A stretch of DNA of 64,000 nt, taken from NCBI GenBank assembly GCA_951406725.2, contig CATOCA020000001.1:7874001-7938000 (forward strand), given 5' to 3'. This stretch comes from Octopus vulgaris. Taxonomy: Eukaryota. A program made the position numbers and the translations under genes. Within the stretch, counting starts at the first letter, position 1. The number at the start of each line of letters is the position of its first letter. Positions 1 to 64,000 of the stretch are shown here, piece after piece. Below the pieces are notes generated by a model. It worked only from the letters and a program-made list of their open reading frames with translations. It was not told the DNA's origin and ran no database searches.

Positions 1-729
1 GATGGAACGCCTCTTCAGAGAGCATCGTGCGGTGTGTGGAGGGAGAGAAAGGGACGGAGCGACGGCGAGTGATGCCTATTATTAAAAAGAGTGAGAATAA
101 TATAAAATAGTGTTTATAACACATTATCGATAAATATCGAACATTGATCAATGGAATTAGTACAGATTGCGACTCCACGTCACTGATTCGTTTTTTATTT
201 CGCTTTTTCACATTTCCAATTCTTTACTTTTCCTTTCACTCTGCCTGCAATCGTCACACAGTTTGCATGGTCGCTGGAGTGAAGTGGCTTAGAGGTTAGG
301 GGTATTCGGCTTAGATTTGGGGTGATATATTAATATATGCTGAGGTGGGAGAGAGAGGATTTTCTAAGTACCCTTAATTTTTATATGAGTGACAACACAA
401 AACTTTTATATACCTGGCTGTTATTTCTAGCATCACGTAGGACCACCAATTGTGTATTATTCCTCCGGATGCTTCTTAAGGTCTCCTTCAATCTTTCATG
501 AAAAACAATGCAGAATATAATGTATTGAACTGTTATTTCTACCATCTTACCCGACAACCTGTAGGACAATATGTTTGATAGACGCTTCGTCAAGTGTCCT
601 GCTTTTATAAAATAAAAACTTTAGAAATTTCAAGGTGTTTGGTTGCTGTTTCACGAATGATGCGAGACAATAGAGAGGTGAGATTCTTTTATAAAAGTCG
701 AAATGGTTTTGGGAGGGAAACAATGAGAT

Positions 730-3430
730 TAAGGGAAAGAAAGAGAGTGAGAGAGAGAGAGAGTAAAAGGAAGGAAAGAATGAAAGAGAGTGAGAGAGAG
801 AGAGAGAGAGAAAGGAAGAAAGAAAAAAAGAAAAAAGAAGGAATGAAAGAAAAGAGAAAGGAAGGAATAAAGTAACGTGATTCTGTAATAATGCATGAAA
901 TCAGAGCGGAAGTAAGAAAGAAAGAAAGGAAGAAAGGAAGAAAGGAAGGAAGGCTGGAAGGAAGGAAGGAAGGAAGGAAGGAAGGAAGGAAGGAAGGAAA
1001 GAAGGAAATAAGGAATGAAGGAAATAAGGAAGTAAAAGAAGGAAGGAAAGAAGGAAGTAAGGAAAGAAAGAAAGAGAGACAGAAACAAAGAAAGAAAGAA
1101 AGAAAGAAAGTAAAAAGGAAAGAAAGAGAGACAGAAACAAAGAAAGGGAGAAAGAAAGGAAGAAAGGGAGAAAGTAAGAAAGAAAGGGAAACAGAAAAGA
1201 AAGAAGGTTAGAAGGAAAAAGAGGGAAAGATAGAAAGAATGAAAGAAAAAAGAAAAAAGAAAGAAAGAAGGAAAAAAGAAGGAAAGAAAGTGAGAAGGAT
1301 AAGAGCAGGGTGAGAGCGAGAGAGAGAAAAAGGAGACAAGGAAAGGAAACGAAGCAACGACAGAAAAAAGAAAGGAAGAAAAATGAAAGACGGATTGAAG
1401 AAGGAAAGATGAGAGGGAAGAAAGAAAAAAGAATGAAGGTAAGAAGAAGGAAATGAAAAACAGAAAGTAAAGAAAGAAATAAGGAAAATAAAGGAAGGAA
1501 GGAAAGAAAGAATGAGAGAATGAAGGGTAAGAAGAAGGAAATGAAAAAGAAAGTAAAGAAAGAAATAAGGAAAATAAAGGAAGGAAGGAAAGAAAGAAAG
1601 AAAGAATGAAGGGTAAGAAGAAGGAAATGAAAAAGAGAAAGTAAACCAAGAAATAAGGAAAATAAAGGAAGGAAGGAAAGAAAGAATGAGAGAAATGAAG
1701 GAAGAAAGAAAGAAAGAAAGAAAGGAAAGAAAGAAAGAAATGAGGGAAATGAAGGAAGGAAAGAAAGAAAGAATGAGAGAAATGAAGGAAGAAAGAAAGA
1801 AAGAAAGGAAAGAAAGAAAGGAAAAGGAAAAAAGAAATGAAGGAAGAAAGAAAAAAGAATGAAGGGTAAGAAGAAGGAAATGAAAAAGAGAAAGTAAAGA
1901 AAGAAGTAAGGAAAATAAAGGAAGGAAGGAAGGAAAGAAAGAAAAAAGAATGAAGGGTAAGAAGAAGGAAATGAAAAGAGAAAGTAAAGAAAGAAATAAG
2001 GAAAATAAAGGAAGGAAGGAAAGAAAGAAGAAAGAATGAAAGGTAAGAAGAAGGAAATGAAAAAGAGAAAGTAAAGAAAGAAATAAGGAAAATAAAGGAA
2101 GGAAGGAAGGAAAGAATGAGAGAAATGAAGGAAGAAAGAAAGAAAGAAAGGAAAGAAAGAAAGGAAAAGGAAAAAAGAAATGAAGGAAGAAAGAAAGAAA
2201 TGAGGGAAATGAAGGAAGAAAGAAAGAAACAAACAAACAAAGAAACAAATAAAGAAGGATGAAAGAAAGAAAGAAAGAAAGAAAGAAAGAAAAAGGAAAA
2301 TAAGAAATGAAGGAAGAAAGAAAGAAAGAAATGAGGGAAATGAAGGAAGAAAGAAATAATCAAACAAACAAACAAACAAATAAGAAAATTAAAAAAGAAA
2401 GAAAGAAAGAAAGAAAGAAAGAAAAAATGAGGGAAATGAAGGAAGAAAGAAAGAAACAAACAAACAAATAAAGAAGAATGAAAGAAAGAAAGAAAGAAAG
2501 AAAGAAAGAAAAAAGAAAGAAAGAATGGAAAAGGAAAGAAAAAAAGAAAGGAGGAAAGAAAGGAAAATGAAAGAAAGAAAGAAAAGAGAAAGTAAGTAAA
2601 GGGAAACAAAAAGAAAGAAAGAAAGAATGAGAGAGAGAAAGAGAGGAAGGCGACGTAATTCTGTAAAAATGATGAGAAGAAAGAGAGAGAAGGAGGGAGA
2701 GAAGGGGAGGAAGGAGGAGGGATTAGAGAAATAAATGTTAAGAAGAGAGGAGGAGTATGAGATGAGAGAGAAAGAGTAAAAAGGCGGAGCATTAATATAT
2801 AATAAGGTAATAGAGAGAGGGAGAGGGAGAGAGGGAGAAAGAGAGAGACAGACAAACAGAGACACGGAGACAGAGAGAGAGACATGAGAAGCGAGAGGGA
2901 GAAAGAGAGAGACTGAAATAGAGAAATCGAGAGAGCAAAGAGAGAGAAAGACAGACATAGAGAAAGAGAGGGAGAGGGAAAGGGAGGAGAAAGGGAGGGA
3001 AAGAATGAGGTAAGAGAATGAGAGAATATTATATAAGGAGGTGGAGGGAGAGAGAGAAGGATACATAGGTTTAGAAAGAGAGGGAGAGTGTGACGTGGGG
3101 CGGAGCGCAAAAGAGGTAGAGGGAGAGTATGACATATGAGGTGGTAAAGCGGGAGGGGGAGAGACAAAAAGTGAGGGAGGGGGAAGGAGTCAGAGATGAT
3201 GTATGAGATATATGCTTTGTGAGGGAGGGAGAGTAAGAGTTGAGAGAAAACGAGGGATGAGGGAGGGGGGTTAAGCAATAACATAAATAAGTGAAAGAGG
3301 GGGAGGGAGAGGAGTAGAGAAGGAGAGGGTATGATGTGTGTGATAAGAGAGGGAGTCTATCTTGTATTAGAGAAAAGAAGAGGGGAAGGATGAGATATTA
3401 ATACAGAATGAGGAAGGAGAGAGAAGAGTT
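730..3430. repeat. Purine-rich (GAAA/GGAA/GA) low-complexity array with internal repeats of about 90 bp
   Basis: Almost no pyrimidines on the + strand; recurring GAATGAAGGGTAAGAAGAAGGAAATGAAAAAGAGAAAGTAAAG unit at 1430-2110. Confidence 0.95.
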
Positions 3431-4039
3431 TCGAAGTGTCCTTCATTTTCATATGAAACACTAAACCAAACTTTAACATACTTGGCTGTTATTTCTAGCA
3501 TCACATTTGATCCCCAATTGGACTATATTTCCTTAGAAGCTCCTTAAAGTGACCTTCATGATAACAATGTAAAGTATAGCGTAATGGGCTGTTATTTCTA
3601 GCAAGATACCACACCACCAATACGTTTTATAGACGCTTCTTCACTTGGTTTCTCATCCGATGAAGAAGTCTGACCAGATCCGGGAAAAAGTTTTATAAAT
3701 GCTTCTTAAATTGTCTTTCAATTTCGTATGAAAAACAAAGCAACTTTGAGTGTAGTGGGCTGTTATTTCTAGCATGATGTCAAACCAGGTGTAGGAGGAT
3801 TCTTTGAATAAATGCTTCTTAAATTGTCCGTCAATGTCTCGGCTATTTAATTTGCTCAATTAAGAACTACACAGTAATTATGTAATTAATGGTTAGTTAA
3901 ATAATTAGCTTCTGGTAAAATAATTAGCGAGAGAGAAATTTGAAGGTAAATCTGAAAATATAATTTATTTGTAAGAAAGTAAGGTTTCTTAGGGATAAAA
4001 GGAGAGGAAGAGGGAGAGGGTAAGATATAAGGAGGTGGG

Positions 4040-4690
4040 AGAGATAGAGAGAGAAAGAAAGGAAGAAAGAGTGAGAGAGAGAAAGCCCAGGGAAGGGGAG
4101 GAATATATTAATGTATGAGGAAGCAGAGAAAGAATGAGAGTGAGAGAGAGAGAGAGAGAGAAAGAAAGGAAGAAAGAGTGAGAGAGAGAAGGCTTAGGGA
4201 AGGGGAGGGATATATTAATGTATGAGGAAGGAGAGAAAGAATGAGAGTGGGAGAGAGAGAGAGACAGAATGCGTGAGAGAGAGAGAGAAAGAAAGAAAGG
4301 AAGAAAGAGTGAGAGAGAGAAACCCTAGGGAAGGGGAGGGATATATTAATGCATGAGGAATCAGAGAGTGGGAGTGAGAGTGGGAGAGAGAGAGAGAGAG
4401 AGACAGAATGCGTGAGAGAGAGAGAGAGAGAGAGAAAGGAAGAAAGAGTGAGAGAGAGAAAGCCTAGGGAAGGGGAGGGATATATTAATGTATGATGAAG
4501 CAGAGAAAGAATGAGAGTGAGAGAGAGAGAGAGAGAGAGACAGAATGCGTGAGAGAGAGAGGGGAAGAGAAGAAGAGAGAAAGAAAGGAGAGAGAAAACC
4601 TAAGGAAGGGGAGGGATATATTAATATATGAGGTAGCAGAGAGAGTGTGTGAGTGAGTGCGAGAGAGAGAGAGAGAGAGAGAGGGGGAAT
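4040..4690. repeat. Minisatellite, about 120-bp unit, about 5 copies
   Basis: Repeated AGGGAAGGGGAGGGATATATTAATGTATGAGGAAG core separated by (GA)n. Confidence 0.9.
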
Positions 4691-5222
4691 TGATATATAT
4701 ACGTTTAGGAAGTGAGGGAGAGGATGAGGTGAACGATATAGTAAGGCAGGCGGGGTGGTTAAACATGAATATATAATGAGGTGCTGAGAGAAAGGAGAGA
4801 AAGAGGGAGAAGTGGGAGGATATGTTTTGAGGGAGGGAGAAAGAAAATGCTATTTGTGTTTAATAAGAAAGAGAGAAGGGGAGGGGGGAAGCATTGTGTA
4901 ATTTATGATGAGGTGAGAGGCGGAGGAGAAGAGAAAGAGAGAGAGAGAGACATAGAAAGAGGGAGAGAGCGCGAGAGAATAATAAATATATTTACCAATA
5001 GAGGAAGAGTATGAGTTAATAAAGGAAGCAAAAATGGGCGGAGTCACGTATACGATGTAGTGGGAGGAGTCAACGTTGAAACGGTAAGAATAATAACTCT
5101 TATTAGATCCCTTTTACTTTAAATTCTATTGTTTTCTTTTATGCGAAATAAAATCTGTTTTTCTGCGCAGTTTGTGAAGATTTCCAAATATGATTTCATG
5201 CAAATAATAGATCGAAGTGTTA

Positions 5223-5701
5223 GACATACAGCATCTCGAAAGAGTCCAGAAGCTGGCTACCCGCATGGTTCATGGTCTCAAAAATTTGTCCTACGAAGAA
5301 AGGCTGAGGACGCTCGACCTTTATTCTCTTGAAAAACGCCGCCGCCGTGGTGATCTCATTCTCGCCCACAACATCATAAGCGGAAAGTGTAACCTCTCGA
5401 AGAGCTGTTCTTCACTCCTGCTCCAGAGCGTCGGCTGCGGGGTCATTCCGAAAAGCTCTACCTGCGACGATTTCATCTCAATCGAAGGAGAGGAGCTTTC
5501 TCCGTCCGGGCTGCGGATCCGTGGAACAAGCTGCCAGACGAGATGGTGAAGATGCCGACGACCGCTTTGTTCAAAGCCTCCCTGGACCTCAAGTGGCCTG
5601 AACTTTTTACATGAACACCACCCTGTACTTAACTCCATGTCCCCCTACATGGCCTTGCTATTTGCTTTTGAGCCAAATTAACTAACTAACTAACTAACTA
5701 A
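5223..5701 (+). mobile_element. 5'-truncated CR1-like LINE 3' end with (TAAC)n tail
   Basis: LERVQKLATRMV...LSYEERL...LEKRRRRGDLI post-RT motif; TAAC tail at 5679-5701. Confidence 0.88.
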
Positions 5702-6519
5702 TATATTATCAATAAATATCGAACACTTCTCCTCATCACTAATTCGTTTTTCGTTTGACATCTAAAAATTTCGCTTTTTTAATATTACGATTCTTACCCC
5801 TTAGCTTCACTCCTCCCTGCAATCGTCACACAGCCTCGATTGTGGTTGCACCTGCTAGAAGCAACAGCCAAATCTCACATGATAAAATATGAAACGTTTT
5901 TATCATTTTTTTTTTCTTAATTTCTTGAAAATAAATTTATTTTTTATTTTCTGATTGGCATTTGGTCAGAAAACTCCGAAGATAAGCCAGTGCCTGAGCA
6001 ATACAAAGAGGGGAGAGCAAGAATATGCAAGGCTAGTACGGTTTAGTGCAGCCGTGCACCGGTTGTCGTCCTATTTTAAGCTGCAAAACTGTGAGAGTCA
6101 AATACGAGAGGAAAGGGATCAGACCGGAAGGGATGTGAATGGAACAGGAAAGAAGTGAATGCAATGGAATAGAAAAAATGTGAACGAAATCCTAAAATTT
6201 GCGAATATATTTAGGTAATAGGGAAAAAAAGTATGTTTAATTTAAAATGTAATTTCCATTTTTAAAAGAAAGAACATTCTCGAATACATGTTTCTTATAG
6301 TTGAACGTCCGCGTGTATTTATGGAGAGAAGTGGTCGGTTTGTTCCTGCTGTGGGCGAGAGTTTGTTTATTTTAATTTGGCTGACATCCATCTCGATAAT
6401 GTGTTGCTTTAAGTAGCCTAGGGTCGAAAGCACGAATCCCAATAAAACCGCTGACAAAATAAAATAAAATCGATTTTCTGTCCCAATTGGAATATGCATG
6501 TCAGGTGATCGTCCTGTTT

Positions 6520-8076
6520 TCTGGAAGAATTATGTTGCTGAAGAAAATATGCACCAGAACAATGAAGAAATCGTCTCTAAACGGAAAGTGAACATTTTTC
6601 TTATAAATATCCAAAGGAAGCTTGAAGTTGACAGCTTCGATATCTACAGCCACAATGGTCTTCCTTGACCAGATACAAGAATTGTTGAAGTAGCTAATAT
6701 TCCAATTGGGCTTAGAGAAGAAACCATTTTTAAGGTGAAAAAAATGTATTAATAAACTTCTGCCAACTTTAGACATTGAACAACGACTAGATTTTGATAA
6801 AGCTATCAGGTCCATAAATAGTAAAAGAAGGAAGAATTCTGTTCTTAAATGCAAATGGTGGCACAGGGAAAACCTATGTGATCAACATCATACTTGATAG
6901 TTGCTACTGCCACGTCTGCTATTGCAACCACTTTGCTTCTGAAAGGGAGAGTTCTTCATTCTATGTCCAGGATTTCTCTCAGTGAGACTACAAAATCAAC
7001 ATTCAGACTCACAAAGAGAGACGTCACAAGAGAATTTGTGCCTCAATCTGGTCTCTTAGTTATCGATGGGACCAGGATGGGGCCTAAGCATCTCTGTGAG
7101 TGCCTTGAAAGGAGATTGCATGATGTGTGAGACTGTAACAAACCTGTTTGTGAATTTACTATATTACTGTCTGGTGATAGAAAACAAATTCTTGCAGTTA
7201 TGTCATCTTGGAAGATTATAATTTGTTGATGCAGATCCTTTCTTGAGGATTGAGTAGAAATAGTGAAGATAGGAACCAATCTAAGACTTCTTACAAAAGG
7301 TCATTCTGATGAAAAAGAGTCTGTTAATCACCATTTTGATGCTGGAAATGGTGATATTTCTGTCGAACAAAGTCTAGGTGCATCCAAATCAACCTGCTTT
7401 ACAACTTTGGCCTGTCAAGTTTATGTGATGTTGTCTTGCAAATAATTTCAGAGACCCCATGTGGCTTGCAAACAGACCCATTATTACTCCAACAAATGAA
7501 ATATCACAATTTGTAAATGAATTCATGTTGACCAGGATCCCTGGTGAGGTAAAGATATGCAGAAGCTCAGATACAGTTGATAATGAAGCTCTGTACCTAA
7601 TCAAATTCATCAACAAACTCCTACCATCAGGGTTTCCATGGACATATCCTCACACGAAAGACAAGAGGCTGCATTAGGTTTTTGAAGAATTTAGATGCTA
7701 AACAAGACCATTGCAATGACACAGGCTACGTTATTATCTGCTTCCAAGATCTTATTATTGCTGCCGGGGTTGCTTGTGGTTATTTTGCAGGATCAATCTC
7801 AGGGATTCCAAATGGGTCTCAAGGAATGGAGTTCCCATTCATAGTTACCATACAAACAATTTCCTGTGGAACCACTCTTTGCCTTGACATGCAACAAAGC
7901 ACAGGAACAGACATTTAAACAAACTGGAATATATCTTCCAACACAATTCTTCTCCCGTGGTCAGCTGTAAGTTTCACTTTCTAGAGTTTGGATGAAGCCT
8001 AATGTAAAACTATTGGCTGAGAGAAATAGAAACTGTATATTTACTAACAATCGTGTCTATAAGGAGGTTCTATTTG
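6520..8076 (+). mobile_element. Degenerate Helitron-type PIF1 helicase relic
   Basis: Broken frames contain GGTGKTY (Walker A), ATSAIATTLL, LSGDRKQILAV, IITPTN, NLDAKQDHCN, QFPV, and TCNKAQEQT...FSRGQL.VSLSRV. Confidence 0.85.
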
Positions 8077-8239
8077 ACAGCAAAATATACATTTTAAGTA
8101 AGTTTCACAAAATGGAATTACACTTTCCTTTTTTGGGAAAATTTCACAGGATATTTAAACTGTTTATATAACAATGGAAGTATTTAGGGAGATGCCGGGG
8201 CTTACAACAACAACACCAATAACAAATGAAATTTCAATC

Positions 8240-8245
8240 TTTATT
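8240..8245 (-). promoter_or_regulatory. Candidate polyadenylation signal AATAAA
   Basis: TTTATT on the + strand about 235 nt downstream of the stop codon. A common hexamer in AT-rich DNA. Confidence 0.4.
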
Positions 8246-8479
8246 TCCAAAGTTAATCTCCAACAAAAAGGGAGCTAAACAAATAAAGAGATCTCCATGT
8301 GGTAAATAGATCTGCTAGAATTAGTAGCTGAATCCTACTCCATTCATCACTTATCATCTTAAAGAATGACACATTAGACAAGGAAAACATGATGGTCCTG
8401 GATGGAAGGCATTTAATCATATGCCTGTGTGTGGTGAAGGTAAACTTGGGGTTAAACAACAGCAATATTTACAAGAAAT

Positions 8480-8685
8480 TCAACTGAAGTCTGATAATAA
8501 ACATTCAGCTGCCACGAAACATTCGGTTTCTAAAAGTGCTTCTTTTAATGTTTGAGGTGTACGTTTCGCTGGATCGCAACTTTGGAACCATTTGAGAAGC
8601 ATCTGATAGCCTTGTTCCACAATGTTATAAGGATTTTCGTGCCTGACTATTTGCAGGTCCTCGTCTGTAATTTCTAATTCCCTTC
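8480..8685 (-). CDS. Death domain exon 2 (terminal): GRELEITDEDLQIVRHENPYNIVEQGYQMLLKWFQSCDPAKRTPQTLKEALLETECFVAAECLLSDFS*
   Basis: TTTTGCAG acceptor ending at 8686; death-domain hallmarks (EQxYQMLxxW, TxxxLxxAL); TGA stop at 8480-8482. Confidence 0.9.
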
Positions 8686-11550
8686 CTGCAAAAGATACAA
8701 TAAGAAATAATTGCAAAAGCATTAACGATAATATAAAACCTGTGAACTGTAAATTATAGAACTGACAAAGAAATTATGTGAATAGACGAATGAGAAATAC
8801 TGAAGAAACACGGAAAATAGAAGACATTGTTATCTGTTTCTAAAGAGTTTGAGAAAAATAAGAAACAAGTTGAAATAAAAGCTGGAATTGGAGAAAACAT
8901 TTAAGGATCGAATAAAATTGAAAGTTACACATGAGAAATCTTCTGGTAAACAACTGGCAGGAGAAGTGTTTGTGTGGGCAGCAGTATACGAAAAGCTCAA
9001 GAATCAACAAAGACTACCAATAGTTACACCATTTCATCTATCCATTCATTTTCTTTGCCCTCTCTTCATAGGAGGGTTATAGGGGTAGAGTCCTCAGGCA
9101 CCTCCTTCATACGATTCTATCTAAAGTAACCTTGATTAGAAATTCTGAGAGGATTTCCAAGCACAACCAATTGAAACTATGGTTTTTATGCAAAAATTTA
9201 TTCTTGGTTTAGCCCCAGGTCTTCTGTCAGTTGGCTCAGCTCGATGAATCCTCTTATGATTCTTTCCTGAGACATTTTAATCACATGCCGGTAGTATTGG
9301 AGCAGTTGTGACCTCTCAATGCAGAGAAGCAGTCGTTTGACCTGGAGAGACACCCAAATTTCGAAGCTGCACGCGTTACTCCAGGCACTCTTCAGAGGAA
9401 CTCAATTTCAGTCGTTTTGATAACATCCCATATTCAAAGACTGAAATAGTCACCTGTGATGTGGTCCCTCCTATGATTTGTAAATAATTAAAGATTATCA
9501 AAATTCAGAAATATCTCGAAAGTGGGGAATGACTTCAACGGCACAAAGTAAAAATATAACACTGTTAGGTACATATCACATATTATAGAAGATACCAGCT
9601 GAAAAGGTAGTTTTGGAATACTGACTCCTAAAAAGGGATTCCTTCACTGGCTGAAGGCCACAATTTCAAAAGAATCTCCTACAGGAGAGGCCCAAGAGTA
9701 AACAAAGCAATGAGAAGAGTTTTAGTTTGTAGGCAATAACAGAACATCTACACCATACACCTACAACACTTGGGTCCTGAAAGAATCCCTGCATCCTCAA
9801 ACATCTACATCATCTGGAAAGTTATCACAATGTATATGCAGGGGAGAGAAAAGGGGTTAATAGGAATTCTATATGGTATATCTAATGTACGCAATAGGTG
9901 CAGTGGTATCACAGGCAAGTTTACAGGGAGGACGGGTTAGGGTTGGGGAAGGACTTTTCAAGTAGCAGATACACGGGATTAGCTTGTAGTAAGAACAAGT
10001 ATGAAAGACATATAGTTTCTCTAACCTAAGAGACATAATTAGAAGTGGGTGGGTGGGGGTCTATTCTCAAAGTGCAGTACTTTGAGGAAAAATGGGATGG
10101 AAAATGTACAGGGAACTGTTATGTCTACTGGCAACTAAGGGATTCTGTCTCCAAATAAAGGAGAGATTGCATGAGGTGTATTTGTAAAGTGCAATGTTGC
10201 ATTTAATGTAGAGGATGCAGGAAAACTGGCAAGAAATGAGGTGAGCATACATCACTAGAAGTGTAATGTTAATGTGTTGAAAACCTGGGGTTAGGGAAAA
10301 CTGGGTCTCAGAAGAATCTGTGATAGTGCACAATATAGTATAGATTTAGAAGGGATATGGTAAATGAAATTTGGATAAAGAAGTGCCTGGAATTCAAGTG
10401 GAAGAAAACAAGCGATTAAACCTGACAAACAACCACAACGACTGTGGGAGAAGTCGTCTGACACATACAAACTTGGAGAAATGAACGTAAGATGTTGATT
10501 ATATTGGACTGGTGTTAATGGATTGATTTTTACCCCAGTATATGACTGGTACATTTTGTATGACTGCCAGAGAAACAACAAATTAGCAATGTCACAGATG
10601 ATGTCCTCTCTTAATTTAGATAAATCATTTCTATCAGCTGACTGAGGGGATAATGTTACGATCTCTTGAGTCAGGGGTGAAAGGTTCAAATCTAGTCCCC
10701 CAACACAGCTCAATGTCCTGGTAAAGGCATCTCTCTTCTGGTTCAGTCTACGAACCACGATAGGGAGGTAAAGATATTGCTGTAAAAAATAGGAATATTG
10801 TATAAATGATATTTTATGTTGTTAAACTTTCAGACAAGAGGAAATGGGATACTGTGATGTTCATGCCTTTCCAAGTAAAGGAGAGTGAAATGATTTCAAT
10901 TGAAAAACAAAATCAAGTTGAGTTTGAAATTTCGGATGAGATTCTTTTTTTTAACGTGAGTTTCATTAATTTACAATACTGAGTTCAATCCAGCCATGGA
11001 CACAGTCAACAATGGGGGACTGTTTTCTATAGAGACTGGCACTATATATTAACCAGGGACTAAAGAACTACAATCAAAGAGAACACAGCATGTCACACAT
11101 AATGCAAACTCTCGTGTTTAAAAAGGTTACATTCGATAATGTGGTCCTCTTCATCCAAGAGAAAGAAGGATGTCACATCTGGAAACCTTCCCTCTTAACT
11201 CTGCCAGATTAAAACAGATATCTGCCTCAGCAACAACAACAATAACAACCAATCTGTGAACTTTCCAAAAACGTAAACAAATTAAAACATTGTCATTAAC
11301 TCACCTGTTTACTCTTTAACACCATTATTCTTGAGTCCCCTTTTACAAACGACAATATTAACTCGTCTGTATCTTCTAATTCAAATATTTTACACCTGTG
11401 CTGACCTCGGTGGATATTTTATGAAATTTCAGTGATATCTTTACTTTATAGCTAAACTTTCAATTGGAAACTAGGAATGGAATCTGTTCTCAGTCAAAAG
11501 TTTAACTGAAAGCAAAATTTATAGAAATCAATTAGGTATTTTATACTCAC

Positions 11551-11622
11551 CAAGTTGCTGCCATTTACCGGCCAACTTTTTGGACACCCGATGTAGATGC
11601 TTCACCTCTAGCGTTAGTATAT
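11551..11622 (-). CDS. Death domain exon 1: DILTLEVKHLHRVSKKLAGKWQQL
   Basis: TTTCAG acceptor, GTGAGT donor, 72 nt, phase 1 to 1. Joined to the next exon it gives the death-domain pattern LxxVSxxLxxxWxxLGRxL. Confidence 0.85.
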
Positions 11623-12399
11623 CTGAAATAAATGTTTCCACATTTTACACTTCATAGTATAATTTCCCTATCTCTGTTAATGGTTTATATCTTATTATTG
11701 TAAGACATTCCTATCATCAATGGCCAACTGCTGACCACTATAGGTTTCGTCGACAGTTTTATACTTTCTACAGTGGTCTTATAAAATGGCTCAATATTTA
11801 GGTCCATAACAAAATAGACTGATCTTCCTAAACCTCCTTTTTCTATTAAGACAACCTTCTTGATCTATCAATGTTGCATTCATCTCATTTAATTATCACA
11901 TGTTAACACCTTTTATTTCTTTTCTTTTTTTATAGCTGGGCTAAACCTATGAGATAGCATTGTTCCCTCATCAGTAGACTTCACTAATCCAGTGTTAACC
12001 ATGTTGGTCATAAATGCTCTTGACACAAACTCATGTCATACCACTTGAACTAGGATCAACACACACCTGTTTTCTTTGTTTAACCTTTAATTTTAACTAT
12101 GCAACTCACAGTTCACCAGAATTTCATCTGATTCATAAAATATTTTGAGACTCCTTAATGAAACCGCTTTCATTCCAGGTGAGCAATGATTAGTTTTACA
12201 GAGGTGAAACAGAAAGTGATAACAAGGGTCCGAAAACACTGTATACTTGCACAAAACACCTTTAAAAACATGCAAATGTTTATACACAGATTATTGCAAA
12301 AGAAAAATATTTGAAAAGGTACAAAAGAAGTGATATTCAAGAATATATAAACAAGATGGTGATATAGATCAAACTTCAAGCACCAAATCTTGTTTTTGC

Positions 12400-12875
12400 C
12401 CAGAAGTTTTGACTTGGCAAATGCTTATTGCCCATCCTCGGTTTCTGCAATGACATCAATGCCTCTACTCTTATTAGACAATGTGGGATTGTAGCATCGT
12501 CCTCAAGTTAATGTTTTAACTTTTGGCATAGTTTCTCCTATTATTTTGAACCTTACCTGTTTCTGTTGACCTTTGACATATGTCAGACTGCATCAAGTAT
12601 TTGCTTTAGACAGCATTCTTGACCAAGTAATTAGTCCATCCAGTCTATCCAGAACTAATTGTATAAACATTTGATCTCTTCTTCTTATTTTTATGTCATC
12701 CATAAATGCCTTCTTAAGTGATTTCCCTTGAGTAATTTCTTCTGATAAATCTGCTAATCCCCATAAAAGCATCCCCATAACAAGCATAAACCAAGTAACG
12801 GATATTGTGCAATCTACAGCTATTCTAGTTCCAATGTTGGGCACACGAAAATCTTTTTCTAGTGCTTTTGCCACA
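12400..12875 (-). mobile_element. Degenerate non-LTR RT relic (related copy at about 14740-15700)
   Basis: IAVDCTISVTWFMLVM...KAFMDD RT-core remnant; similar sequence (CACAATATCAGTTGG context) near 15060-15090. Confidence 0.6.
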
Positions 12876-13477
12876 TTAAAATGTACTCAGGACCCTTTAT
12901 AAAGTGGTTGGTGTTAAGAAAGGCATACTACCATAGGAAAGGTGGAATGTTTAAGGGAGATGTGTTTCTCAAGCAATCGAGGTGGACAGTAATTCTGAAT
13001 AAGGACATGGATAGTGACCACCCAGCCAATTCGATGATGAAGACACTATAATCGATTGCATTGTATCTTGCACCCAATCTTGAGGAGAGAGAAAGAGAGC
13101 AATTGTCTCAGCAGAAGACCAAAGTCTCCTACTGGGATAAACACAACGTTTAGGGGATGTAATGATAGATTTACTATCAGTGAAAAAAAGAGAGTGTGTT
13201 CACACTTGTAACAATTTTCAACTTAGTCACCTTGTTAAAAAATGACCGACAACAACAACAACAATTAGGAAACTTATTAAAATGTACAACAAACAAGCTC
13301 TCTCATTATCTCATCTGTTTTTGCCTTTAAACGACAAATTGCTTTCCTTTATTCCAAAGACAATATGAAGTCTGTTGTGTTTTCTAATTTAGCCATTTTA
13401 CCAACAGCGCCAACACTGCTGGACATTTTATTAAATTTCAAATCAGTAATATCAATGGGCTTGTAGATGCATCCATA

Positions 13478-13526
<49 letters not shown>

Positions 13527-13842
13527 GACAATATGGCAATGAGATGATAGAAAGAGAGAATATTCCCCTTAAGGGGAGCGAACCGCTTCAGGTTTTATAT
13601 TTTATCTCTTGTATTTTTCCTTATCGTATGAGATCTTTTTCCTGTGTCTCATGTTTCCCTATTTCTGTAAAATCCATTTATTGGATATTCCTGCATTTGT
13701 AGTAGAACAGAATTACTTTGTAGCTAACCATTCGAATGAAATATAGCAATAGAACCGCTTCTCAGTGATTCACACAAATTATGTAGTTCAGGTGGAGGTA
13801 AAATTTGTAGAAGTCAATTAGATACAGTTATTTTATACTCAC

Positions 13843-13893
13843 CAAGTGGCTGAGCCTCTGTCTGGGATGCCTTGTCTTCAACCTTTGGACGCA
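13843..13893 (-). CDS. 51-nt phase-1 microexon VRPKVEDKASQTEAQPL
   Basis: TTTCAG acceptor, GTGAGT donor, open frame. Confidence 0.8.
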
Positions 13894-16502
13894 CTGAAAT
13901 AAACATTTCCAAGTTTTATACTTCATAGTAAAATTTCTTTATCTTTATGAATAATTCTGTATTTTATTATTGTGAGACATTCATGTAATCAATGGTCAAC
14001 TGGTGAGTAATATGGCTTTGGTCAGCATTTTTACACTCTCTACCATGGGACCGTGTAATATACCCAATATATAGGTCTACTACTAAATAGACTGACCTTC
14101 CTCAATCTCCTCTCACTATTAAGACATCCTACATAATCTAACAACATTGCACTTATCTCATTTAATAATCCCTTGTTAACACTGCTAATCTCTTTCTTAT
14201 ATTTAATCTAATCTATGACATGATTGTCCTCTCATCTCTAGACTTCACTAATCAACATTCTTCTCGTTTTCTACTTAATTCCATGACAACCAAATTGGTC
14301 CTCAAAAATCGGACCACAAAACCATGACACATTGTTTCAGGTAGGATAAACATAACCACGCTCTCTTTTTTAAAGGTCACTGTTGGCAACCTTTAATTTT
14401 AACTGACCACATCACACTTCATCAGAATATAATCTGATTAAGGAAATGTCAATCAACCTCCTTAATAAGCGACTTTTTTTCAGGTGAACAATGATTAGTT
14501 CTACAACGGTGGAGAGGTAAGCGATAACAGGTATCCTGAAACACTGTACTTTTGTACAAAACATCCTTAACTACAAAATAACTGTTCATGTACAACACAT
14601 TATTACAAAGGGGTTATATCCAAATTGAGAACTAACAATTTATTCTGGAAGAATATATAAATCGAACTGGAAACATGAAATTTTGCTTTTTTTTAGTAGT
14701 TTTGAATTATCAGTTGTTTTCTGTCCATCTTCAGCTTTGCCATGGTCTCACTACCCCAGTATGTATCAGTCAACAAGATAGCGTACCACCATCTTTAACT
14801 TTTGGTTTGTCTTTAACTTTTGGCATGAGTTCTCCTGCCGTTCGTAACTTCCTTGCTCCAGCTGACCATTCACAAATTATAGACTGCATTACTTATTTGC
14901 TTGAAAGTACTTACTCTATCGAGTCTACTAACCAGAACTATTTGCATATCCTTTTAGTCTCTTGTTAGTATTGTTATGTCAGCCATGAATATCTTTCCGT
15001 TGAGCAATTTCTTCTGGACATTCTGTTAATCTAAGTAGCATAACTATAAAGATCACCAACCAACTGATATTGTGCAACCTACAGCTATTCCAGATCCAGA
15101 ACCTGGCAGTCTTTTGTGAACTTTTATCCTATGAAACACATTTTGAAACTGTTATAGCATCTCATCATCAGATCCTCAATCTCCTCCCATTTATGAAAGA
15201 AATTCCTTGTTTCCATCAACAATGTGTGTGGTACAGAACCAATAAGCATTAGCCAGATGAAGCCATACTATATCCGAATCTCTTTTATTCTTCTTTGCTT
15301 TTTATATGGCATCCCAGATTTAAAATGCATGTTCTACACACACAGACATTCTCCGAATTCTAGTCTTCTGGACATTTTCAGTCGTATAACCATTATTTTG
15401 CTGACATGTAGCTGATTTCATGGCAAGTACACCCATGTAAATCTTGCCATTCAAGATTGAAATTGGCTTCAATTGGTCACTTAGTTCTGCATTAACTTAC
15501 TTTGATGAATAAAATCCTTTTGTCTTGCACCATTCATCAATCAGTCCACCTTTATCCCACAACTCTCTAAATAGTAATTAATGCTTATAACACCTGGGCA
15601 CAACATCTGTACACGTTCTATGGTACACAATCACCTCCCGTTGCAATCTCCGTTCTTGCCTTCTTCACTAAGCTTTATACTTGTTTCTTGCTGAAATCGC
15701 AAAGCTGAAATATTTGATTACTGGTTTCATTGGACATTTCAATCCAAACATGAGCAGGTAAAGTTGACTTCGCTTGGGATCATTGTATATCTGCCGTATA
15801 TTCTTGTTCACTTCATCTTTAGTGCATTATAATCTCCCCCACTTAACATCGGCAAAAATATCCTAGTACCATCAGAAGGGTTCTTAAGGAGCTTTTATCT
15901 AAGGTGTTCACTATCCGTTCTCCTTTCAACCCGTCCGATGTCTCTTTGAATGTATTTGATTGTATTGTATCATACAGCCTCTATGAAGTTTGAAGAAAGG
16001 GAAAGAGACAACGGTTTTCTGAGCAGCAAACCAACGTCTTCCACTGGAATAAAGACAATGTTTACTGGATGCAATGATAGATTTATTATCAGTGAAAAAT
16101 ATGAGGGTGGTCATATTTGGAACGCATTTCATTGTAAGTCTGCCAGATTATGAGAGACATCAGCTAAAATAACAACAATAACTTGTCAGTAAACATTTTA
16201 AAAATATAAAACAAACAAAACCTTTGTCATTACCTCACCTGTTAAACCACAACATATATTATTTGGCTGCTCCAAAAGAGAACCTGAAATCTATTTCGCT
16301 TCTCATTTATCCATTTCACCAACCGTGCTAACCTGATTGGATACTTTATGAAATGTCAATAGTATCGATATGTTAAATAGTTTACTGCTAAAACTTCCCA
16401 TTGAAAGGTAAGAATTGAAGCTGATCTTTATCATTCTGATATCAAAATAAGCAGAGGATATACTTTACAGAAATCAATCTAGTGCTGTTATTTTATACTC
16501 AA

Positions 16503-16553
16503 CAACAGGTTCTGCCAGTGTCTGTGTTTCTTTGTCTTCAAATGTTCGATTCT
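16503..16553 (-). pseudogene. 51-nt microexon ENRTFEDKETQTLAEPV, donor mutated (TTGAGT)
   Basis: Acceptor and frame are intact and it carries a canonical KxTQT motif, but TT replaces the donor GT. Confidence 0.7.
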
Positions 16554-16609
16554 CTGAAATAAATATTTCCAAGTTTCAAACGTTATAGTAAAATTTCCTC
16601 ACATGTACT

Positions 16610-17464
16610 TTTATCCCCAGGACATGGAGAAATATGCCACTCTGCTGCAAGTCCATGATCATTCTGATGATTAAAGAGATTTGTTTGATGTCCCTAGTTC
16701 TTGTATTGGTCGGCTGCTCCGTCACTGAAGTACAGGAGATGGTTTATGAATGGAAGTTCTGTCTTTATATGCGATATCACCCTCGTAATAAAAGCATGCA
16801 CTGTGCTGTAGTCATGTTTCAAACAATCAGATATGACACAGATTGAAGTGCATTGTGGGTTTGAACCAGTCTTATAACAAATCGCGAATGGTGAATATTT
16901 GCCTGGGATTTGTTTCGATGAAACCCTTGCAGGGCGTCCTGTACTACAAAGCTATAATTTTTTTCTGTAAAGTCCAACAATACTATTGCTTCACTTGATG
17001 TCAGGTCATCTTTTTGATGATTAAGGAAACAAGATTGGGCCTCTGCTATGAAATGATGTTGTTGTAGAGATTCAAACACACTTTCAGCGGTTTGAATGAA
17101 GGCATTCACTGGGGAAGTGAGTCATAAAGGAGGAGCTGACCAGTCCACATGTGCCAACTGTTTGTGCGTTACTAAACCTCCAAGTGATTAAAATACGTCT
17201 AATAAACGTTGTTCAAAAGGACAGGACTCACATAGGAGCAACATACAATCTCGATTGCTCACGGAAGAGACCATTTTGCCAAGCAAGTCTCTGTAGTCGT
17301 GACTACCAGGAATGGCAGCGGCGATACGTTTTGCATGTTGGTGATTCTCACAGACACATACTGAATGCATGCCTGAGGTGTACTGCGCATACACACCAAA
17401 AGTGTGCGGGTGAATTCACTAGGGGTTTTCTCAATCTAAGCGTATCTCCCAAGATCCCGGTGTC
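16610..17464 (-). mobile_element. Degenerate DNA transposase, probably Sola-like
   Basis: CVC..H, DCM...C..CP, HHFIA..Q, LLDF.ENYSFVVQDA.QGFH, SDCLKHD and FSDGAA.QYKN motifs. Superfamily assignment is from memory of these motifs only. Confidence 0.65.
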
Positions 17465-18470
17465 CTGTTATTGCCATTGTGAGGCCAATGTTTGAAGGTC
17501 ATACTTCATCACCTCATCCCATGTCTTCCTGGGTCTACCTCTTCTACAGGTTCCTTCTACAGTGAGGGAGTGGCACTTCATCACACAGCTGTTTTCATTC
17601 ATACGTAACACATGACCATACCAGCACAGTAGCCTCACTTGCACACCACATTTGATGCTTCTTATGCCCAACTTTGTCGTGATTGCATACTGACGTTACA
17701 CATCCAGCGAATCATACTAACTTCATCTCTTTCAAGCCTACGCATGTCCTGAGCATCCATGGCCCATGTTTCCCTGCCCTGTAACATGGCTGTTCGCACA
17801 CATGCATCATGCAGTCTACCTTTCACCCTGAGTGATAGACCTTTAGTTGCCAGCAGAGGTAGGAGCTCCCTGAACTTTGCCCAGGCTATTCTTACTCTAG
17901 TCTCTACACACGCAGAGCAATCACACTCACTACAGACTTGATCCCCTAGGTAACAGAAGCTATTAACTACTTCTAGTTTCTTCCCCTGGCATGTGATGGA
18001 ATCTGTTTTCTGTACACCTTCAGTGTTTATTGCCCCAGAGCATTTGCCACACACAAAAACTATTTTCCCGGTTAACTTTCTTTGATATTGCGGCATCTTT
18101 TATGTGTCCATAGCTTCCCCGGTTACATCGTGTGGAGTTTCTACCCTCTCCATTTCTACAGATAGAGCAGGGCCATCTACCTGAAATGGGTTGTGATTTG
18201 ACAGCCTTCCTACTAACAAGGACTTTGGTTTTGACTAGGGTTTTGACTAAGGCCCTTCAATTCTAGACTTTGCTCCCACACCCTTAACTTTGTCTCTAGT
18301 TCTGGCAGTGACTTGTCTGTAAGAGCAAGGTCATCAGCATAAAGAGGCTCCCAGGGGCAGAGTGCCTTGAATTCCTCTTTTATTGTCTGGAGGACTATAA
18401 TGAATAGGAAAGGGCTGAGGACGGATCCTGGGTGAACCCTGATGTGTATTTGTAATATGGAATGTTTCAC
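17465..18470 (-). mobile_element. RTE-clade LINE reverse transcriptase fragment
   Basis: VHPGSVLSPFLF, LYADDLAL, RVRIAWAKFRELLPLL, SMIRWMCNV and WYGHVLRM...GRPRKTW motifs in broken frames. Confidence 0.9.
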
Positions 18471-19130
18471 AGAGTATAGAGGATGTATGAAAACTGTTAA
18501 GAAATGAAGTGAGCATACTTCAGAAGAAGTGTAATATTAATGTGCTGAAGTCCCGGAGCAGAGATGAGCTGGAAGCAAAACTGGGGTTTAGAAGATTCAG
18601 AGATAGCACACAAGAGACGAGATGGTACAGATATGGGAGGAGTATGGAAGATAAAAAGTTAGATAAAGAAGTGTCAGGAGATCCAAGTAGAAGGGAACAA
18701 GACGTTAAACCTGTGGGAGTAGTCAAATTTGAATGCAACAATCAAGTCAGAACTAAAACCAGAGGTGAAACACTCAGAAAACTGTGCCTCTTTTAGCATT
18801 AATATCATCTAAAATGTAACAAGAGTGAGAAAAAGAATGACTATATGGATGGTAAATGTTGTTCAAACAATGTAATAAGTGTATATTATATATAGTTACA
18901 AACAAGGATTTGTGAGATCAAGTCACACAGGGAACTCATATTTTATTCCTATCTTTATATTTTATGTCAACACCAATGTTTTGTTTAAATTCAAACAGAT
19001 GTTCACCGTTCAATACCAAATTTAATATTTAATCAACATTAATGATCATTATACTTATACTCTTAGAGATTTGATTTTTAATCCTTTTAATTTATAACAA
19101 TGTTATCCTGTGGTTTGTTGCAAGTTCTAC

Positions 19131-19391
19131 CTGGCTGGTTCCCTGTGCCGGGGGAAAGTAAAAAGCACCATCCGAACGGTGTCAATGCCAGCCCCAACCT
19201 CAACTGGCTCCTGTGTCGGTGGCACGTAAAGAGCACCCACCACACTCTCGGAGTGGTTGGCATTAGGAATGGCATACATATGTGGAAACCTTGCCAGATC
19301 ACATTGGAGCCTGGCGTAGCCTACTGCCTCTCCAGTGAAATCGTCCGACCCATGCTACTATAAAAACGGACGTTAAACGATGATGATGATG

Positions 19392-19440
<49 letters not shown>
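19131..19440 (+). mobile_element. SINE-like element with (GAT)n tail; co-duplicated at about 21176-21463, 23755-24147 and 26255-26603
   Basis: GGCACGTAAA..CACCCACCACACTCTCGGAGTGGTTGG...CGGACGTTAAACGATGATGAT, a repeat I recognise as typical of octopus genomes. Confidence 0.75.
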
Positions 19441-19691
19441 GTTCCATGACCAAATGACAATATTAACTCTATTGTGTCTTCTAATTTGAACATTATTACC
19501 AACAGCATTAACCTCAATGGGTATTTCATAAATTCTCAGTAAATCGATATCTTTAATTCAATTATTATACAGATAATCGTTCAATTGGAAAATAGGAATG
19601 GAAGCTGTTTTCAGTTATTCTTTCGAGCACAATATACTCGGGGAAAGAAAACCTTACAGAAATCAATTGGGAACTATTATTTTATACTCAC

Positions 19692-19769
19692 CAATTGCCT
19701 GAGATGCAGCCCCTAATTCCTGACATATAGCCTCTGTTTGTACACACCTGTCCTCAAACTTTGGAGCCT
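19692..19769 (-). CDS. 78-nt phase-1 microexon EAPKFEDRCVQTEAICQELGAASQAI
   Basis: TTTCAG acceptor, GTGAGT donor, open frame. Confidence 0.8.
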
Positions 19770-20691
19770 CTGAAATAAATATTTCCAAGTTTTACATTTA
19801 ATAATAAACTTTCTTTATCTTTATTTTTATTAAACTCTATCTTGTTATTGTGAGACATTCAATTCCTGTCGTTACTGGTCAACTGTTGACCATTATGGTT
19901 TTGGTCAATATTTCTGTACTTTCTAAAGTGGTCCCATGTAATAGCCCAATATGTCCACAATAAAACAGACTAACATCTCTAAATCCACCCTCACTTCTGT
20001 CTCTCTCTCTCTCTCCTCTCTCTTTAAAAACACATTAAATATTCTAACAATGTTGCAATTATCTCATTTAATTAACACTTGATAAGAGTTTTCTCTTAGC
20101 TTTGTCTTTCTTTTCTTATAACTGCCAAATCTATGGCATGGCACAGTCCTCTCATCTCTAGAATTCACTAATCAACATTCCTCTCTAATTAAGTAAAACT
20201 GAGCCCATAAAGACATGTCCTTTATATGCATACCCTCCAACCCGCACACAATCTGTCCCCTAAAAAACATCTGCACAAGCCAAATTCCATACACCCTTCC
20301 CCACCATGATCCCTAACAAGATATAAAATGTAAGGTGAGGGTACACGATGTTCCTATGACAAAATAAATTTACATTTCAGACATACAAATGTAAGAGAGT
20401 TAATGAATTATAGCTTATTAATTATCATGATAATTGGGTATATATGTGATACAATGGCACTGTGCTTGACGGTGCAATACTAGATATCAATATAGATTGT
20501 ATATAATCTGAGTAAAGAACATATAACCGTCATTACTATGAATATGATTGTGTCTCAGCACAGCTAATATTATGGTAGTTCCATGAGCAAACGAAGAAAG
20601 ATATAACCAAGTCCACTGCCAAATACTAATGATTAATTCATTTCCTGGTCAAATAACAATGACTATCTTTCATTAAATAATTTGAACGCAA

Positions 20692-20990
20692 CGATGTCAG
20701 TGTGCACACAAGGCAGAGTGAAGAGGCCTGAGAGAAGTGTTAGACATAAGAAGCATCAGATGTGGTGTACAGGAGAGACAACAGCACTGGTATGGTCATG
20801 TGTATGGATGAGGAGAGCTGTGGGAAGAAGTGTTACACCCTAACAGTGGAAGGAACCCGTGGAAAGGAGTGGCCCAGGAAGACAGGGGATGACGTAGTGA
20901 AACGACCTTCGAACGTTGGGCCTCACAGAGGTAATGGCAAGAGACAGAGACCTGTAGAAATATGATGTAATTAAGAGGACTCGGCAAGTG
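20692..20990 (+). mobile_element. RTE LINE 3' fragment (duplicated at about 23272-23570)
   Basis: WYGHV.MDEESC.KKC.TLTVEGTRGK..PRKT motif. Confidence 0.75.
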
Positions 20991-21715
20991 AAGTGAGATC
21001 AGAGCTGTAGCATATACCAGTGGCGCATAACCAGCCCTTTTTAAAAGTACCCTTGAATCACAGAGTGATAAGTTGCGCTTGAGAAGAATTTCCGAGTCAA
21101 GTAAAACCAAAAACCAGAAATCACAAATCAAAATCAAATCAAGATCGAAATCAAAATGCAAATTGTAATCATGGCTGATGCCAGAGCCGCCTGGCTTCCA
21201 CCCGTGCCGGTGGCACGTAATAAGTACCATTCAAACATTGTTTGTTGCCAGTGCCGCCTGACTGGTTCCCTGTGTCGGTGGCACGTAAAAAGCACCCACC
21301 ATACTCTCGGAGTGGTTGGCGTTAGGAATGGCAAACATATGTGGAAACCTTGCCAGATCACTTTCGAGACTGGCGCAGCCTACTGCCTTGCCAGTGAAAT
21401 CATCCAATCCATGCCACCATAAAAAAACGGACGTTAAACGATTGTGATGTTGATGATGATGATTAGTTCCATGACCAAATGACAAAATTTACTCTATTGT
21501 GTCTTCTAATTTGAACATTATTACCAACAGCATTAACCTCAATGGGTATTTCATAAACTCACAGTAAATCGATATCTTTAATTCAATTATTATACAGATA
21601 ATTGTTCAATTGGAAAATAGGAATGGAAGCTGTTTTCAGTTATTCTTTCAAGCACAATATACTCGGGGAAGAAAACCTTACAGAAATCAATTGGGAACTA
21701 TTATTTTATACTCAC

Positions 21716-21793
21716 CAATTGCCTGAGATGTAGCCCCTAATTCCTGACATGTAGCCTCTGTTTGTACACACCTGTCCTCACACTTTGGAGCAC
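21716..21793 (-). CDS. 78-nt phase-1 microexon GAPKCEDRCVQTEATCQELGATSQAI
   Basis: TTTCAG acceptor, GTGAGT donor, open frame. Confidence 0.8.
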
Positions 21794-22454
21794 CTGAAAT
21801 AAATATTTCCAAGTTTTACATTTAAAAATAAAATGTCTGTATCTTTATTTTTTTAAACTCTATTTTGTTATTGTGAGACATTCAATTCCTGTTGTTACTG
21901 GTCAACTGTTGACCATTATGGTTTTGGTCAATATTTCTGTACTTTCTACAGTGGTCCCATGTAATAGCCCAATATGTCCACAATAAAACAGGCTAACATT
22001 CCTAAATCCACCCTCTCTCTCTCTCTCTCTCTCTAAAAACACATTAAATATTCTAACAATGTTGCAATTATCTCATTTAATTAACACTTGATGACAGTTT
22101 TCTCTTAGCATTGTCTTTCTTTTCTTATAACTGTGCCAAATTTATGGCATGGCACAGTCCTCTCATATCTAGAATTCACTAATCAACATTCCTCTCTAAT
22201 TAAGTAAAACTGCACCCATAAAGACATGTCCTTTATATGCATACCCTCCAACCCGCACACAATCTGTCCCCTAAAAACATCTCCACAAGCCAAATTCCAT
22301 ACACCCTTTCCCAACATGATCCCTAACAAGATATAAAATGTAAGGTGAGGGTACACGATGTTCCTATGACAAAATAAGTTTACATTTCAGACATACAAAT
22401 GTAAGAGAGTTAATGAATTATAGCTAAATATTTATCTTGATAATTGGGTATATA

Positions 22455-23021
22455 CACTACCGTCAGAAATTAATTAGCACCCTTGATTTGCTCACCATGA
22501 AGCATGGTGGGGGTGGTCTGATGGTGTGAGGAGCGTTCAGCTACAGTTGTGTTGGGTGGCTCTATGCCGTCGAAGGCAACATCAACGCAGCAAAGTACGT
22601 TGAGATAGTACGGGATACCTCTTTGGTGGCGAGGAGTACGTGCTGGCCAGTCACCTGACCTGAACCCTATTGAGAACCTCTGGAGTCGATTGGGTAGGGA
22701 TTTGAATGTGCAGCAATACAGGAACCGACACGAACTGTTTGGGGCACTTCTTGCTGCATGAGGGGCCATCCCTGCACAGTACCTGCAGGCACTCATAGAG
22801 AGCATGCCGACCCGCGTAGCAGCTGTCATTGCTGCCAAAGGAGGAGCAACAAGATATTGACTAAATTTCACGATTAATATCAATTATGTGGTGTGCTGGG
22901 ATATGTTTTAATAAATTTTTGATTAAAAACGAGTTCGTTTCTGATAATAAGTTAATTAAATTAAGAAAATGTAAGAAAATGTAGAAATTTGAGAAGTGCT
23001 AATTAATTTCCGACGCAAGTG
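22455..23021 (+). mobile_element. Internally deleted Tc1/mariner element (567 bp) with about 26-bp TIRs and a TA target duplication
   Basis: TIRs CACTACCGTCAGAAATTAATTAGCAC and GTGCTAATTAATTTCCGACGCAAGTG. Transposase remnants KHGGGGLMV, SPDLNPIENLW and MPTRVAAVIAAKGGATRY. Empty sites are present in the three sister units. Confidence 0.93.
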
Positions 23022-24107
23022 TATGTGATAGAATGGCACTGTGCTTGACGGTGCAATACTAGATATCAATATAGATTGTATATAATCTGAGTAAAGAACA
23101 TATAGCCTTCATTACTATGAATATGATTGTGTCTCAGCACAGCTAATATTATGGTAGTTCCATGAGCAAACGAAGAAAGATATAACCAAGTCCACTGCCA
23201 AATACTAATGATTAATTCATTTCCTGGTCAAATAACAATGACTATCATTCATTAAATAATTTGAACGCAACGATGTCAGTGTGCACACAATGCAGAGTGA
23301 AGAGGCCTGAGAGAAGTGTTAGACATAAGAAGCATCAGATGTGGTGTACAAGAGAGACAACTGCACTGGTATGGTCATGTGTATGGATGAGGAGAGCTGT
23401 GGGAAGAAGTGTTACACCCTAACAGTGGAAAGAACCCGTGCAAAGGGGTGACCCAGGAAGACAGGGGATGATGTGGTGAAACGACCTTCGAACGTTGGGC
23501 CTCACAGAGGTAATGGCAAGAGACAGAGACCTCTGGAAATATGATGTGATTAAGAGGACTCGGCAAGTGAAGTCAGATCACAGCTATAGCCTATACCAGT
23601 GGTGCATAACCAGCCCTTTTTAAAAGTACCCTTGAATCACAGAGTGATAAGTTGCGCTTGAGAAGAATTTCCGAGTCAAGTAAAACCAAAAACCAGAAAT
23701 CACAAATCAAAATCAAATTAAGATCGAAATCAAAATGGAAATTGTAGTTGTGACCGATGCCAGTGCCGCCTGGCTGGCACCCGTGCCGGTGGCACGTAAT
23801 AAGTACCATTCAAACATTGTTTGTTGCCAGTGCCGCCTGACTAGTTCCCTGTGCCGTTGGCACATAAAAAGTGCCTTCCGAACGTGGACAATGCCAGCCC
23901 CAACTTCAACTGGCTCCTGTGTCGGTGGCACGTAAAAGGCACCCACCACACTCTCGAAGTGGTTGTCGTTAGGAATGGCATACATATGTGGAAACTTTGC
24001 CAGATCACATTGGAGCCTGACGCAGCCAACTGCCTTGCCAGTGAAATCGTCCGACCCATGCCACTATAAGAAACGGACGTTAAATGATGATGATGATGAT
24101 GATGATT

Positions 24108-24147
<40 letters not shown>

Positions 24148-24398
24148 GTTCTGTGACCAAATGACAAAATTAACTCTATTGTGTCTTCTAATTTGAACAT
24201 TATTACCAACAGCATTAACCTCAATGAGTATTTCATAAACTCTCAGTAAATCGATATCTTTAATACAATTATTATACAGATAATCGTTCAATTGGAAAAT
24301 AGGAATGGAAGCTGTTTTCAGTTATTCTTTCAAGCACAATATACTCGGGGGAAGAAAACCTTACAGAAATCAATTGGGAACTATTATTTTATACTCAC

Positions 24399-24476
24399 CA
24401 ATTGCCTGAGATGCAGCCCCTAATTCCTGACATATAGCCTCTGTTTGTACACACCTGTCTTCAAACTTTGGAGCCT
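24399..24476 (-). CDS. 78-nt phase-1 microexon EAPKFEDRCVQTEAICQELGAASQAI
   Basis: TTTCAG acceptor, GTGAGT donor, open frame. Confidence 0.8.
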
Positions 24477-26049
24477 CTGAAATAAATATTTCCAAGTTTT
24501 ACATTTAATAATAAAATTTCTTTATCTTTGTTTTTATTAAACTCTATCTTTTTATTGTGAGACATTCAATTCCTGTCGTTACTGGCCAAATGTTGACCAT
24601 TATGGTTTTGGTCAATATTTCTGTACTTTCTACAGTGGTCCCATGTAATAGCCCAATATGTCCACAATAAAACAGACTAACATTCCTAAATCCACCCTAT
24701 CCCTCTCTCTATCTCTCTCTCTCTAAAAACACATTAAATATTCTAACAATGTTGCAATTATCTCATTTAATTAACACTTGATGACAGTTTTCTCTTAGCT
24801 TTGTCTTTCTTTTCTTATAACTGTGCCAAACCTATGGCATGGCACAGTCCTCTCATCTCTAGAATTCACTAATCAACATTCCTCTCTAATTAAGTAAAAC
24901 TGAGCCCATAAAGACATGTCCTTTATGTGCATACCCTCCACCCCGCACACAATCTGTCCCCAAATTCCATACACCCTTCCCCACCATGATCCCTAACAAG
25001 ATATAAAATGTAAGGTGAGGGTACACGATGTCCCTATGTCTAAATAAGTTTACATTTCATACATACAAATGTAAGAGAGTTAATGAATTATAGCTTATTA
25101 ATTATCATGATAATTGGGTATATATGTGATACAATGGCACTGTGCTTGACGGTGCAATACTAGATCTCAATATAGATTGTATATAATCTGAGTAAAGAAC
25201 ATATAGCCTTCATTACAATGAATATGATTGTGTCTCAGCACAGCTAATATTATGGTAGTTCCACGAGCAAACGAAGGAAGATATAACCAAGTCCACTGCC
25301 AAATACTAATGATTAATTCATTTCCTGGTCAAATAACAATGACTATCTTTCATTAAATAATTTGAACGCAACAATCAAGACCAAAGGGTGAAACACTCAG
25401 AAAACTGTGCCTCTTTTAGCATTAATATCATCTAAAATCTAACATTTGTGAGAAAAAGAATGACTATATGGATGGTAAATGTTGTTCAAACAATGTAATA
25501 AGTGTATATTATATATAGTTACAAACAAGGATTTGTGAGATCAAGTCACACAGGGAACTCATATTTAATTGCTATCTTTATAATTTATGTCAACACCAAT
25601 GTTTTGTTTAAATGCAAACAGATGTTCACCGTTCAATACTAAATTTAATATTTAATCAACGTTAATGATCATTATACTTACAATCTTAGAGATTTGATTT
25701 TTAATTTCTTTAATTTATAACAAAGTTATTCTGACCTGAGACATTCAGGGTACGTACCTAAACAACATATCCTGACAGACATCTGGCTACATAACAATAA
25801 CAACAACAATAACCTATGAGAAAACTTTGGAAAGACCTTAGTAGCAAAAGAAACAAAAACTTTCTCGTTACCTCACCTGTTTACAAATAAACAACAAAAT
25901 GTTTTAGTTCTCTGTCCTAAAAGACATCATTAACTCTATAATGTCTTCTTATTTAACCATTTTACCAACCACGTTAACCTTGATTTTATGAAATTTCAGT
26001 GGAATATTTAATAGAATCCTTTTTACAGCTAATGCGGAAACTAGGGATT

Positions 26050-26200
26050 GACGAGCGATTATAAGAGTTGAAGAGGCCCTGTAGTAAGGTGAGGATTGGC
26101 AATGAGTATAGTGAAGAATTCCGGATAGAAGTAGGAGTTCACTAGGGATCATTCCTAAACCCCTCGTTTTCATCATAGTCCACCATGCAATAACAGAAAT
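26050..26200 (+). mobile_element. Short RTE RT fragment
   Basis: VRIGNEYSEEFRIEVGVH*GS...FIIV remnant. Confidence 0.6.
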
Positions 26201-26854
26201 GACAAATCAAAAGCAATTCAAGATCGAAATCAAAATGGAAATTGTAGTTGTGACCGATGCCAGTGCCGCCTGACTGGCACCTGTTCCTGTGGCACGTTAT
26301 AAGTACCATAGAAGCATAGGTCCTTGTCACTGCCGCCTGACTAGTTCCCTGTGCCGGTGGCACGTAAAAAGCACCATCCGAACGTGGTCGATGCCAGCCC
26401 CCACACCGGCTGGCTCCTGTGTCGGTGGCACGTAAAAGGCACCCACCACACTCTCGAAGTGGTTGGCATTAGGAATGGCATACATATGTGGAAACCTTGC
26501 CAGATCACATTGGAGCCTGGCGCAGCCTACTGCCTTGCCAGTGAAATCGTCCGACCCATGCCACATAAGAAACGGATGTTGATGATGATGATGATGATGA
26601 TGAGTTCTGTGACCAAATGACAAAATTAACTCTATTGTGTCTTCTAATTTGAACATTATTACCAACAGCATTAACCTCAATGGGTATTTCATAAACTCTC
26701 AGTAAATCGATATCTTTAATTCAATTATTATACAGATAATCGTTCAATTGGAAAATAGGAATGGAAGCTGTTTTCAGTTATTCTTTCGAGCACAATATAC
26801 TCGGGGGAAGAAAACCTTACAGAAATCAATTGGGAACTATTATTTTATACTCAC

Positions 26855-26932
26855 CAATTGCCTGAGATGCAGCCCCTAATTCCTGACATGTAGCCTCTGT
26901 TTGTACACACCTGTCCTCAAACTTTGGAGCCT
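26855..26932 (-). CDS. 78-nt phase-1 microexon EAPKFEDRCVQTEATCQELGAASQAI
   Basis: TTTCAG acceptor, GTGAGT donor, length divisible by 3, open frame. Confidence 0.8.
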
Positions 26933-27150
26933 CTGAAATAAATATTTCCAAGTTTTACATTTAATAATAAATTTCTTTATCTTTATTTTTATTAAACTCT
27001 ATCTTTTTATTGTGAGACATTCAATTCCTGTCGTTACTGGTCAAATGTTGACCATTATGGTTTTGGTCAATATTTCTGTACTTTCTACAGTGGTCCCATG
27101 TAATAGCCCAATATGTCCACAATAAAACAGACTAACATTCTAAATCCACC

Positions 27151-27188
<38 letters not shown>

Positions 27189-28613
27189 AAAACACATTAA
27201 ATATTCTAACAATGTTGCAATTATCTCATTTAATTAACACTTGATGACAGTTTTCTCTTAGCTTTGTCTTTCTTTTCTTATAACTGTGCCAAATCTATGG
27301 CATGGCACAGTCCTCTCATCTCTAGAATTCACTAATCAACATTCCTCTCTAATTAAGTAAAACTGAGCCCATAAAGATGTCCTTTATGTGCATACCCTCC
27401 ACCCGCACACAATCTGTCCCCTAAAAACATCTCCACAAGCCAAATTCCATACACCCTTCCCCAACATGATCCCTAACAAGATATAAAATGTAAGGTGAGG
27501 GTACACGATGTTCCTATGACAAAATAAGTTTACATTTCAGACATACAAATGTAAGAGAGTTAATGAATTATAGCTTATTAATTATCATGATAATTGGGTA
27601 TATATGTGATACAATGGCACTGTGCTTGACGGTGCAATACTAGATATCAATATAGATTGTATATAATCTGAGTAAAGAACATATAACCTTCATTACTATG
27701 AATATGATTGTGTCTCAGCACAGCTAATATTATGGTAGTTCCATGAGCAAACGAAGAAAGATATAACCAAGTCCACTGCCAAATACTAATGATTAATTCA
27801 TTTCCTGGTCAAATAACAATGACTATCTTTCATTAAATAATTTGAACGCAACAATCAAGACCAAAGGGTGAAACACTCAGAAAACTGTGCCTCTTTTAGC
27901 ATTAATATCATCTAAAATCTAACAAGAGTGAGAAAAAGAATGACTATATGGATGGTAAATGTTGTTCAAACAATGTAATAAGTGTATATTATATATAGTT
28001 ACAAAGAAGGATTTGTGTATTCAAGTCAATTCAATTTCTGATTGTATATTTTGTATAAACACCAATAATTTGTTTAAATATAAACAGATGTTCACGGTTC
28101 AATACTAAATTTAACATTTAATAAAATTAAGTTCATGATGAATATTCTTATACAGAGTTAACATTTAATTATAATTTTCTAATTTGCAACTACAAAATGT
28201 ATTCTAACCAGAGACATTCAGGGTACACAACCCCAGAAAATACAAAATATTACGACAGACATCTGGCTACATAACAACATCAAGAATAACCTATCAGAAA
28301 ACTTACGAAAAATCTTAGTAGAAAAACAAACAACTATTTTATTAACTCACGAGTTTACACCTAAAAAAAATAAATTATAGTTCCATAGAAGACAATATTA
28401 ACTCTATTGTGGCTTTTAATTTATCCATTTACCAAACATGTTAACCATGACTTTATGAAATTTCAGTAATATTTTTAATACAATTACTTTAGAGCTAACC
28501 TTTCAAATGGAAATTAGAAATGGGATTTGTTCTCCACCATTCTAATAAGCAAAATAGCTGAGGTGAATGTAAAATCTATAGAAATTCATTAAGATCTCTA
28601 ATTTTAAACTCAT

Positions 28614-28664
28614 CAACTGTCTCTGCCACAGTCTGCACTCCCTTCTCTTCAAACTTTGGACTCT
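28614..28664 (-). pseudogene. 51-nt microexon ESPKFEEKGVQTVAETV, donor mutated (ATGAGT)
   Basis: Acceptor and frame match the sister microexons, but AT replaces the donor GT. Confidence 0.7.
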
Positions 28665-29780
28665 CTGAAATATGTGTTTCCAAGTTTTATAGTTATTTAT
28701 AGCACAATTTCTTCATATTTATTAATAATCTATATTTTATTATTGAGAGACATTCATATCATCAATGGCCAACCAGCGATCATAATGCTTTTGGTCAATA
28801 TTTTTATACTTTCAACAGTGGACCCATGTAATAGCCAATATTTAGCTCCAAAACGAACTCTAGTTGATCTTTGTAAATTTCCTCTCTCTGTTAAGATATC
28901 CTACATAATCTAACAATGCTGTAATTATATCACTTAATTATCACTTAATAACAGTTTATCTGTAGGCTTTGGTTTCCTTGCTTATATCTATGCCAAATCT
29001 ATTGCATTTTCAAAACCCTGATCTTCACTAACAACCTGTTTGATTCCAGTGTCAAGAAATTTATTCATCAAAGATATAACAACAAACACATGTCACAACC
29101 ACTTCAAGAAGGAGAAACATACACCTAATCTCTTTGTTAAACATTGTTGCTGATAATCCCTAATTTTAACTTCACAGTTCACCAGAATGTCATCTCATTC
29201 AGGATATATTTGAAGGTTTCATGATCTGGTTGCTTGACAAACAAAACTGTCTCTATTAGCCTTAATACCCTCCAATTACAAACATAACAACATGGAATTG
29301 TGTGTTAAAGTCTCTCAAACTAGTGACATATAATTTTACTCCTTTAAAATATTCTACTAAATTTAATACTTTACCAAAGATGACACTGATGTCCTTGTAA
29401 GTACTGTTGTATTTAATTATCTTCTAATAACTCATAATTATCTTCTAATAACTCATAATTAATTATAGTGTTGATGGAGATTTATTGATACTTCAGTTAC
29501 TCACTAATTATCTTGCAGAATCGTCCATTATCTTTATGTTGCAGACTACAACCCTCTTGAAGTGTGACATGTTTCCTACTTGGATAAAATCAATGTTTAG
29601 TGGATGTAGTGTGAGAGATATACTATTACAGAGAACAGACACTAGGAACACCTTTTATCATAAATCTGCCAGATTATGGCAGACCTCTGTCTACATAACA
29701 ACATGAAGTATATTATTCTACACAATAAGGGCAATGGGACAAGCAGGACAAACAGACAGATCAGCAAAGAATATTCTTAC

Positions 29781-29921
29781 CAACTCGACCTCTGCTTGTT
29801 ACAGGTTTCAAACACCTCAGGCATCGTTTAAGTGGAACGTTTGAACATTCTTCACATGTCAGAAGGTGTTCACAGGGATGAACTTTTGTTGTGGCCGTCT
29901 TTATTTCTGCACAACAAACAT
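29781..29921 (-). CDS. RING finger exon: CLLCRN/KTATTKVHPCEHLLTCEECSNVPLKRCLRCLKPVTSRGRV
   Basis: CAG acceptor at 29922-29924 and GTAAG donor. Removing one A from a run gives C-x2-C-x11-C-x-H-x3-C-x2-C-x7-C-x2-C, a MIB/IAP-type C3HC4 RING. Confidence 0.88.
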
Positions 29922-30660
29922 CTGTGGACAAAACAGAAACATCCAATCAATAACATTCATTTATAATAAATATTATATTATTTACATGTTCGGAATAGAG
30001 AATATTATAAGATACATCAGTAACTACCAAGAGTAGAGCAGAAACTCTTCTTTAAATATTTACATACATACAGCATTTTGTGTAGTTAAATGACGCAGAA
30101 ACACACACACACACACATACAAGTATACACACACATGCATACATACATTGATAAATGTTTGTCTTGACCTGATACATCATAGAAATTGGTTGACACACAG
30201 TGAACTGCATATATTCCAGAAATATATTTCACTTCTAACATCGAACTCATTTCTTCTGAACAAATATATCTACACAGGTTTCTTTATATACACATACTTT
30301 ATTATATACATCCTGTCTCCACAGATTAGCAGATGAGGTGTCCAGTACTGAAGAGTGGCAGGAATAGCCCGAAACCAGACCTGGTCTGCTGGTTCTGTTG
30401 CTATAAGATGGTAGGGGTTCGATCCCCTGCTCGCAATTAATCGGATGCACCTTTGCATCGTTAATTAGCTAGAGGAGGTGTTCTCTTGGGGTTAAACATT
30501 CGCAGTAGAGTCCATCCGAACAGATACTCATGTTGGCGTGCCTACGAATATTACTTATATATATTTTCGTCCAGCCCGTGCTATCACGGAAAACGGATGT
30601 TAAACGATGATGATGATGATGATGATATATCTATCATATATATATATATATATATATATA

Positions 30661-30957
30661 TGTGGAGGCACAATGGCCCAGTGGTTAGGGCAACGGACTC
30701 GCGGTTGTAGGATCACGGTTTCGATTCCCAGACTGGGCGTTGTGAGTGTTTATTGAGCGAAAACACCTAAAAGCTCCACGAGGCTCCAGCAGGGGGTGGT
30801 GATCCCTGCTGTACTCTTTCACCACTCTTTCTTCTGTTGGCCTGCTCGCTTAGCCAGTGGGGTGGCGTCATTCGAAGGCTAAAACAATGCGAACGCATTG
30901 TGACCGGCGATGTGTAACTACATCTGATGGACTTGTCGGTCACGTGATCACGTGATA
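30661..30957 (+). mobile_element. tRNA-derived SINE
   Basis: A-box TGGCCCAGTGG and B-box-like GGTTTCGATTCCC; inserted in a (TA)n tract. Confidence 0.75.
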
Positions 30958-31059
30958 TATATATATATATATATATGTATGCATGATAGGTTTCGGCCAG
31001 TATTAGCGCAGGTCATGTTTAACGTAATCCCACTACCGGGCGAATCAGGATGCGGACAA

Positions 31060-31470
31060 CATGACCCACTCGAGGAGAGAGTTGCTGTTTACGGGGACAT
31101 ATCCTGGTGTTGGAGTTTTATCCGGGATTTCTTGAAGGATTTTTCCAAATACTTCTTGAACTTTATGGGGGTCTTTTTCTGCTTTAATGTATTTTGGTGT
31201 AATGCTAAATGGAGCGGGGCCACTTGAGGTGAAATAATTTTGCCATATTGTTGTTATGTGATGCGAGTTTGATTTATGTTGTGGGCAGATAATACGGGGC
31301 CCAGGCCTTGGGTATATCTTAAAGCTGATGCCAACATCATTTGGGCAATGCTGATGAGATATTTTCCACCATGATTTTGGGAGGCTTTATTATATGTATC
31401 GTGCATGTAGTTCTAGTTTTCTGTCCCTTATTTTGCCCCTTTCCAATAATATCAGCTGCGATCTGTAGAC
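31060..31470 (-). mobile_element. Degenerate LINE 3' fragment (Jockey/CR1 group)
   Basis: Minus-strand remnants such as KFKKYLEK..QEIPDKTPTPGY...NSNSLLEW resemble LINE ORF2 C-termini. Confidence 0.5.
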
Positions 31471-31586
31471 ATTATTATTATTATTATTGTTATTATTATT
31501 ATTATTATTAAAACATTCACATAAACGATTATTTGTAAAAGCAAATAAAATCTTCTGAAGCTTGTCAATTGAATAAAGCAGAACTG

Positions 31587-32112
31587 TTAGTTAGTTAGTT
31601 AGTTAGTTAATTTGGCTCAAAAGCAATAGCAAGGCCATGTAGGGGGACATGGAGTTAAGTACAGGGTGGTGTTTTTAAAGAGTTCAGGCCACTTGAGGTC
31701 AAGGGAGGCTTTGAACAAAGCGGTCGTCGGCATCTTCACCATCTCGTCTGGCAGCTTGTTCCACGGATCCGCAACCCGAACGGAGAAAGCTCCTCTCCTT
31801 CGATTGAGATGAAATCGTCGCAGGTAGAGCTTTTCGGAATGACCCCGCAGCCGACGCTCTGGAGCAGTTGTGAAGAACAGCTCTTTCGAGAGGTTACATT
31901 TTCCGCTTATGATGTTGTGGGCGAGAATGAGATCACCACGGCGTCGTCGTTTTTCAAGAGAATAAAGGTCGAGCGTCCTCAGCCTTTCTTCGTAGGACAA
32001 ATTTTTGAGACCATGAACCATGCGGGTAGCCAGCTTCTGGACTCTTTCGAGATGCTGTATGTCTTTGAGGAGATAAGGAGAAGAGGCTTGAATCCCATAC
32101 TCCAATATTTGT
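31587..32112 (-). mobile_element. Second, near-identical CR1-like LINE 3' end with (TAAC)n tail
   Basis: ORF 31617-32141 has the same motifs (RLRGHSEKL, FSVRVADPWNKLP); (GTTA)n at 31586-31609. Confidence 0.9.
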
Positions 32113-32846
32113 ACAGTCCAAAAATCAATATCTATAAACAATAACTGAATTTCAACAAAGAAAGTTTTGTATATTCACTGTGGGGGAAATGTGTCTGCTT
32201 CTTAAGTAGCTAATACAGAGAGATGTATGGCAAAGAAATTGCCAAATCTTATAAAATACGGGAGTCAAAGGCGACTAAAACACCTAGTAATGGTATATGT
32301 GTTACTTGAATTATTTACGTTTCCTGGCAGTTTTTTTTCTATGAAGATATGTGGCAATATTCCATCAGTATTTGCAGAAATATAATATATACACTGTTGG
32401 TGTGTGTTTGTAGGTTATTTTTCTATGAAATCATTCTTAATATTGACTGATTCGGACTTAGAAGAGTGAGAAAAAGATGTTGGTAGACAGATAAATTCCA
32501 CTTAATTCTAAGTAACAGTTTCAAAATGGAATTCATTCACTTCATTATTTAGATCTATATTTTCCTATTGATCACAAATCTTTAAAATAGGGAACGAAGA
32601 GGGGTAGGTGGGGGTGGACAGTGAAGTATAACTGTCAACACTACGAATCATGTGAATGTAATCAAAATCATGTTCTTTCTTTGATCTCCTGACAACTGCA
32701 TATTGTTTATTGTGTGGCCTTTGACAAAAACACTAGCGACAGTATAATGTATTGGTAGAATTAAAACGAAATAAACATATAAATATGATTATATACAAAA
32801 TAGAAAATGTACTGGTTTATCTGTTCCATTGCCAGGAAATACTTAC

Positions 32847-33020
32847 TGTGGTGGTAAAAATGTTTTAATTTTTTCTCAAATTTGGGTCCTTAATGAGGTC
32901 CAATGGTGTGTTATTGTTGTTGTTTTTATGGTGAAAGTCAGCTCCCTGGCTGGCGAGATATCTCGCAACCACTATACCAGAGAGCCTTTCTTCTATTTTC
33001 AGGTTAAGGGAAGTGCAGCA
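32847..33020 (-). CDS. Terminal ankyrin exon: CCTSLNLKIEERLSGIVVARYLASQGADFHHKNNNNNTPLDLIKDPNLRK/KLK/TFLPP
   Basis: TAG acceptor at 33021-33023 and GTAAGT donor. Resembles the last ankyrin repeat of MIB1/2. Two A-run deletions near the 3' end are needed to avoid a TAA. Confidence 0.85.
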
Positions 33021-33962
33021 CTACAAATGATGAAATATAAAATGATGACAATATTACACAAATATTCAAAACAAATGCCCCTAATTACACAAAAGTTCAT
33101 CTAAATTTACTCATAGGCTTGTTTATCCACTAATTAAAGCAATTACAAAGTATTGAGTTCCTACATAATCTTTAATTGAGTCCATTTCCCATTTTCATGT
33201 TTTTACTTTATTTTCAACACTGAGACACTCTCTAAATATATTGTCATTACATTGAGCAGGAGAAACCGTATTGATTAACATCAAGCTTATTGTTAATTAA
33301 TGAGTAAATATTTACTTGTCAATCACAAATATCACAATATATTCAATAGAAAAATCAAATATAGGAAGAACAAACCAACAAGAACCTATCTATATAATTG
33401 GCTTGATAAAGGCGACCATGTGGCCATAAGAAAGAGTATTGTATATTCCCGTAATCACAACATGAGAAGAAAGAACATAAGTTATATCAGAAACAAAAAC
33501 ACCTATAACATAACAAAGTCAATACCACACAGACATAACCAAACATATCAATAATGTTTCCATAATTAAGCAAGAAGCATCTTTGAATGATGACGGTAAA
33601 GTAAAGGAAGCAGGAATTAGTGTCAAGTCAGAAGAGTAATGGAGGAGTATTTTTAATCACGGACAAGTGAATTTTGGAAGAGGTGACTTGCAAGTCTACC
33701 AGATAGATGGAAGAGCATTGTAGAAAATGAAGGAGGATATGTTTTAGATTAACAGAAAAAAGTACTTTGTTTATCTTAATTTTGAAAAATATAAGAATTA
33801 TAAAAAAACTGCTTCATTTATGAGATGACAGCAAAAAGTCCAGTAGTATTGAAGTCCATACTGTTGATGACATCAGATAGCCGAATACAGTAAACGGGCT
33901 TTAAACAGCATTTTACAAGATATATACTCAAACTCAAAATCATTACTTGTGTGTGTTTGTCT

Positions 33963-33995
<33 letters not shown>

Positions 33996-34630
33996 CCTAA
34001 GTACAGAACTTAAATACTGGAAAACTCACTAAGAACCATGCTTTATTGTATTCATTCTCTAGTGTCTTAACATTGAACATTGTTATGACATGTCCACAAG
34101 AAGTCAGTGGATTCATGTCGTGTACAAGAAGTAGGATAGAGAGCAGTTTCACTCAGAATTCTTCATAGAATGGACTGGATGTATTTACCATGGCACCAGC
34201 ACTATAAAGCTCAGACATCTCTTCTATCCTGCATCATTGTTAATTGAGAATAATATCTCCTCTATTAAATAGGCCACTTCTCCGTCACATTGTGATGGCT
34301 GTGTTTATATGGCCAACAACCGAGATGGGTCACCTCTCGACCGTGGTGAGACGACATCTTTGAGAGTGAAAGGAGATGGAATATTGTTTGTTACATAATA
34401 TCACTCGGGTCATAAGGGGAGACTGGATCACGGAATGGTAATGGAGGATGGGGTTGATAGGGGAGAATTGATACATGACAAGCAAAGTTTGTCTGTCTGC
34501 CTGTCTCTCTCTCTCACACTCCCAAATATACAAAATCACACACACACACACACTCACACACACAGACACACACAGACACACACACACAGACACACACGCA
34601 TGTATATACACAAACAATTTTAAAACTTAC

Positions 34631-34839
34631 TTCGTTTAGTAAATCCAAGGGTGCATCCTCGGAATCAAACACTTCTCTTTCCACGGCCAGGTGCAAACAG
34701 CTGTTACCTTCACCATCAACAGCATTTATGTTTGCACCCAGGGCTATTAACAGGTGTGTCATTCCGAGGTGACCCTGGAAACGGCTTCAAGCAATGGTGT
34801 CCTTTTCTGATTGTTTTGAATATCCAACTGAACAGAACC
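34631..34839 (-). CDS. Ankyrin exon: GSVQLDIQNNQKRTPLLEAVS/xGHLGMTHLLIALGANINAVDGEGNSCLHLAVEREVFDSEDAPLDLLNE
   Basis: AAG acceptor after a pyrimidine tract and GTAAGT donor at 34625-34630. One 1-nt deletion near 34773-34778. The LDIQN motif resembles MIB ankyrin repeats. Confidence 0.85.
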
Positions 34840-35270
34840 CTTTGTGGAAGTAAAAATAGAAAATGAAAATTTACATGAAAATCAGGATGGATATCAATGT
34901 GTCATTATTGTCTTCTACTGTATACTTGATCAAACTGATCATGTACATTTGATGTTTGCCCGTAAAATCAACCTTCGTAAGATCCTCTAGATGTTGCTAT
35001 GAGAATGTGTTCTAGACAGGATAAAGATGTCCTAAATAGATTGTTTCAGCTTAATCTACCTTTATTCTTAACTATAGTAAGTTTTAGGGGAGCTGAACAC
35101 GAGTGAACACATGATTAAAAGATCAAGACTAGTAAAGAAGAATCAAAATTTCTAAAGTATACTTTTGATGTTGCTATAATTAATAAGAGGTTCATAAAAC
35201 TGTTGAGGTGGTTAGTGTCCACCACCATGAAATTAATACACGTGCACACACACATACACAGAGACACACT

Positions 35271-35322
<52 letters not shown>

Positions 35323-35827
35323 GTGAGAGAGAGAGAGAGAGAGAGAGAGATTTATATACATTACTGTTGGATATATAAATATATATGTTGAATGAGGAAT
35401 ATGTAAAATGAAGTTCACGAGAAAACTTTATCCATCACAACCATTGGTTTGACCCGTGTTGCATCGATTCCTTGCAGGTGGGAAAGTTCTCGGTGTCGCT
35501 TGGTATGTTGTTGTTGTCAGTAGGTTCTTGGATTATAGCATTATAGCCAACAACCTCCTGGCAACATCATGCCAAGCGAAACCGAGAATATTTAGTGAGG
35601 TTTCTTCTGTAAAACAAGACACCAGATGAGATGCATCTGCACTGGAGGATGCAACACATCCGATTATACAGTATCCAACCCACAAGCGTCCGATGCAAAA
35701 TGGGTCAATACACCATTTCCCAATACCCCATTTGTAATAAAACTCAAAAAACCGTGAAATTCCTGAGGTAGACTAAATGACAATTATATCACTACGTGTG
35801 TGTGTGTATGTGTGTGCAGATATACAT

Positions 35828-35880
<53 letters not shown>

Positions 35881-36119
35881 TACATACATACATACATACA
35901 TACATACATACATACATACATACATACATACATACATACATACATACATACATACATACATACATGTCCAGCGGATGTTGACGTAAAGTGAAAAATAGAA
36001 TATCTGGAAATAAACTGAATAATGACATATCTATGTATATATATGTTTTGATTGTAGAAAAGATAAATCCGGAGAAGAAGCACACTCTAAGATGCAGAGC
36101 AGTGTATATTTTAAAACTG

Positions 36120-36618
36120 GGGAAGGCCGGTTTCCGGGATTACCCTTGGTTTCCGGTCCAAAAAGGATTTAGCTTCAGGGCGTATCATTAGACCCCAAAA
36201 CCTGTTGGCCTAAGACCTCTTCCAAATATGGAGGGTGGAAAAGCCCTTCACCTCATACGCCTAATCCCGTCCAATAGCTTTTCCAGCTGCATACGGGTGT
36301 ATAGTTCGTTGGATGACGTGGGGATGTTATTGCTGGAGTATCCGAGGTCAAATTCTTTCATATTTATGGGAGACCCGTGGTTTCAGTGAATATGTAGAAA
36401 CGCTTCAATGGTGAGATATTTAACAGGAACCACATGGTCACTGGGATAATCTCTTGCCAGGGAGCTGAAAAGGATCGTTTGCAGAAAACGTAAATCCCAG
36501 GCTTTTCCCTTCCATATTTTGAAGAGGTCTTAGGCTAACAGGTTTGGGGTCTTACGATCCGGTACAAAGCTAAACCCTTTATTGATGGGAAACCCAGGGT
36601 AATCCCATAAACCACCCC
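36120..36618. mobile_element. MITE-like element with about 125-bp imperfect terminal inverted repeats
   Basis: 36120-36246 is the approximate reverse complement of 36500-36618 (e.g. CCTAAGACCTCTTCCAAATATGGA / TCCATATTTTGAAGAGGTCTTAGG). Confidence 0.75.
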
Positions 36619-36649
36619 AATTCTTTTTATATACATTCATATATAAGTA

Positions 36650-36680
<31 letters not shown>

Positions 36681-37082
36681 ATATAAGTGTATATGCATGT
36701 ATGTATATTTACTGATTCCTTTTTGATATCTTACTAAATCTCCTTCTCTCTTCTATAAAAAACTGTTTTGTAAATTATTGTCTTCCATACATTAACATTT
36801 TGAAAATAAAATTCTGTTCTTGTATATGTATATTGCATTGAAGAATGGATGTAAACATGATATTCTATGAACTGAGGTGCTTGTCATTTATACCTGTTTT
36901 ACTTTGTAAATTGTACGATGGCACTGTATGATTTATAACCTATACACTAATGCAGACATGTAAAAGAATTTATCAGACAGATAGATAGATAGATACATAC
37001 ATACTTACATACATAGACAAGAAGAGATATAGAGAGATAGACAGACAGACAGACAGTTAGACAGACAGACAGACAGACAGAT

Positions 37083-37159
<77 letters not shown>

Positions 37160-37160
37160 C

Positions 37161-37199
<39 letters not shown>

Positions 37200-37200
37200 T

Positions 37201-37249
<49 letters not shown>

Positions 37250-37602
37250 AAGAAATAGATAGACACACAACCATATATGGTTGTAGTGAAAGGAGCTTTT
37301 TCCCAACCATACACGGTTCTACGTTGAATCACTCTGCATGGAAACTCAGGAAAGTATATTCTACTCTTGCCTTGGGCTGAACAAAATCTATGTGTGTGCC
37401 TATGTATGTGTCTATGTGTGTGCCTATGTATGTGTGCATGGGTGTGTGTGTGGGTGTGTGTGTGCGTGTGTGTGTAGTGGTTCAGCAAAGAGGCTGAGAG
37501 GATAAGTGATATGCTTAAAATAAAAAAAAGTACTGGGATCGATGTATTTGGCTAAAAATTCGATGATGCCCCAGCATGGCCGCAGGCAAATGTCTAAAAC
37601 AA

Positions 37603-37657
<55 letters not shown>

Positions 37658-37922
37658 GATATCTGTTATATTTTGGTTCATCTCATAATGACCTTGTTTC
37701 ATTTGACCATTAAAGATATTATTATCAGTGGTGGTGGTCAGTTGGACTGTCAACACCGCTAATATCAACATGATCAATATACAATTCCTCCACAAACACA
37801 AGGTTTTGTAGTACATGTGATTAAATCTATTTCCATTATTTTACTGGTACATTGGTAATATTTATATTATACAGATCAATATAATACTGGAGAGTGTATA
37901 TAATATATATTTATTAACTAAC

Positions 37923-37957
37923 CTTTCAGCATCGCACACACCACTTTATAGTTTCGC
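37923..37957 (-). CDS. Small ankyrin-helix exon: RNYKVVCAMLK
   Basis: TTTCAG acceptor and GTTAGT donor. The phase-2 start fits, and it supplies the missing outer helix. Its end phase (1) does not match the next exon (0), implying a further small indel. Confidence 0.65.
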
Positions 37958-38416
37958 CTGAAAGTAATGGATGAGGAAAGAAAAACATGAAAAAAAAGCA
38001 AACATCACACAGCTTGAGATAATAGTTATTAGGTCATTAAAGAAAACAAATGTAATTAGGTCACAATAACTTAATTACAGCAATTATTACACACATACTC
38101 ACACACACATATATATTTATTCAATACACACTCTACACAGTAGAACAATGATATATACACACCTGAGTAAACAAAGAAATGTAAAGACATGAAAAATACT
38201 GCTAAGAATTCTGACAGCTTATATAAACATGAAATTTAGGAAGGAAAGAAGGGCTACTACAGGTAATCATATGAACCCCAGTACATGACTGGTATTGTAT
38301 TTTATCAACCTTGCAAAGATGGAAGGAGAAGTTGACCTTGGCAGGATTTGAACTCTGAACGTAAAGAGTCGTAAATAAAATAACACAATTTATTTTCTTC
38401 AAAAGTAATAAGATAG

Positions 38417-41872
<3,456 letters not shown>

Positions 41873-42487
41873 TTAGTGAGTTTTCCAGTATTTAAGTTCT
41901 ATACTTAGGCACACACACACACTGAACGTAAAGAGTCGTAAATAAAATAACACAATTTATTTCCTCTGAAAGTAATAAGAAACAAGAACAGGAGAAAAGA
42001 AGGAAGACAGTTTATTAAAGGAACCCCTGGGTATTACTGGTACAGATTATATTGACCCCAGAGTGATAGTAAATATTCTGGTAGGATTTGAACATGGAAC
42101 ATAAAAGAGACAAATGTAAATACTGTAAGGGGATGATTCTCTATTTAGCCCAGGGTCGGAGTAAATAGGGAAACTACAAAGGAGAGAGAGTGAGGAAGAA
42201 GAGAGAGAAAGTAGTTCTAGATGGGATGGAAAGAAGAAGAGAGAGGATTTGAACCTGTGACGTTGAGGAAATGGAGAACGAGATGAAGTAAAGTGTCCAG
42301 TCAGGCAACAACAATAACAATTATGGTGATGATTAATTAATAAAGTAGATTACAGTGCGAAAGAGAGAAGAAAGACAATGACCCCATGGTGGGATTATGA
42401 CATGAATGACTGAATGAAAAAGAAACAAACATTATTGAAAACATAAAAGAAACAGATTTGGATATTCCAGATCCAATGGGGACTTAC

Positions 42488-42639
42488 CTCCGAACTGCCA
42501 CATGCAGTGGTGTGTCTCCATCGTTGTCACCACATTGGCATCGATGCCATTGTGACCCAACAAAATGTCGACAGTGTGCAAGTATCCCACGAACAGGCCA
42601 AGTGCAGCGGTGTCGACCATCTTCATCTCGAGGATTAAC
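42488..42639 (-). CDS. Ankyrin exon: VNPRDEDGR/TPLHLACSW/GYLHTVDILLGHNGIDANVV/DNDGDTPLHVAVR (three apparent 1-nt deletions)
   Basis: CAG acceptor at 42640-42642 and GTAAGT donor. Ankyrin motifs are spread over three frames, and each shift is fixed by lengthening a base run by one. Confidence 0.85.
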
Positions 42640-42921
42640 CTGATAAAGAAAAGAATAAAAACATTAAAAATGGTGTCTGAAAGGGGAGTCGGGTGGTGAA
42701 GAATTAAAAGAAAAACTCACAGAAAAAGAGAAGAGAAGGAATGAAATTAATTAAACAGGTGGAATGATTGGGGTGGGGAGTAGGTAATGGAGATTTCTAT
42801 TGTATATACACACACGTGTATACACACATACATATGTACATATAAATATATTTATACACACACACACAAACACACGCATATAGGATGAATAACTCAATAA
42901 ATAAACACATAGAGCAGCAAA

Positions 42922-42958
<37 letters not shown>

Positions 42959-42974
42959 CATAGTTACATTTATT

Positions 42975-61400: not shown

Positions 61401-64000
61401 TTTCTTTTCTCACTCTCTCACTTTTTCTCCTCCCTTCTCCCTCTCGTTTACTTTTTATCTTTCTTCCTCTCTCTCACTCTTTCATTTCTCTTTCTTCCTC
61501 GCGTTTCTTTCTCTCTTTCTTTCTTTTCTCGCTCTTTCACTTTTTTCTCCTTCCTTCTCCCTCTCTTTTTCTTTTTATCCTTGTTCCTCTCTCTCACTCT
61601 TCCATTTCTTTCTTTCTTCCTCTCGTTTCTTTTTCTCTCTCTTTCCTTTCTCGCTCTCTCACTTTTCTCCTCCCTTCTCCCTCTCGTTTTCTTTTTATCT
61701 TTCTTCCTCTCTCTCACTCTTTCATTTCTCTTTCTTCCTCTCGGTTCTTCCTCTCTTTCTTTCTTTTCTCGCTCTTTCACTTTTTTCTCCTTCCTTCTCC
61801 CTCTCTTTTTCTTTTTATCCTTGTTACTCTCTCTCACTCTTTCATTTCTCTCTTTCTTCCTCTCGTTTCTTTTTCTCTCTCTTTCCTTTCTCGCTCTCTC
61901 ACATTTTTCTCCTTCCTTCTCCCTCTCGTTTTCTTTTTATCTTTCTTCCTCTCTCTCACTCTTTCATTTCTCTCTCTTCCTCTCTTTCTTTCTTTTCTCG
62001 CTCTTTCCCATTTTTACCCTTCTTTCTCCCTCTCGTTTTCTTTTTATCTTTCTTCCTCTTTCTCACTCTTTCATTTCTCTTTCTTCCTCTCTTTCTTTCT
62101 TTTCTCGCTCTTTCACTTTTTTCTCCTTCCTTCTCCCTCTCTTTTTCTTTTTATCCTTGTTCCTCTCTCCCACTCTTTCATTTCTCTCTTTCTTCCCCTC
62201 GTCTCTTTTTCTCTCTCTTTCCTTCCTCGCTCTCTCACTTTTTCTCCTCCCTTCTCCCTCTCGTTTTCTTCTTATCTTTCTTCCTCTTTCTCACTCTTTC
62301 ATTTCTCTTTCTTCCTCTCGTTTCTTCCTCTCTTTCTTTCTTTTCTCGCTCTTTCACTTTTTTCTCCTTCTTTCTCCCTCTCGTTTTCTTTTTATCCTTG
62401 TTCCTCTCTCCCACTCTTTCATTTCTCTCTTTCTTCCTCTCGTTTCTTTTTCTCTCTTTCTTTCCTTCCTCGATCTCTCACTTTTTTCTCCTCCCTTCTC
62501 CCTCTCGTTTTCTTCTTATCTTTCTTTCTTCCTTTCTTTCTTCCTCTCTTTCTTTCCTTTCTCGCTCTTTCACTTTTTTCTCCTTCTTTCTCCCTCTCGT
62601 TTTCTTTTTATGCTTCTTCCTCTCTCCCACTCTTTCATCTCTCTCTTTCTTCCTCTCGTTTCTTTTTCTCTCTCTCTTTCTTTTCTCACTCTCTCACTTT
62701 TTCTCCTCCCTTCTCCCTCTCGTTTACTTTTTATCTTTCTTCCTCTCTCTCACTCTTTCATTTCTCTTTCTTCCTCGCGTTTCTTTCTCTCTTTCTTTCT
62801 TTTCTCGCTCTTTCATTTTTTTCTCCTTCCTTCTCCCTCTCTTTTTCTTTTTATCCTTGTTCCTCTCTCTCACTCTTCCATTTCTTTCTTTCTTCCTCTC
62901 GTTTCTTTTTCTCTCTCTTTCCTTTCTCGCTCTCTCACTTTTCTCCTCCCTTCTCCCTCTCGTTTTCTTTTTATCTTTCTTCCTCTCTCTCACTCTTTCA
63001 TTTCTCTTTCTTCCTCTCGGTTCTTCCTCTCTTTCTTTCTTTTCTCGCTCTTTCACTTTTTTCTCCTTCCTTCTCCCTCTCTTTTTCTTTTTATCCTTTT
63101 TACTCTCTCTCACTCTTTCATTTCTCTCTTTCTTCCTCTCGTTTCTTTTTCTCTCTCTTTCCTTTCTCGCTCTCTCACTTTTTTCTCCTTCCTTCTCCCT
63201 CTCGTTTTCTTTTTATCTTTCTTCCTCTCTCTCACTCTTTCATTTCTCTCTCTTCCTCTCTTTCTTTCTTTTCTCGCTCTTTCACTTTTTACTCCTTCCT
63301 TCTCCCTCTCGTTTTCTTTTTATCTTTCTTCCTCTCTCTCACTCTTTCATTTCTCTTTCTCTCCTCTCTTTCTTTCTTTTCTCGCTCTTTCACTTTTTTC
63401 TCCTTCTTTCTCCCTCTCGTTTTCTTTTTATCCTTGTTCCTCTCTCTCACTCTTTCATTTCTCTCTTTCTTCCCTCGTTTCTTTTTCTCTCTCTTTCCTT
63501 CCTCGCTCTCTCACTTTTTTCTCCTCCCTTCTCCCTCTCGTTTTCTTCTTATCTTTCTTCCTCTTTCTCACTCTTTCATTTCTCTTTCTTCCTCTCGTTT
63601 CTTCCTCTCTTTCTTTCTTTTCTCGCTCTTTCACTTTTTTCTCCTTCCTTTCTCTCTCGTTTTCTTTTTATTCTTGTTCCTCTCTCTCACTCTTTCATTT
63701 CTCTCTTTCTTCCTCTCGTTTCTTTTTCTCTCTTTCTTTCCTTTCTCGCTCTCTCACTTTTTTCTCCTCCCTTCTCCCTCTCGTTTTCTTTTTATCTTTC
63801 TTCCTCTCTCTCACTCTTTCATTTCTCTTTCTTCCTCTCTCTCTTTCTCTCTTTCTTTCTTTCTCGCTCTTTCACTTTTTTCTCCTTCTTTCTCCCTCTC
63901 GTTTTCTTTTTATCCTTCTTTCTCTCTCACTCTTTCATTTCTCTCTTTCTTCCTCTCTCTCTCTCTTTCCTTTCTCGCTCTCTCACTTTTTCTCCTCCCT
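58410..64000. repeat. CT-rich low-complexity array upstream of exon A
   Basis: Polypyrimidine with sub-repeats of about 120 bp and higher-order duplication (61448-61837 vs 62724-63113). Confidence 0.95.

What the first reader, a model, noticed from the sequence alone, without database searches (positions are those of the whole stretch)
13843..28664. Array of seven one-motif-per-exon microexons encoding LC8 (DYNLL1)-type binding motifs
Seen: seven phase-1 symmetric microexons (51 or 78 nt) encode EEKGVQT, EDRCVQTE (x4), EDKETQT and EDKASQTE. The (E/D)(K/R)xxQT core is kept while the surrounding residues diverge. Known: LC8 binds (K/R)xTQT-type motifs (dynein intermediate chain KETQT, rabies P DKSTQT), and multi-motif clients such as ASCIZ and Nup159 form polybivalent duplex rods. 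Inference: valency and spacer length between RING and death domain could be tuned by exon duplication, loss or skipping without frameshift, acting as a dimerisation rheostat.
Basis: partly seen in the sequence, partly recalled or inferred. Interest (0 to 1): 0.85.

Follow-up and report, generated by a model that had tools for sequence, protein, structure and literature searches.

The report
Octopus death-domain-derived LC8-motif exon arrays
An expanded octopus family of ankyrin-RING-death-domain genes builds its linker from short, in-frame, skippable exons related to the first death-domain exon, and many of these exons carry a motif predicted to bind the dimerising hub protein LC8, so exon number would likely set how strongly the proteins pair up.

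Summary
The seven exons are real: minus strand, 51 or 78 nt, phase 1-1, between the RING and death-domain exons of an octopus ankyrin-RING-death-domain gene (database label 'MIB2-like', but not a Mind bomb). Corrections: only five have a GT donor; E1 (AT) and E6 (TT) do not, and paralogs share these donors. Four of the seven are near-identical recent copies. New here: the exons are homologous to death-domain exon 1 (65-70% flank identity), and 144 such linker exons were found genome-wide; 17 genes examined carry 0-8. Transcript contigs join them, and database isoforms differ by whole exons. The five GT exons pass all published LC8 position rules (0 of 19,377 background 7-mers pass the strict form), and the linker is predicted disordered. 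Against: the motif core is no more conserved than its flanks, many copies lost QT, and binding is untested. This copy also has several frameshifts upstream of the array (pseudogene or assembly error, unresolved). Verdict: exon-modular linker shown; LC8 valency rheostat about even odds.

The parts
58207..58389 (-). First coding (ankyrin) exon, distal copy; lies beyond an assembly gap at 52409-52508, may belong to this gene or to a neighbour
   Evidence: tblastn with P0009, 74% identity; N run
48187..48363 (-). First coding (ankyrin) exon, proximal copy
   Evidence: tblastn with P0009, 68% identity
45979..46071 (-). Ankyrin exon (approximate ends)
   Evidence: tblastn
42488..42639 (-). Ankyrin exon with at least two frame changes
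   Evidence: tblastn frames -2/-3/-2; sequence
37923..37957 (-). Short ankyrin exon (35 nt)
   Evidence: tblastn with P0009; AG/GT ends
34631..34839 (-). Ankyrin exon, frameshift near 34777
32847..33020 (-). Last ankyrin exon; two bases short near 32866-32873 relative to 12 of 12 paralog hits, giving an in-frame stop
29781..29921 (-). RING (C3HC4) exon; one extra base near 29897 relative to 13 of 13 paralog hits
   Evidence: joints to 78-nt exons
28614..28664 (-). E1, 51 nt, QT anchor with hydrophobic +2; AT donor, so likely skipped or used as a terminal exon
   Evidence: four O. sinensis models end by reading through this exon type
26855..26932 (-). E2, 78 nt, GT donor, passes strict LC8 rules
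24399..24476 (-). E3, 78 nt, GT donor, passes strict LC8 rules
21716..21793 (-). E4, 78 nt, GT donor, passes strict LC8 rules
19692..19769 (-). E5, 78 nt, GT donor, passes strict LC8 rules
16503..16553 (-). E6, 51 nt, canonical K-x-TQT anchor with hydrophobic +2; TT donor, likely not spliced onward
13843..13893 (-). E7, 51 nt, GT donor, passes strict LC8 rules
   Evidence: same peptide in P0003/P0009
11551..11622 (-). Death-domain exon 1 (72 nt, phase 1-1; helix 1 and start of helix 2), homologous to E1-E7 in exon and flanks
8480..8685 (-). Death-domain exon 2 to the stop codon

Best explanation
The array is the exon-modular linker of an octopus ankyrin-RING-death-domain gene family, built from phase 1-1 exons homologous to the first death-domain exon, and its QT-bearing exons likely bind LC8 dimers so that exon number would tune pairing of two chains and the RING-to-death-domain distance. 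Shown: architecture, homology of linker exons to death-domain exon 1, frame symmetry, variable number between paralogs, splicing of this exon family, whole-exon differences between database isoforms. Inferred: an early duplicate of death-domain exon 1 lost its 3' part and became an unfolded spacer; a K-x-V-Q stretch left from helix 1 was a few changes from an LC8 motif, and some lineages gained an acidic +2 or a T/S at -1; LC8 then zips two linkers into a ladder, bringing two RINGs and two death domains together (this RING type is most active as a dimer in MIB1 and IAPs); duplication, donor loss and skipping set the valency per gene and per transcript, and stop-codon read-through after an exon gives death-domain-less forms. 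The family is likely an immune or cell-death signalling repertoire under birth-and-death evolution (inference from domains and copy number). This particular copy would have five usable motifs if it is intact, which is unresolved.
For: Domains ANK, zf-C3HC4_3 and Death over Pfam cut-off in 3 of 3 full-length relatives. Flanks of death-domain exon 1 align to E1-E5 and E7 at 65-70% over 570-1000 nt and to E6 at 68% over 333 nt; linker and death-domain exons form two sides of one branch, support 79/96, not starred. 139 of 145 linker exons have lengths divisible by 3. Joints RING to 78-nt exon in 4 of 4 runs laid, 78-to-78 in 3 of 4, E6-type to E7-type in 1 of 4. O. sinensis isoforms with 4, 3, 2, 1 linker exons and a gene whose 12 isoforms carry 0-4. 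pN/pS about 0.5 for linker exons (P 0.011, 0.0015, 0.0002), so they are constrained as protein. All 5 GT exons pass strict rules; 60 of 118 GT in-frame linker exons do, against 0 of 52 death-domain exons and 0 of 19,377 background 7-mers. The most amplified core (48 of 145 copies) is a strict-pass one. Linker residues 264-320 of paralog P0011 have pLDDT under 50. An intact 89-aa LC8 gene is in the genome. Multivalent weak sites can bind cooperatively (KANK1 preprint abstract), and linker length alters assembly (PMC10046861 abstract). MIB1 RING3 is more active as a dimer (passages).
Against: Motif positions are no more conserved than flanks and +1 is the most variable; the lower rate at -3 and 0 (P 0.016-0.098) was picked after seeing the data. 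36 of 145 linker exons lack QT and only 7 of 35 distinct cores pass the hard rules; such exons are spliced and skipped just the same. Part of the motif is inherited from death-domain helix 1, so the background comparison overstates the surprise. In PMC6607443 only 7 of 19 motif-predicted peptides bound. My regex rules are a hand-made reading of that paper's text, not LC8Pred, and were not calibrated. In MIB1 the RING next to the ankyrins is inactive, so ligase activity is not assured. Contigs were laid at 90% likeness and may come from any paralog; the runs are only guessed to be RNA. This copy has at least six indels in its ankyrin and RING exons.
Confidence: 0.5

Rival explanations
1. The exons are plain adjustable spacers. 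They are tolerated, frame-preserving duplicates of death-domain exon 1 that vary linker length; the LC8 look is a by-product of the helix-1 ancestry plus recent amplification of one copy.
For: No extra conservation of the core; QT lost in 36 of 145 exons; QT-less exons are included and skipped like the rest; two genes examined have no linker exon; 48 copies share one core.
Against: At least two separate exon lineages carry an acidic +2 and one carries the canonical K-x-TQT, features absent from 52 death-domain exons; pN/pS about 0.5 shows protein-level constraint; all 21 exons with non-GT donors fail the +2 rule while none of the 66 rule-passing exons lost its donor, although this rests on only about three exon lineages.
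Confidence: 0.33
2. This copy is a pseudogene, so its array is not translated whatever the family does (compatible with either reading above).
For: At least six indels across four coding exons upstream of the array, with a stop before the RING; the three indels tested against several close paralogs are private to the window; in 3 of 4 runs the contigs covering 29899 all lack the extra RING base (depth sums); one-base indels against the closest paralog are not denser here (1.3-2.9 per kb) than between other paralogs (1.4-3.4 per kb).
Against: In the RING and last ankyrin exons indels are about as many as substitutions against 98-99% identical paralogs, which uncorrected long-read errors would give (inference); the array and both death-domain exons are intact; the region lies near a gap and long simple repeats.
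Confidence: 0.45
3. The exons act as death-domain helix-1 mimics or bind another partner, for example swapping into a neighbouring death domain or pairing through the two cysteines of the 78-nt exon.
For: Residue-for-residue homology to helix 1; a weak helix is drawn over part of the 78-nt exon in the model (residues 275-285).
Against: The leucine and tryptophan core positions of helix 1-2 are lost in linker exons; that helix has pLDDT under 50.
Confidence: 0.1

Closest known systems
Multivalent LC8 clients: ASCIZ (PMC5963919, PMC10046861) and KANK1 (10.1101/2025.07.16.665182)
   Same: Several QT-type motifs in a disordered linker; KANK1 also joins such a linker to ankyrin repeats; occupancy and spacing tune activity or length.
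   Different: Here each motif is one symmetric exon homologous to a death-domain exon, with number varying between paralogs and isoforms; I saw no such arrangement in the abstracts and sections read. Binding is shown for those clients and untested here.
Mind bomb E3 ligases MIB1/MIB2 (10.1101/2024.03.01.582834)
   Same: Ankyrin repeats followed by a C3HC4 RING; MIB1 ANK is a sequence hit (8v0e, E 1.7e-25); databases use this name.
   Different: No N-terminal substrate-binding region, one RING only, no coiled-coil RING3, and a C-terminal death domain. MIB1 dimerises by a coiled coil; here LC8 would play that part.
Ankyrin plus death-domain proteins (ANKDD1B; weak hit P0101, E 1e-9, 21% coverage)
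   Same: N-terminal ankyrins, C-terminal death domain.
   Different: No RING listed for P0101; the hit covers ankyrins only; no exon array known to me.
IAP-type RINGs (XIAP, cIAP) and expanded mollusc IAP families (PMC8917759, search listing only)
   Same: Best, weak, PDB hits of the RING exon (E 0.03-0.4); lineage-specific expansion of RING genes tied to cell death and immunity.
   Different: No BIR domains; RING is internal, not C-terminal.

Membership tests
Multivalent LC8 client | Anchor motif with Q at 0, mid-sized residues at -1/+1, K/R at -3, polar at -4, P/D/E at +2 | tested here: met
   E2-E5 and E7 pass all; E1 and E6 keep the anchor but fail +2 (rules from PMC6607443)
Multivalent LC8 client | Motifs lie in a disordered region | tested here: met
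   Predicted only: pLDDT under 50 over residues 264-320 of paralog P0011
Multivalent LC8 client | Several motifs in one chain | tested here: met
   34 of 182 octopus-labelled records hold 2-4 motifs; exon-exon joints
Multivalent LC8 client | LC8 present in the organism | tested here: met
   Intact 89-aa ORF at L011:1489-1758
Multivalent LC8 client | Motif conserved above its flanks | tested here: not met
   Core vs non-core P 0.65-0.92 in three sets of independent pairs
Multivalent LC8 client | Measured, QT-dependent binding to LC8 and duplex formation | not testable with these tools
   Needs ITC, pull-down, SEC-MALS or EM
Mind bomb (MIB1/MIB2) | Ankyrin repeats followed by RING | tested here: met
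Mind bomb (MIB1/MIB2) | N-terminal MZM/REP substrate-binding region | tested here: not met
   No such Pfam family at E up to 0.1 in 3 of 3 relatives scanned; P0003 begins with ankyrins
Mind bomb (MIB1/MIB2) | Multiple C-terminal RINGs with coiled-coil RING3 | tested here: not met
   One RING stretch, then linker and death domain
Active RING E3 ligase | Ubiquitin transfer activity | not testable with these tools
   Only the C3HC4 match is shown
Alternatively spliced symmetric exon array | Phase-symmetric exons with canonical splice sites | tested here: met
   5 of 7 in the window; 118 of 144 family-wide are GT and in frame
Alternatively spliced symmetric exon array | Variable inclusion at this very locus | tested here: inconclusive
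   Joints and isoforms come from the family and cannot be assigned to this copy

The most novel reading that the evidence does not exclude
Octopuses turned a duplicated death-domain exon into an LC8-binding module and amplified it into one-motif-per-exon cassettes across dozens of ankyrin-RING-death-domain genes, so that copy number, donor loss and exon skipping digitally set LC8 valency, and with it ligase dimerisation and death-domain signalling, in a diversified immune-type repertoire.
Probability: 0.33. Interest if true: 0.82.

Novelty: new variant of a known kind. Interest (0 to 1): 0.6.

Why it matters
How multivalent LC8 clients arise, and what motif number and spacing do, has been studied with engineered mutants of ASCIZ and KANK1. 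This family would be a natural series with zero to six usable motifs, strong and dead variants, and a traceable origin from a folded-domain exon, which makes both questions directly testable. Even without LC8 binding it is an apparently undescribed octopus expansion of mis-named ankyrin-RING-death-domain genes whose linker is diversified exon by exon.

Tried and rejected
Complex prediction of octopus LC8 (2 copies) with a one-motif stretch of paralog P0014 (2 copies): no answer, score 0.55 against controls 0.60, 0.07, 0.59; not used for or against. Run search listed no holder on record as RNA; the runs laid are guessed RNA. A per-branch selection test with reconstructed ancestors was not done, so selection rests on pairs of present-day exons. 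No DNA runs could be laid on the frameshifted exons, so their reality stays open. The position rules were not calibrated on the paper's binder and non-binder tables. The representative-protein search with full-length P0003 was swamped by long ankyrin proteins and says nothing on range outside Octopus; the fold search returned ankyrin folds only; the Atlas gave no usable hit. Word-index searches found the RING-linker-death part only in records labelled O. vulgaris, O. sinensis and O. bimaculoides (19 of 19 hits); this is weak evidence of restriction. Earlier scan notes: none. Rejected: chance motif hits; assembly error as the cause of the AT and TT donors (shared by paralogs; E1-type read-through also in O. 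sinensis models); filing as Mind bomb; two further AG-GT candidates near 25877 and 16239, which appear to be homologous intron positions of the duplicated unit and were not in the protein models I compared (not tested further). Literature searches that showed no description of this family or of LC8 motifs encoded one per exon: (listings only; open-access library), plus term look-ups in PMC10138644 and PMC13218726. No supplements were read.
Full report
Setting. The window is G000:C31:7874001-7938000. Its closest named proteins are labelled Octopus vulgaris and O. sinensis 'MIB1/MIB2-like'. A minus-strand gene runs from ankyrin exons (58389-32847) through one RING exon (29921-29781) and seven short exons to two death-domain exons (11622-11551, 8685-8480). 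Pfam gives ankyrin, zf-C3HC4_3 and Death above cut-off in 3 of 3 full-length relatives and no Mind bomb N-terminal family, so the database name is a misnomer. The public model matching this locus (P0002) omits all seven short exons.

Observation. The exons are 51, 78, 78, 78, 78, 51 and 51 nt, phase 1-1, with one shared acceptor context. E1 has an AT donor and E6 a TT donor. E2-E5 with flanks are 88-93% identical, so there are four independent types.

Family. The acceptor signature occurs 142 times in the genome against 1 for the reversed control; a slightly shorter form gives 163 sites, controls 0 and 2. I fetched 98 stretches around these sites and beside one close paralog and scanned them and the window for acceptor plus donor: 200 exons. 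One was dropped as spurious and one re-classed, leaving 144 linker exons and 55 death-domain first exons. This is a lower bound, biased to window-like splice sites. Death-domain exon 2 has 114 matches and the RING exon 30, mostly on C29-C31. For 17 of these 30 RING hits that lay in fetched DNA, the linker held 0-8 exons, 0-6 with GT and intact frame; in 10 of the 17 the scan did not reach the death-domain exon, so counts may be short. 11 linker exons have AT, 6 CT and 4 TT donors, so the window's dead donors are inherited, not errors.

Origin. Death-domain exon 1 has the same acceptor, donor and phase as the linker exons, and its flanks align to E1-E5 and E7 at 65-70% over 570-1000 nt and to E6 at 68% over 333 nt. 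The peptides align without gaps over the first 15 codons; the motif's Q and T sit where helix 1 has two variable surface positions between a fixed leucine and a valine. In a tree of 34 representatives the 21 linker and 13 death-domain exons fall on two sides of one branch (79/96, neither shown nor rejected; the alignment included exon bases). O. sinensis and O. bimaculoides models also hold full-length 24-residue copies that lack the tryptophan, which look like intermediates. The direction, death domain to linker, is inferred from the age of the death fold.

Splicing. Contigs of four runs guessed to be RNA, laid at 90% likeness, show joints at exon borders: RING to a 78-nt exon in 4 of 4 runs (one placed at E2, skipping E1), 78-to-78 in 3 of 4, and E6-type to E7-type in 1 of 4; 15 of 123 joint rows were shown, none at E1 or at E7 to death-domain exon 1. 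They prove splicing in the family, not at this copy. O. sinensis RefSeq isoforms of one gene have 4, 3, 2 and 1 linker exons (481, 464, 447, 430 aa); all 12 isoforms of another differ mainly by 0-4 linker exons. These are computed models and may include mis-mapping between paralogs. Four O. sinensis models end by reading through an E1-type exon to a stop, so E1 may serve as a terminal exon giving a death-domain-less protein.

LC8 motif. From PMC6607443 (parts 2 and 3 of 8 read) I took the position rules and wrote them as patterns. All five GT exons pass the strict form; E1 and E6 keep the anchor but have a hydrophobic +2. Family-wide 105 of 144 have the anchor, 66 pass the hard rules and 62 the strict form; 0 of 52 death-domain exons scored have even the anchor, and 0 of 19,377 7-mers from 42 non-octopus proteins pass the strict form. 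Validated binders in that paper's Table 2 (ZFPM1, SON, MAST1, HPV E4) have very similar VQT or K-x-TQT cores, but only 7 of its 19 predicted peptides bound. The linker of paralog P0011 is predicted disordered (pLDDT under 50, residues 264-320), and the genome has an intact LC8.

Results against. In edge-disjoint pairs of present-day GT exons, motif positions diverge as fast as the rest (0.274 vs 0.256, 8 pairs; 0.213 vs 0.166, 14 pairs; 0.100 vs 0.094, 31 pairs) and +1 is the most variable position. Representatives were chosen by exon divergence, which inflates exon against intron rates but not core against flank. The exons as a whole are constrained (pN/pS about 0.5, P 0.011-0.0002), while the first 14 codons of death-domain exon 1 give 1.2 in 6 pairs, so the family evolves fast and the test has limited power. 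36 of 145 linker exons lack QT and are spliced like the others. The strict count is dominated by one amplified core (48 copies). All 21 non-GT exons fail the +2 rule and none of 66 passing exons lost its donor, but this is about three lineages and only suggestive.

State of this copy. There are at least six indels in four ankyrin and RING exons, with a stop before the RING. The RING insertion is absent from 13 of 13 paralog hits and the two missing bases are present in 12 of 12; in 3 of 4 runs the contigs covering 29899 all lack the extra base (my sums). Indels roughly equal substitutions in those exons, as long-read errors would give, yet one-base indel density against the closest paralog (1.3-2.9 per kb) matches that between other paralogs (1.4-3.4 per kb). 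Pseudogene or error is unresolved.

Mechanism. Most likely (0.5) LC8 dimers bind the same motif in two chains and zip the linkers into a ladder, as in ASCIZ (abstracts of PMC5963919 and PMC10046861) and KANK1 (abstract and introduction), pairing RINGs and death domains. MIB1 uses a coiled coil for this and is more active as a dimer, though its ankyrin-proximal RING is inactive (passages). Exon number per gene and per transcript would set avidity and reach. The main rival (0.33) is a plain variable spacer whose LC8 look comes from helix-1 ancestry. An immune or cell-death role is inferred only from domains, copy number and fast evolution. PMC12057147 (abstract and section 14) warns that structure predictors dock LC8 on non-binders too.

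Novelty. Multivalent LC8 clients and symmetric-exon arrays are known kinds. I found no paper on this family or on LC8 motifs encoded one per exon (listings of an open-access library only). Verdict: new variant of a known kind; exon-modular, death-domain-related linker shown, LC8 binding untested; interest 0.6.

Noticed in passing
window 28664-28578 (minus) and P0036, P0361-P0363: The AT-donor exon type reads through to a stop within about a dozen codons, and four O. sinensis models end this way; it may be an alternative terminal exon giving ankyrin-RING proteins with one motif and no death domain.
   Followed up: partly
donors of E2, E6, E7 (window 26854, 16502, 13842): Read-through past each of these exons meets a stop after 9 codons, and many database models end so; intron retention or intronic polyadenylation could give death-domain-less forms at any valency.
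   Followed up: partly
death-domain exon 1 family (window 11622-11551): pN exceeds pS over the first 14 codons in 6 pairs (0.315 vs 0.273) with only two positions invariant; possible diversifying selection on the death-domain surface.
   Followed up: partly
run X2, loose end at window 16503; P0045, P0308: A further linker exon type without QT appears to be joined after E6-type exons in paralogs; it is not in this window.
   Followed up: no
G000:C31:5676186-5696734 (L076-L078): A near-twin gene (97-98% identical over kilobases) has the same array with five instead of four 78-nt exons and lacks the window's three tested indels.
   Followed up: partly
window 48187-48363 and 58207-58389: Two copies of the first coding exon, separated by long simple repeats and a 100-N gap at 52409-52508.
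   Followed up: no
G000:C1:102.70-102.73 Mb and 216.75-216.97 Mb: Tandem runs of death-domain exon 2 copies, most with in-frame stops.
   Followed up: no
window about 19100-19450, 21150-21460, 23740-24150, 26240-26600: A high-copy short interspersed repeat ending in (ATG)n sits just downstream of each 78-nt exon and was duplicated with it; very high contig depth. Family not identified.
   Followed up: no
window 5211-5611, 31620-32174, 22473-22883, 6818-7915: Fragments that resemble, from recall and untested, a LINE end (two copies), a Tc1-type transposase inside the E3-E4 intron and a helicase-bearing transposon.
   Followed up: no
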